Source of the DNA: Camelus ferus
Lineage: Eukaryota
Direction: 5' to 3'
Assembly: GCF_009834535.1 (NCBI RefSeq)
Contig: NC_045696.1
Location: 2,420,001-2,484,000 of the forward strand
Length of the DNA: 64,000 nt
The position numbers and the translations under genes were made by a program. Shown here piece after piece: positions 1 through 64,000 of this stretch (positions within the stretch are counted from its first letter, which is position 1; every line of letters starts with the position of its first letter). The notes beneath the pieces are model-generated. The model did not search any database. It was not told the origin of the DNA and saw nothing but the letters and a program-made list of their open reading frames with translations.

Positions 1-1432
1 TGATGAGGTAACAGGAGATAAACTAGTATGATTAGTTAGTTCTGACTCTAGAAATGCAGGGTCTTTTTTCTGCCAAAGATGGGATCAGTGGCACATAGAG
101 AAAAATGAAGCTGGGCCAAACCCGTGAACGTTGTGTAGTTTAGCTAATTAGTAGAGGGATGTGACTAAAAAGGGTAAGTTTGTTTCCTCCTAAGTTTACA
201 GTGCTAAGGCTAGCAGGAGTTCTTATGAAGACTCCTTTAGGAAGGAACGTATGTCAAATACATGCTTTGAATGTGTCACTGGAAAAGTGCTAACAGCCAA
301 TTTTAAGAAGTGACTAGCCTTTCTAATATTTTTGCTCTTCTTATGGAGGTCAAAGGGAAAACATGGATTCTCCAATTTGTTTTACATCTAAAGGCCTAAA
401 AAACTCTCAATTTTGAAAGTATGCATAAAAGCCTGTATGTGGCAGTGTCTGAGGCGTCTTGTGCATTTTAAAATCAGAAATAGAAGCAGTAAAATGGTAC
501 ATAGGTTTTTTTTTTTTTAATTTAATTTTTAAAAGAGTTCCTTTTCTGTTTAAGTTAAGAAACTTTGTCTCCTTGGTGCTGTCAGTTTGTGCGTAAAGGC
601 CTGAGGCCTGCCAGGCCGACAGCCGGACTTCACCTGCCCCCGCCGGCGATCAGGGCAGCCCCTCGCTGTCAGGTTGCTCGTGGCCCATCCGGTCGGTGCT
701 CCGTGGGGCCTGAGGAGCAGACGCTCGCTAGGATGCAGATCAGCACACTTGCTCGTGGCGCGAGTGGGGACAAGCCTCGCGTTGCAAGGAGTTCTCATCC
801 CAGATGCTTGTGTAGCCCCGTGCCTCTCGCTTGTTCAGGGATCTCCAGGCTGATTAGGGTGCCAAGCATAGTGTCACAAGTCTGGGACTTGAAGAAGATC
901 AGCCAAGGCCTGAAGTCAGGCCACAGGCAAGGAGGGGTTTTAGGAGAAGTTGTAAATGTGCCCGTTACCCTGATCCTGCCAGACCTGCCGTTAGCTGTAC
1001 GGCATGATGTTAATATGAATGCAGACGGTTGAGAAGTACTTCTGTAGGCGTGCTAGTTTTCTGAGAAGCCTTGAAGCTGACGTCTGCTCTGTTTCCGTCC
1101 GTGACGTAGGTGCTTAGACCGCTGCGGGAGGACTTCTCTGATGCAGCGTCCTGTAGGGAGTGCAGCCTCAGGAGGCGCAGCGAACGAACCCATTAAATGG
1201 TCTTTGGATACTTTTCAAGTCCAGGCCCGGGTCGGGAGAGCAAGAGACAGCTGGTCCACCTTCTTTTTCCTGGGGTTCATCTTCAAGGCCCGGCTGTCTC
1301 TGCTCTGAGAGTGTGCACGGTTGTTTGTCTTCAGATGTCGAATGCGGAGGCCTTTTAATGTGCCAGTGCATGTTACACAGGGAAGACTAATGCTGCCTTT
1401 TTTTGTTGCTGTTATTTGTAATCCTCAAGTTT

Positions 1433-1965
1433 TTTGAACTGTGGTAAAATTTACCACAGAAACATAAATAATGAATGTAAAATTTACCATTTAAGCCATT
1501 TTTAAGTGTGGAATGCACTGGCATTAAATATACTCACAGAGTTGTGCAACCGTTAGCCCTGTGTTTCCACAGCAAGCAGAAGCTCTGTACCCGTTCATCT
1601 TCCAGCTGCCCTCCTCCCGCCCCCGGCACCCTGTGTTCCGGTCCTATGAATTTGACTTCTCAAGTACCTCATAGAAGTGGAATCAAATATTTGTCCTTCT
1701 CTGACTGGCTGACTTCACTCGGCATAAAGGCTTCAAGGTTCACCCATGTTATAGCAGGTGTCAGAACTTCATTCCTCTTTATGGTGCATGAAATTCCCTC
1801 GTGTCTATGTAACACGTTTTGTTTATCCATTCATCTGAGGATGGACAAGGGTTTAAGCTTTGGCTGTCGTGAATGCCGCAGTGAACGTAGGTTGTACAGG
1901 TATCTGAGCTCCTGCTTTCCAGTCTCTTGGGTGTGTGCCTACGTGTGAAACTGCTGCACCACGTG
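1433..1965 (-). mobile_element. Old LINE-1 3' end (L1M-type 3'UTR fragment)
   Basis: Contains typical antisense L1M 3'UTR phrases: 'aaatttaccatttaagccatttttaagtg', 'gactggctgacttcactcggcataa', 'tcaaggttcacccatgttatagca', 'gtttatccattcatctg'. Subfamily not resolved. Confidence 0.8.
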
Positions 1966-2956
1966 GATCAGGGTTTTCTCTCGACATAAAATCGCATTGT
2001 CTGCAAGTAGTGATAGTTTTACTTTTTCCTTTCCAATTTGGATGCCTTTTATTTCTTTTTCCGCCTGATTGCCCTGGCTAGGACTTTCAATACTACGTTG
2101 AATAAGAGTGGTGAGAGTGGGCACCTTTGTCTTGTTGCTGATATTAAGGGAAAAGGCTTTTTCACTGCTGAGTATGGTGTTAACTCTGGGCTTGTCGTGT
2201 GTGGCCTTTATAGTGTTGAGGTGCGTTCCGTCCATGCCTACTTTGTTGAGAGGGTTTATGATAAATGGATGTGGGGTTTTGTCATGTGCTTTTTCTCCAT
2301 CTGTTGAGATGATCATGTGATTTTTATTCCTCCACTTGTCAATGTGATGTATCACATTGATTAATTTGTGGATATTGATCCACCCTTGGCATCTTCGAAT
2401 AAATCCCACTTGATCATGGGCTACGATCCTTTTAGTGTGTTGTTGAATTTGATTCGCTAATATTTTGTCGACGATTTTTGCATCTGTATCCAGGGATACT
2501 GGCATGTTACTTTCCTCTTTTTGTGATATCCTTCTCTGGTTTTAGTATCAGGGTAATACTGGCTTGCAAATGAAACGAGTTCGGGAGCAGTCCCTCCTCT
2601 TCAGTTTTTTGGAAAAGTTTGATAAAGATAGGTATCAAATTTTCTTTGAATGTTTGGTAGAATTCACCAGTGAAGCCATTTATTGGGTCCTGGACTACTG
2701 TTTGTTGGGAGGTTTTTTTAATTGCTGTTCAGTATCCTTACTAGTAATCAGTCTGTTCAAATTGTCTATTTCCTCATGATTCTGTCTTGGAAGATCGTGT
2801 TTCTAGGAATTTATCCATTTCTTCTAATTTGGGCTAATTTTAATGCCCAATTTCTTGGCCTGTGATTGTTCGTAATAGTTTCTTACAATTGGTTGCATTT
2901 CTTTGGTGTCAGTTGTGATTTCTCCGCTTTCATTTCTGGATTTATTTATTTGAGCC

Positions 2957-2988
2957 CTCTCTCTCTTCTCTCTCTCTCTTCCCTCTCT
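2957..2988. repeat. (CT)n microsatellite inside L1
   Basis: ctctctctcttctctctctctcttccctctct. Confidence 0.8.
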
Positions 2989-4244
2989 TTTTAGTGAGCT
3001 TATCTAAAGATATGTCAATTTCATCTTTTCAAAGACCAGCTCTTACTTTCATTGATCTTTTCTATTGTCTTTTTGAGTCTCTATTTCATTTATTTCCATT
3101 CTGATCTTTATTATTATTTCCTTCCTCTGTTAACTTTGGGTTTTGTTTGTTCTTCTTGTTTTAGTTCCTTTAGGTGCAAAGTTAGCTTGAGAGTTTTCCT
3201 GTGTCTCGGGGGGGACTGTGTCACTATGAGCGTCCTTCTTAGTGTATTCCAGAGGTTGTGGTACGTTGCGTTTACATTTTCATTTGTCTCAAGGTGTTTT
3301 TAAATTTCTCCTTTATTTGTTGATCCATTGGTTGTTCAGGAGCATTTTGTTTAATCACCACATGTTTGTAATTTTTCCAGTTTTCTTCTTGTAATTGATT
3401 TCTAGCTTCATACCATTGTGGTCAGAAAAGATACTTGATACGGCTTTAATCTTCTTAAATTACTAAGGCTTATTTTGTGGCCCAGCAGGTGATCTATCCT
3501 GAAGAATGTGGCATGTGCACTTGAGAAGAATGTGTATTCTGCCGCTTTTGGATGGAATGTTCTATATATACCTATTAAGTTCATCTGGTCTGATGTGTCG
3601 GTTCAGGCCGGTGTTCCCTTATCGATTTTGTCTGGACGGTCTGTGCACTGATGTAACTGGTGTGTAAAGTCCCCCACTCGTACCATGTTGCTGTCAGTTT
3701 CTCCCTTTGGAGCTGTGAAGCTCCTATGTTGGGTGCATAAATGTTTACAAATGTCGTATCTTCTTGTTGGATTGGCTCCTTTATCATTATGTAGTGTTCG
3801 TCTTTGTCTTTTGTTAGTCTGTCTTAAAGTCTATTTTGTCTGATAAAGTGCAGCTAGCCAGCTTCCTTTTGGCTTCCCTTTGCATGAAACATCTTTTCCC
3901 ATCCCTGCACTTTCAGTCTTGTGTGTGTGTTTACTTCCGAGGTGAGTCTCTTGCAGGCAGCACAGAGACGGGTTTGGTTTCTATCCTTCGGCCACTCTGT
4001 GTTTTATGATCGGAGCGTTCGATCCGTTTACATTTACAGTAATTGTTGATAGGTCTGTGCTTACTGTCGTTCTGTTGTTTTCTGGCTGCTACGCAGTTTC
4101 CTGTGTTCTTGCTTCTCTTGTTTTCTTCCCTGGTGACTTGATGACTTTGTGTAGTGTTATGCTTGGGTTCCTTTCTCATTATCTTTGGTGTGTGCTATAG
4201 ATTTTGCCTTGTGGTCACTATGAGGCTCACATACAATAGCTTAC

Positions 4245-4280
4245 ATATATATATATATATATATACACATACATACACAT
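4245..4280. repeat. (TA)n/(CA) microsatellite inside L1
   Basis: atatatatatatatatatatacacatacatacacat. Confidence 0.9.
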
Positions 4281-5139
4281 GGATGTGTGTATCAGTCATT
4301 CTAAGTTGGTAACAAGGTAAGTTTGAGCACGTTCTCAAGCTCTGCATTTTCACTCCCCTACCCATGTTTTATGTTTTTGATGTCACATTTTGCATCTTTC
4401 TATTTTGTGTATCCCTTAATTATTACACAGTTACTTTACCACCTTTGTCTTACCTTGCATACTAGTTTTATAAGTGATTAATCTGCCTTCTTCATTATGT
4501 ACTTAAACTTTACCCGTTCGATTTTTCCTCTTACCTGTTTTCTTGTTACTCATTGATGCCCGCCCTTCTCAGCTTAAAGAAGGCCCTTTCACATTTCTTG
4601 CAGGCTTGGTTTAGTGGTAATAACCTCCCTTAGCTTTTGCTTGTCTGGAAAGCTCTCTGTCTCTTCTTCAGTTCTGAATAATAACCTTGCTGGGTAGGGT
4701 ATTCCTGGTTGGAAATGTTTTCCTTTTAGCACTTTGAGTGTGTCGTGCGTGCCACTTCTGTCTGGCCTGCAAAGGTGCTGCTGAAGAGTCTTCTTGTAGG
4801 CTGATGGGGCTCCCTTGTATGCAACAAGGTGTTCTTCTCCTTTTTTAAGATCCTCTCTTTGCCTTTGACTTTAGGTATTTTAATTATAGTATGTCTTAGT
4901 GTGGGTCTCTTTAACCTCATCTTGTTTGGATCTCTTTGGGCTTCCGGGATCTGGATGTCTTTTTCCCAGGTTAGGGAATTTTTCAGCCATTATTTATTCA
5001 GATAAAATTTCTGCCCCTTTCTCTCGCTCTCCTTCTCCTGGGATCCCTGTAATGTGAATGTTACTCTGCTTGATGTTGTCACATGGGTCCTGTAAGTTAT
5101 CTTCACTCTTAAAAATTCTTTTTTCTTTTTGCTACTTTC

Positions 5140-5279
5140 AATTAAAAAAAATATTTTTAGTTTTTTTTGGGGGGAGAGGGTTTAAGTTTTTGAATTTAGT
5201 ATTTATTTTAATGGAGGTGTTGAGGGTTGAACCCAGGACCTCACACGTGCTAAGCACACTGAGCTATCCCCCCCCCCCC
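5140..5279 (-). mobile_element. tRNA-derived SINE, camelid Vic-1-like, inserted in the L1
   Basis: Reverse complement reads GGGGG..GATAGCTCAGTGTGCTTAGCACGTGTGAGGTCCTGGGTTCAACCCTCAACACCTCCATTAAAATAAATA...CCCCCAAAAAAAA. This is a tRNA-like head with a B box (GGTTCAA), a partly deleted A box and an A-rich tail. Confidence 0.85.
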
Positions 5280-6044
5280 GCTGCCTTGTGTGAGCGCCAC
5301 TGCCCTGGCTCCACGTCGCTGATCTCCCTGCTGCCCGTCTAGCCTGCTGTTGAGCCCTCCAGGGTGTCTTTCAGTTGCTGTACTCTTCAGGCCTGTAGCT
5401 TCTGCTAAGTGTTTTCTTATGTTGTATGTCTCTTTGCTGAAGTTACCTATGTTCACCCATTCTTCTGAGTTTAGTGAGTATTTTTATTACCATTACTTTG
5501 AATTCTTTATCAGGTAAATCACTTATCTTTGTTTTATTAAGATTTTTTTCCTGGGCTTTTTCCTTGTCCTTTCTTTTGGAACATGATTTTTCTGTTTCCT
5601 CATTTTGCCTGATTCTCTGTGTGTGTTTCTGTGTGTTGGATGAACATCCCTCTCTGCCAGTCTTGAAGGGGTGGCCCTGTGTAGGTGACGAATCTTGTCA
5701 TTTGACCTTACCCGTTCTTGGTTGTCTTTCGAACTGTCTCTCTGATATTTTCAGACCCGTGGGGTTCAGAAACGAAAGCTCCTGGCCACCAGGGCCTAGC
5801 TCAAGGGGCATCCCCTGTGTGGACTGCACATTCCTGTTGGCTTTGGGGTGCCATGGGGGGCAGAGTGCTCACCTGCCACCTCTGGCGGGACTGTGGGAGT
5901 GACGTGGGGTGGGGACAGGGCAGGGGCAGCTGCATGGTGAGGAGGTGGGTGCTGTCAGGTTAGAGTAAGTGTGGAAATGGTTCCCACCAGCACTGATGCT
6001 AGCAAGGTAGAGGGAGAACATAAAAATGACCCCTGCCAGCACCC

Positions 6045-6135
6045 ATTTTGAGTTAGTTTCACATATGGTTTAGGGGAGAGTTCAACTTCACTCTTGCATG
6101 TGGATGTCCAGTTCTCCCAGCACCATTTGTTGAAT
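6045..6135 (-). mobile_element. LINE-1 ORF2 3' fragment
   Basis: 'ttgcatgtggatgtccagttctcccagcaccatttgttgaa'; the minus ORF contains 'FNKWCWENWTSTCK', an L1 ORF2 motif. Confidence 0.85.
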
Positions 6136-7394
6136 TTCGTAACTGTCAGTTGCCATGATTCATATATACTATTGCTCATTGTATTTTAAAAACATGTTTC
6201 ATAAATAACCTTTATTGTAAGGATTTTAAGTTGTTCCCAGTGGTGCTCCCTTAGCTGTGCTTTCCCGCCACAAATGCATATTTAATGTCCTTAGAACACA
6301 CCTAGCACAGAATAACTGTCAAAAAAATGGCTCCCAGTCATAGTTTATGGTTTTTAATTGAGGGCATATTTTGCAGCCCAACTTTTCAGAGTAAATTATT
6401 TAATGCAAACTGTTACTCTTAAATGTCTGTGATGGAGTCCAGGCAGTAGGAAGAGTGGGTGCAAACACCCTGGGGCACTTGTTTGCAGCACATTTGAAGA
6501 TAGCAGTGAGTGCGCAGGCCCGGCCTCAGGGAGGACGACATGGTTCACTTTGTGAGACGGCAGATTGTTGGACAGTAGGGAGCGGGAGCAACATCTGATT
6601 TACATTTTAAAATGCAAAAAAAGTCACTTCCATTTTCAAAATCATTGGTTGACCATTAGTTGACCATACCCTCTGACTTTAGCCGAGTGGTTGTTTGCCA
6701 GCCCCCAGCACTATAGGTGGCAGAGTCTGAGATACCAAGACCAGAGAAATGAGTTTATCTCCAAACTTGCTTCCTTAGGGCGGGGCGTTCGCTGTGCCTT
6801 CCAGAGGGCGGCCTGTGGACTCGCCATGCCCAGGTCCGAGGCCCAGGGTGCAGGCTGTCACTGGATCCCGCGCCCGCCCAGCTGACAGGCCGTGTGCGGA
6901 GGTGGCACGTCCCTGCCACGGTGGAGGGGAGTGCCTGCGCAGTGCCAGCCCTGGCTGTCTGCCCTGCTCTCAGCCACTCATGCCAGTGGTCCCACGTCTG
7001 CCCTGTGCTGGACCGCAGGCCCTCGGGACAGAGGTTGTCAGCTGCTGCGGGGTCACGGAGCACATTGACAATCCGATAAACTGCTCTGTACAGAAATGCC
7101 CGTAAGCACGTGTGTGCTGCTTCCTACACAATTTCTGAGAGTTTGGGGGGACCCCCTCATCAGTAGCTCTGTATGGACCCCTTGCCCTGGACGTGAGTCA
7201 TGTCTGTTGAGTCCCTGCGGCCTCATGCAGTGCCGGGCGCATAAGGAGGCCTCCTGGCATGAAAAGCATGTAACAGCGTCACAATTTCTGTGAAAACCGT
7301 CAGGCTTCCCACACTGACGTCAGCCCTGTAGCTGGACACAAAGCATTTGGTCTCCTGGTGGCGGTCAGGGCTTGTGTCCAGTTTACACCAGCCC

Positions 7395-7485
7395 AGTCCT
7401 CACAACCACCTTCTGCGGGTGAGGGGATGAGCCCAGAGATGTTACGCTGCCTGCCTGCGGGGCCAGCTGCCATTCGAACCTGGGT
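7395..7485. mobile_element. Degenerate MIR fragment
   Basis: 'cagtcctcacaaccacc...gagcccagagatgtta...attcgaacctggg' resembles the MIR core. Confidence 0.45.
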
Positions 7486-9339
7486 GCCTCTTCAGTAGCC
7501 CTTCAGTACCGTGTGGCGTCACCTCTGGCCCCTGGGGCGTATGTCCACCCTCCCCTGTGGTCACTTGTTCTCCACAGCAGGGCCTGGTCCTGCCCTTGGG
7601 CTTCCGCAGTTCTAGTGCCTAGCAGTTCAGGTCCGTCTGGCACTTTTGGCCAGTGTGCTCTGGGTGCCACTGGGCAGGCCTGTGGGGTAGGGAGGGAAGG
7701 GAGGCAGAGGACAGCGGGCAGACGGCCACCAGCCAGCCCTCTGCCCACCCCAGCGGCAGTATTCAGTCAGCATGTGGTGACACGGGCAGGCTGCTGGGGC
7801 TGCCTGATCGCAGGCGCCGTGTGGGAAGATGTGGAGAGGTGGATTTAATCATCAGTGCTAGAAACGAGTTTAGGAGGTCCTGTTCTGCATTCGCAAGCCG
7901 ATTTACAAGACGAGTGTTTACTCCTGTTCCAGGGAGCTGACTGTCACAGGGTCCCCGCAGCCTGCCTTACCTCTGCCTGGGGTCACTGAGCATTTCTCTC
8001 TCTTTCGGTCTTCCTTTGAGACCCCGTACTGCTGAAGCAAGTGAGGCCGGCAGCAGACACACCCCTCCACCTGCCCTGGACCGGAAAGCCAGCCCCGGGC
8101 GCGGTGGGGATTGGAGATGACGGGGCTCCTGCCGGGCTGTGGGGCCGTGGGGGCCGGGGGAGAGGCCGCCCCTGCAGGGATGGCTGGTGCGCTTTCTTTT
8201 CTTTCTGCTCTTTAACCAGATGTCAATAGAGGAGAAATAACGGGCAGCTGAGCTTGGCAGGTGTTATTTAAGGGCAGAGTGAAGCAAGTCCTTCTTCTTG
8301 GCAGGAAAGTCATGAAAAGAGCATTTCCCAGGCCCTGGAGCTCACCTCTTAAGCATCAAAGCCGTTTCTTTTGAGGTGAACCATTTTCAGGACAATCTTT
8401 TTACATGACATCACACACTTGCTGCCTTCGTAGGTTGAACTTGGCACATTTAACTCTTCTCGATGAATCAGGGTCCCGCCAGCCAACGAGGTAAGTTTCC
8501 AGAATCTCAGCTCTGCACTTTGGCATTTGAACACTCTTCCTCCAGTTTCGAGAGGAGGAGGTGTTTCTCATGTTGGGATGAATTTCTCGCCTGTGGGTGC
8601 CTCCTGGTTCCGGGGGCAAGAGTGAAGGCATTGGCCCGAGTCCCTTTTGGTCAGAGGCGGTTTGGGTGTGGTCTGTCTGGGCACAGGGAGTGAGTGCCTG
8701 CCACCCCAGCCGAGCTGTGATCCTGGTGTGACAGCATCCCGGGGCGGGTGCTGTGTCTGGAGTGTGGTCACGTGGGACCAAGACCTCGGTGTTCTCCCTT
8801 CAGGTCCTCCTGGTCTGGGAGAGTTGCCGGGGAAGCAGGCAGAGCCTCAGCCTCGCCTCTCCCGCCCCCAGGCCGGCCCCTGGAGCCCTGGCCCCCACTG
8901 GCTTGGCCCAGCACCCCCTGCTTCTCTGCCATCTTGAATTTCACCCGTCTGGACGCCACCGGAGCCCTGGATCCATGGCATCCTGGGAGGGGAGGAGGGA
9001 AAGGAAAGCCTTTCCCAGGAAGCAGCCCGCCCTCCGGAGGCCTCCGTGGCTGAGGCCCTGGGCTCCTGGTGTCATGCTTGGTTTTTTCCTCCTCTGGAGC
9101 GCACCACGGGGCGGCTGGGACACCCCCGGCTGAAGCCACAGCCGCCACTGTCCTGTGGCGTCTGCTCGAGCTGCTGAGCTGTCCCTGCTCGTCCCCTCTC
9201 CCCACACGCACACCAGCGTGGGGTCTCCCCACGTCCCCTCCCTCCCTCGCACTTCCCTCCGGGGCCAGGTGTGGACGCAGTCCAGGTCTCTGTAATGATG
9301 TCCCTGGCTGGTCAGTGGGTGGATACATCCCCAGATCTT

Positions 9340-9448
9340 GTCTGTGTGCATGTCTGCACGTGTGTGCACCTGTGTGTGTGCATGTGCCAGTCCACCTCTG
9401 TGTGCCCAAGCATGTGTCTATATGCGTGTGTCTGTGCGCCTGCGTGTG
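9340..9448. repeat. Degenerate (TG)-rich simple repeat
   Basis: tgtgtgcatgtctgcacgtgtgtgcacctgtgtgtgtgcatgtg... Confidence 0.8.
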
Positions 9449-11720
9449 GGGTTTGTCCTGCCTTCCTGCTCTGGGCGCTAAGCAGTGTCTTGGCTCTGGT
9501 CAGCTAGGCTACCCTGATGTGCCTGGTCCCCAAGCCCGTCCATCCTGGCAGGAATTTGGCCACAAGTAAGAACACCCAAGCCTTCATGTATAGGTTTCTT
9601 TCCAAGAGTGGAGGGGACACTCATGAATGAATAGAAATCCAGAAGCAGCCGTGTCCTTGGGGATTGTCCTCCAGGGAGTGGCCGCAGCCACATGCTCGTG
9701 GCAGCAGCACACACAGAGAGGAGGGCCGGCCCGCTGAGCCCCTCCCACGGAGCTGGCCCGGGGCTGCCCTCAGTCGCCTGGGTCGTCTGTCTCGTCTGTC
9801 TCGTCTGTCTCAGACGGATTCTTACTTTCTGTCCAGTGTGTGGTCCAGCATTCCTGTGTGGAGCTAAGGAAACCACAGTGAGCCGGGCCTCTTGGGGCTG
9901 GACTAGCGTTCAGAGTGGGTTCGTCCTCCTGTCCCCTCACTCTGCGGCCCCACGTTGGGCAGGGCCTGGGGTTTGTGTGCTTGCTGGAGGGCCGTGGCTG
10001 CAGGACACCCGGGGACACTGAAGACGTTGACACCCCACGTTTCTGGGGATGTCTGTGTGTCGGACTGTTTTGGCTGTGGACCAGGTATACGTGTGCTCGG
10101 ACATTGGGTCAGGCTTAAGGAGGCTGAGACAGGTGACAGGGCCCTAAGCCCTGCAGGACAGACTTGAAACTCCCTGCTTGTCTGAGGTCAGGTTTGCATT
10201 TCCCCTTAAACCGAGTGACCGGATCCTGGGCTGACGGCTGGCCCGAGGCTGAAGCCCCTGGGCTGCCAGCCTGCTCCCTGCGGTCCTGTGACCTAACCCT
10301 TTCTTAATCTTGTTTTCCGCCCTGTGGGGGAAGAAATCCTGTTCCTGGAAGCTGCCTGGAGAAAAGCCCTGTCTTAAGGTCAGGGAGCGGGGGTACAGGG
10401 ATGTGAGCAGACCGGGTCTGCAGCTGGAGGCGCAGGATTTGGGACTGGGGACCGTGTCTCAGAGGCCCAGGCACCTGCTGACCAGCCTCCCCGACTCCAG
10501 CCCGGACGCCCGCCAGCGTCGCTGCCGAGAGACTCGGAGTGAGGAACAGAACAGCCTGTCCTGTCGGGGCCCCGTGCTGTCGTCTCGCAGGAAACCCTGA
10601 CCGGGCCCTGGCAGGTGCGGAGCCTTCCTGTTTGCCCCGCGATTAGTCACACTGACTGCGCGCCAAGACGCGAGTCTGCCCCGATGTTAATCCCCAGCCC
10701 GGATTAAGATGGCAGGCCCCAGGCTGGCACAACCGGCCGCGGGACCCTTCTTCCTCCCCGGTAGCCGGCCACCCTGCCCTACTTGGCACAGACTTCCTCT
10801 TCTCCAGGTCCTTCTGGAACATTCTGATCTGGGCCTCTCCCTGCCCTGCTCAGGAGGGGCAGCCTTTGTCACAGAGGGAGGCTCTGCCCCTGGGCTCCTT
10901 CCGGGGGCCGCTGCTCCTGCGCTTCCTTGTCCAGAGCAGACGGCACCGGCGGTGCGGCCTGAGCCCTCGGCTGGGTGAAGGGGCCACGCGCATGCTTCGG
11001 AGTTCCTAGGACTAACAGATGTGCATGCAGGCCAAAGTTCAGCTGGGTTCTTTCTTTACAAACAGGCAGGTGAATCTTTCGGGGGAGGGATCAATTAAAT
11101 CACCTACTGCAACATCTCCAGACAAGCTCTGCACGAAGCGGCGGACATTTCTTGTGGCTCCAGGCCTGCGGCTGCCGGGCCAGAGCTCCCAGCGGGCGGC
11201 CCAGCCATCCCAGGGCCAGGGCCTGTCCCACAGCAGGGAGAGCGGGGCGCTGGGCTGGTACTCACTGCGGAAGAGGGGAGCACCGCCCACAGTAACTGGC
11301 TTCCACGCGTGCCCCTCCGCCCATGGTTTGACAATTTTTCATTCTTAGGAGAGTCACTCAACTCGGAGCAGGGTGACAGAGAGGTGGGGGCACGTAGGAA
11401 AGCTGATGTTACAGGTTCTAGTCCAGATCAGTGCTCACTTCTGCCATTGGGACACATTGCATGTTTTTTGCCCTAGTTTTCATATTTTTCCTGAGAGCAT
11501 TTGGTTTGAACTCCTGTTAAAATCTGTCTGTGCTTCTCTGCACACCCCAGGCACACGGGAGCTGGAGGTGGGACTTCGGCCAGGGACCCAGGTGGCCCCC
11601 AGACAGTGCATATAGGAGACAGTGATGCTGTTGGGGTGAGCCTGTCTCCTGGGAGGCTGGACGGGCATCCTGGCCCTGCAGCCCCACAGCCTGACCACCT
11701 CTGAGATGGGCGGCCCCTCC

Positions 11721-12057
11721 TGAGACAGGCTGGGACCCGGGACTCGGGACCGCAGGCTGCAGTGCCGTCTCCTCCAGCAACGGAGCACAAACTATAAGGG
11801 ACTGAAGATAACTGCAAGCACGTGCCGTTAGGGCAAATTATACACAATAAGATACCAAGAGGCCACAAGCCAGCTGCCACTCCTGAGGTGCTGGGAGCAA
11901 AAGGAGGGCACTGGGCATGGTCCCCACCCCGTTTCGGTGATCAGCTCGCCCCCTCAGGATGCAGGCAGGAGCCCCAGTAAAGCCTTGCCTGGAGTTCTCA
12001 TGTGGCCTCTAGTCAATTTCTTTTGATTTAAGCGTCCAAGGGCCTGGGTCAGTATCA
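11721..12057 (+). mobile_element. ERV1-like solo LTR
   Basis: TG...CA termini (tgagacaggctgg ... ggtcagtatca). Poly(A)-signal variant 'agtaaagccttgcctg' followed by a U5-like tail. Imperfect 4-bp flanking duplication ctcc/ttcc. Confidence 0.75.
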
Positions 12058-12379
12058 TTCCCATTTGCTCGGTGCGGTCACTCACACTAGGAATGCGGCA
12101 GGACAGCGGGTGCACAGCCGGGAAGCCATTCTCAGAGACCCGCTGTCTGCGTCCCCTCCTCCCTGGGGGCTCCCCAAATGCTGGGCATCCTCGCATGTGA
12201 CAACTTGACATCAGGCCTCTGGCCCTGGGCGAGACCCTGCAGACTGGGGTCGAGTCAGGGTCAGACCCTGGGTCAATCATCAGACGTCCTCCAGGAGCTC
12301 AGCACGTCACCACACGCCAGGGCCTCCTCTGAGCCGTGTCCTGGGAGCCTCCCCAGACCTTCTGGGTGAAAACTGGAGC

Positions 12380-12450
12380 CGTCGGTTACCCTTCTACAGG
12401 TGAGGAAACTGAGGTTTTGAGAGGTTAGGTGCCGTGTCCGGGGTTACATT
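12380..12450. mobile_element. MIR core fragment
   Basis: 'ttctacaggtgaggaaactgaggttttgagaggttag' is the MIR core motif. Confidence 0.75.
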
Positions 12451-14704
12451 TCTGAGAAGAGTGGGATTGGGCGTACCGTTGGATGGCGGCTCCCTGGCGT
12501 AAGAGGAGGAACTGGGGGTTCTGAAGGAGCACAGACGTGAGGCTGCCTGAGCTGGACGCCAGGACGCACAGCTCTGCAGAGGAGGCGGAGGGCGGGGTCA
12601 CGTGGGAAGTGTGGATTCTGGGCGGGGGTGGGGTCCCCCAGGGTGTTGTTTGGAAGGAAGTGGGAGCTGCAGGGTGACCCCAAGGCCTTAGCAGGCCAGC
12701 CGGGGCCCAGCGTGACCACAAAGTTTTTGTGTCTTGTCTCCCCATCGGGCTGTGGTCTTTGGGTCCCAGCGTCTGGACAGAGTAATCATCGCATCCAGTA
12801 AACGGTGCTGGACTCCAGTGAAGGCCACTTACCCTCGGATGGAAAGTTCTGGAGGGAGGCCACCCAGAGGGAAGTCGGGGAAACGAGGACGTGTACGTGG
12901 GGCTCAGTGTCTGGGCCCCTCATGCCGGGGCCCGGCTTTCCTCCTGCCTTTTAGAGTGTCCGAGGTTCGCTGTAGGCGGGGGGCCAGCAGCTTCTCGGGT
13001 GAGACTCAATTGTGGGGCTAATTATCAGGCCTGAGGGGTGGCCGTGCGGTGGGGTGGCTCACGCCACAGAAGAATGGCCATGTCGCTCCTGGGGGGCAGG
13101 CAAGGAAAAGGAGTTCGCCTGCCACAGAGTACTCTCCAGAAATCAAAGGCTGCCCGGGACTGGCTCCCCAACCCTGTGCCTCTCTGGTGGCCCGAACCCT
13201 CTGACAGGGTCTGCATGGCAGGGGTGACAGGGGCAGGCGTACGAGGGTGTTCTTTCTTGGGAAAAATCTCCTTGGCGCACTCTTCCTGCCGATACAGCTG
13301 GGTGAGAAGGGACCCGCAGCCTGGCCCGGGCACTGTGTGGGCATCCAGCCAGGGGTGGACACGGGCCTTGGCCCTCAGGCCTTCCAGAGCCAGCGAGCAG
13401 AGCACGCTGCTGTGAAGGTCAGTGCTCCGGGAGGAGAGGGGCGCTGTCTGAGCGCGAGCCCCGAGGCAGGCCGGCTCCCCGGCGGCGGCATGCTCCCGCC
13501 TCGCACTGCCCGCCAGCAGCTTCTCCCTGAACTCTGCCTTTCCTGGAGACTGGCCCCCATCCCCATCCCGGACACCAGCGTCAGCGAGGCCTGCTCTTCC
13601 TAGAAGGCTGGTTACTAGAATCTGACTGCAGGTGCTCCCTGGGGAAATGTGTCTCATAACCATCACTTGGTCTCGGTGCCTGGTTTCACCTCTGGGACGA
13701 CAGACCCATCTGAGCTGGTGCCAACGGGCTGTTGCAACATTTCAGGGCCCGCGTCCGTGTCCCTGATTCAGAGCTGCCCGGCCGTGCAGGCCAGGGACGG
13801 GCCTCTGAGCTGGAGGAGGCTGACGGAGAGGCCCCAGGGCTGCTTGGTTGTGCTCGAGGCCCAAGGCCTGGGCAGTCTGAAAGGGGCTGGGGAGGAGTGT
13901 GGTGGGGAGCAGAGTCCTGGGTGGGCTGAGGGCCCTGCTCCCAGGCTCTGGCCCTGGTTCTGGGGGAGGCATCTGGTGCTGAGCAGGGTGTGTGTGCGCA
14001 TGCGTGTGTGAACTGGAAGCCCACGGAAGGTCCAGTTCCAGCTTGGAGGGGCCCCCCTTGGAGCCCTCTCTGAATGTGGCTCCAGCTGTCCAGTGGGACT
14101 TGGGGCCCTGTCCCCCACCCCTTGGACCGCTGTCACTACCAGCCTCCTACCTTTTGCAGGTTTTCCGTCCAAACCCCAACTGAACCCTCCTCCAGGAAGC
14201 ACACAGGTGGACGGTTGTCTGGGGGACGAGGGGGTATTCCTGGTTTTGCTGGGAAACGAGGCAGGACGCTGCCCCGAGAGGCTTGTGCGGGAGCCGCGCA
14301 GCCCACGCTTGGCCGCGCCGGGGACTTTGAAAGCCGCCCTGGTGGGGCCAGCGCGGCGGGGTGCCGGGGGGGCCTTCGGGGGCTTTGCTCCCACAGAAGG
14401 TGTTGGGGTGGGGAAGAAGAGAAAGAGGCTTGAGCAGGCTGCCGGCCCCCTCGGGTGGGTCCCCACCATCTGCCTGCATGCTCCGCAGGGCCGGGCACTC
14501 CCCAAGCTTGGGCAGCCTGGCAGGGCAGCGGGTTCAAGCACTGGACACAGCAGCCCCGCGGAGCCAGCAGGTGTTGAATCGCTGTGCCCCAGCACGCCTG
14601 CTGAGGGGTGCCGGGAGGGGGACATCAGTCAGAGCCACGGTTGCCACCGCGATGCTCAGTGTAGGACCTGGGAGCCCCCCTTCCCTTTTCCTGTGTCCAC
14701 GCTC

Positions 14705-14956
14705 CTGAGGCCTCTCCCCTGGGCATGTCGATGGCTATCTGCACCATGTCCTCGCGTGATTGTCCCAGGGCATGCCTGTGTCCTGATCTCCTCTTAATAA
14801 GGACACCGGTTCTATGGGATTAGGGCCCACCCTCGTCACATCATTTAACCTTAGTCTCCTCTGTGAAGATGCCGTCTCCAACACAGGCATGTTCCGACCT
14901 GCTGGGGGCCAGGACTCCAGCGTAGGAGTCCGGGGGACACGACAGAGCCCGTTTCA
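14705..14956 (-). mobile_element. MaLR LTR fragment (MLT1B-like)
   Basis: 'tcctcttaataaggacacc...ggattagggcccaccctc...catttaaccttag...gggggacac' is the reverse complement of the MLT1 5' half. Confidence 0.8.
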
Positions 14957-15223
14957 GTCCCGGGAGCTCTGGACACCGCCTGATCTGTAATACCGTGTTC
15001 TTGTTTTGTTTTTCTGTTTCTCTCTCTCACGTTTCCTGGAGGTACAGCTGTTATCAGCCAGGTTCCCGGGTGGGGAGACTGAAGCTCAGGGCCTTGAAAA
15101 GATGTGTCCAGAGACTGTGCCGGTCCTGTGGGGACAGGGTGTGTGCGCCAAGTTAGCGCTAGTGCTCGCCCAGCCTAGCACCCGAAGGCTGCCCCTCTCC
15201 CTGGTCACCGCCTCGGCCTCTGT

Positions 15224-15274
15224 GGCAGAGGGGCAGAGGGGCAGAGGGGCAGAGGGGCAGAGGGGCAGAGGGGC
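15224..15274 (+). repeat. (GGCAGAGG)n tandem repeat, ~6 copies
   Basis: Perfect 8-mer array giving six GGGG runs separated by CAGA. Confidence 0.95.
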
Positions 15275-17549
15275 CGCCGGCGGTGAGTGGTGGGATCACA
15301 TGTTCTGCCAGCTCCTGGCCGCTCTCCCTGGAAGGTTCTGGGACTGAGGAAAGGACACTGGGGGAGCTGTCCTCTGAGGCCTTGGCCGGCCCAGGAGGCG
15401 AGGGGAGACTGTTTGTGGCTGGGGACACTGGTAGGGGGCTGGGGCTTGCCCAGGGTTGAGGTCAGTCATGAGCGCCCCTTGGAGGCCGGCTGCCCTCTGA
15501 GCTCCTTGCCGGTTCTGGGAACACAGGAGATGGGGGGCCAGCCGTGCTTCCTGAGGAAGTTTCTTAAGGAAACGCACTGGGCCCCAGGGAGCCCAGATCT
15601 GATGCTGGAACCAAACCTGGGAGGCTGGGCTGCAGCCTGTAGAGCGGGGGACAGTGGGGAGGGGTGGGGTCTGGGGTGGACAGGTGCCAGTTGTGCCCTC
15701 CGCCACCACCATCCCAGCGCGCAGCCCAGGGCCAGCTTCCGGCTACTCCAGCCCAGGATGGAGGCTGGGCTGCCCGGAACCAGGCTTCCTGGAACTGGCC
15801 CAGGGGAGATGCGGGGGCCTTCCAGAAGACGTCAGTCCACGAAGCTTTGTTGATCTGTTGGTCTCAAAAGGATCAGATTCAGATTCCGGCCCGGCCTCAG
15901 ATCAATAGCCAGTCCCCACTCAGGAAGGCTGGGTGGGGTCAGAACGGGGACTCTGGCTGGGACCTGGGGCGGGACCGCAGCCCAGTGGGCCTGTCTTCCA
16001 CGGTGAGATCTGGCCAAGCTGCATCCTGAGTCTGGCTCCCGGGGCCCTGGGGCAGCAAGAAGGGGGCCGCACCCCAAGGCTTCTCGCCCAGGAGGGCAGT
16101 GTGGGTGCTGATGGCCCTGAGCACCACTCCCTGTGGGGCCGGATGGGGCGTGCTGAGACCTCAGGGTCCTTCCCAACTGTCTAGGGGCCCCAGGGCTGGG
16201 CGAGGGGAGCCTGGCAGCTGCGGGTTTCCACCTGCTTGCGGCCTAGACAGGAGAGAACTAGACTCGGTGAGAGGTGGGGTCTGAGGACACAGTGCAGTCT
16301 GTGCAGGAGGGGGAGCCGGGTCGGGGGACCCCCCCCTACCCCGTGTGGCAGCCGTGCCAGGCAGGACTCCTGACTTTCCTTCTCCGCGGGCCTCACTTTC
16401 CAGCAAGCCTCCCTGCCTCAGCTGCCTCCTTCTCACCCCTCATCCTTTCACTGCCCTGCACCCTGGTGGACGCTGGGGACCTGGCGGGACACAGCAGACT
16501 GGGATGAGGAGGAGATAGCAAGTGGATGGCTCACTCCATAAGATCCTGCTGCCCGGGGAAGGATCTGAAGGGCACAGGCAGTCAGTAAGGTGGGGTGCCA
16601 GCAGGACAGGCAGGCGTAGCAAGTGCAAAGGCCCTGAGGCAGCAGAGAACCAGGTGCCTGGGGACGTACCGGGAGCCAGTAGGGCTGGAGGGGACTCCAG
16701 GACGGTGCAGGTTTGGAGCAGTGCTGCCCCATCTCTCAGTAAGCAGGTGGTCAGTGACGGGAAAGGCCAGTGACCTTCCCAGGCTCTGGGTTAGCCTTGG
16801 TGGTCGAGGAGTGTGACCAGTGGCCTGTGCAGGTGGCTATTCTCTGATTGGAAAACCAGTCCAGGAACACGCAGACCTGCCTTCCTCCTTCCCCAGGAAT
16901 GGGAGGGTGGGGCCAGGCTCTCACTAGGGCCATCAGCCATCTGAGCTGGGAGCTCCCAGCTGGGAGTTATAAATGGACAGGAGCGGCTGTTGCCACAGTG
17001 ACCAGAGCAGCTGCTCCTGGGCAGCCCTGTTCGGTGCCCAGAAGCCCCTGCAGCCCCCGCCTGCCCTCCTCAGCCTTTTAAGGGCGTTTCTGGGACAGCA
17101 CCTCATCTCCCTGCTGCACTGGCTGAAATGTGCCCTCAGGGCGGCAGGAAGCTCTTCAAGCTGGGCGGGACCCCCCGCCGCCCCTTGGATTTGGATGGGG
17201 AGGGGGCACAGGACACGACCCAGAGTGTCAGGGTTTGGCCGCAGAAGTAAAAACGCTTGTGGAGAAGACAGCTTCTGGGGGAGTGGGGCGTCTCTGGAGC
17301 CCTGGTGGGTGGGGGTCAGGGCCGTGACCTCCTTAGATTCAGGGCATTCCAGCTCCCCTCCCCCGGCCCATCACTCTCAAAGCCAGCAGCACCTGTCCCT
17401 GCAGGAGCCCCTATGGCAGGAGGGGGAGCTTGCCAGGACCACCCAGGGTCTCGGGTGGGGTTTGTGGGTGGGGGCTGGGTTCTCAGGAAGCCTGGGCCTG
17501 AGGCCCCTCCTCGTCCCAAGGCTCCCTTGTGGCCCCGTCAGGAGGGTGG

Positions 17550-19200
17550 TGAATGCAGCAAGCTTAACACAAGATTGTTGTGCAGGAATAGACGATGCTC
17601 TACTTAATGAGCAACGAGCAATTCAAAATTAAATGAAAAATACCACCAAATATGTGAACTCTTTAGGGATATGGCTTACAAAACAAGGTGCACGTCCTGA
17701 CTGAAAATTACCAAGTATTGCCTTGAATTACGTAAGTGGAGAGAGGTACTGTGTTCATGCACTGGGAGATGCAGTGATGTTAAAATGTCCGTTCTCCCAA
17801 GTTGATGGACTCCTTCAGAGCCATCCCAGTCCAGGTCCCCTCAGGCTCTTGGCTGATGCTGATTCCCAGTTTCCAAGGGAGATGTAAAGGACTTAGAAAG
17901 CCGGCATAAATCTGATAAAGAACACATTTGGAGGACATAGAGAGCCTAGTTTCAAGATTTACTGCAAAGTGACCACAATCAGGACAGTGTGGTGTTGACA
18001 TCAGGATGGACAAATACATGAATGGAACAGAATGGATGGTCCACACGTATGTGGACAATTTTCAACAAGGGACAGACAGTTCAGGAAAGAGAAGGTAGTC
18101 TTTTCAGCAAATGGCGCAGCATAACAGGTGTCTGTGGGCACAGAAATGGGACTCGGATCCTTCTGTCTCACCGTATACTAAACATTGGCTCAAAATCATA
18201 GACCCAAGGATATAATCTAGAAATAAAATTTCTGGAAGAAAACATAGGAGAAATTCTTTGTAACCTTGAGTTAGGAGAAGGTTTCTTAGATAGAACCCAA
18301 AATGAGTCATAAAAGAAAACGGGTAAGTTGGACTTGAGGAGCATGAGGAACTTCGCTCTCCCAAAGGCCCTGCTACGAGCTGGGGAGATGAGCTGCAGCC
18401 TGCGGGAAGCTTTGCAGAGCGTATGTCCAGTAAAGAGTTTGAATCCAGAACCCCCTGAACCCCCCAGGAGGAAAACCACCCGACTTAACAAACAGGCAGG
18501 AAACGTGAGTGTGCACTTCCCCGAGGAACTCACGACGGCAGACACACAGGTTCCGCGCCACTGGTCATCGGGGAGATCCAGGCTAAAACCCAACCAGAGG
18601 CCACTGTGCTCTAATTAGGAAGTCTAGAATTTGAAAGAGGGAACATCCCAAGGGCCCGGAGGCTGGGGATGAATGGGAACTCTCATTCCTTGCTGGGGAG
18701 AGTGTGACTGGGTGCCACCACTTTAGAAAACAGTCTGGAAGTTTCTTCAAAAGTTAAACGCACGTCAACCGTAGGACCCAGCCGTTCCACTCCTGGAGGA
18801 ATGGAGGCCTTCACCCCTGCAAGGACGTGTGCACGAGTGCTCACTGCAGCTCTGTCTGTAACAGCCCCGAAGTGGGAACAAAACACACGTCCCCTGGCGG
18901 GGAGTGGAGAGAACCCTGCAGACGCCCTGTGCGTGGAGGACGACTCGGCAGCACAAGTGCACCTCCCGGCAGCAGGTGAGAAGCCAGGCAGAGCAGAGCC
19001 TGGCCGTAGGATTCCACCTGCACCTCCCGGAAGATGCAGACTCACCGCAGTGACAGCGCGCGAATCGGTGGTTGCCTGGAGACGGCAGGGGCGCCGGGAT
19101 GCTGCTCCCTTGATCATGGTGCTGGGTTTACATCAGATCGTCCACTTTACACGTGTGCACGTTCCTGTGCGCCAGTCATACCTCAGTCAAGTTGTTTAGG
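17550..19200 (+). mobile_element. Old LINE-1 (L1M) ORF2 3' half and 3'UTR
   Basis: Sense L1 phrases: 'aatggaacagaat', 'tagtcttttcagcaaatgg', 'ggaagaaaacataggagaa', 'ccactttagaaaacagtctgg', 'gcagctctgtctgtaacagccccgaagtggga'. Heavily mutated; boundaries approximate. Confidence 0.85.
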
Positions 19201-22200
19201 ATGTGAACACACAAAACACTAACAAGAAAGACATACACTGCGTGCTCTCAGGAGATACGAATATATGTCAGATTTCCAGAAATTCAGTGCAGTGCTATTT
19301 CAAAGAGTGCAAATCCTGAGGAAAGGACCGTCAGCAGTGGGGCTGTGAGGATGCCCCCACGCTGGGCTGCGGGTTCCTCGGCCCAGGCCCGCTTGGCCTC
19401 CTGTCCACCTGTGCCCAGCTGTACGCACCTTCCACGGGAGCTCAGGGTCTCGGGACCCGTAAGTGGATTCAAAGCCTCATCTGGCTGGTCCCTGGCCGCT
19501 CCTCCCCAGCCTCCTGCGGTTGCTCAGGAGGCTGCAGTCCAGCGGGAGGGGGACGTGACCCTCCCAGAGCTGGCGCCCCGGCTCCTCGGAGCACAGCTTT
19601 TCCAGCTGAAAGGAGGTGTGATGCTCTCCTGCGCCAGTGGAAGGAAGGGCCTGACGCAGGCCCGGCTGCTGAAGGGTCTCAGGCTCCCCGCCTCCGCCTC
19701 CGCCTCCAGACTGAGAGAAAACTCCCCATTGTGGTGCTTTGTTGCAGCCATCCCAGGACCCGGATTCCCGGCTGAACGCTCGCTTCTCCTGTGGGCTGGA
19801 TGCCCGGCACAGTCAGCAGCCGAGTCCGCCCTGCTGCAGGGGTCCTGGCCCCCAGCCTGGACACGCCACCCACCGAGGCAGTTTGCAGACCGAACATACG
19901 AAGGGCCCCTTGCGGATTAGAGGGTCTCTCAGTGACGCTTTCTGTCCCCACAGGTCTCCTGAAGATGGGGCTGCTCTCTGTGGGGTGCTGGTCGGGGAGG
20001 AGGCTCAGGGGCGGCCCCCCCGAGCCCGGGGTTCCGTGTGCTGGACCATATCTGTTGAGACACGGGTCCTTCTCCACTCCTGGGAGCTGGTGAAGGATCC
20101 TCACGGCCACAGCCTTTGAGGGGGAGCCCCAACACCACGCCTGCCATTCAGAGCAGGGCCGGGGGAGTGCTGTGAGCCGGCTCGAGTCATCTTTGCAGCC
20201 CTTTGAGCCCCGCTGCATGTGTGTGCAGAAGTGCAGGCTTGTGCTGGGCTGGTTGGTTCCCAGGCTCACCGCCTCCCTGGGCTGGAGAGACATGGGCCCG
20301 GGCCCCTCCCTCTGGTGCTGCTGGTTTCCGGCCCCGGAGCTCTTGGTCACCCCACCGGAGCACAGTCCTGCTGGGCTGGGAGACCCACCACATGGTCCCT
20401 GATGACAGCACAGTCCTGCTTGGTTGCCTGGGGGATGGGTGTGGGGCTTCAGGGATCCCAGATGCTCGTTGGGGTGCAGGGGAAGCTCCCCATCCCCCAG
20501 GCAGGTGTCTTCCAGGAAGGACGGAAGAACACTGGCCTTGCTCAGCCCACATTCCTGCTGAGAGGGACGGCCAGTTTGCAGAGACCCGGGTTCACTATGT
20601 CTGGCCCCCTCCACCGCAGGAGATGTGCCATTGATTTGAAAACCACTCCTGGCAAAAACACAGCTAACTGTCTCCCCAAAACGAGGCTGCTGGCCACCAA
20701 CACACATCCCCAAGGGTCCCTGAGTCTTTCATTGGAGTGAGGCCTGCCCCCGCTACGTGGAGGGGCTGCTGTGGGGGGGTGCCCCCCTCCGGCCCAGCCC
20801 CCCAGCTCTGGTTGTGTCCATGGGGCCCTGTCCCCAGAGCTGTTCTTGAGATTTAGCCAAACTGCTGTGAAACAGCCATTTAGGGGGAGGGCCGCCTGCG
20901 AAACAGGGCTGACACTGCACGCAGCTGATGGCACTCTGGGGGTGAGACAGGCACCTGGAAAGCTCTGGAGGCTTTGGGCAATGAGGCATTTAAGCCCCAT
21001 GATCTGCTGGGTCTGGAGATGGCACGGGGGTGGGGCCAGCAGATGGGCAGGCCACAGGTGGACGGACCAGGGTGGGGGCCACCTGAGGGTCCCTGCCAGT
21101 CAGCATCCTGTGTCACTGACTCCTGAGATAAGTCCATAATTTCTTGTCCCCTGAAAGCTTTGGGGTCGAGAGTGGCTGTCCGGTTGTGGTTGTCCAGGAG
21201 CAGAAGTCCGACTCTCATACTTGGGCCCGAGAGCAGGAGGAGCCGGGCAGCTCCTGGTCCCTCTGAAGATCCAAATGAGTGCCGGCTGCTGGCCTGGCCG
21301 GCAGGGCTCTGGAAACAGAAGGAAAGCCCCACCCTCCGGCCAAGGTTTTCCTGCTCTTTGAAAGGATCTTGGTTCCAGGATCCCACCCTCGGAAGGTTCT
21401 GGAATCATCTTGTTACCCCCACCCCACCCTGCCCCAGGAGCACCCAAGGGGTTGGGGGTGTGAGCCAGCTGGGTGGGTGTTTGTCCCAGGAAGGCTCTGG
21501 TGATGCGGCCCCAGGGGACACCACCCCTGAGCACTGGACAGAGATGCGCCGGCCGCTGAGCCCTCTCCCACCGGAACCGGGTCCGGCCCGAGGAATAAAC
21601 GGGCCAGATGCAGAGAGAGGCTGGGACCTGTATCCCCTTCCAGTGGGGGCCGGGGGGGACCCTGAGTGTCCTGCCTGTGCGAGCCCCATGCATGGGCGGC
21701 CCGCGTGCACAGGCAGCTCCAGGTCCGCGCCCGCTGCAGCCGAGGGGCACACCTTCCTCCTCTGCATGCGCAGGCGACGTGAGCTGCGCCTGGCCTGGCT
21801 GCTCTCGGGGTCCGAGCTGGCCGATGGGACGGCAGACCCTCCAGGCCAGCCTCCCCCTCCCTCCCTCCCCACTCCGTCCCAAGGCCCTGGTCTGCTGCTC
21901 TCACTCCCACTACGGGGATGTCCCCACGTTCTGGCAGCTTCCTCGCCTGTACACACCGTCTGAGCCAGGCTGCTCTCGGGCTGCAGAGCTGCGGGTCTGG
22001 GAGTGACTCACGGGGTCAGAGGAAGCCCTGGCTCCCCCAGCCCTTTAATGCCCGGGGCTCTTCCTGCACCCAGACCCTCCCTCTGGGTGGGGGCGGCGTG
22101 GCCCCCATTTCCGAGGCCCCTTCTCGTCAGAGGGTAAAGGCAGACTTTGCCCCTCTCCTTCCCCTCCAGGAGTCGCGCCCTGTGCCGCCGCCCAGGCTTC

Positions 22201-24772
22201 CCAGTTCTGACCCCACAGGGGGCTGTGGGCCTGGGCGGTGGGTGCCTGGCCGTATCCTCGTCCAGGCTGTGCTCTTGGCCCTTGACCTGTGCCTTTGGCC
22301 TTTGACCCAGGCACCAAATGACAGTTCAACAGAAGAGATGGCGGTGCAGCACCTACGCCCCCCAAGGTCACAGACCCATGGTGGGTCCTCCAGGGTGCTC
22401 CCCCTTCCTCCCCCTCCCCGCCATTCCTTGTCCCAGAGACTGGACCCTCTGCTGCGAGGGATGCTGCCTGCAGGGGGGTGGCGCAGCCTGCCCACCCCCT
22501 GCACCCCCACCCCCACCTCCTACCCTGTCCCCCAGACAGCGGCTGAACCCTTCTGGACCCTGGCCCCCATTCACATCCCACAGCCCTGCCCACCCTGGCC
22601 CAGTGCAGGGGAAGGCGGGAATGTGGTGGAACGCGTGTCCTGCTGGTGACCATTCCCGCTCCACCGCCAACCGCATGTGCCCAGTGCTGGTGTGCCCAGT
22701 GGTCACTTTTGTAGAGACAGCAGGTAACCTCCAAAGCATCGTCCCGAGTGGTGCCCGGCTGAAGGGTGGGGCAGGACGCTGTAGCCCCTACTCGGGAGCA
22801 GCTGTGAGGACTGTCCTTTGCTCAGTGGGCAGGGCCGGCCTGGCTCTCTGCACGCCCTTGGATGGGGGCTCAGAGGGCGGAGTGGGCGCCAGGGAGCCGT
22901 GGGCTGGGTGCACCGATGTCCAGGCCTGTGGGGTCGGGCGAGTCGCCTGGGGTGGGGACCCTGGAACTGCCTGAGGGCTCCCAGGCTGTCCCCGTCCTGC
23001 ACCAAACCCATGCAGTCCCGCAGCCCCACAGGGCACGGGGCTCAGGCTGACCATGCCCACCAGGCCCACTCCAGTGGTGGCGAGGACTTGGGGAAGGGTC
23101 TTCCCGCTCTGGGCCTTGGCTGGCACTGGGAGGTTGGCGGGTCCCGGTGGCAGGTGCGCTGTGAACGAGACCCCCAAGGTCTTGGGGGAGGTGGTGGGAC
23201 CTTCCTGTTGCCGCAGGAGCCTCTTGCGAGGAAAAGCACTGCTGGGACCCGGGCCCCTGCCACCGCTGTACACGGGGGTGTGTGCGCGCGCGTGTGAGCA
23301 CAGCAGGGCGGGAAGGGGACAGGCCCGAGCTCTTGGGACGTCAGGGTTGGCAGAGCTGAGGGTGGGTGTCCAGAAGCTGATCTCTGACCCAAACACACCC
23401 CTCTGGACAAGCCCACAGCGGGCCCCGGGTTGAGAGCTACCAAGCAAAGCCAGTTTTGGGAAAAGTAATTAATTTGGAGTGAAATTGCTGTTACTCTTAA
23501 TTGGTTGTTTTCCCTGAAAACTCAGAAAAGCAAGGAGGCAGGACATAGACCCTCCCTTCCCCTGGTCGGCACAGACCCCAGGAGGGGTCGGGGTCTCTTA
23601 GGGCCCCACAGGCCCCGTTGGCGCCCCGTGGGCGGGGTCCCAGATGCTGGGAGTGGGGAGAGGCCCTGGGCCGCACCCCCCAGTGCATTCCTGCGGCTCA
23701 GTGGGTGGGCGAGATGGCTCCGGCCGCCTGTCTCGGCAGGCCCGCCCTGCTCAGTCCTGGCTGGTGGCATGTGTCCACCGCTGCCGCAGCATGCCTGGCC
23801 ATGTCCAGAGCCGCCCTCAGGGCAGCCTGACCTCAGGGGGAGCACATGGCCACCAAGAGGAGTGCCTTGTATTGGACCGCAGCCCCTTCCAGACGCTCAG
23901 CTGGCCCTTCCAGGCCCTCTGTGGGTGGCTGGCCATTTGTCCCCAGTCCCTTCCTGGGTCCTTTTTGAGGAAAGGCCTCTGTCCCACCCAGTCCCCTAGC
24001 TGGAGCTAAAAATACTAGGGTCGTACCCAGGCCCCCACCCTGCCTCTCAGAGGGCCTTGCCTTCCAGTCTGGAAGCCACCGAGCTCTTTGGATCATCAGC
24101 ACGAGTTGCTGGCACATGACAGCCATCTGTGTTTTTCTTTAAATTATGCCTGTCATAGTGTCGTTGGCTAATAGCTCAAGGCCCAATACACTCTTTTGGT
24201 GAAGTTCATTATCGTGGCAGCAGGTGTAAATCCACCACACGGACGGAAGCACTGAATCCAGTGGCCTCGAAGGTGACTTTCCCACGGGCTGTCAGCGTTT
24301 AGTCTGTGAGCCTGGGTGACAGCGGGACAGCAGCTGTTCCTGGGAGGTCCCTGCTCAGGCCCCCACCCCCAGGGGAGCCCTAGGACGCGGGAACTGGGCC
24401 TCCTGCTGGCTCTTTCTGCCCTGGGTGCCAGGGGTGTCGCAAAGAGGCTGGGCTGTTCCTGGAGGCCAGGCTTGTGTCAATGGTGACCCCTGGGGGGTAG
24501 CCCAGTCTGGGGGACTTTCACACTCCTGAGACTCCCAGGGCGGGTCTGGCGTGGTGCTGGACGTCCCAGCAGCTGACGCCGGGACTTGGGATATCTCCCT
24601 CAGGCTCCGTGTAGCCATGGCTAGGGGGCCCCACAGAGGTGGCCGAGGCCACAGCTCAAAGCCAGTGAGCCATCTGACCCTGGGCACAGACCAGGCTGGG
24701 CCGCAGGTGGACACCACTGCCCCGTGCGGAACCACGTGGAGGAAGGCCCCGCACAGCCCTGCCTGTGACTGC

Positions 24773-24801
24773 ACCCTCTGCCCTCTGCCCTCTGCCCTCT
24801 G
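24773..24801. repeat. (CCCTCTG)n, ~4 copies
   Basis: ccctctgccctctgccctctgccctctgc. Confidence 0.85.
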
Positions 24802-24904
24802 CACTGCACTTACTGTGGCGCCCAGAGATGGTCTTCCCGCCCAGGCAACTGCTCTGGACTCCAGGGTGGACTCTGCATCCCAGGCTACTGGCGTCCCCTG
24901 CGTT

Positions 24905-25288
24905 GTTTTTATTATGGTAAAACACCCACAACATAAAATTTACCACTTTAACCATTTTAAAGTATCCAGGTCAGTGGCATTAAGTCCATTTGCATTGTTG
25001 TACAAACGCCACCACCCACGTCCATCTCCAGGATTTTTCCTTCTTCCCAAATTGAAACTCTGTCCCCATTAAACACTTACTCCCCTTCCCCCAGCCCCTG
25101 GCCCCCTACCCTCCTGCTTTCTGTCTTTATGAGTCTGACTCCTCCAGGGACCTCATGTAAGTGGATCAGACAGCACTTGTCCTTTTGCAACTGCTTATTT
25201 CACTCAGCATAATGTCTTCAAAATTCATCCATGCTGTAGCTTGTGTCAGAATCTCCTTTTTTAAGGCTGAATAATATTCCTTGTATGT
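24905..25288 (-). mobile_element. LINE-1 3' end (L1MB-like), interrupted by an MLT1 LTR
   Basis: 'acataaaatttaccactttaaccattttaaag...gcttatttcactcagcataatgtcttcaa...ttaaggctgaataatattcc'. It resumes briefly after 25631 ('acccattcattca'). Confidence 0.85.
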
Positions 25289-25631
25289 TGCTATAGACTG
25301 AATGTGTCCCCCCAAAATCCTATATTGGAACCCCAGCTCCCGGTGTGATGGTGTCAGGGTGGGGCCTTTGGGAGGTGATGAGGTCACGAGGGTGGAGCCC
25401 CATGAACGGGGTCAGTGCCCTCATAAAGGAACCTCAGAGGACTCCCAGCCCCTACTGCCACGTGAGGAGGCAGCAGGAAGACAGAACCAAGAACAAGGCT
25501 CTTCCCAGAATGAATCTGCGGGCATTTGATCTCAGGCTTCCAGCCTCCAGAATGGTGAGAAGTAAATCTCTGTGATTTATAAGACACCCAATCTTGGTGT
25601 TTTTTAATAGCAGCCTGAATGGACTGAGACA
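25289..25631 (+). mobile_element. MaLR solo LTR (MLT1A-like), near full length
   Basis: Starts 'tgctatagactgaatgtgtccccccaaaat', contains 'ttccagcctccagaatggtgagaagtaaat', ends 'gcagcctgaatggactgagaca'. Confidence 0.9.
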
Positions 25632-25667
25632 TGTATATAGTGCATTTTCTACCCATTCATTCATAGA

Positions 25668-25740
25668 GATGTCCAGAATAACGTTTAACCAAGTATCTGG
25701 GCTCTGTGGCCTGGCCGAGTGAACACATAATTAACCACCG
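25668..25740 (-). mobile_element. MLT2-like LTR terminal remnant
   Basis: 'ccagaataacgtttaaccaagtatctggg...gaacacataattaacca' resembles the reverse complement of the MLT2 5' end. Confidence 0.6.
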
Positions 25741-25744
25741 ATAA

Positions 25745-26300
25745 TTTTCACTGGACAAGTGTTTTGTCTCCTTGGTTAAATTTATTCCTAAGTATTTTAT
25801 TTATTTTCTGATGCTATTGTAAGTGAAATGATTTCCTAATTTCCATCTTAGATTGGTTGCTGTGTTTGTGGACAGAAACACAGCTGATCTCTGTGCTGAT
25901 TTTGTAGCCTGCAGTGTCGTTGAATTCTTTATTAGTTCTACCTGTTGTTGGTTTGTGTGTCTAATCTTTAGGATTTTCTACACGTGAGACCATGTCCTTT
26001 TTGAACAGAGATAATTTGACTTCTTTTCCAATTTGGGTGCCTTTCATTTCTTTTTTTTTAACTTACATGTATTCCTTTTCACATTCTTTCTCATTATACG
26101 TTACTGCAAGACACTGGATGCAGAATAATACTACAAGAGACTGAATTTCACTTCTTTTCCTTGCCCGACGGCTCAGGCTGGAACGGCCTGCACGGTGTTG
26201 AACAGAGGTGGGAGAGTGAACCCTCGTCCTGCTCCTAATCTCAGAGGGAAAGCTCTGGGCTGCCCTGGGCCGTGGTGTCTGCTGTGGGCCTGGCCTTTCA
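25745..26300 (-). mobile_element. LINE-1 ORF2 (RT region) fragment carrying a short younger L1-tail piece at ~26050-26140
   Basis: 'ttaaatttattcctaagtatttt', 'aacagagataatttgacttcttttccaatttgggtgcctttcatttc', 'tgttgaacagaggtgggagag'. Confidence 0.8.
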
Positions 26301-27327
26301 GCCATCAAGGTTCTCCTGGCCACATGGAGTGTTTACCCTTGAGGGACGGCACGGTTCACTCGGGCTGGTCAGAGAGGCCCGGGGAGCTCACTGTCATCCT
26401 CCTTCCCTGTCCTTGCACAGCACGTCCTCCTGACAGTCTGGCAGCCCCAGCCAGCATCCCGGTCAGCATCTCAGGCCTGAGGGCCGTGCTCCAGGGGCAG
26501 TTGGTGCAGGACGGTCTGCCCAGCGGGAGCACCGCCAGCGGATGCTGTGTCTGCGGGCATGGCAGGACCTGCACAGGCGGGCTCCAGGCTGGTGTTGGGG
26601 TTGGGGGGCTGCTGCGCCCAGACCCACTGGCAGGAACTGGGGAAGGAGGATCCTCAGGGCCCCTGCTGGGTGTGGGGGGGACAGCACAATGGGGGTGGGA
26701 GGGAGGGGTCATTACCCAGAAGCGCCCAGGGGGACTCTGGCCAGGAGAATTGATGCTCCATGGTTATCCATCCATCATTCAGCCAATGTTGATAGAGCTG
26801 GGGGTCCTGGATGTCAGTATGGGGACCCCTTTCTGTCCTGGGGGGCCTGTCTGACGGGAACTCAGGGGTCCAGGCTGGGTCCCAGAGCTGAGTGGGCAGG
26901 ACGCTGCTGAAGGTGGCAGGACACCCAGAATTCGGGCACTGCTGGAGTGCTGGCCCTCCTGTATGTCCCCCACCCCTGCACCCTCTGGTCACCCTGTGAA
27001 GTCAGCATTATGCTAGGACAGTGGCATTGTGGGGAGCGTGAAGGGAGTCCCCCCTAGTCTGGCCCTGCTGCCCCCATCTTCCCACTGCACACACACTGGC
27101 TGCCTGACCCTCAGAGTGAGAAGGACCTGTGTTTAGGAAGCCCCAACCGGGTGAGAAGGGTTTCAGGCTGGCCCTGCCCCCCAGGGTTGCCAGCCTGGCC
27201 TGACAGTGGCTCAGAGACACTGAGACAACACTGAGCATCTGTCATCCAGGGTTAGGGGCATGACTGAGCCCCATCTGTTTGTTGCCCCGCTCCCCACAGC
27301 CACTTGCCCGAGGGGGGACTGTGACTC

Positions 27328-27913
27328 TGATGCTGGAAAAACGGTGTGGGGCATGAGGAGGGCTGAGTCCCAGGTCTCGGCTGAGCCCCTGGGACGCGCC
27401 CCGCCGAGTGTGGGTCCTTGGCTTCGTGCAGGAAAGAGTTCAAGTGCGAGCCGCTGTTGAGTGAAGGCAGATTTATTTAGAGAGATGCACACTGCATAGA
27501 GTGTAAGGCCAGAGAAAGGCCAGGCAAGAGCTGTGGGAATTGGGTGCTCAGGTTACAGTGAAAGTAGGCACACACACACACCACAGAGTGCGGGCCGCCT
27601 CCAGAGGGGAGGGAGCGAGAGAGGGCCGCCAGGTGCGCTGCTGGTTTTTATGGGCTGGGTAGCTTCACAGGCCTCCAGGTGGGACCATTCCAACTGCCCG
27701 GGGGAGGGGGCTGGGGCTCCCAGGGCCTGGGCCCCCGCCCACTCTGACCTTCTGTGGTCGGCCTTGGGGCTGTCCTGGCGCCCGTGGGCATGCTATTTAT
27801 CATGCTGATACGCTACATACACTGAGCATATGATGAAGCTCAAGGTGGGCTAGAAGTCAGACCTCCTGCCGTCTTAATCCTCCCTGTGCCCTGCCCCCTT
27901 CCAGCCTGTCTCA
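27328..27913 (-). mobile_element. ERV1-like solo LTR
   Basis: Minus-strand termini TGAGACAGGCTGG...GCATCA, with the same 5' 13-mer as the LTR at 11721. Minus-strand AATAAA ('atttattt' ~27472). Imperfect 4-bp flanking duplication actc/actg. Confidence 0.7.
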
Positions 27914-28113
27914 ACTGCTTGCCTTCCACTCGCTCTGGAGTAAACGTCACCAGTCCTTTCCACACAGGAGGCCCTGCTCTTGGAATTCTGTGTGTGTGTG
28001 TGAGAGACAGACAGACAGACAGAGATAGAAATAGGGGTAGAAGGGGGCAGTCATGAAGAGAGGAGCTGAGGCAGGGAGACCGAGGGCAGGTGGAGTATCT
28101 TCTCTGGTGAGAC

Positions 28114-28590
28114 TGTTAGTTGACAGACGGACCCTAAATTGGAAAGCCCCCCAAATGTGTGGGTCCTTGCCCGCTGACTGGGAAAGAATTCTCAATAGAG
28201 GCAGAGGGACAAAGTGACCCAAAAAACGGCTGCTTTTATTGCTCAGAGAGAGAGGAAAGAAAACACTGGGCGTGGGGAGCCGCGGGCCGGGAGCCCATGG
28301 AGACAGCTCCAGCCCCCCTACCCCCGACCCCCACCCCGGCGTGGGGCCTCGCGGGGTTATCTTCATCCCGGGGGTGGTGCTAATTCCTTTCCGTTACCGC
28401 TCTTCCCGCAGTTACAGGAGCTCAGCCCTGAAACAGAAAGTTCAGAGGGAGAAAGAGAGCAGAGAGGATACTGGGGTCTGTCCTTGGAGTTCCTGCAGCA
28501 GCCCTGGGACCCAAATCGTCCTGTGGTAGGACTGTGTCCTTGGAATTCAGGAGCGGCTGTGGGATAAGAGACGCCCCTGCCTTTCATCAG
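28114..28590 (-). mobile_element. Probable second ERV LTR
   Basis: 'tgtgggtccttg...ggaaagaattctc...ttttattgc' parallels the U5/poly(A) region of the neighbouring LTR ('tgtgggtccttgg...ggaaagagttc...tttatt'). Right boundary uncertain. Confidence 0.5.
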
Positions 28591-28864
28591 CCCAGCCCTG
28601 CCCCCCCTTGTCAGCCAGATCAGTCAGCCTCCCAGTCGCCTCTGTCATGACCAGCCCTGCAGCCCAGCCTTGTGACCCCTGGGTGGGAGGTCGCCCTCTG
28701 ATGGCCCTTCCCTGTGGGAGAGGAAATGCCTTTCCTCACAGTGACCCAGGACAGCCCTAGGGGCTGAGGCCCTGGGCTGGCCTCAGGCAGAACCTAGTAG
28801 CAATGCCCCTGGGGCTCCCCACCAAACCCCCACCCCCGCCCTCCCTCCCCAGGCTGGGGCGAAG

Positions 28865-29679
28865 TGTAAGGGGTTAATGCCTCATGGGAAAAGCTGTGTT
28901 TCCTGTGCCCCACTGTCCCCGCTGCTGACCCCCCGGCTGTTTCCCCACACGAGCTGCGCTCCAGTGCCCTGCAGACACCAGCCGGCTGTCCCACAAGTCG
29001 ATTCAAGGCTGACATCAATTACCGGAGTCAGCACAGGGCCCAGAAGTGAGGGGCTCAGTCCCACAGGCTACCCCTGCTCCAGAGCCGGCCATGGTCCCCA
29101 GTGCACCCCCACTTCTGTCTGACTTGGCTTCAGATCAGAGGGTCCTGTCACTCCCCCCCCATGAAAATTTGCCAGGATGGCTTACAGTGCCTCCCTTACT
29201 ATTGCCAATTAACCACAAAGACAACACAGGAACATCCCACGACGCGGGGAGCGATGCCTGGGCCGGGCGTTGGGGAGGGGGCCCGGCTTCCAGCCCCTCC
29301 ACGTGTTCACCACCTGCAAGCTCTCTGAACCCTGTCCTTCTGGGGTTTTTGGAAGTTCCATTACATGGTCATGATTGATTAAGTCATTGGCCGTTGGTGA
29401 CTGAGCTTTCCCTGGCCCCTCTGTCCTCCTCAGAGGAGCGGGTGGGGAGGTGGGGCGGAAAGTTCCAGCCTTCGTGGCAAGATTGGCTCCCCGGCACCTG
29501 GCCCCCATCCAGTGGTCATATCGGGGCTTTCCGAAAATGATGTTATGAACGTCAACCCAGGTGTGGCTGAATGTGATTTGCCAGGAAGAACCTCTGAGGA
29601 AGTCCCAAGGGGCCTGAGCGCTCCGTGCGGGGACAGGGTGAAGGCCGATTACATGCCCCTGTTGTGAATCAGTGCCACA
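28865..29679 (-). mobile_element. MER21-like solo LTR
   Basis: TG...CA termini plus characteristic phrases 'ggctcagtcccaca', 'gctctctgaaccctgtcc', 'catgattgattaagtcattggcc', 'gaaagttccagcc'. Confidence 0.8.
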
Positions 29680-29990
29680 GGGGCCTTCGGAACTTTCCCT
29701 TAGGGACGTGGACATTCGGCCACACTCCTGGTGGTTAGGAGATCGGGCTGGACAGGCTCCAGAGAGGCTTGGGGGGTTAACGTTTAACAACCGGCCCTCC
29801 AGGGGCACCCGGGCAGCTGCATCTGCTAGTTTACTCAGTGTAAACACCACAACAGACGTCGCTGAAGGCCGGGTCTGGAAGAGCTGGGTTGTGCCTGCAC
29901 CTGTGCGGGAACGTAGGGGCCGGGAGGAGGCTGGGCAGCCAGCCTACCGACAGCGGGGTCTGGGCCCCTTTGGTGAGGGCGCCGTTTAGC

Positions 29991-30049
29991 CTTCCGAGCA
30001 GGGGACAGGCACAACGGCGCGGAGCCTGGGGTCTCAGCCGGGGACAGAA
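29991..30049 (+). repeat. Inverted repeat, outer left arm (diverged)
   Basis: Reverse complement aligns to 31859-31918 with 7 mismatches and 1 indel over 60 columns (manual). Weaker similarity continues to ~29946. Confidence 0.9.
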
Positions 30050-30070
30050 ACATGGAGGTCACTTGTGGTT

Positions 30071-30292
30071 GGACGGTGGAGTCTGAAGCCCAAGTCCTGG
30101 GGAGCGAGAGGCCCTGGGGCAGTGTTGACAGGAAGGCCAGTGGGTGAGCCTCGGGCTTCCCAGCACCCGGGGCCAGTCCTGCAGGGCGGTGCCCGGAGGG
30201 CGGCCAGCGAGGGGCCGGGTGGGTGCCCTGGAGCAGGGGAGGGGGCGCATCCGGGAGGGCCGCCCGCTGTGCCCAGCTGAGGCCTGGCCCCA
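30071..30292 (+). repeat. Inverted repeat, inner left arm (222 bp)
   Basis: Manual alignment to the reverse complement of 31272-31493 gives 219/222 identical with no gaps. Confidence 0.98.
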
Positions 30293-30759
30293 TGCACCTC
30301 CTTGGAGAGATAAGAACCCTCCTGTTTGAAGAGGGGCCGTACTCAGGCTGCGGTGTAGATGGCTCTGCTGGGATGGGGAGGAAACGACACAGGCCGCAGG
30401 GGCTGGGGAGCGCCCCGGGGGGATGAAGCAGGGGTCCCAAGGGGGTGAGGGTGGGCCAGGGTGGGTGAGGGCGGCTGCCGCCACAGGGAGGGGGGCGGGT
30501 GGAGGGCAGAGCCTGGGGCTGCGGGAGCGGGGCTGAGAAGGTGACCTCGCCCTCCCGCCGCTGCTCCTGCTTCCTGTCCTGCCCGGGGAGGTAGCTGAGG
30601 GCCCGGGCAGCCTCACGGGCATCTGAGCGAGGCAGGCCTGGTGCTGCTGTCCCGGGAATTCTGGGAGGGGCCCCAGGCTGGCCCGCCGAGGGGTAGGGGA
30701 GAGGGGAGCGTGGAGGGAGGGGCAGCTCCTCTCACCCCCTCGTGACCGCCACCTACAAC

Positions 30760-30800
30760 CGCGATTGTCTCCATTTTAGAGATGAGAAAACTGAGGCCCT
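30760..30800. mobile_element. MIR core fragment inside the inverted-repeat spacer
   Basis: 'ctccattttagagatgagaaaactgaggc'. Confidence 0.7.
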
Positions 30801-31271
30801 GCCCGGACCCCCACCACCTAGGCCTGGCTCTCCCTCCCTGGCAAATGTGTCTCTGGCTCAGGGAGGGGGCAGGGCTGACAGAGCAGGGCCAGAGGGGGCT
30901 GCAGGAGACCCTGGCCCCCAGCGCCACTGTCAGGTCTTCCTCTGGGCGGAACGTGCAGGCCTTGGTCCCTGTTCCTCTGTGACTCCCCTTGGATGTCCCC
31001 AACCAAAACAGATGAAGCTGTTTCATCGCATTTGGTTGGAGTGTGTCAGTGGGGAGGTGGCAGAGGGCAGGTCCCGCCCAGTCCCTGGGCCCCCAGCACG
31101 TGGCTGTGCTCCAACCGCTGGGGGAGGGGCTGTCACAGGGCGGCGTGTCCTGGGTGGCCTTGGGGGAGGTGGGCAGCATGTGATGTGATGCAGTTTGCAG
31201 GGCAGGAGCGCTGGGTGACCTGGGGCAGGGGTCCTGGTCTGCGACAGTATGGCCGTCCAGGTTAAAGGGTG

Positions 31272-31493
31272 TGGGGCCAGGCCTCAGCTGGGCACAGCGG
31301 GCGGCCCTCCCGGATGCGCCCCCTCCCCTGCTCCAGGGCACCCACCCGGCCCGTCGCTGGCCGCCCTCCGGGCACCGCCCTGCAGGACTGGCCCCGGGTG
31401 CCGGGAAGCCCGAGGCTCACCCACTGGCCTTCCTGTCAACACTGCCCCAGGGCCTCTCGCTCCCCAGGACTTGGGCTTCAGACTCCACGGTCC
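31272..31493 (-). repeat. Inverted repeat, inner right arm (222 bp)
   Basis: Reverse complement of 30071-30292. The ORF track shows the same peptides on opposite strands (30065+ vs 31284-; 30059- vs 31269+). Confidence 0.98.
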
Positions 31494-31858
31494 GTCCGAA
31501 GTGGGAGGAAGGGGCAGGGCACAACCACTGAAGGAAGGACACAGCCGTTGAGGACAGGACACACTGGTTAGAACCAAGAAGGCAGAAGACGCGCCCTCCA
31601 GTAGACCTTGGGCCCGCTGGTGCACCCACAGGCGCCAGGACAGTTCCCTGGCTGACCACAAAAGGTCAAAAAGTGGGAGGGGGCATGTCCTGGAAACCCT
31701 CGCCCCTTCCCCAAAGTGGGTGGTTAGCACTTTCGCACGGGAAATCACGCAGCCCCTAGAACCTAACCATCCCGCATGGTGGTCGCTCTCACGCTCCCCC
31801 TCTCGCCTCCAGGCAAGAACCTATTCTCCCCCAACACATCCACCAATGGCTCCCACGG

Positions 31859-31918
31859 TTCTGTCCCCGGCCGAGACCCCGGGCTCTGCGGTCATCGTGC
31901 CTGTGCCCTGCTCGGAAG
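31859..31918 (-). repeat. Inverted repeat, outer right arm (diverged)
   Basis: ttctgtccccggccgagaccccgggctctgcggtcatcgtgcctgtgccctgctcggaag versus reverse-complemented left arm ttctgtccccggctgagaccccaggctccgcg-ccgttgtgcctgtcccctgctcggaag. Confidence 0.9.
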
Positions 31919-32089
31919 TCTGGAGAGTGTCCACACCCGCAAGCCCCGACGCCGCTCTCGGTTCCCCCTCCCCGCTCCGCCCGCTGCTCCCCGCCTCCCT
32001 CTTCTCTCCCTCGTCCTTCAAGCCCCCGACCCCTGACCCCTGCGTGCAGCCTGGCGCCCAGAGCAGTCACAACTACCATTTGTGTTTAG

Positions 32090-32600
32090 ATAGACTTAAT
32101 TTTAGGTTTACAGGAGAGCTGTGAAGACAGGGCAGGGGGTTCCCGTCTGCCCCGCACCCCGTCTGCCCCGTGACTACCTGTTACTAACCCCGCACGTTAC
32201 TGTGGTCCATTTGTGACAGGAATGAGCCAATACTGACCCACCGATCAGGATGGGGTTTTTTGTTTGTTTGTTTTTAGCTTTTTCCTACTTTCTGGCACCG
32301 CAAGTGCTCCAGGCTCATCTCTGATATCTCCTGCCGCTTTCCCCGGAGCCCCAGGGCCTTGTCCCGGGACGCGTTTAAGAAACTGACGTCTGGCACTGGG
32401 TGTGCTCACTGCTGGGGGGCCGTTGCGTCCAGGCCCTCGCAGCTCCTGCGCACAGAGGTGCTGCCCCGTGTGCAGCGGACACAGGCCTGTGAACGTTTCT
32501 GTGTAACTGGTTGTATCTCAATAAGCCAAATATGGGTCTCTGACCTAATCTAGACCCCATGGGTCATTCCCGCCTCCTCCTCTTGCTTACCTGGAAAGTC
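32090..32600 (-). mobile_element. Old L1 3'UTR fragments (L1MC/MD-like)
   Basis: 'ttttaggtttacagg...catttgtgacaggaatgagccaatactga' and 'tactttctggcacc...ctccaggctcatct...ggtgtgctcactgct'. Confidence 0.65.
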
Positions 32601-32659
32601 TGCCTTATCTTTTGATGGTGTGAAGCTTTCTCAGGACCTTTGCACATGACAGACAGACG

Positions 32660-32790
32660 TGGCCAGACACCGCTGGTCACCGGTCACGGCTGGCGATGGC
32701 TGTGGGCGTGACAGGCCCTGGGTGTTTATTATGCTCGTCGCTCTGTGTTGGTACATGTTTGACAATTTCCTAATAAAAAGTGAAAAATCA
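32660..32790 (+). mobile_element. Old L1 extreme 3' end
   Basis: 'gtttattatgctc...tacatgtttgacaatttcctaataaaaagt'. Confidence 0.55.
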
Positions 32791-33899
32791 GCCAACAGGT
32801 GGACGGTTCATTCCATGATCGCCATTGGTTGAGAAGGTAATACTTTCCTTGGGGTCTCATAGGACTTCTGCAGCCCCAGGACTTGTCTACCTAATATCAC
32901 TTACGCCGCAGCAGGACTTTAAAACCAGCAGAGCTAACAGCTCGGAAGGTTTAAAACCAGCATAGAAGTTAATACAAAAGTGAAACTAAACATGGATGTT
33001 TCAGAATCTATTTTTTGCAACTGTAGCCATAATTTTGATGATAATTATATTCGTGTATGTTCTGTTTGCGGTGCAAGAAGTTTGAAGTGTTCAGAAGAAT
33101 CTTTCGCCCTGAATCAGCGTTTGCAGTTTTAATGGTTTGAGGGAACTTGCTTAGGCTTATGATCAAGCCCTAAATGGCTAAAATGAATTGCGTTTCAAAG
33201 TTGCTCTTGTTTTTGTGTTACGTTTGATAAATAAACATCACGAAGGTGCGAGGCTGTGTTAGAACTCCTGCTTCATGTTTCTTCCCAACGCTTCTGGGAC
33301 CAGTCATCATCTTCATCTTTCTGTCTGTTCCAGGACGTCTGCCCTTGGGGTGGGCCCACCAGGTGAGGGGACCGGCCTTGGCCAAGGTCGAAGATGGGGG
33401 TGGGGGTGTGGCTGGCAGGCAGAGGATGGAACTTGAGGAGAGGCTGGTGTAGGGGACAGGCCTTTCCTGCTGGAGCTCCCTTCACCCCAGGAGAGCGGGC
33501 AGCTCGGGGAGGGTGCAGGACGCTGGCTCCCCCGCCTCTCTCGGCAGATGCCTGGGTCACAGCCCTTCTGAGTTGCCTGTGGGGCAGAGATGCCAGCTGC
33601 AGGCGGGGCCATCCTACCACCTCCCACACACACAGAGAACGTGGGGCCTCCAGACAGAATGTCCCCGCTGCAGCCAGGGACACCGCGTGCGTCCTTCACT
33701 CAGCTGCCTTTTTGTTGTTCAAGTTTTTTTGTTGGAGTTACAGAGATGACGCTGAGGAAAGAGAGCTTGGTGGTCACGAGGCCCCATCCCAGGTAACAGC
33801 GGGAAGCTGACAGCCCAGGCAGCTGCCTTTGGGGTGGGGCGAAAAGCGTGGTGACAAGGGCTCCCGGAGCAGGCCCGACCACCACCGCCCTCCGCCGCC

Positions 33900-34400
33900 T
33901 ACTGCCTGAACTAAAATTCACCTGTTTTACGTGCATTTAATTGGTGACTTTTAGTAAATTTACCAAGTCATACAGCCATCACCATAACCCACTTTTAGAA
34001 CGTTTCCGTCATTCTGAAAAGACCCCTTGTGCCCCTTACAGGCAGTCCCTGTTCCCACCAGCTCTGGGCTGCCATGAACTTGCTTTCTGCCTGTAGATTT
34101 ATCGTCCAGACATTTCCCGTAAATGGGACCATCCAGCACGTGGTCTTTGTCTGACTTCTGTCCGTCAGCTTGTTTTGACGGTGGACGGGGGCTGCTGGCG
34201 GGGGTGCACCTCACTCCTCACGGCTGAGCACTGCTTGGCTGTGGGACCGCACCTGGGCGGCCCTGGCATCTGCTGCTGGGCGTCTGGGGCGTTCCCCCTC
34301 CCCGGCTGGCAGGAGCCAAGCTGCTGCACGCCCTCGGACCTTTGTGAGCAGGTCTTCAGCTGGACGTGTGTTTTCACTTCTCCTGGGTAGACACCGAGGA
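33900..34400 (-). mobile_element. L1ME/MC-like 3'UTR fragment
   Basis: 'aaaattcacctgtttta...ttttagtaaatttacc...cagccatcacca...ttttagaacgtttcc...tggtctttgtctgacttct'. Confidence 0.75.
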
Positions 34401-34601
34401 GTCTCTGACTGTCACTGAAAATGTATTTTTGAAGTAGATGAGACATGCCCAGAACCCAGAATTCAAAAGAAAAGGAAGGAATAGAAGGAAGACTGAGCAG
34501 TGGATTTCCTGCCCCGTGGCTCCCCCGGGCTGTCACTGTCACCACATCCCCAGGATCCCCCCGGGAGGCTTTCCACGCCTGTCACTGTATTTTATATGAG
34601 G

Positions 34602-34800
34602 TGTGTCTTAGCTGGGGTCCCCTGAAAGCAGAGCTGGAGACAGACTTGTCTGCAGGTGGGTAACTTGCAGGGGACCCAGGAAGTGTCCCAGGAGGAGTGA
34701 GAGGGCGGGGCCCTGTGCGTCCATGTCCAGGAGCTCACTGGGACGCCTGGGCTCAGTCCTGCGGGGCACCGCTGAGCCCCGACCCTTGAGGCTGAAGGAC
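34602..34800. mobile_element. Possible ERVL LTR fragment (LTR16/LTR33-like)
   Basis: 'tgtcttagctggggtcccctgaaagcagagctggagaca...gacccaggaag' resembles these LTR termini. Confidence 0.45.
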
Positions 34801-37800
34801 AGGAGGTTGGGTCATTTATCTGAGGACGCCAGGCTCCTGGGTGAGGGCTGGCCTGGGGGAGCCCCATCTGCACGTCCTGCTCCATGGCAGGTGTAGACAA
34901 AATGCGTGTACATGTCGCACGAGGGGAGCGGCCTTCCCCCTGTCCTGAGCGCGTCCTCACCCGCCCGCCCGTCTGTCTTGGGGACGCCCTCCTCTGAGGG
35001 GCGCAGCACCCCCTGCCCGCTGTGCTGTCATTCACTCACCAGCCCCCACTGACAGACACTTAGATTGTTTAGTTTTTTCCCTTAAAAAGGGCTGCGATGG
35101 CTGACTGTGAAACGCATAAAAAGTAAGACGAGCTGATGGCGGGGGGGCTGCCAGCCGGACGTGGGGCGTGTGGGCGGGAGAATGACGAGGACCCGCTGTG
35201 CAGCCGGCTCAGCGTGGCCGCGGGTCTGCTCCCTGGCGGGGTGCGGCGGCAGCCGCGGGGTGGACACGCCCGTGTGACACTGCCAGCAGCGAGGGGGCAA
35301 GTCGCAGCCTCCTTCCGTGTAAAGGCCCCAGAAGGACGTGGTGTGGCCTCTCAGCGGTGGGCCACGGGTCCACCGGCTCAGCGTCCTCCTGGGCAGGTGC
35401 GGGCCTGGCGGAAGTGCAGGGGAGGAGGGTCCCCAGTCAGGAAAACATCCCCCCGCCAGGGTGGGGGTGGCCTGCCTGCAGGACCTGCCTGCACAGTGGA
35501 ATTGCGGAAAGCTGGCAGATGCTGGGACCCAGACCAGTGGATGCCCTGGGGTCACAGAGCCCGTGTCCACGTGCCATCGGGTGTCTGAGCCTCCCAGAGG
35601 CTCCTGTCCCTCCACTTTCAGCCCCACCTGCATTCCTGCTGGACCCTGAGGTCCTGGGACACAGGGCAAGTCACTGTGTCCCTTCCAAGGGGACGGCGCG
35701 TGGACCCCTTCCACATGCCAGGTGCTCACCACATAAGGGCGCATGTCCACTCCCGGTGGGCCTGTGGGATGCAGGGTGGGGGTGTTGCAGCCCAGGGAGA
35801 CGAAAGGCAGGGGAGCCTGCCGGCACTGGCTCCTCGCCCTCCGTCCCTCCCTCCTGTCTGCTGAGTGAATCGCTGTGAGACCCTCTTAGGGGCTCTCCAG
35901 CTCTAGGAAGCGGGCAGCGTTTGTGATAGCCCGCCCTGGCTCCCCAGCTGGGCTGGCCCAGGAGGCCCAGGCTGACGCTGCAAGGTGAGGGCGGGCTTTT
36001 AGGTCAGATAGGCTGGGAGCAAGGCAAGGAGAGAAAGTGGGAGATGGGAATGGTGTTGGGGCTCGGGGTGCCTGGTGCAGGCTTTGCATCACCTGTTGTG
36101 ACATTGGCTTCAGAGAAGGGGCAGGTGGAGCTGATCGCCTCAAGCCTGGGGACAGAAGGGCCGTTGGCGGAGGTAGGAACACCGGCAGGTGTGTGTGGAG
36201 GGAGGTGGTTCTGGTCACACGGAAGCAGAATGTCAGACAGGCAGCTGGAGGTTCCTGCCGTCCGCCGGTGTCTGCTGGGGGCACCCCTGCACTGGCTGCC
36301 AGCCAGCTGAGTTTTGATGAACTGTATCAGCTCCCAACTGGCTGAGCTGGACTTCTGAACTGAGCTTTTCTCCCAGGATCTGAGCCCCCTCCTGTCCCCA
36401 CAGGGGCCGGGGGGCATAAGGTGGCTGGGCAGAGCCAGGAGGCCACACCAGCTTTGTGGACCCAGCTAAGAGGGGATGGAGGATTCGCGCTGCAGCTCAG
36501 AGCCAGACTTGGAGAATCATAGGCCAGCAACACCGCCGATGCAAACGCGCTGACTGCACCCCTGGGTTCACTGACTTAGACCCCCCGCGGGCCCGTGACA
36601 GGGCAGTGATGACGAGGCCAGAGCCATAGAGATGCCATTTAAAGGTTCGCCCAGCAGGCTCTGAGTGGTCCAGTGACTCGGCTGCACCAAGGTGCCCCCG
36701 ACCAGCTTGGGGGTGCACACAGTGGGGCTAATCAGGACCCAGCTGGGGCAGGTGCACGGCAGGTGCACGGCTGGCGCAGGTGCTGCCTGAGCTCGCCGGG
36801 TGCCCAGCTGCACAGTGGGGGCCCCAGACAGCGGCCTTACTGCCAGCCGGCCTTGTCCAACGGCGGCCAAGCAGGAAGTCTGCAGTCGCTGTCACTTGCA
36901 GTAAGAATGAGCGTTGGCGGGTGGACCCAGCTCAGAGAAGGCCCCCAGGGGAGTCGCTGTCGGTGGGTGGGGAGGACTGAGGGCCCCCTCCCCCTCCGGT
37001 TCACATCCATATAGATTTTCAGACTAGTGCTAGCAGGGCTCTGGTGGGCTCTGCGGGTGTGCCTGCGGGATGGAGCAGCCTGGACACACGGGTGGGGCCG
37101 GAAATGAGAGACAGGGGAAACTGCTTCAGAGGGAAAAGAGAGAAGGGAAGGAAGGAAGAGACTGCTGGACATGGGGGCCAGGAGGGAGTGGTGGCCAGGG
37201 AGGGACGGGCGGCTGGCACGTCCCCTGTGTCTCCATGGGGGAGAAGCCAGCAAGGAGAGAGCTGCTTCTGGGGGCTTCCAGGAGAAGCCCCTTCTGCTTA
37301 TCCTTTCCCAGGGCTGGGCAGGGAGCTTCGGCCGAGGTCACTTCACTTCCTCCAGAACACAGGCCCCGAAGCAGTGAGGGGCCAGCTTGTGAACGGAGCC
37401 GCAGGTGGCCCTGAGTGCCCGATGGCGGAGCCACAGCAGGAACCCAGAGCATGGTGACCTCCACAGAAATTCACTGGGCTATGTGGTCCCTTTTAATCCT
37501 TACAACCACAGAAGGGGGAAGGAACCGAGGCACAGAGAGGGCGCTGTGGCAGTTAGCAGTGGTGGAGCAGCGGGGACGCCACTGTGCTCTTGACGTCTCT
37601 CTGCTGTGTCTTCGGAATTAGATCAAGTCACTGCAACTCATTTGCTCAGAGCCAGATGGCCCCACGTGATCTATGTGGTGAATAACTGAGCATGTCCCCA
37701 CAGGATTCTCTCTCTGGCTGCTTCCTGGTGGCCATTTTTGCCAGAATGCATTGGTCTAGCTTGACTATCTTTTCTTCGGAACGTGCCCTTGACCCTGGCT

Positions 37801-38714
37801 AACGTACTTGGCCAGAATTTTTAGGCCTTGCTCCTACCCTTGTTGGCAAACAGCTGTGGCTAACTGCCCAGACCAGGTTTAAAATATGTCTGAAGTTTTG
37901 GTAAATGGGTCAGTTAGAGACTTTCAGAAAACTGGTCAGTTAAGGGCATTTTGTTAATTGGCTCTTAGAGCATTGATTTCCCGTGTCTTGATCCAGACTC
38001 TTTTCCCAGGATGCACCAAAGTGCTTGCTTGCGTCAGTCTGCCGGGATGGCAGAGAGAGGTGATGTCTGTGGAGGGTCCCAACGGTGGTCCTGATAAGTG
38101 TCCACAGACACCCCACAAGGCTTCCTGGGCTCGTTTGGGGTGGGGGGCTCCCTAACCCAGGGGACAAGGGGTCACACGCATGACCATCGCCTGGTGTGGG
38201 AGGGTTGCCCGTAGGGTGGCAGGGCCCCAGCCGGCCCACCACCCGAGCCTGGGCTCCTGAGCTCTCTCCCAGGGGCTCCGGGTGGAGCTCAGTGGATCTA
38301 TACTCAGCCCCTGTGAGGCAACCCGGCTGCCGGAACCCAGGCCGGAAGTGCTGGCTGGACACAAGCAGCTGCTGGCTCCAGCCTGGCAGGACACTGCGGG
38401 AGGGGAGCAGACAAGTGTGGGCCCCCACGGGCCCGTGACAGGACCAGGATCGTCGCAGGTCAGCAGCTCAGACGCCAGTGGGAGCCCTGGGGCTGGACAG
38501 CAGGTCTGGAGGCAGATGCACAACTTCTGGACAGGGAGGGACAGGAATAGCAAAACCAGAAACTCCAACAACAAAACAACCACCACCAACCACTCAAAAT
38601 AAGTCTGCAAACACAAATCTAAAACCCGAGAAGCTCTTCTTATGCAAGGGACAGTCATAACCATTTTTAAAAATCAAAAAAAAAAAAAAAAAAAAAAGAG
38701 AGAGACAGTCATGG

Positions 38715-38803
38715 TGCAAAAGTCTGAGAATGTGTTAAATGTCACTGAATTGTACGTTTCAAAACGGTTAACTTTGTGACTGTGGATTATACCTCATTAA
38801 AAA
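38715..38803 (+). mobile_element. Old L1 extreme 3' end
   Basis: 'aatgtcactgaattgtacgtttcaaaacggttaactttgtg...tatacctcattaaaaa'. Preceded by an unrelated poly(A) at ~38676-38697. Confidence 0.7.
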
Positions 38804-38890
38804 TTTTTTTTTAAATTAAAAAATTTTCATTTTATTTCTTAATTTTTATTTTTTGATTGAAGTATAGTTGCTTTATAGTGTTGTGTTAAT
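38804..38890 (-). mobile_element. Very short 5'-truncated L1 tail with 14-bp flanking duplication
   Basis: T-rich tail plus 'attgaagtatagttgctttatagtgttgtgtta', flanked by tacctcattaaaaa (38790-38803) and taccttattaaaaa (38891-38904). Confidence 0.75.
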
Positions 38891-41800
38891 TACCTTATTA
38901 AAAACAAAAAGAAAAAGAAAAGGAAGAGCCAACCAAATGCATTCTCAGAACACGCGTTCGCTCAGACGGAGTTAGGTTTATGGAGGTGTCAAACAAAAAC
39001 TCCCAAATAACCTGTGATGCTCAAAGGAATAAATGAAGGAACAACACCCACTCACGGAAACTGTGAAATCCAATTGGCAGACACAGAGCAAGAACAGTGG
39101 GGTAAGGAAGCGGCAGATCTTGGAAGTGGAAAATGCAGTCATGGAGACAAAAATCTCAAAAGAGGGGAGAGGAGTACTGAAGTAGAAGGAGAAGAACGGA
39201 GGAGTCTGCCGGAACCCAAGGCAGGGAAAAGAGGTGATGGTGTGAGCCGTGCCCGTGAGCGCGCGCACGGCCGCGCACGCGCACACGCGCGCAGGAGAAG
39301 CTCAGCGCTGCGGCTGGTGCACAGCTGCCCACAAGGAGCCCCGGGCGGCCAGCTGAGGGGTGTAGACAGCCCTCAGACCCCTGGAGAGACAGAAGCAGCA
39401 GAGCCTGGGTGCCCAGCTCGGAACTGGACGTCGGAGGTGGCTCAGGGTTCCAGACACGTGTTCAGGGTGTGGAGAACGAGGAGGAGCTCTCGGACGCCGC
39501 CGGCAGAAGGGCTGGGGTCTGTCCATGGGCAGGACAGCTGGACGGAAGCAGTGCCCAGCAAGCCGGAGGGAGACGTGGGAGGTCACCTGACGGCTGTGAG
39601 GGAGGCAGAGGGAGAAAGGGCAGCCAAGGTGTGGGATAGAGACTGGGGCAGGGGGTCCCCTGACTGGGCCTGGGTGGTTTAAAGGTAAAATGAAGTTTCT
39701 GGGTGACAGCTCCAGGATATGGATCATGCAGGAGAGGGGTGCATCGCCCCCACCTGCCTCACCCAGGTCCTTGGGGCCCATGGCCTCACCTCCCCCTGCA
39801 CTGACAGGTCCACAGGGATGCAGACGCCCCCACCCCCACCCCCAGTCTGCACTCAGGGGAGACACCCCATGGGGACCCTGCCTAAGCCTTTGTCAACTCG
39901 GGGTCCTGGTCTGCTGTGGGGAACGACCTTGAGGAGGTGAGACCCAGCAGGGCCAGAGGGAGGCTACTGCCCCCATCAGCCAGGCTGCTGGCCTGGCACG
40001 TGGGTGGGGGTTGTATGGACACGCAGAAGCCAGTCTGCGGCAGCATCTCCCCCACAATCCCCAGGGCTGGGTGAGCAGGCCTCGGATTACAGAGTGACAG
40101 TGCGATTCCTCCAGAAGCCTCCCGTCTCTGCCCTCAGTGTCGAGCAGGCCGCCCCAGGCAGCTACCCAGGGTGGGGTCCCATCCCTGGAAGACCAGGGGC
40201 TCCTGTGGCCCAGGCCCGAGGGCAGGGCCCACTCCCTCGCCAGGAAAGCAGGGTGGCCTCCACCCTCGTGTCTCCAGCGAGGATCCTGGGGGTGGGCGCC
40301 TCCAGCACAGGGCTGGGAATTCATTCTGTCCTTGGAACCGTCCTGTCCTCAGGGCTGGGACAGCAGCAGGCCTGACCCTGGAGACTTCGACCCATGAGGT
40401 CATGCCCCTGGCCTTGCTGTCCACACGTGGGCTGTCCGGTGACCACGAGTGTCAGCAGCTGACCCTCCCCCCCAGCCCAGGGCCCTGGCATCAGGGAGCA
40501 CTTCCATCAGTCAGTGCCAGTGCTGGGCTGTGTCCCCGCAGGCCTGTCTGCCCACGCGCTCTGCCATCTCTGGTCTGGGGATGAAACTGACCCATCCCTA
40601 TCCTTCCCGAAGGGTGTCCTCCTCCTGAAGGGCACCAACTCCAGGGTCTGCAGTACCGACAACCCCTAGGTTTAAGGGTGTCACTGCCCAGATGGCTGCC
40701 CCCTCTGGCTCCGGACAGGGGACCCACAAGTGAGCGCTGCTGCCTCCATGGCACCCACGGGGAACCAGGCCCCCCACCTTACACAGCGAGCTGGGCACCA
40801 ACTGGAGACCCGGGCACCTGTGGGCTCTCTGAGCCTCGGTTTCCTTGTCCGCAGGTGGGGAGGGGCAGTGCTACGCAGGTCACTTGATGTCATCTGCAGC
40901 ATTTGATGAGTCCTTGTTATCAGCACGGATGAGAAAGTCCCGCTCCCAAGGGCCAGCGCTTTGGGAGCACAGTGCCATGGGCTTCCCGCCCTCCCTGGGC
41001 CCAAGGTGGCCACATGACCACCTTCCCCTGAGCGGCACCAGGCCCTGTGTGGCCCCATCCATGCCTCGCCACTCCCTCGGTGGGACTAGGGACCTCAGCT
41101 CCCTGAGGGCTCACTGGCTGCCAGACTGCACCTCCTATGCTCAGTACTGACACCCCAGCGTGGCCGCTGCCTGCAGGACAGGCCTCCCAGCGACAGCACA
41201 GGTGAGCCCGGGGCTGTGGGCAGGCAGGGGTTTATCTGGTTGCCAGAGGCTTCCAGGTGGCACCGAGAGTGTTTGCTCTCATCAGTTCTTCCAGAAACAG
41301 GGGAGCAGAGTGCTGGGGGTGGGGGTGCAGGCCGGAGGGGAGAATGTTCCCCACTCTTGGACACGCCGCGTGGGTTTGGCTGGAGGACCAGCGTGCCCCG
41401 CGGACTCACCCTGAGCCCACGTGCATTTCCTGAGTGGCCACGCGACTCTGGCTCTGGGCCCAGAGCTCTGGCTCGTGTCCACTGCTGCCCTTCCTGAGCA
41501 ATGTCCTTGGGTGCCGAGGGGAAGGGGCCGATGGGCTGATGCCCTGGGGACCCACAGGCTCCAGCTTAGGTAGTGGGGCCCCAGGCCACAGGGCTGCAGA
41601 AATAATATTCTCTTTGACTCACCCTCAGCACCGCGGGGCAGTCAGATCTCATGTTTCTGGGCAAACGGAGGGATTCCATGTTTGAACAGATGATGACCGT
41701 GCAACATCTACGTGCTGTAAAGTTTTCCTTTTAGAACGGTTTCCCCGTCGTGGGAATATTAGGTTGAACTGTAATAGTTTTAAGTGGGAACCTCTGGGGG

Positions 41801-43599
41801 AGGGGCCCTTCTGTGTCCTCGCTCCAGGGCGGGAAGGAGGCTGGAGGACAGGCCCCCGCAGCGAGGGGTACCCAGCTCCGTCCGTCCCCTGCTGCGGCCC
41901 CCACGCCCCTTCCCTGCCGGTTCCTGGGATGGCCCGGATGCCTTTCTCCTCTGGCCTTCTTATCAGCTCATCGTCCATTTAGGTAATGACACTTCCTGCC
42001 GGTTAATCGCTGCCAAAATGAAGGCAGCTCCCCACGTCTGGCCAGAGGGTTGCAGAAGACTTCCTATCTGGGGAATAAAAAAGAGCGCGGCTCCCGGAGC
42101 GTTCAGGAAGGGGAAAGCCCTGGCTTCCTGGCAGGCGATGGAACAAACAGGGGACACTCTTGTCCTGGAAGCAGCTGAGCGCACGTGTAAGCGCGCGGCC
42201 TCCCCCACGGGGAGGCCGGCAGCCAGGGCCTCCCCCGCCCGCAGGCGCCCGTGCTCTGTGGCGTCGGGGGGACGCTCCCCGCTGCGGCCTTGACCACGGC
42301 CTCCTGACTGATGCCTCCCTTCTCAGCCTCTCAGGGCACGTGGGGTGCCGGGCCGGTGAGCCCCCAGGCCCCCTCGCCGGGCGTGGCGCTCGGGCCAGAC
42401 CACTGCCCCACGGCTCCACTGCCTTGCTCCGGGTTGGGCCCATGCCCTGCCCTGGTGGGAGCCCGGAGGCCGAGCCAGGGAGCAGTGGGGCTCCTTCTCC
42501 CTTGCGCCTGCAGCCGCTTCTCCTCCAGCAGCTTCTGCGCCTCTCTGTAACCGCAGCTTCTGCAGCCTGACCTGGGCCTTGGTTACACCCTCTCCTCCTG
42601 TCCCTCCACCCTGGGGCAGAAGCAGCCTGTGGCCAGCACTACTGGCAGCCCACCCAGGTCCCTGCGCGCTTGGCATCCTGTACGCGCTGCTGGCTGCCAG
42701 AAGGCCCCCTCTGCTCACAGGAGCCCGACGTGCTGGGAGGTTGACGCCCTGGGAGCCCCTTGACTATGACCCATGACAGTTGGAGGGTAATCCCTTTCCG
42801 GGTGGTGCAGCCTAAGGTGTGTCCCTGGTCTCCAGGTGGGCCCGTCTCCCGGGATGTGTTGACCCTGCCTTCCAGTCTGTCTCAGGGTCACCGCCCACGT
42901 AAACGATCCCTGAATCCTGTCTCAGCATTTGCTTCAGGGGGCCCACCCAAGCAAGCCTCCTGCCCCGGCCTCACCACCCCCTGCACGGCCCTCACCCCGC
43001 CCCTCCTTCTGGATCCCCAGGAGCGTTGTTGCCCAGGCAGAGGGTGGACCTGGCTTGCCCTCTGATTGCGAGAGGAGGGAGGAAGGCAGAGGCAGAAAGG
43101 GGAGTGTCGGGGGTGTGGGCAGGCTGGGCACCCACTGCGCTGACCAGCCCGAGGGCTGGGGCTTTGGCTGGCGTCTGAGAACTGGTGCAGCCCCCTAGGC
43201 GGGGGACAATGGAGCCTGCTGGTTACATAAAGGGCTCCTTACATAAGCAGCATGAAGCTACAGGAAAAGCCCCGGGCAAGTCAGAACAACCACAGACGGG
43301 CGGGGCGCCCAGGACAAACCCGGAAAGCGGTGAGTAAGCCGGTGGAAAGCCCCAGCCCCGCAGGAAAGGGATTCTGGGAAGGGCAGCCCTGGAAGAGAAA
43401 GTGCTTGGACAGACAGATGCAGAGGCTACTGCACACTCCCAGGGCGGAGCCACCGGCCCAGCACCGGCCTGCAGGGTCCGAGCCTCCGGGCCGGCCACCC
43501 AGTCCCTGCCCCTCTGGCCCGGCAGCCCCTAGCCTCCGTGCTGTGGTCATCCCCTGGCTGTGCACGCGTGCACCTGGGGTGGGAGCCTGCTGCAGGCCT

Positions 43600-43822
43600 G
43601 GTGCCTGCTCTCATGGCTGGGGCGGGGAGGGAGCCTCTTGTCTGCTCTGGCCCCCCCCTTCATGCTTGGATCTAGGGTCCACTCAGGTGACCCAGGATAA
43701 GCCCCTCTTGGGCTCTTAGCTCAGTCACCTCTGCAAAGCCCCTGCTTCCAAAAGAGGTCACACAGGCAGATTCCGAGGGTCAGGATCCAGGCCTTTTTTG
43801 GGGACCACCATTCATCCCACGC
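43600..43822 (-). mobile_element. MaLR LTR fragment (MLT1C/D/E-like)
   Basis: 'cccaggataa...tcacctctgcaaagccc...ttccaaaagaggtcaca...ttggggaccaccattcatcccac'. Confidence 0.7.
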
Positions 43823-44392
43823 TGGTTGGCACGGGAAGGTGCCCCTGGCTCCTGGAGGCACGGCTCAGGGCGGAGCTGGCAGCCCCGGGCCCCGCCTCCA
43901 CAATCAGGGCTGCGGCCCTCGGAACCCCAAACACGTACTCTCTGAGCCGAGTTAGGTCATCTGCACCCAGCTCCCCCACCCCTCCCTGTCCACCTCAGAG
44001 ATTTTCTCAGAAGGGTCTCGGTAGCGGGGTACAGAGCCTCATGCAGACCCCCACCTCCTCCCCCCGCTGCTCACCTCCCCTGTCCTGGTGCCCAGGACAG
44101 GAGAACAGGGGTACCCAGACCTGCTGTGGGTCTCAGAGGCAGAGAGGATGGGGTGCGGGCACAGAAAAGGGGTTGAAAGAGAGGGAGAGGGGCCCAGGGC
44201 TCCCTCAGAACCCTAGGGCCTTAATCCAGGCCGCGCCTGGCCCTACCCCCAGCACGGGCCCCTCCCCGCATCACCAGGCCCCTCCCACTGGGGCCCCTGA
44301 TGCCAGGGCCTTGCCACCCAGCTCTTCCCCGCACCACTTTACTGGGGCCCCAGGGAGCACCCGCCAGCTCCCAGGTCTAATGGGGAAACTGA

Positions 44393-44755
<363 letters not shown>

Positions 44756-45479
44756 TGAGGACCCGGTGGGCACCGAGCACATGACCTGCTGGCCTCACGC
44801 TGTCCCATTTTAGAGCAGTATTTTCACCCAGGGCGGTGTCACTGGTCATTCAGCTGCTGGTCATCCGGAGGCCCCAGAGGCCTGGGGGTGGGGAGAGCCC
44901 AGGCTTGGCCTTGGGGGTGCACCACCCAGCGAGGGGCAGGGACCCCCCCCCCAAAACACCCACTGACTTCAGCCCTTTTTTTTTCAAAGCCAGGAGGGAG
45001 TTTGGCCATTTTTATACCCAGCAAGTGGCCAGATGTAGAATATTCTCAGGGGACTTAAAAACGACCCAGGATGGGAAGTGGGGGTGCTCACAGGAGCTCC
45101 AGGGCCAGCTGAGCAGACCAGGCAGCCTGGGATTTCCAGCTCTGTGTGCAGGAACCCGCTCCTGTCCCCCCGCAGTGGAGGGACACAGGACCCCAGGATG
45201 CTGCCCCCACCAGAGGATAAAGGAGCCCGCCTGGGGGTGATGGGGCTCTGGCAGTGTGGCCAGCACACCCACTGGCCCCTCAACAGCGCCTCCACCAGTC
45301 TATGGGGTCCTGAAAGCCACCTGTGATCCTAGCCCTGGGGCGGAGGTGCTGATGTCATGCGTGGTCTCTGGTTTAAGTTCAGGGTTAGAGCTTCTCACCA
45401 CTTGCCTCCAGTGCTCTGGTCCTTGTTCCAGGATTCGTCTGCCGTCAGCCTGGCTCCGCTCCCTCCCACGTGGTTGCTG

Positions 45480-47300
45480 ACTCACGTGGACCTGGTTTTA
45501 GTAAACACACGCTGTTACTATGAACCTTGGGTCAGCTGTTCAGACCCTTGACCTTGAACTTCACGGTCAGGGTTTAGCCTCTGTCTGATCCTTGACCTTG
45601 AACGTGACCGTCGCTAGGACTGGGTCCAGTCTCCGTTTTACTGTGGCTTTGTTTGTCTCCCTGGTCTTTGTCCCTCCATTCCCTGTTCTCGCTTTCTTAT
45701 TTCAATGGTTTGTCATATTCGTTTAAATTTATCTCTTGGCTTTTCGGCTCAGTCTCTTTGTGTTTTTTAAGTGGTTGATTCACAGCTATCGTGCGACCCC
45801 GACCTTTCTCAGTTTCCTTAGAACCCGTCAAGTGACACGCAGAAGCTTCGTAGCCTCACAGCTCCCTTTCCCTCCTCCTTTCGTTAAAGACGTCACTGCC
45901 TTCTGGCCTCCGTGTTGGTTTTAATTTTTTGGTTGTTTTTAAAATTTTTGCACCTATTATCTTTTTTTCCTTTTTATTAATTGAAGTATAGTCATTTTAC
46001 AATGTTGTGTCAATTTCTGGTGGGCAGCAGTTACACCATGTGTTGTATACGCTGTAATACGTATATTGTATTCCCTGTGCTCTACAGTATGGACTTCTTG
46101 TTTATTTATTTTATATTTATTTTATACGTGGTAGTTAGTATTTGCAAATCTCGAACTCCTAATTTATCCCTTCCCACCCTCTTCGCCTCTGGTAACCATA
46201 AGTTTGTTTTCTATGTCTGTGAGTCTGTCTCTGTTCTGTAAATAAGTTCTTTGTGTCCCTTTCTTAAAAAAAGATCCCACACATGAGCGATCTCACATGG
46301 CATTTCTCTTTCTCTTTCTGGCTGACTTCACTTAGCATGACGGTCCCCAGGTCCATCCATGTTGCTGCAGGTGGCGTTATTTTATTCTTCTTTATGGCTG
46401 TGCAGCATGCGTAGCCTTTTCAGACTGACTTCTTACACTCAGCAAGATGCATTCAAGGTTCCCCCATGCCCTTTTGTGCCTCCACAGGTTCTGATGAGAA
46501 ACCAGCCGCCGTCTGAACTGCTGTCCCCTGTGTCATGTGTCATTTTTCTCTAGCTGCTTTCACACTGTTGTCTTTATCCTTGTTTTTCAGCAGCTCCCTC
46601 GTGGTGCGTCTGGGCGTGGTGCTCTTCGCCGCCAGCCTGTTTGGGATTTGCCAGGCTGGTTGGCACTGTCCATTTATGTCTTTCCCCAAATTCGGGACAT
46701 TGTACGCCGTTACTACGTCAAACACTTTTCTGCACCGTTGCTTCCCTCCTCCCCCCTGGGATCTAGTGACGTGACGTTTAGAGCTTCTGCGGCTGCCCCA
46801 CAGCCCCTGAGGCTCTGTGCACTTTCCTTTCCAGCCTTACTTTCCTCTCCTTACATTTAGACTCTTAGGAGCTTTTCTCTTGATCCGTCTGTAAGTTCCC
46901 TTCTACTGTGTCCAGTTAATGATTTTTAAAACTTTTTCAGATATTTTGTCTTTCAGCTCTGAAGTTTCTATTTAGTTCTTATTTGTTATTTCTATTTCTC
47001 TGCTGAGAGTTTCCGTGCTTCCATTCCTTTTGGTGTATTTTCCTTTACCACTTGGAGCGCGGTTATAGCAGGTGCTGCAAAGCCTTCGTCAGAGAACTCC
47101 AGCATCTGGGTCAGCTTGGGGCACCCAGAGATCGTCTTTCTCTGGAGAAATTTGTGGTTCCTTGTATGTCAAGTAATTTTGGGTTGCACCCTGGACATTT
47201 TCAATATTATGTTGTGAAGACTGTGGGTCTTGTTAAAATTCTCTGGAACATGTTGATTTTTCTTTTTTTGAAGCAAGCAGTGCGTCCAGGTAGGTAAGAC
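45480..47300 (-). mobile_element. Old LINE-1 5' portion (ORF1 / ORF2 start), decayed
   Basis: Minus ORF 46540-46725 'PNLGKDING...QIPNR...KSTTPRRT...LLKNKDKDNSVKAAREK' is L1 ORF1-like. Long T-rich antisense L1 composition. Boundaries approximate. Confidence 0.7.
45960..46405 (-). mobile_element. Younger cetartiodactyl-type L1 3' end nested in the older L1
   Basis: 'ttgaagtatagtcattttacaatgttgtgtcaatttctggtg', 'ggtaaccataagtttgttttctatgtctgtgagtctg', 'ctgacttcacttagcatga...aggtccatccatgttgctgca'. Confidence 0.9.
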
Positions 47301-49479
47301 CACAAGTTCTGCCTCACCTCCTGTGGATGCTGGTCTCCATCTCAAGTCAGCTTTCAAGGCCTGTGCTGCCACGGGTCAGGCCCAGGCGGGGCTCGGCGGG
47401 GAGCCCAGGACAGGGCAGAATCAGGGGCCCTCTTTCCCTGCTCTTCCCTCCCCAGGGTTTCTCCCACTGTCTTCAGCCCCCAGGAGCCGTTTCCCGCTCC
47501 CTCTGTCCGGCAAGGCGGGGCTGCCCTGGTGCTGCAGCCGCTCCGGCCTCCACCATGGGGAGTGTCTCCGCAGCAGCAGGTTCTCTCCTTCCCCAGGAGC
47601 CAGACGCCCTTGCTTGACAGTACAAAGTCATTTTACCTGGCGTAGCTGGTACAATGTTTCCAGGCCACTAAATTCAGGTGTGTAAGAGTTGTGGCTGTAT
47701 ATTTCAGAGGGTTGGTTTGACCTGTACTTGAAACCCTCCGTTCCTACTCATGGCAAGAAGTATAATCTTAATCGAATCAGAGGAAGCTATGCTGTTTGTA
47801 TTTTAAATGATTACATCCAGAACTTTCTCTTTCCCTGTCTTGTTGGTACAGAGGTAGAGATGATGGTCAGTGGGTGACTCTAGTGAGTTTCCAGGGCTGC
47901 CTGGAAATGGCTGTGGGAGGGGCCGCCATGTGTCACCCCCTTGACAACCAGCCCTGGCGGCAGCTCCGTGGGAGGGGCGGCAGCGTAGCTGGTGCAGTGC
48001 GGGCTCAACTCTGGATGCAAAGCTGCCCAGTGACCGCAGAAGCCATTGTACCGTCTGTGGGGTCTCTCTGACCCCCTCCCAAAGTGCCCTAGAGGATGGA
48101 GAGCTGTGGGGTGGCCAGCTGCAGCTGCTGGAGACAACCACGTGTGTCCACCTGTGGGCTGGGAGCTCAGGTCCTGTGGGCGTCCCCCTGCGGACCCCCG
48201 ACCCCACCGTAGGTTCCATCCTGCACTGTGGGATGGCCGTGGGGTTTGGCCAAGCCCATCATTTGGCCCAAATCTGAGGGAGAGCACTCCGGCAGTTACC
48301 AGTGGCCATCCCTGCCTGTGGTCTGCCTGTCCTGGCTGTCCTGGATTTGTGTATGTTTTGACATAAATCACTTAGTGATTCAGTAATTACATAACCACCC
48401 TCCATTCCTGCTCGGGTCCTCCCACACAGGGGGAGCTCCTGGAAGATGAATCATGTCCACGTGGTTTCCTGAACTGCCTGGCACATTGGGGTCCGTGTGG
48501 GGCTGGCCCCGGACCTGGGCCCAGGAGCACCATGCTCCAGGCAGCCCGTCTCTTGGGAGCTTTGAGGATGCTTTTGTCATTGTGGACACTGAGCAGATGT
48601 TGGGGGCTGGGGTGGGGCTTCAGAAGCTGAGCTCCAGGCAAGGATAAGAAGCAGACCCTGGGGTTTAACTCCGAAACCTATGAACCTGCAGTGCTCGCAG
48701 TGCTGTCTGAGCATCATTCTTCAGGGGGAGGGGGAGGTACAGACAGAAAAACGCCGAAAGGCTCCAAGAAGAACCAGGCAGCAAATCTGACACCGATACA
48801 GGGAGGTGGGTGGTTCATGGCAGGTGTGGCTGGAGGGCGATAAAGAGGGTCCTGGGTTCGGCCTGGGGAGGGAGGGGGCCCGGTGAGCCTGCGGGGGAGG
48901 GAGGCTCAGCGTGGCTGTGGCCCTTCGGGATGTCACTGGAGGACTGTTCTGCTGCTCAAGAAGGGTGGTGCAGGGTCCTTCCCTGACCTGCAGGCTCATT
49001 CTCCAGATGGCAGTGAGGACATGGCATCATGCGAACCTCAGAGGCCGTGGGGCCTTGATCCGGCGCAAAGCCTCACGCTTTCCTTTTGGCAGAGCAAAGC
49101 CCAGAGGAACACCGTGTCCTGCACAATGGGAGGAAAACCTGTTTCCTTTACTTTCCTCAGGGAAAAAAAACTAAAGTTCAGAACAAACGAACGACAAGGG
49201 AGCGCTCAGGTCTGTCTCCTGAACTCTGCAGGGGGCCGGTGTCACCCTGGGCTCAGGCCAGCCCCGCCCGCCCCCGCGCCCCCCCCCCCCCGCCTTGTCC
49301 GTCTGTCTGTCCGTCCGTCTGTCTGCAGTTCAGGGAGTGGGAGAGACCAGAGCGCGGGATGTCACCACTGTCCTCACGGGTCTGCAGTGTTTTAAACACT
49401 TGAAAAAGAATTGCTGGGAAACAAAATCTCAGAAAACCAAAAAAAATGCATTGCCTACATTTAAAAAGAGGAAATGTCA

Positions 49480-49580
49480 GCTAAGCAACAAGGCCTTGCT
49501 GTAGCGCACAGGGAACTACATTCATTGGCTTGTCGTGACCTGAAAGGAAAAAGAATATGTATATATTAAAAAAAAATAAT
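49480..49580 (+). mobile_element. Short L1 3' end fragment
   Basis: 'caacaaggccttgctgtagcgcacagggaactacattca...aaagaatatgtatatattaaaaaaaa'. Confidence 0.7.
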
Positions 49581-51219
49581 TACAAAGAGGAAACGTCACC
49601 TAAATATGCAGCTTCCCTGAAAACCAGGCTGCACAGGCCCACCTTCCCCGTGGTCCTGGTGTCCCTGGGTCACCTGGCCTCCGGTTCACCGCCGTCCCCA
49701 CCCTGCGCCACCCTTTCTCACGTCCCTTCCCACCCGGCCCCCACGGCCACTGACTTCTCACACTTCGCCCAGATGTCTCCAGATGTCCCGGCGAGTGGCT
49801 GATGGTCATGGCCACGGCCCCGGGCCTGAGTCCAGCCCAAGGAGAAAACCCTGCCGTGCCACGTGGTCCCCTGTGCGCACAGCTGCCGTGGGGTCCTGCG
49901 GATGCTGTCCACTCCAGCTTGATGTGGACACCCAGGGGCCAACACTGCTGTGTGGCCGGGGCGTTCCTGGAGCACATGCACCCGCCCAGGGGCACCCCAA
50001 TGCTCTCTCCTTCCGAGTCTGGCTGTTTTCAAATAATGTCCACTTACAGACGGCCCGGCCCCTGCTGCGGGACCCCCAGGAGCGTCACAGGGCAGATTCC
50101 CTGACGACCTCGTCTGATCATTGGCCTCGGTCATTACAAGTCCCTGGGGTGACCTGACCTTGGCTAAGCGTGGGAGCCCCAGGCACTCTGGGCCGTGTTC
50201 TTAATGCTGCCTTGGAGTTCCGGTTCACACGAGCCCGCGTGTTCACGCCGGCAGGAGTGTGCCAGGGCGTCTCGGCAGACGGGGACGGCTGGGGTGGAGG
50301 TGGGAGGGAGAAGCTGTTGAGGCCTCCCTGCACTGCCAGACCTGTCCAGCTGTCCCTGAGGTGACCACCCGTGTACTCATGGTCTGGGGACCAGAGCCCA
50401 CGAGTTCCCTTTGGGCCAGCCCCTCCGAGCCGAGTTCCTCCCACTCGTGAGCAGATGAGTCCTGCCGTCTGGTGCTGCTCTGCTGGCCTGACTGTCTGCT
50501 GGACACCCCTGCTCACGCGCCGGCACCCGCACCCCCAGCCTGGACCTTCCTCCCAACCCTGACTCCTGCACTCCCTCGTCCGACCTCACTTGTTGATTGA
50601 CCCTTTAACTGCACTCATGTCTTTGCCCACTCCCCCCCCGCCAAGTTCCAGGCACTGGGCTCAGTGAAGTCCAGAGGGGCCCGTCCTTGGGGAGCCTCCG
50701 TCTGGAGGAGACAGATGTGAAACAAACCGGGGGCTCGTGGGGGCGTCAGAGCTGGAGGAACACAGGCTCCTTCCACCTCAGGTTCCCGCTTCCATCTCCA
50801 GTCTGACCCTCTCTCCACATCCTCATCTCTCCGCCAGGCCTGGACCCAGAGGGGTCCCCCCGCCCCTCCACACACCCCTGGGCTCCCAGGCCTGAGGGGG
50901 CGGCCCTGCTGCCGAGCCTGGGGGAGTGCTCCACACCCGGCGAGGGCAGCCCCCCCCAGTCCACGGGGAAGCAGCTCTGTCCTTTCAGGCCGAGGGCCCT
51001 GGCACCACCACGCTGCTGCCATTTCAGTCGTTAACCAACTAGACCCACGAGGGTCAGCCTCCCCAGTCTTGCTCTCTCTGGGCGGCTGTCATCCAGCAGG
51101 GCTGGGGGCCAGGCTGGGGGCCAGGCTGCGTGGGCTTAGAGAGGAGGGGCCGATCCCAGCACCCAGAACCACTCACTTCTCACCTGCTTCCCCATGCACC
51201 ACATTCCGCACATGGCCCG

Positions 51220-51400
51220 TGCGCACACATGCACATGTACAGTGTACACATATGCACACAAGTGCACACATACACACATGCACGTATACACACGCACACA
51301 AGTACACAATGCACGTATGCACACATATAAGTGCACATGTACACACATGCACATATACACACGCACACATGTACACACAGGCACGCACACACACATACAC
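51220..51400. repeat. Degenerate (CA)-rich simple repeat
   Basis: gcacacatgcacatgtacagtgtacacatatgcacacaagtgcacacatacacac... Confidence 0.9.
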
Positions 51401-53510
51401 TCCAGCCCTCTCTCATGCCCCCTCCCCTGTGACTTTCCAGATTCCATCCACCTCTAAGGTCTCCACGATGCATTTCTGTTGAGAAGGGAGGGAGGGGGAG
51501 GTATGCAGGAGGAAGGACCAGTGGAAAGACGGTCAGATGGATGGGATGTGGCCCTGGGCTCCAGAGGCACTGACTGGCCAGGGCCTTTGGGGTGAGTGGA
51601 TCCCCAAGGATCCGTGGGGCCATCACAGGGAGGGGCTGTGGTCTGCAGAGACGTGCTTCGGCGTGACAGTTGGGGAAGGTGAAGGGATGCTGGTCTGGTG
51701 CAGCGATGAGCCAGGAAGGAAGCCCCCAGCCCTGGTCCCATGGAAGGGGGACCCCAGAAAGGAAGATGCAGGGGAAGTGGGGGGTGGGGCCAGTTAGAGC
51801 AGGAGATGCAGGGACACCAAGACCAGGGAAGGCCCTGCAGCCCCTGGTGATGCCCACGGGTTTCAGAAGGCGCAGGGAAGGTGAGGGGGCTGGGATGGGT
51901 TGGAGGTGGGCGTGGATTTGGCCCCCAGCGTGGGCTGAGAGAGGGGTGCCTGCGGAGCTGCAGGCTTCTCATTTGCTGCTGATGGCGGGAACAGGGTTGC
52001 AGGCCCACAGAGAAGGGTCTGCGGGTCTCAGGCAGGCCGGGGAGACGGGCTGTGAGTGAGTGAGTGTGAATGCATGTGATGTGGGGTGTGCGGGGGGGGG
52101 TGTGTGTGTGAGCGGATTGTAGGGGGCGCCCAGAGTCAGTTGCTCTCTCTGCTCCCGCAGATGCAGGCGCACAGGTCAGCCTGCTGCCAGGTTCAAGCCA
52201 AATATTGTTTTGAGAACTAAGGGGGAGAGCACTGGAACTCTAAAACTTTTAAAAAATTTTTAATGCAAGGGATTTAGCTAAGGAAAAACACGCTAGTAAC
52301 TTCAGGGGGCTGTCCCGAGGTCAGAACGCGGTCAGCATGTGTTTCTGGCCCTGAGCAATGAGAGCAGAGCTCTGGAATGTCCCGGACCCCCGACGCGTCA
52401 GCTGGACTTTTTGTTTTCTTCCTGAGCCAGCGAGCGGGCCTGGCAGATTTCAGGGAAGTGTTCAGCAGGGATGGAAACAAAAGGGCTGTGTTCTGACTCT
52501 GAGCCAGCCTGACGTCCCCTGGGCAGGCTGGCTGGGGCTGGTGGCGTCCCTGTAAGGTGAGGTCCCAGAGGGTCTGCTTGGGCTCCAGCGTCCGAGCAGG
52601 ACATGTTCCTCTGGGTTCCTGTAGCTCGTCGCCTGTGCCCTTGCCTGGAACGGGTTAGGTTAAACGCAACCCCAGACCTAGAGCTTGGTGGAGGTTCGGT
52701 GCCGGGCGTGCTGTGCTGCAGGCGGGGAGGGGCACAGTGACTTCTGACGACACTGCCCGGCCCCCTTCAGCCCCCCGTGCCTCCAGAGCTGTGCGCCAAG
52801 GCGCCAGAAGACGGTGGTTACAGAGGCGAGGCCACGCGTGGGCGCCAAGCAGCGCTCTTCGAGACTGTGGGCTTTTCCAAAGACTGAACGTGCACGGACT
52901 TTGTGATTTGTGACCTGAAATGACATAAAGAAAGTGCCCTTGAGTGAAATTCGTGATTCCTGGCATTCCTGAAATCTTTTTAGTGTTTAGTCCTGAAAGA
53001 GTGACGGCCGGGCCCCTGCAGCAGGGGGTGGGCGTGCCTGCTGTCTGAGCTGCCCGAGCAGCCGTGGGGGAAAAGGCAGAACTCTGCCTGTGGGAGGAGA
53101 CGTGACGGTGCGCTGGGGCTGCTCTGCTGTGGATGCTCCGCCTCCCCCGTGGTGTCCCTTGGGGGCCTGCTTGGATGTGGTGTCAGGGGCTCTAGTCCCC
53201 AACTCTCCGTTGGCGGGTGATTTCTAAGGAATGTGACCAGAAATGCAACCCTGGCATTTCTCTCCTGTTGTGATGCAGCACCTGGACCCCGGGCCCCGGC
53301 AGCTCCCGGGAAGACAGTCACTTGAGGAAGGACACCAGGGTGATGGTGGCGGCAGAGGGTCCGAGCTGGCTGGGGACCAGGAAGCTCACTGTGGCCCAGG
53401 CTGCTGGGGGGCGGGCGTGGAATTCACTCGGAACACAGAGTGAGGGCAGGGCCTTGGGTGTCGCTCCACCGTGTGAGTTCTCCAGGGTCTGGTCTCCAGG
53501 GTTTTGTGAT

Positions 53511-53867
53511 TGTTACGGGCTGAATATTTGTGTCCCTCAGATTCTTATGCTGAAACCCCAGTCCCGGATGTAGCGGCATTAGGGGGCGGGGCCTTTGCGA
53601 GGTGATGAGGGCGCGAGGATGGAGCCCCCATGAGTGAGCTCTGTGCCCTTACAAGAGGGGGTTCCAGAGACAGCGCGCTGTTCTCTCGCCGCCGTGTGAG
53701 GAGACAGCTGAAAGAAGCAGCTGTAGACACGCCAGCAAGAGGGCCGGCCCGACCCCAGGCCTGCCGGCCTCGGTGGGGGGCCTCCAGCCTCCAGAACTAT
53801 GAGACTCAGATGTCTGCGGTCTAAGCCCTCAGTGTCTCTGCCGTCGCAGCCAGCGCCGGTGGAGACG
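53511..53867 (+). mobile_element. MaLR solo LTR (MLT1A-like), GC-shifted
   Basis: Starts 'tgttacgggctgaatatttgtgtccc'; contains 'ggagcccccatga' and 'ccagcctccagaactatgaga'; collinear with the copy at 25289. Confidence 0.85.
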
Positions 53868-54436
53868 GTGGCATCCCGTGGTCAGCGATGCAGCGTGTGA
53901 GCACACGCCCCGGTACAGGTGTGCGCGTCCGGCTCTGCGTGTGGACCAGCTTGCTGACGTGTTATGTGTCCATACGACACAGGCGTCTGAGACACCTTAG
54001 GAGGATGAGGTACAAAGTCGACACCACGGAAGGGCTACTGGGCCCTCCTCCGGTGTCCCGGGGCGCACGCACCTCCTTTGTTGTTTCCACCCCGGTTTAG
54101 AGCTAGGGGCTGTAGAGAGTGTAGCCTCACAGTAAGGACGGGCTTGGTTTTTGCTGTTGTTAATTTTTTGTCACACTTTTTAAACTATTTATTTTGATTC
54201 TTTTCAGTCGCCCTTAGAGGGCGGAGCGTCACGGCCGGTCTTACTTGATCGGCCATCCCCTCCCCGGTGCCCCTCGCCCGTCCTCTCCGGGGCTCTTTTA
54301 CTGCAGTCCCTGGGCCTCGCCTCATCAGCAAGTTACTCTAACAGACAGCCCTACAGAATGCCTGCTTTTCAGAGCTGGTTTCTTTAAACACAAAGTCCAC
54401 AACCTGATAGGACTTTGAAGGCTCTTTTGAACTCTT

Positions 54437-54645
54437 AGTTTCTTTTTATTTACTTATTTTTATTGACTTATAGTCAGTTTTACAATGTGGTGTTAGTGTC
54501 TGGTGTGCAGCATAGTGGTTCGGTTACACATACGTATAGAAATATATTCCTTTTCAGATTCTTTTCTATTGCAGGTCATTACAAGGTATTGAATACAGTT
54601 CCCTGTGCTGCACGGCAGGACCTCGTTGTTTATTTTGTACATTCA
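54437..54645 (-). mobile_element. Cetartiodactyl-type L1 3' end
   Basis: T-rich tail plus 'tatagtcagttttacaatgtggtgttag...ttgaatacagttccctgtgct'. Confidence 0.85.
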
Positions 54646-56204
54646 CCTTTCAGTTTCTGCTCCCCCTCCCCCTCCGCCACCCCCATTTTCACTCACTGAT
54701 TGAAGACACCTGGTCCAGCGACTCTCCTGCGTTCTGGATTTGCCAGTCGTGCCCGGTAGTGGTCTTTACCCTGTTGCTCTGTCCCCGAGTCTCGTGTCAA
54801 CCAAAAGTGGAACCAGATTCCAGTGCGGCAGTGGTGCCCAGGACTGCAAGTTGCCTCCCGGGCCCCCCCCCCCCCACCGACCAGGAGACCCGCGGCGCTG
54901 GGTGGCCTCTGGAGCGCAGCTTGAGCAGTGACTCAGGCCCATCATCGCAAAGGTGTCCGTCACCCTCCTCCTCTGGCCTCAGCTGCCTTTGCCCCGTTAT
55001 CTTACTAGCCTTGTTAGCGTTACGTTAGTTTCAGGTGTACAACGTGGGGATTCAGTATTCGTGTCTGTCGTGAAAGGATCTGTCATCAGAGCTATCACGT
55101 CTCAGTCTTTTGCGCGGGCCAGGGGAAGAGACCAGCTCCATCTGGTGCCAGGACACGCCTTCCAGCCGGGTCACCAGGAGGCCGGCCCCTCAGGGCCTGC
55201 AGGGCGCGTGCCCTCCTCGGCCTGGCGCTGCCCTCACCAGTAGGACTGCGGCCAGGCCTTCACCTCCTCGGGGCACAGGCTGTACAGCAAGGGGCGGGGC
55301 TCGAGCCACTGACTCCCGAGGAACAGCAGTTGTCGGTAGGGGAGGGGGTGGTGCCCCCCCCCCAGACTGAGGAGGAAGCAAAGCAACGCCCTGAGGACCA
55401 CCCCCAGGGTACTTCTTCCCCCGTGAGAGGTCCCACCTCCCCCCACCCCGGGGCATGGAGAACACAGCCCTGCAGATGAATCTGCACGCACCCCCAACCA
55501 CCGCCACAGAGCCCAGGTGGAGCGAAGCTGGAGAGAGGAAAGCACTGGAGAGAAAGATTTAGGAATGTGGGGGTGCGTGCTGAGGAAAGTGACTTCACTC
55601 TGGACAATGGGCCTCGGGTGGGAAAGAGGCAGCAGTTACCGAGCCGAGGGATCGGGCTGCCAGAACACAGCTTTGCCCACGGCCCCACCTGCTCGAGGCC
55701 CTGAGGGCGCTGGCGAGGGGTGGGCACAGCTGCAGGGACGCGGCCCTGGCCTGGGGCTGGCCGGGTGGATGTGGCGCCTCGGCCTCAGAACTCAGGGTCC
55801 TTATCGGCTACCGATGACCTTGAGGGAGGGTGGCTGAGACTGCCCCACATCCCGCAGTAAAGAGGGCCCAGCCTCCGTCAGCGTCACCCATGCTCCCATA
55901 AATCATGCTCCTGGCCCCACAAAGCTAAGCGGTGATCTGTTAAAGCAAACATGAACCAGCAGGTCCTGGCCGGGCAGGCTGCCCTAGGACCGGCCTGCAG
56001 GCTCCGGACGCCTGCCTACCCGCTCAGGCAGGCACGCGTCGGGCTGCAGGCTGCTCCCGGGCCAGCCCTCTGCCGCAGGGCCCGACACCGTCTGGTGTGG
56101 GGCCATGTCTGTGGGGGCAGGGCGGGCCTCAGCGAGGCAGCTGGTAACCTACGGACAGTTGAATTTGTTCAGAATGGCCACATCTCAGCCTGATTCTCCT
56201 CCTC

Positions 56205-56650
56205 CTCCTTTTTAAATTAATAGACAACATTTAAAAGCAGTTTCCTATACAGAGAAACTGACAAAGTGCAGACTCCCACCCCCACCCCTACTGTTTACAC
56301 CCAGCTCCCCCACCCCTCCCCCACCATTTACATCTGGCGTGGGCACTGCCCTCATTATACGTGATGGCTCAGTATTGACACGTTGCTGTTAACCACAGCC
56401 CACACTTTACATCAGGGTTCGCTCTTTGGGGTACATGCTCTATGCACTGTGACAAATGTATGATGCCATGTGTGCCCCATTATATAACCATGCAGAACAG
56501 TTTTTCAGCCCTAAAATTTCCCTGGACCCCACCTATTTGTCCCTCCCCCAAGCCCTGGCAAGCACTGACCTTTTTACTGTCTTGCCCTTTCCGACCGTCA
56601 CGGAGTTGAAATCACCGACGTGTAGCTGGCCTGCTACATTTTACATGACA
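56205..56650 (-). mobile_element. Old L1 3'UTR fragment (L1MB/MC-like)
   Basis: 'tttacatcagggttcgctctttgg...gacaaatgtatga...ccctggcaagcactgacctttttactgtc'. Confidence 0.75.
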
Positions 56651-56871
56651 TAGTGCGGGGGAAAGTCTCGAGCCGGCCGAGGAGGCCACCCCTCGAGGCT
56701 CCTTCATTGTTTTCTTTCTTGTGCACGTGAATCTGTAGACTGCCCGGATTTTCCTCAGGTGGTGGGGCTGGTGTGTGGGATGGTTTACTTCTCAGGATTT
56801 GGGGAGAGTCAGGGCTGGAGAGGCCTGTCTCCTTCTCGGACAGATAAGGAAAGGGTGCAGGCGCCAGCTAG

Positions 56872-56938
56872 CAGCTTCTCCAGGACCCACAGCTTCTCCA
56901 GGACCCGCAGCTTCTCCAGCACCCGCAGCTTCTCCAGG
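56872..56938 (+). repeat. 18-bp minisatellite CAGCTTCTCCAG(G/C)ACCC(G/A), ~3.7 copies
   Basis: Units start at 56872, 56890, 56908 and 56926. Confidence 0.95.
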
Positions 56939-57074
56939 GCTGGCAGCAGAAATAACTCCCCCCCATGCGGGCAATGGGTTAGTCTGTTCTGGCCCAGCAG
57001 GGGAGGAGGCGGCTTTAATCTGAGGCCTCATCAGGACAATGTGCCAGAATACAGCACAGTTCCCCTCTGCACAG

Positions 57075-57215
57075 CCGTGCACGTGTGCATCGCCTGAGTG
57101 TGCGCCAGCTGATGTGTATGTGTGTGCTGTGTGAGCATGTGTCTCGGGTGAGTGAATTGCATGTGAGTTGCATGCATGTTGCATGAGTGTGTCTGGTGTG
57201 TTGCATGTATGTGGC
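57075..57215. repeat. Degenerate (TG)-rich simple repeat
   Basis: gtgtatgtgtgtgctgtgtgagcatgtg...ttgcatgcatgttgcatgagtgtg. Confidence 0.75.
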
Positions 57216-58386
57216 AGGTGGGGGCAACGTCTGGGCACTGGGAGGACAAGCCTGGCATCTTGGTGACTGATGGCCCAGGAAAGGAAGTGGTGACTCTGCA
57301 AAGGAGCAGCTGGAAGCAGACACAGGTGTGGAACCGAGGCTGTGGCTTACTCCTTCCTGAGTCTCTGCCTTCTACTGCCCCAGGCAGCGGGACGGAGGGT
57401 CCTTCTCGTCCTCTTCCCAGCCAGGGTGTGTGTGTTCGATCCTTGGTGCGCTGGTTCCTTGGTGCGCTGGTTCTCTCCACACCGGGGAACAGAGGCCACG
57501 TGGCTGGATGGGCAGGGCTGCCGGCCCAGAGCACAGCTGCAGTAGACGTGGCCGGACCAGGGCTTTCTGGGACCCAGCACGTTAGAATTGCTACCTGTGA
57601 TTCTCAGCTGAAGGCAGGACTGCTGATGAGGGCAGGACCACATCCGTGATGACAGAGAAGTTGCAGTGGAGCACAGCAGAGGGGGTCCACCCCTGCACCC
57701 CCACTTCTGCCTCCCCTGGCTCTGAGACATCTACTCCACCTTTGTGGAGACCAAGGGTTGGTTTCCCTAGGCTGCTCCTGCCCTGCCCCGGCGGGCCCAA
57801 GGCCCCTTGGCGCTTCCTGGTGGGCTCCAGGCCCTGTGCCTCCAGCCCGGGCTGTGGAGACGTGGGCACAGGCGAACGAGGAGCCACGCGCCTGGTGGGA
57901 GAAGCAGGAGCTGCTGAGACGGGGAGAGTGGACGCCTGCCTTCACTCCTCTGATGTCTCTGCTTGTCAGTCGAATGTATCAAGAGGCTGAGGTTTCCTCT
58001 GCGTCCCCGATTTTAAAGGAAGGAGAGGTCAGACCTACAGGCATCTCCTTCCAGCTCTAAGAAACTGCAGACTGCACGCTGGGTCACTGATGCACGGCCA
58101 GGAGTCTGGGTCTTCTCTGCCTCCCTCCCCCTGCCCACCCCACTTCTTCCGTCTCCCTCCTTCCTCCCCCTGCTCCCCTCTTCCCCTTCCCTCTTCACGC
58201 ATGTCTTCACAGGGGGCCTCCTGGGACTTGTCTCTGGGCCCGGTTCGCTGGGAGCTCCATGGGTGGCCAAAGAGCTGGTCCCTGCCTATGAAGACCTTCA
58301 GACTGAATTGAGACCCCACGTATCCGGAGAGCAAATGAATACTGGGCACTTGTGTGTGTCGGGCCTCTCCCGCCCGAGCTGAGGGT

Positions 58387-58490
58387 TGTGGTGATGGTGT
58401 CCTTGATGGTGGTGGTGGTGATGGTGGTGGAGGTTGAGGTGTTGGGGAGACGTTGGTGATGGTGGTGACGATGTAGGTGGTGCTGGTGAG
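58387..58490. repeat. (GGT/GAT)n degenerate trinucleotide repeat
   Basis: gtggtgatggtg...gatggtggtggtggtgatggtggtgg; this is the source of the spurious poly-His/Thr ORFs. Confidence 0.85.
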
Positions 58491-59507
58491 CCGTCCCCAA
58501 CAGGTGATGGTGGCAGCAGCACTGACAAAATGTTCGGGGGACCCGTTCTCCCCATCCAGGGAAGTGTCCTCTGGACGTCCTGCTGTGGACTCAGCTGGAC
58601 CAGCAAGCGCGACCTGCCTGGGGTCACCCAGCTAGGCTCCTGGGCACGTCTGCATGAGGACCCTGGTGTGGAGGAGGCGTGGCTGGAGATGCTGGAGGGC
58701 CCGCCTGTGCCCCGGATGGAGACTTCCTGGGGGCAGGAGTCGTGGGCCTCCCGGGACAGCCCCCTGGGCGAGGGCAGGAGGCCGCTGGGAGGAGGGGTTC
58801 TGCTTTGTTGGCCAAGTGCGTGGCTGCTGGTGGCTGGGCTGGCAGCACGGACTGTATGATGCATTGAACGCAGGCTGTCTCGGCACCAAGCCCTTTAAAA
58901 GCCATGAGCCCGGCAGAGGCGTCTTGTGGAGGCCGCCTAATGGGACCTTGGCCTTCAGTCCAGCAACGTGGCAGCCAAGGGTCTCCTGGTGGGGCTGGGA
59001 GCTCATGCTGTCACAGTTGGAGCCCTGGGTGGCTTCTGAGCGAAGGATGGCTAAGCCTGCAGGCAACCACTGAGGCTCTCAGGTCCCTAGAAGCTTCATC
59101 TCAGCCGGGACAAGGATTCAGGGCACAGGTGCTTTCTCAGAGTCTTGATTCCCGGGGACAGGGTGAGGGAGTGTCCAAGGGGACAGGGACAGAGGGAAGC
59201 CAGGAGGGGCAGGTGAGTTGGCAGCTGCAAAGGACCTGCAGCGTGAGGGCACTCTTCCTACGGCCACAGCCAGAATCTGGGTCCGCGCACAGGGAGCTGC
59301 TGCTGGGAGCTGCCGTCTTTAGGAGGAAGCTCCAGGGTGAGGTGCCCCTTCCTGGGGCGGCCACCCCTTCCCTCCTCTTGCTGCCAGTGCAGCACCAGGC
59401 AGGGGGTGCTGCGGCTGCAGGAGCCAGCCAGCTGTGGTGGCCCTGCCTGTGAGGAGCCCCTCCCAGGAAGCAGAGGGCAGCGGAAATCAGGAGACTTCAG
59501 TTGCAAT

Positions 59508-59990
59508 GCCTTGTCCTGTGCTGGCTTATGTCACTTAGCATGATGTCCTCCAGTTTCCTCCACGTTGTCACATACGGCAGGACTTCCTTCTTTTTACAGG
59601 CTGAGTAATGCTCCTTTGTATGTATTGACCGCATTTTCTTCATCTGCCCATCGTGGGTGGACACTTAGGCTGTTTTCCCTCCTTGGCTCTTGTGACTAGT
59701 GCTGCAAAGAAGAGGGGAGAGCAGATAACTCTTTGAGAGCCTGATTTCAATGCTTTTGGACAGATACCCGGAAGTGGGGCTGCTGGATAATTTAGTGGTC
59801 AAGTTTTAATTTTTTGAAGAACCTCCACACAGTTTTCCATAATGACATTTTGCATCTCCACCAGCTGCGCAGAGACAAGAATTCCATTTCTCCACACCCT
59901 CACCAACACTTGTCTTTTTGATGACAGCCATCCTGACAGGTGGGAGGGAGGTCATATCTCATTGTGGTTTTGATTTACACTTCCCTGACT
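59508..59990 (-). mobile_element. LINE-1 ORF2 end / 3'UTR (non-inverted part of a rearranged L1)
   Basis: 'ggcttatgtcacttagcatgatgtcctccag', 'ttttgaagaacctccacacagttttccataa', 'atctcattgtggttttgatt'. Confidence 0.9.
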
Positions 59991-60019
59991 TGTGTTTGAT
60001 TTGATTTGTATTTTCCCCA

Positions 60020-60660
60020 GTACATTCCAAACAATCGTAATTTAAACAGCATGGAACTGACAGAAAAATCAGACACACAGACTAACGGAACAGCATAGAG
60101 AACACAGAAATGGACCCACATGCACACAATTACCTGGCCTCTGGTGAGGGAGCCGAGAGCATGCAACAGGGAGAGGACAGTCTCTTCAACAAGCGGTGCT
60201 GGGAGAACCGGACGGCCACATGCGAACAAGTGAAGCTGGGCACTTAGGTCACACCAGACGCAGGAGTCAACGCAACGTGGTTGAAGATGCAGCGGCAAGC
60301 CTGGCGCTGCCAGCCTCCCAGAAGGAGACACAGGGGGAAAGCTCTGTGCCATTGGTCTTGGGATGATTTGACCCCAGAAGCTCAGGCAACCAAGGCAAGA
60401 TTAGAGAACTGGGGTGACAGCAAGCTGAGAAGGAAACGCTGACGGGGTGAGAAGGCGGCCAGTGGACGGGAGGAGCCCGCAGCTCTGCCAACGGGCTAAT
60501 GTGCAAAACCGGCGAGGAGCCCCTGAGCTCAGCAGCAGAAATAGCTAATAACTTGATTGAAAAGTGGGCTAAAGACTTGAATAGACACGTCTCCAAAGAC
60601 ACACAAATGGCCAGCAGGTGCAGGAAAAGGCACACAGTGAGCGTCACTAGTGATCAGGGG
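60020..60660 (+). mobile_element. LINE-1 ORF2 3' region, opposite orientation (inverted part)
   Basis: 'aacagcatggaactg', 'ggaacagcatagaga', 'agtctcttcaacaagcggtgctggga'; ORF 60499+ 'NNLIEKWAKDLNRHVSKDTQMASR' matches L1 ORF2. Confidence 0.9.
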
Positions 60661-63254
60661 CCGAGCTCTGGACGTCCGGGCGCCGCCGGGCTGGCTGAGC
60701 TGCTGTGTGGTCACGCTGCCCACGTCCAGACGCCGCTTGGCCACTTCTCATGTCCTGTGTTGGGCGGGGAGTCATCTAAGGAGCTGAGTCTCAATTTCCC
60801 CACCTGCCAATGAGAGGGATCGCGGTGCTGGCCTCTGTGGGAGTGGGCAGACATGAGGTGGTGTGTGTGGTGCTCGGTGCCGGCGGCTCCCTACGCGGGT
60901 GGACCGCTGTGTTCGCGCCACCTCCCAGCCCCGGGGAGGTGTGCTGAGCTCCCCCGACAGCGGGGTGACCTTGGAGCCAACGGCGTGCCCGGCTGTGGGC
61001 AGACGCTCCCGCCTCCCATGGCCTCCGGCTCTTGCGCTGGTGGATCCTGAGCTCCTGCTGGGAGATTGGCTGTGTGCTGTCCGTCTGTCCATCCATCTGC
61101 TTCTTTTTCTCAGGCATCCACTTGGCTACACACTTCACAGCTGCTTCTTCACCCAGCCCCCAGGATGGCTCCTTCTGCCCGTCTCATAGACGAGAACAGA
61201 GGCAGGCATGGTGACTTGCTTGAGACCACACAGATTGGTAGAATTTGGGGAGTAAAATCTAACAGGCCGTGGGGTTACAGAGCGCTCCAAGATCACAAGT
61301 CGTCACGGCAATGCCGGGCCCCTGCAGTGTCCCCAGGGTCCTTGCATGCAGGGGGTCTTCTGAGCCCCGAGACCGAGGAACAGGGACACTGTGGAGCACG
61401 GTGGCTCCTGGCACCCGCCAGGCTTCCTGCCTCAGGGGCGGGCGCCCGCACTCACACTCCCGATGAGAGGCTCTCCCTGAAGTGTTAGGGCCCCCTGGCG
61501 AGCTCCATGTTTTCTGAAGTGAGGACGCCTCCCGCGCGCACTGAGGTGCCTCCTGAATCCAGGGCTTCCCACTCAGGGTGGAGGCGCAGGGGGAGTCACG
61601 CCGCCTCCCATGCGGACACGGGAGCCTTGGCGTCCGATGTTCGGTTCCTTTGCGGTCGCACGACCCTGGACGAGTTACGTAAGGCCTGGGAGGGCGGGGA
61701 GCCCCTTCTCGTTCGCTGTCAGTGAGGAGGGACGGGATGGCGGGGCACCATTAGGTCACAGCGGACGCGCACCCACCATGGAGCTCGGCCCACCACCTGG
61801 ACCAGCCCAGACCCAGGCTGGCAGCTCTGAGCTGGGTGAGGGGAGCCGGCTAGTGAAGTCAGGGCCGAGGCGAGGGAGGTGTCCCTAGTGCCCACGCCCA
61901 GATGGTGTCCCCCCGAGGCCGTGGGCTGGACGCCTCCTCTCTTGAGCTGAAAGGCTCTGGGAATCAGCTGCCCTGTCTCAGCAAGGGAGAGGGGGCTCCC
62001 TGGAAGCAGGTGTCAGAAGCCCACGGGGAAAGTTGGGGGAAAGGGGCAGTTTTCTGGGAGGTGTGGGAGGGGCCTGGTAAGATGCAGGCCTGCATGCCCC
62101 TGGGCTCTGCTCTGACGGAAGGAGAGGCATCCAGAACAGACCGCAATCCCTCTTGGGAACTAGAAGGTCCAGCACACACATTCTGGTGTGTCCAGAATGC
62201 TAGACGCTCAGGGCCTGGGAGTGACTGGCTCTGAGGCTCAGGGAGACCCCTGGGGCTGGGCCTACGTGGTGACTGTGGCCACGATGTGGCCTGTGGGCCC
62301 AGGACGCACTCCTCCCCGTGTCGGCAGGCCTCCCAGCTGGCAGCTGGGCTGCGTGTCCTTGGCTCTGACGAGCCGCAGCACGTGGTAGCCTTGGCCCCCC
62401 GTGGCTGCTCACATCCCCGCGCACAGATGGACGTGGGGTGGCATCTGCAGGGTGCCCATCCATCCTCCAGGGTTGTCACTTTGGGGGCCTTCTCAGGGCA
62501 GCCTCCGAGGGAGAAGGTGCCTGTAAAGCCCCAGCCGGGTGAGGGCACAAGACCCTCCCTTCCGCGGTGGGAGTGACAGCTAGAGGATGCTCACAACAAG
62601 CAGGGTGCCCCCTCCGTCCCCGCCCAGGGGGCATGCACAGCTGGCCCCACTGCTCCCGCTGCTCTTGGGCTGGGGGCATGCTCCCCGATGGCCTCTGCCC
62701 TGGCCTGGGCTCCCACAGGCCTCTTGCTGCCTGAGGAGGCAGGACTGCGGCTGGGCTCCTGGGCTCTCGTCCAGTCCATCACTGTCCATCCAGACCCCCA
62801 GCCTATCACCCCGGGCCTGGCTAGTGCCCCTCCCCTACCGTGCACCCCCTGTCCTGTGTGCTGGGGGTCCCCAGAGCCACCCTGCAGCCAGGCGCCCGAG
62901 GCCAAGGAGATGGAGACGCTGGTGCAGCCCCAGAACACAAACATCGATCATTCGGCTTTTCAAACTTCAGCAGTCTTTAAAGTCTTTCTTTTTCTCTTTT
63001 GATTCAGGGTCTTAATGGGAGCCCAGGCATTCCAAGGACCATTTAATATTTAAACAGTTGCCTCCACTTTGAAGGTCATCCCAGAGTGCAGGGGTGTGGA
63101 GCTGGACGTGAGGCAGAGCCAGGGCTGCAGTGTGGGAGGAGGCCTCCCAGGGACTCGGGAAGGGACACAGGGTAAGGATGTGGGAGGTGGAGATGGGAGG
63201 ATCCCCGCCTTGGCCCCTGACTGCTCATGAGTCCTGGGATCCAGCAAGAGCCTT

Positions 63255-63320
63255 GTCTCTACCTCAGTGTCCCCATCTGAGAAGTGGGTCCTTGAATGCC
63301 TTCTACGACCCGGGGAACAA
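63255..63320. mobile_element. MIR core fragment
   Basis: 'tctctacctcagtgtccccatctgagaagtggg'. Confidence 0.6.
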
Positions 63321-64000
63321 AGCAAACCCATGAAGGGAGAGAGGCGGTGGGACTGGGCTGGGGGGAACAGCACTTGGTTGCAAAGGAAATCAGTGCAAGG
63401 GGGCGGAGCCTGGCGCCCACCCCCTCTTGCCCCGCCCCCTTCACTCCACTTCCCGGTACCCTGGAGTCCTTCTGTCTGTGTGTCCTGGTGCTTGCCCACC
63501 GGTCACCGCCCTATATGCGCAGGGGCTCACGGGAAAGTGTGCCCTTTAGAATCAGAAACAAATTCAGTTTATTTGTTGTTTCAGTTGAAAAATCTTGTAA
63601 ATGTAAAAATAGTCCTCAAAAGCTTGTACTTTATTTTTTTACTTTGAGAAAGAACTTTTGGAATTTTCCCATTTAAGACACACTCAGAAAGAATGAAGGT
63701 TCAAGTTCACTCGATCGTATCCTCCTGTGGTTTTTGTGCCTCTCAAGGCTAATTCTAAACTTGGAACAAAAACGTTTGGGTGGATTCTGAGAAAACACAG
63801 CCCAGTCCGGCACGAGGTTTCTAGTGGGAAGGAAGCGCCGGGCGGCAGGCCGGCTGAGCAGTCAGGCCCGGGCCATCCTGCGGTGCGGCCAGGTCCGCCC
63901 ACGGCGGCCAGGACTGGACACTGCTTTTAGGGAGACAGGACCTGGGGGGTTCTTGCTGCTTCCTGGGGCCGCTGTTTCCTGCAGGTGCTTCCAAGTCCCC

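What the first reader, a model, noticed from the sequence alone, without database searches (positions are those of the whole stretch)
29946..31963. The inverted repeat is layered: diverged outer arms around a homogenised core, implying arm-to-arm gene conversion
Seen: sequence just outside the left arm (29991-30049) matches 31859-31918 in inverted orientation at ~87% (7 mismatches, 1 indel). Fainter similarity extends to ~29946/~31963 (reverse-complemented gcccagaccccgctgtcggt vs gccccgacgccgctctcggt). On the right, ~350 bp of unrelated sequence (~31494-31840) separates the outer arm from the inner arm, whereas on the left they are nearly contiguous. Inference: one old inverted duplication was split by an indel. 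The part beyond the indel then diverged while the inner 222 bp stayed ~99% identical through concerted evolution, as described for larger mammalian palindromes. The alternative is two duplications of different age.
Basis: partly seen in the sequence, partly recalled or inferred. Interest (0 to 1): 0.7.

Follow-up and report, generated by a model that had tools for sequence, protein, structure and literature searches.

The report
LTR-split inverted repeat, homogenised core
A 350-base mirror-image duplication in non-coding mammalian (likely camel) DNA was split by a high-copy repeat insertion: the part beyond the insertion is only 78% identical between the two copies while the inner 222 bases are 98.6% identical, likely because the two arms later overwrote each other by gene conversion, a clean case of a known process with no function shown.

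Summary
The layering is real. Inner arms 30071-30292 / 31272-31493 match at 219 of 222 bases. Outer arms 29946-30071 / 31837-31962 match at 96 of 123. The 'unrelated' gap is a 340-bp high-copy LTR-like element (31497-31836). It is flanked by an imperfect 4-bp target-site duplication, and the left arm holds the single empty site; 340 + 4 equals the 344-bp shift between inner and outer register. So inner and outer parts were one duplication before the insertion. The element differs from most other copies at 10% or more of sites and the outer arms by about 11% each, so both date to tens of millions of years. The inner arms differ by 1.4% and were therefore likely homogenised much later by arm-to-arm conversion that stops about 8 bp short of the element. 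Two other camel-like DNA runs collapse both arms into one 217-bp contig, so this is no assembly artefact. Repeated conversion versus one recent sweep, spacer flipping, GC bias and any function remain untested: no orthologue from a distant species could be had. It is a known process, and similar cases were noted elsewhere in this genome.

The parts
29946..30067 (+). outer left arm, diverged (78% to outer right arm)
30068..30071 (-). single (empty) copy of the insertion target site in the left arm
   Evidence: maps onto both 31493-31496 (inner register) and 31837-31840 (outer register)
30071..30292 (+). inner left arm; homogenised core 30076-30292; GC 74.8%
30293..31271 (.). 979-bp unique spacer, no internal inverted homology above shuffles
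31272..31488 (-). inner right arm, homogenised core (2 differences in 217)
   Evidence: one 217-bp contig with exactly these ends in 2 of 2 DNA runs laid
31489..31496 (-). unconverted edge next to the element (3 differences in 8), including the 5-prime copy of the target site at 31493-31496
   Evidence: post hoc Fisher p = 3e-4 against the core
31497..31836 (+). 340-bp decayed, internally shortened solo LTR-like element (ERV1-type label is recalled, from no call)
   Evidence: over 1000 contigs laid per DNA run, depth in the thousands over 31482-31733; 70 of 86 identity to another copy at 27701-27788
31837..31840 (+). 3-prime copy of the 4-bp target-site duplication (3 of 4 alike)
31837..31962 (-). 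outer right arm, diverged

Best explanation
One inverted duplication of about 347 bp around a 979-bp spacer was split by a 340-bp LTR-like insertion in its right arm; the 125 bp beyond the insertion differ by 22% and the inner 217-222 bp by 1-1.4%, likely because non-allelic gene conversion between the two nearby arms went on (or recurred) up to the insertion, which would act as a barrier to it. Shown: layering, insertion, target-site duplication, empty site, presence in other animals. Inferred: the age (tens of millions of years), conversion as the homogenising process, and the insertion as the cause of the outer arms' escape. The likeliest route is repair of a break in one arm using the other, 1 kb away, as template, with tracts of about arm length. 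No function is needed.
For: The outer register is shifted by exactly 344 bp (43 of 54 matches at that shift, at most 20 of 54 at the 12 other shifts tried) = 340-bp element + 4-bp duplication. Other copies' loose 5-prime ends place the family start within about 2 bp of 31497. Two clocks agree: the element differs from the majority of laid copies at 18 or more of 180 places (10%, a lower bound) and from the 7 long pieces listed for run X10 by 17% on average; the outer arms differ by 22% (JC 0.26), about 11% each. The last 8 bp before the element keep outer-like divergence, 3 of 8 vs 2 of 217, as expected if old sequence was overwritten up to near a barrier. Without conversion 0 of 300 simulated pairs stay at 3 or fewer differences. 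Inner GC 74.8% vs spacer 67.2% (p = 0.03) and flanks 57% fits GC-biased conversion. PMC3924837 (passages) states that conversion lasts until a TE insertion or other large indel disrupts pairing.
Against: No cross-species tree and no polarised substitutions. The GC excess over the outer arms is not significant (p = 0.07) and one spacer tile reaches 73.4%. The target-site duplication is only 3 of 4 alike, and two neighbouring placements also score 3 of 4. The clock comparison is rough (outer 95% interval 15-30%; element 6-15%, biased low). A steady state at 1.4% needs about 150 times the mutation rate (1.8e-6), some 7 times the human average of 2.5e-7 (10.1101/135152); at the average rate only 17 of 300 simulated pairs look like this, so one lucky recent sweep is as good a reading as constant conversion.
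Confidence: 0.85

Rival explanations
1. Two independent duplications: an old 125-bp one and a recent 222-bp one that happened to land beside the element.
For: Inner divergence of 1.4% by itself equals 1-5 million years of drift (PMC8605555 rate). No outgroup has shown the inner right arm to be old.
Against: The new copy would have to start within a few bases of the old register and land at the element's 5-prime edge while leaving the 5-prime target-site copy and 8 diverged bases in place. A copy so guided is homology-directed overwriting, that is conversion.
Confidence: 0.04
2. The arms are homogenised chiefly through repeated flipping of the 979-bp spacer (crossover between arms), with ordinary allelic exchange between the two orientations moving sequence from arm to arm. 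This is a variant of the best explanation, not exclusive of it.
For: Most human inversions between highly identical inverted repeats recur (PMC6748972, PMC3961182; passages); yeast flip/flop region (PMC9731477, abstract). The geometry allows it.
Against: The arms are a third of the shortest repeat (654 bp) among the 24 human NAHR inversions of PMC6748972. No strand-changing joint was listed, but only the right half was laid and contigs break at the arm, so this is no test.
Confidence: 0.15
3. The inner arms are kept alike by selection, as a 222-bp double-stranded RNA stem or as twin regulatory elements.
For: If both arms were in one transcript they would pair very stably (duplex -577.5 kcal/mol, trivial for such arms). 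Six RNA runs hold part of the region; one has a contig over 31680-32050 and one over 30924-31119.
Against: Pairing needs no 99% identity and tolerates G-U; selection for a stem would not explain identity ending 8 bp from a TE edge better than conversion does. No Rfam match; no Pfam match above cut-off except an RT relic at 1942-2541 among 243 frames scanned.
Confidence: 0.05
4. Assembly artefact: reads of one arm overwrote the other during assembly or polishing.
For: Near-identical repeats are prone to this.
Against: In 2 of 2 DNA runs laid, from two studies and two organism labels, the arm is one 217-bp contig ending at 31272 and 31488, the points where the two arms part, with about twice the depth of long contigs listed for the same run (31.4 vs 14-16; 20 vs 9.6; depth is a weak measure).
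Confidence: 0.01

Closest known systems
Concerted evolution of duplicates by non-allelic gene conversion, ended locally by a TE insertion (Fawcett and Innan 2011, PMC3924837, passages; Harpak et al., 10.1101/135152, passages)
   Same: Nearby duplicates, a near-identical patch about one tract long (mean 250 bp in Harpak), higher GC in the patch, divergence beyond a TE insertion.
   Different: Non-genic, only 347 bp long; the barrier is visible to the base, with target-site duplication and empty site, and gives its own date.
Primate X palindromes with arm-to-arm conversion (Jackson et al., PMC8327919 and PMC8981503, passages)
   Same: Inverted arms around a spacer, near identity, GC higher in arms than in flanks.
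   Different: Those are defined as over 8 kb and over 99% identical, X-linked, mostly with genes; divergence 4.7e-4 and conversion 4.5e-5 per base per generation. Here 222 bp, 1.4e-2, likely autosomal, no gene found.
Recurrent inversions between inverted repeats (PMC6748972, PMC3961182, passages; FLNA-EMD repeats of Caceres et al. 2007, not seen, as reported in PMC8327919)
   Same: Over 90% identical inverted repeats around a short unique segment.
   Different: Repeats here are shorter than the 654 bp to 24.2 kb of that set; a second orientation has not been seen.

Membership tests
Duplicates under non-allelic gene conversion | Paralogues older than their divergence implies | tested here: met
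   Collinear with outer arms and split by an insertion 10% or more diverged; inner 1.4%
Duplicates under non-allelic gene conversion | Sharp patch of identity bounded by a large indel or TE | tested here: met
   2 of 217 vs 3 of 8 at the edge vs 27 of 123 beyond
Duplicates under non-allelic gene conversion | Arms group by species, not by position | not testable with these tools
   No genome held; the metagenome scan gave 7 of 7 chance 20-mer hits
Duplicates under non-allelic gene conversion | Variants shared or swapped between arms within the species | tested here: inconclusive
   Run X10's contig has the left-arm letter at 31353, X3's the right-arm letter; collapse of a bubble gives the same picture
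Duplicates under non-allelic gene conversion | AT-to-GC bias of fixed changes | tested here: inconclusive
   Only GC content could be compared: 74.8% vs spacer 67.2% (p = 0.03), outer arms 66.9% (p = 0.07); no outgroup to polarise
Large mammalian palindromes (PMC8327919) | Arms over 8 kb | tested here: not met
   222 bp
Large mammalian palindromes (PMC8327919) | Arm identity over 99% | tested here: inconclusive
   98.6% over 222 bp, 99.1% over the 217-bp core
Large mammalian palindromes (PMC8327919) | Protein-coding genes in arms or spacer | tested here: not met
   0 Pfam hits in 119 frames of 88 aa or more over 21.4-42.3 kb; short exons could be missed
Recurrent NAHR inversions | Flanking inverted repeats over 90% identical | tested here: met
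Recurrent NAHR inversions | Both orientations occur | not testable with these tools
   Only short-read contigs were served; they break at the arm
Solo LTR of an endogenous retrovirus | High-copy interspersed repeat with a common 5-prime end | tested here: met
   1191 and 1043 contigs laid; 90 and 79 loose ends before 31511 that agree back to about 31495-31497
Solo LTR of an endogenous retrovirus | Short target-site duplication | tested here: met
   4 bp, 3 of 4 alike, in exact register with the empty site; weak taken alone
Solo LTR of an endogenous retrovirus | Canonical terminal dinucleotides and a named family | tested here: inconclusive
   3-prime end reads AACA (LTR-type, recalled); the 5-prime dinucleotide is not canonical; no repeat library (Dfam, Repbase) on hand, so the ERV1 label is recalled

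The most novel reading that the evidence does not exclude
A 217-bp autosomal mini-palindrome, a third the length of the shortest repeat among the 24 human NAHR inversions of PMC6748972, has been re-homogenised in every camelid lineage for over 20 million years without erosion and still flips its 1-kb spacer, showing that very short arms can sustain concerted evolution and recurrent inversion, with a TE insertion as a dated, base-precise conversion barrier.
Probability: 0.15. Interest if true: 0.55.

Novelty: new member of a known kind. Interest (0 to 1): 0.3.

Why it matters
It is a tidy natural experiment: a dated insertion splits one duplicate into a converted and an unconverted part, so the reach of conversion towards a large heterology (about 8 bp here) and the lifetime of conversion on very short arms can be read directly once alpaca and llama orthologues are aligned. 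It also warns that short near-identical inverted repeats need not be young. It suggests no new mechanism or function, and earlier unchecked notes list several similar layered repeats in this genome.

Tried and rejected
Whole-genome search: none held. Orthologue hunt in metagenome contigs with one 20-mer from the arm: 7 of 7 loci were chance matches with nothing beyond the 20-mer. Further faint homology outward (1 kb and 3 kb) and within the spacer: at shuffle level (best 19 of 300 for the lenient spacer test). Arms as two copies of a common transposon: the inner arm drew one full-length contig and depth 20-57, against thousands on the element; the outer right arm had no cover in the two DNA runs, which proves nothing either way. 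RNA: 0 of 2 RNA runs laid (of 6 RNA holders) covered the inner right arm, so editing or hairpin use could not be looked at; a hole is no evidence. Only the right half (30810-32050) was laid on runs, so left junctions and spacer orientation stay open. Coding or structured-RNA role: no Rfam hit in 64 kb; Pfam on 243 frames gave one hit above cut-off (RT relic) and three below. Other target-site readings needing an extra 4-bp indel were dropped in favour of the one in exact register. (bacterial promoter scan on 11 bases) has no bearing. Look-ups of earlier findings near, by sequence and by words returned nothing.

Full report
Setting. The window is GC-rich mammalian DNA. No Rfam family matches. 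Of 243 stop-to-stop frames scanned against Pfam (119 of 88 aa or more over 21.4-42.3 kb; 124 of 118 aa or more elsewhere), one passed a curated cut-off, a reverse-transcriptase relic at 1942-2541; short exons could be missed. Earlier AI notes, unchecked, call the genome camel and place PDE9A 449 kb and CLIC6 6.9 Mb beyond the window's end. From recalled human gene order this would be the autosomal 21q22.3-like region, perhaps the gene-poor stretch near CRYAA and SIK1; that is inference.

Observation. Inner arms 30071-30292 and 31272-31493 match at 219 of 222 bases without gaps, around a 979-bp spacer. The differences are 30075/31489, 30162/31402 and 30211/31353. Outer arms 29946-30071 and 31837-31962 match at 96 of 123 columns with 6 gap columns; JC distance 0.26. 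The outer match was reached by 0 of 300 shuffles in a 1 kb by 1 kb space; inner against outer rates give p = 1.5e-10. Nothing above shuffle level lies further out or inside the spacer.

The gap is a transposon insertion. Of 24 runs listed, 14 hold 87-91% of the words of 29500-32400 and 6 RNA runs hold 6-50%. I laid 2 DNA and 2 RNA runs, all contigs, on the right half, 30810-32050. The two DNA runs put 1191 and 1043 contigs on the stretch, with depth in the thousands over 31482-31733 and 20-57 on the arm. So the gap is a high-copy repeat. Loose ends of 90 and 79 other copies agree back to about 31495-31497, which marks the family's 5-prime end. Part of the element also matches another copy in the window (27701-27788, 70 of 86; 0 of 300 shuffles). 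Its look (3-prime end AACA, decayed TATA-like motif) is that of a shortened solo ERV1-type LTR; this label is recalled, as no repeat library was on hand.

The two layers were one duplication. The outer arms sit in a register shifted by exactly 344 bp from the inner one: 43 of 54 matches at that shift, at most 20 of 54 at the 12 other shifts tried. An element of 340 bp (31497-31836) plus a 4-bp target-site duplication (31493-31496 and 31837-31840, 3 of 4 alike) gives 344, and the left arm holds that site once, at 30068-30071. Two neighbouring placements also score 3 of 4, so the exact ends are uncertain by a base or two, but no further indel is needed. The left arm is thus the uninterrupted form, and the element entered an already duplicated 347-bp arm.

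Age. For run X10, one other letter holds over half of the laid depth at 18 of 180 places in 31511-31690 (10%). I counted from 28 places among the 40 rows shown, leaving out the arm row and rows with little or no X10 depth; 26 rows were not shown and only pieces 80% alike are laid, so this is a lower bound. The 7 long pieces listed differ from this copy by 14-20%. The outer arms differ by 22%, about 11% each. The two clocks agree within wide intervals. In years: 22-26 million by hand with the camel rate used in PMC8605555 (2.5e-8 per generation, 5 years; passages), 44-87 million with recalled generic rates of 1.5-2.5e-9. The inner arms' 1.4% equals 1.4 or 2.7-4.6 million years on the same scales.

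Homogenisation. In 2 of 2 DNA runs (two studies, organism labels A and B) the arm is a single 217-bp contig ending at 31272 and 31488, where the arms part, at about twice the depth of long contigs listed for the run. The near-identity is therefore real and not peculiar to this assembly, and the difference at 31489 is present in both. The 8 bases before the element differ at 3 sites, the core at 2 of 217 (post hoc p = 3e-4): conversion seems to stop just short of the insertion. X10's contig carries the left-arm letter at 31353 and X3's the right-arm letter; this could be conversion polymorphism or collapse by the assembler. Inner GC is 74.8%, in the top 0.3% of 222-bp windows here, above the spacer (67.2%, p = 0.03) but not clearly above the outer arms (66.9%, p = 0.07).

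How often. A steady state at 1.4% needs a homogenising rate of about 150 times mutation, 1.8e-6 per base per generation. That lies between the human average for duplicates, 2.5e-7 with 250-bp tracts (10.1101/135152, passages), and primate X palindromes, 4.5e-5 (PMC8981503, passages). In a simple simulation that ignores slowing with divergence, pairs with 3 or fewer differences were 0, 17, 56, 172 and 269 of 300 at 0, 20, 40, 150 and 400 times mutation. As the finding was picked for its identity, one recent whole-arm sweep at an average rate cannot be told from steady conversion without outgroups.

Rivals. Two independent duplications would need the new copy to land in the old register at the element's edge and to spare the target-site copy; unlikely. 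Selection for an RNA stem has no support here: one RNA run has a contig over 31680-32050, another over 30924-31119, at low flat depth that DNA carry-over could give. How the duplication first arose (template switch or staggered-break inversion) cannot be told.

Known kind. PMC3924837 (passages) says that conversion between duplicates runs until substitutions, a TE insertion or another large indel disrupt pairing; this locus is that textbook picture in miniature. It works like the palindromes of PMC8327919 (passages) but fails their size and gene criteria. Its repeats are shorter than the 654 bp to 24.2 kb of human NAHR inversions (PMC6748972, passages; PMC3961182, passages; PMC9731477, abstract and outline). 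Caceres et al. 2007 was not seen. Nine library searches were on the process and on camelid repeats, not on this locus, and listed no paper about it; that is no proof that none exists. No supplements were opened. Earlier unchecked notes list several layered inverted repeats in the same genome, so the pattern is not rare.

Verdict. Observation confirmed, interpretation supported and sharpened; new member of a known kind; interest 0.3.

Noticed in passing
window 27300-27900 (minus strand): A second LTR-like element of a related family; matches the insert at 70 of 86 (27701-27788) and more loosely over 27604-27788.
   Followed up: partly
window 30236-30259 (+) and 31305-31328 (-); spacer 30431-30455, 30486-30506, 31073-31094: G-quadruplex-type motifs inside both inner arms and in the spacer; 60 such motifs in the whole window, so not rare. 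Could favour breaks that start conversion; untested.
   Followed up: partly
window 31500-32500: CpG-richer patch (observed/expected 0.6-0.7) over the element and outer right arm; one RNA run has a 375-bp contig from 31680 past 32050 with no differences, depth 4.8. DNA carry-over is not excluded.
   Followed up: partly
window 1942-2541 (-): Reverse-transcriptase relic (Pfam RVT_1, E 2.4e-8) in AT-rich DNA, likely an old L1.
   Followed up: no
window 43964-43986 and 56298-56320: Perfect 23-bp direct repeat 12 kb apart.
   Followed up: no
window 30999-31039: Small imperfect hairpin (18-nt arms, 83%, 5-nt loop) in the spacer.
   Followed up: no
window 56871-56938: 18-bp tandem repeat, 3.8 copies, 92% matches.
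   Followed up: no

What the first reader, a model, noticed from the sequence alone, without database searches (positions are those of the whole stretch)
30071..31493. Near-perfect 222-bp non-TE inverted repeat flanking a 979-bp spacer: candidate invertible segment
Seen: 30071-30292 and 31272-31493 are reverse complements with no gaps and only 3 mismatches (30075/31489, 30162/31402, 30211/31353). The spacer is 30293-31271. The arms resemble no SINE, LINE or LTR I recognise, and no other long near-identical duplication was seen in the window. Known: inverted repeats of this size can mediate recurrent small inversions by non-allelic homologous recombination, and such inversions are hard to detect with short reads. 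Inference: the ~1-kb core may be polymorphic or recurrently inverted in this lineage.
Basis: partly seen in the sequence, partly recalled or inferred. Interest (0 to 1): 0.75.

Follow-up and report, generated by a model that had tools for sequence, protein, structure and literature searches.

The report
Old mirror duplication, core kept identical
A 221-base stretch of non-coding mammalian DNA sits twice in mirror image around a 979-base spacer and is the almost identical core of a longer, much more worn duplication that an inserted element (likely a retroviral end-repeat) cut in two; the core is likely kept alike by copy-to-copy repair, a known process that could also flip the spacer, but no flip and no function were seen.

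Summary
The repeat is real: 30071-30292 and 31272-31493 are reverse complements with 3 mismatches in 222 nt. It is not a free-standing young duplication. The arms continue outwards as 29918-30071 and 31837-31995, with 36 mismatches in 148 aligned bases (score 116, best of 200 shuffles 38). One 344-nt gap in the right arm joins the two parts. The gap is a 340-nt LTR-like element with a near 4-nt target-site duplication, and the left arm has the empty site. The near-identical block ends at that insertion point (3/222 against 36/148; p = 7e-13). Best reading: an old inverted duplication, split by an LTR insertion, whose inner 221 nt is likely still homogenised by gene conversion while the cut-off part diverged. 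The arms are shorter than those of documented recurrent human inversions, and only 6 of 319 human inverted pairs picked from sequence alone proved polymorphic. Known kind; tidy natural experiment; no function shown.

The parts
29918..30071 (+). Left outer arm (diverged part of the old inverted duplication)
   Evidence: Aligns to 31837-31995 inverted: 112 matches, 36 mismatches, 11 gap columns, score 116. Best of 200 shuffles 38; best of 99 real tiles elsewhere in the window 45
30068..30071 (-). Empty insertion site in the left arm (reads CAAC on the minus strand)
   Evidence: Single 4-mer opposite the two 4-mers that flank the insert in the right arm
30072..30292 (+). Left inner arm, homogenised core, 74.8% GC
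   Evidence: 221 ungapped columns, 3 mismatches to 31272-31492; GC
30293..31271 (.). Spacer, 979 nt, single copy in the window, 67% GC; the segment that a crossover between the arms would invert
   Evidence: no Rfam match at E up to 1; no Pfam match in any of 11 overlapping or adjacent long frames
30774..30797 (+). Short MIR-like motif (label recalled, not tested against a library); usable as an orientation marker
   Evidence: Located; no significant second copy in the window
31272..31492 (-). Right inner arm, homogenised core, about 75% GC
31493..31496 (+). Target-site-like 4-mer CGTC, left of the insert
   Evidence: the best gap start is 31493-31494
31497..31836 (+). 340-nt LTR-like insert interrupting the right arm (begins CG, ends CA)
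   Evidence: Present as one 344-nt gap; related to the element at 27328-27913 with 129 matches and 43 mismatches, score 116, best of 200 shuffles 41
31837..31995 (-). Right outer arm (diverged); its first four bases, CATC, are the second target-site-like 4-mer
   Evidence: (pairs I4, I7)
27328..27913 (-). Neighbouring solo-LTR-like element of the same broad kind as the insert (not part of the inverted repeat; used for comparison)
   Evidence: 586 nt, begins TG, ends CA, flanked by CAGT/GAGT, with TATA-like and poly(A)-signal-like motifs

Best explanation
The 221-nt near-identical arms are the inner part of a longer inverted duplication (about 375 nt per arm) whose right arm is interrupted by a 340-nt insert, likely a retroviral solo LTR; the inner part is likely kept alike by repeated gene conversion between the arms, while the part cut off beyond the insert likely stopped converting and diverged. 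Steps. (1) Shown: outer and inner arms are colinear across a single 344-nt gap, and the left arm has the empty site, so the duplication is older than the insertion. (2) Shown: identity steps from about 99% to about 76% at the insertion point. (3) Inferred: the insertion broke pairing between the arms, and the roughly 150 nt outside it was too short, or already too worn, to keep converting. (4) Inferred: the inner arms, under 1 kb apart and very G+C-rich, pair now and then in the germ line (break repair within one chromatid or between sisters, or a replication template switch), and one overwrites the other. (5) Predicted: such events would usually end without crossover, and a rare crossover would invert the 979-nt spacer. 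No function is needed, and none is proposed.
For: Inner 3/222 against outer 36/148 mismatches, Fisher p 7e-13; corrected distances 0.014 (0.003-0.040) and 0.29 (0.20-0.42). The outer homology is far above both shuffled and real-sequence controls. There is one 344-nt gap with its best start at 31493-31494, the outer edge of the near-identical block; a randomly placed edge would fall within 4 nt of the junction about 2% of the time. Near target-site duplication CGTC/CATC opposite a single CAAC. Inner arms are 75% GC, a level reached by 0.24% of other 222-nt stretches in the window, the direction reported for gene-converting palindrome arms (PMC8981503 passages). The conversion rate needed at equilibrium is about 0.6-9e-6 per site per generation, assuming a human-like mutation rate. 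That is near the 5.9e-6 quoted for human autosomes and below the 4.5e-5 quoted for X palindromes. Theory expects TE insertions and large indels to end conversion (PMC3924837 passages).
Against: One sequence cannot separate many conversions from one late overwrite. The longest unbroken identity is 86 nt (blocks of 86, 48 and 81), below the quoted minimal efficient segments (PMC2583991, PMC3966225), although PMC2583991 notes exchange through matches under 50 bp between repeats 5 kb apart. The GC excess over the immediate neighbours is modest (outer arms 68-72%, spacer 67%). No orthologue was seen, so concerted evolution was not tested. The insert begins CG rather than TG, and its LTR label was not tested against a library.
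Confidence: 0.65

Rival explanations
1. One late overwrite: the whole old duplication had diverged to about 76%, and a single recent template switch or conversion recopied the inner 221 nt, stopping at the insert on one side and at the end of homology on the other.
For: It fits the same sharp step and the same boundary. Template switching homogenises imperfect inverted arms and can invert spacers (PMC8604942 passages).
Against: The cases in the passages seen from that paper are yeast arms of 7-16 bp with spacers up to 70 bp. Homologous conversion is said to need about 92% overall identity (PMC3966225), far above 76%.
Confidence: 0.2
2. The first reader's idea, which is compatible with the best explanation: crossovers between the arms are frequent enough that both orientations of the spacer segregate in camelids today.
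For: In the 70 of 612 rows seen of PMC13629690 Table S1, 5 of 7 candidates with repeats up to 420 bp and spacers up to 1.6 kb were polymorphic. HsInv0045, with 256/257 bp repeats and a 940 bp spacer, has a minor allele frequency of 0.46. Arm-to-spacer ratio here is 0.23, and allele frequency rises with that ratio (PMC6748972).
Against: Those candidates were picked because an inversion had already been called. Among pairs picked from sequence alone, 6 of 319 were polymorphic. Recurrence is documented for repeats of 654 bp or more, and HsInv0031 (285/249 bp) is treated as a unique event. Y palindrome P6 showed 3 inversions against 56 conversions. There is no read evidence here.
Confidence: 0.2
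3. Selection on a structure: the region is transcribed and the inner arms are kept complementary because a 221-bp RNA duplex (or a paired regulatory element) does a job.
For: The + strand is predicted to fold with the arms fully paired apart from the three mismatches. Retention for a long time is compatible with selection.
Against: Any such repeat folds this way. Near-perfect DNA identity with no tolerated wobble on the + strand points to copying rather than to compensatory change. There is no Rfam match and no Pfam match in 11 local frames. The conserved block ends at a transposon junction.
Confidence: 0.07
4. Assembly or polishing artefact: the second arm, or its high identity, was made by mis-assembly or by reads mapped to the wrong arm.
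For: No reads could be examined.
Against: There are no N in the window. The arm continues into a diverged, colinear outer part across a target-site-flanked insert, which an assembler would not invent. One of the three mismatches is a CpG-to-TpG-type change. Polishing could erase a few differences but not 24%.
Confidence: 0.04

Closest known systems
Small human inversions flanked by short inverted repeats: HsInv0045 (256/257 bp, 940 bp), HsInv0031 (285/249, 644), HsInv0147 (140/140, 1550), HsInv0193 (418/418, 618) (PMC13629690 Table S1 rows)
   Same: Same geometry and size: repeats of a few hundred bases around a spacer of about 1 kb.
   Different: Those repeats are SINE or LTR copies and both orientations have been seen. 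Here the arms have no third copy in the window, carry an old diverged extension, and only one orientation is known.
Gene-converting palindromes of mammalian sex chromosomes, including FLNA-EMD (HsInv0389) and Y palindrome P6 (PMC8981503, PMC3961182, PMC3723533 passages; Caceres et al. 2007 not read, cited through these)
   Same: Arms about 99% alike, raised GC, boundaries that shift over time, conversion commoner than inversion.
   Different: Those arms are kilobases to tens of kilobases long (median 37 kb), mostly carry genes, and concerted evolution was shown across species. This arm is 221 nt, non-coding, probably autosomal, and seen in one assembly.
Termination of concerted evolution by TE insertion or large indels (Fawcett and Innan 2011, PMC3924837 passages)
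   Same: An insertion marks the line between a homogenised and a freely diverging part of a duplicate.
   Different: Here both states sit side by side in one 375-nt arm, with the empty site preserved, in sequence with no known gene.
Template switching between short inverted repeats (PMC8604942 passages)
   Same: It homogenises arms and can invert the spacer.
   Different: It was described there for arms of 7-16 bp and spacers up to 70 bp in yeast; these arms are 221 nt and 979 nt apart.

Membership tests
NAHR-mediated polymorphic or recurrent inversions (InvFEST class) | Inverted repeats over 90% identical on both sides of the segment | tested here: met
   98.6% over 222 nt
NAHR-mediated polymorphic or recurrent inversions (InvFEST class) | Repeat length in the range where recurrence is documented (654 bp to 24.2 kb in PMC6748972) | tested here: not met
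   Core 221 nt, longest perfect block 86 nt; shorter repeats do flank some polymorphic inversions
NAHR-mediated polymorphic or recurrent inversions (InvFEST class) | Both orientations observed among individuals, mixed across haplotypes | not testable with these tools
Gene-converting inverted repeats and palindromes (FLNA-EMD, X and Y palindromes) | Arm identity far above what the age of the duplication predicts | tested here: met
   3/222 against 36/148 in the colinear outer part, p 7e-13; the empty site shows that the duplication predates the insert
Gene-converting inverted repeats and palindromes (FLNA-EMD, X and Y palindromes) | Raised GC content in the arms | tested here: inconclusive
   75% against 58% for the window, top 0.24% of 222-nt stretches, but the spacer is 67% and the outer arms 68-72%
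Gene-converting inverted repeats and palindromes (FLNA-EMD, X and Y palindromes) | Orthologous repeats in other species, arms closer within than between species | not testable with these tools
   No mammalian genome collection; no look-alike in earlier windows
Gene-converting inverted repeats and palindromes (FLNA-EMD, X and Y palindromes) | Kilobase-scale arms, mostly gene-bearing | tested here: not met
   221-nt core; 0 of 11 local long frames matched Pfam; median X-palindrome arm 37 kb. It works like these palindromes but is not filed as one
Solo LTR of an endogenous retrovirus (for the insert 31497-31836) | TG...CA termini | tested here: inconclusive
   Begins CG, ends CA
Solo LTR of an endogenous retrovirus (for the insert 31497-31836) | Short target-site duplication and an empty site in the paralogous copy | tested here: met
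   CGTC/CATC (3 of 4 alike) against a single CAAC in the left arm
Solo LTR of an endogenous retrovirus (for the insert 31497-31836) | Interspersed relatives with LTR anatomy | tested here: met
   One relative at 27328-27913 with TG/CA ends and a near target-site duplication; score 116 against a shuffled maximum of 41
Solo LTR of an endogenous retrovirus (for the insert 31497-31836) | Match to a named family in Dfam or Repbase | not testable with these tools
   No repeat library is held; likeness to an ERV1-type family of even-toed ungulates is recalled only
Functional long double-stranded RNA | Transcription across both arms, editing or processing, covariation | not testable with these tools
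   The fold is predicted; no Rfam match; no RNA data or orthologues

The most novel reading that the evidence does not exclude
A miniature FLNA-EMD: a 221-nt arm pair, below the textbook minimum for efficient recombination, has stayed in concerted evolution for 40 million years or more and flips its 1-kb, G-rich spacer again and again across camelids and other even-toed ungulates, giving a short-read-invisible two-state allele, possibly of a regulatory element, with the LTR junction as a built-in dated control for how short a duplicate can be and still convert.
Probability: 0.12. Interest if true: 0.6.

Novelty: new member of a known kind. Interest (0 to 1): 0.3.

Why it matters
As it stands, this is a clean small example of a known process. 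A transposon insertion likely split one duplicate into a part that goes on being copy-corrected and a part that ages normally, so a 99%-identical repeat is much older than it looks. That is a caution for dating duplications by identity. It also brackets the arm length at which conversion between nearby mammalian repeats persists: about 220 nt did, about 150 nt beyond an insert did not. If long reads showed both orientations, it would add a hidden 1-kb inversion to camelid variation. If orthologues showed repeated flips, it would extend recurrent toggling to far shorter, non-transposon repeats than documented.

Tried and rejected
Data that could not be had. No whole genome is held for this window. 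The one run search, restricted to PacBio libraries, listed no run (none was listed, which is not the same as none existing), so no reads were laid. Exact-pattern scans found no homologue: arm motif in viral contigs 0, spacer motif in metagenome contigs 0, insert motif in viral contigs 0. The insert motif in metagenome contigs gave 5 hits, and all 5 were chance, matching only the 19-22 nt around the motif. There were no look-alike stretches among earlier windows.

Ideas rejected. (a) Homology running further out than 29918/31995: score 29, reached by 34 of 100 shuffles. (b) Homology running on into the spacer: a weak match (30495-30554 with 31063-31118, score 36) beat 100 of 100 shuffles but was equalled or beaten by 6 of 148 real GC-rich tile pairs, so it is not accepted. 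(c) A 4-nt indel at the outer edge: the single-gap alignment needs none. (d) Coding or known RNA: 0 of 12 frames matched Pfam (11 local, 1 near the window start); Rfam 0 for the window at gathering scores and 0 for 29500-32300 at E up to 1. (e) Tandem structure in the arms: none. (f) Base skew as an orientation marker: the spacer is G-rich on + like the left arm (0.27, 0.06, 0.22 against 0.22), too weak to use. (g) Naming the flanking genes through earlier notes: nothing found.

Literature. Ten full-text searches showed no paper on this locus or on camelid inversions of this kind. The library lacks most subscription papers. A search of the PMC13629690 supplements for 'chr21' gave 0 because chromosomes are written as bare numbers. 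I saw 70 of 612 rows of its Table S1, so a human inversion at the matching place is not excluded.

Full report
Observation. The inverted repeat is as described: 30071-30292 and 31272-31493, 222 nt, no gaps, 979 nt apart, with mismatches at 30075/31489, 30162/31402 and 30211/31353. In a self-BLAST of the 64 kb it has E = 1e-107; no other pair exceeds 83% identity or 129 columns. The window has no N. It looks like mammalian non-coding DNA, with L1-like, LTR-like and camelid-type SINE-like pieces (labels recalled from reading, not tested against a library).

The repeat finder and BLAST also reported weaker inverted matches just outside the arms (pairs I4 and I7; 29946-30071 with 31962-31837). A local alignment extends them to 29918-30068 and 31840-31995 with 112 matches, 36 mismatches and 11 gap columns. 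Its score is 116, against a mean of 28 and a maximum of 38 in 200 shuffles, and a maximum of 45 among 99 real 1.2-kb tiles from the rest of the window. With cheap gap extension, one alignment runs through inner and outer parts with a single 344-nt gap in the right arm at 31493-31836. Sliding the gap start from 31487 to 31499 gives the fewest mismatches at 31493-31494. So the duplication is about 375 nt per arm, and the right arm is interrupted.

The insert. The 344 nt are a 4-mer plus a 340-nt element (31497-31836) that begins CG and ends CA. It is flanked by CGTC and CATC, and the left arm has a single CAAC at that place. The element is related to a 586-nt element at 27328-27913 on the minus strand (129 matches, 43 mismatches; score 116, best of 200 shuffles 41). 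That element has TG and CA ends, CAGT/GAGT flanks and TATA-like and poly(A)-signal-like motifs. I read the insert as a shortened solo LTR; the family name could not be tested. Because the left arm has the empty site, the duplication came first and the insertion second.

The step in identity. Inside the insertion point the arms differ at 3 of 222 sites (3 of 221 for the true core); outside it they differ at 36 of 148 (Fisher p = 7e-13; corrected distances 0.014 and 0.29). The step is abrupt: the first 54 ungapped columns outside already hold 11 mismatches. Outward bins of 40 columns give 8, 7, 10 and 11 mismatches, at most a slight gradient. With assumed neutral rates of 1.5-3.5e-9 per site per year (my assumption, no call), the outer parts last matched 42-98 million years ago and the inner parts 2-5 million years ago (full ranges 29-139 and 0.4-13). 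These ages are rough, and GC-rich DNA may evolve faster. No homology was found further out (34 of 100 shuffles reach the score), and a weak match inside the spacer failed a real-sequence control (6 of 148).

Mechanism. Shown: an old inverted duplication, an insertion into one arm, and near identity confined to the inner side of it. Inferred: the inner arms are still overwritten one by the other. A review of duplicate evolution states that conversion continues until substitutions, TE insertions or other large indels disrupt pairing (PMC3924837, passages). The rate needed to hold 0.3-4% divergence is 48-712 times the mutation rate, or 0.6-9e-6 per site per generation at an assumed 1.2e-8. Values quoted in PMC8981503 are 5.9e-6 for human autosomes and 4.5e-5 for X palindromes (passages). 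The inner arms are 75% GC, a level reached by 0.24% of other 222-nt stretches of the window, as expected of GC-biased conversion, but their neighbours are also rich (spacer 67%, outer arms 68-72%). Two of the three mismatches are C/G changes, which GC bias would not remove, and one is a CpG-decay type; three sites prove nothing. A loose G-quadruplex pattern occurs 16 times in 29800-32100 against 134 in the whole window; such motifs could provoke breaks, which is untested. Against steady conversion: the longest perfect block is 86 nt, whereas cutting uninterrupted homology from 232 to 134 bp lowered recombination 20-fold in mouse cells, and human meiotic estimates are 300-500 bp. The same review notes exchange through matches under 50 bp between repeats 5 kb apart (PMC2583991, passages; PMC3966225, passages). 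A single late overwrite by template switching (PMC8604942, passages) cannot be excluded from one sequence.

Does the spacer flip? Not tested. Precedent cuts both ways. In the 70 of 612 rows that I saw of PMC13629690 Table S1, 5 of 7 candidates with repeats up to 420 bp and spacers up to 1.6 kb were polymorphic, among them HsInv0045 (256/257 bp, 940 bp, minor allele 0.46). Those were pre-selected by inversion calls, and one (HsInv0098) carries a deletion of about 685 bp on the inverted allele. Of 319 inverted pairs chosen from sequence alone, 6 were polymorphic in 54 people (passages). In PMC6748972 the 24 NAHR inversions, 21 of which look recurrent, have repeats of 654 bp or more (passages). 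In Y palindrome P6, 83 phased chromosomes showed 3 inversions and 56 conversions (PMC3723533, passages). I put present-day polymorphism at about 0.2.

Function. Nothing points to one. Rfam gives no match; none of 11 long frames over or beside the repeat matches Pfam. The + strand is predicted to fold with the arms paired, as any such repeat would.

Comparison and novelty. It works like the gene-converting palindromes of sex chromosomes and like FLNA-EMD (PMC8981503, PMC3961182, passages; Caceres et al. 2007 not read), but the arms are about 170 times shorter than the median X-palindrome arm and cross-species concerted evolution was not tested, so it is not filed as one. It has the geometry of small human inversions but is not shown to be one. 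Unchecked notes from this scan describe at least two similar non-genic pairs with a young core and worn edges in the same genome, and one in another. They are not support, but they suggest that the kind is common, which lowers novelty. What is particular here is that the boundary is a datable insertion with its empty site intact. Ten paper searches showed nothing on this locus; the library is incomplete and most of Table S1 was not seen.

Verdict. Observation confirmed; inversion idea untested and less likely than not. Best reading: an old inverted duplication with a conversion-maintained core bounded by an LTR-like insertion (0.65). New member of a known kind; interest 0.3.

Noticed in passing
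window 30999-31039: Small self-contained hairpin inside the spacer: a 9-bp outer stem and a 6-bp inner stem, -12.5 kcal/mol as DNA; no shuffle control was run.
   Followed up: partly
window 27328-27913 (minus strand): 586-nt solo-LTR-like element with TG/CA ends, a near 4-nt target-site duplication, and TATA-like and poly(A)-like motifs; related to the insert in the right arm.
   Followed up: partly
whole window: Unchecked notes place a CLIC6 intron 6.9 Mb, SON 7.8 Mb and URB1 8.7 Mb beyond the window, and a chromosome-end satellite 2.4 Mb before it. Scaled on recalled human coordinates, this points to the segment matching human 21q22.3, near HSF2BP-SIK1. Not tested by sequence; no gene was identified in the window.
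   Followed up: partly
window 29800-32100: Loose G-quadruplex-type motifs are about three times denser here (16 in 2.3 kb) than in the window overall (134 in 64 kb).
   Followed up: no
window 25303-25579 and 53529-53823: Two direct copies, about 76% alike, of an old interspersed repeat (MLT-like by recall).
   Followed up: no
   Followed up: no
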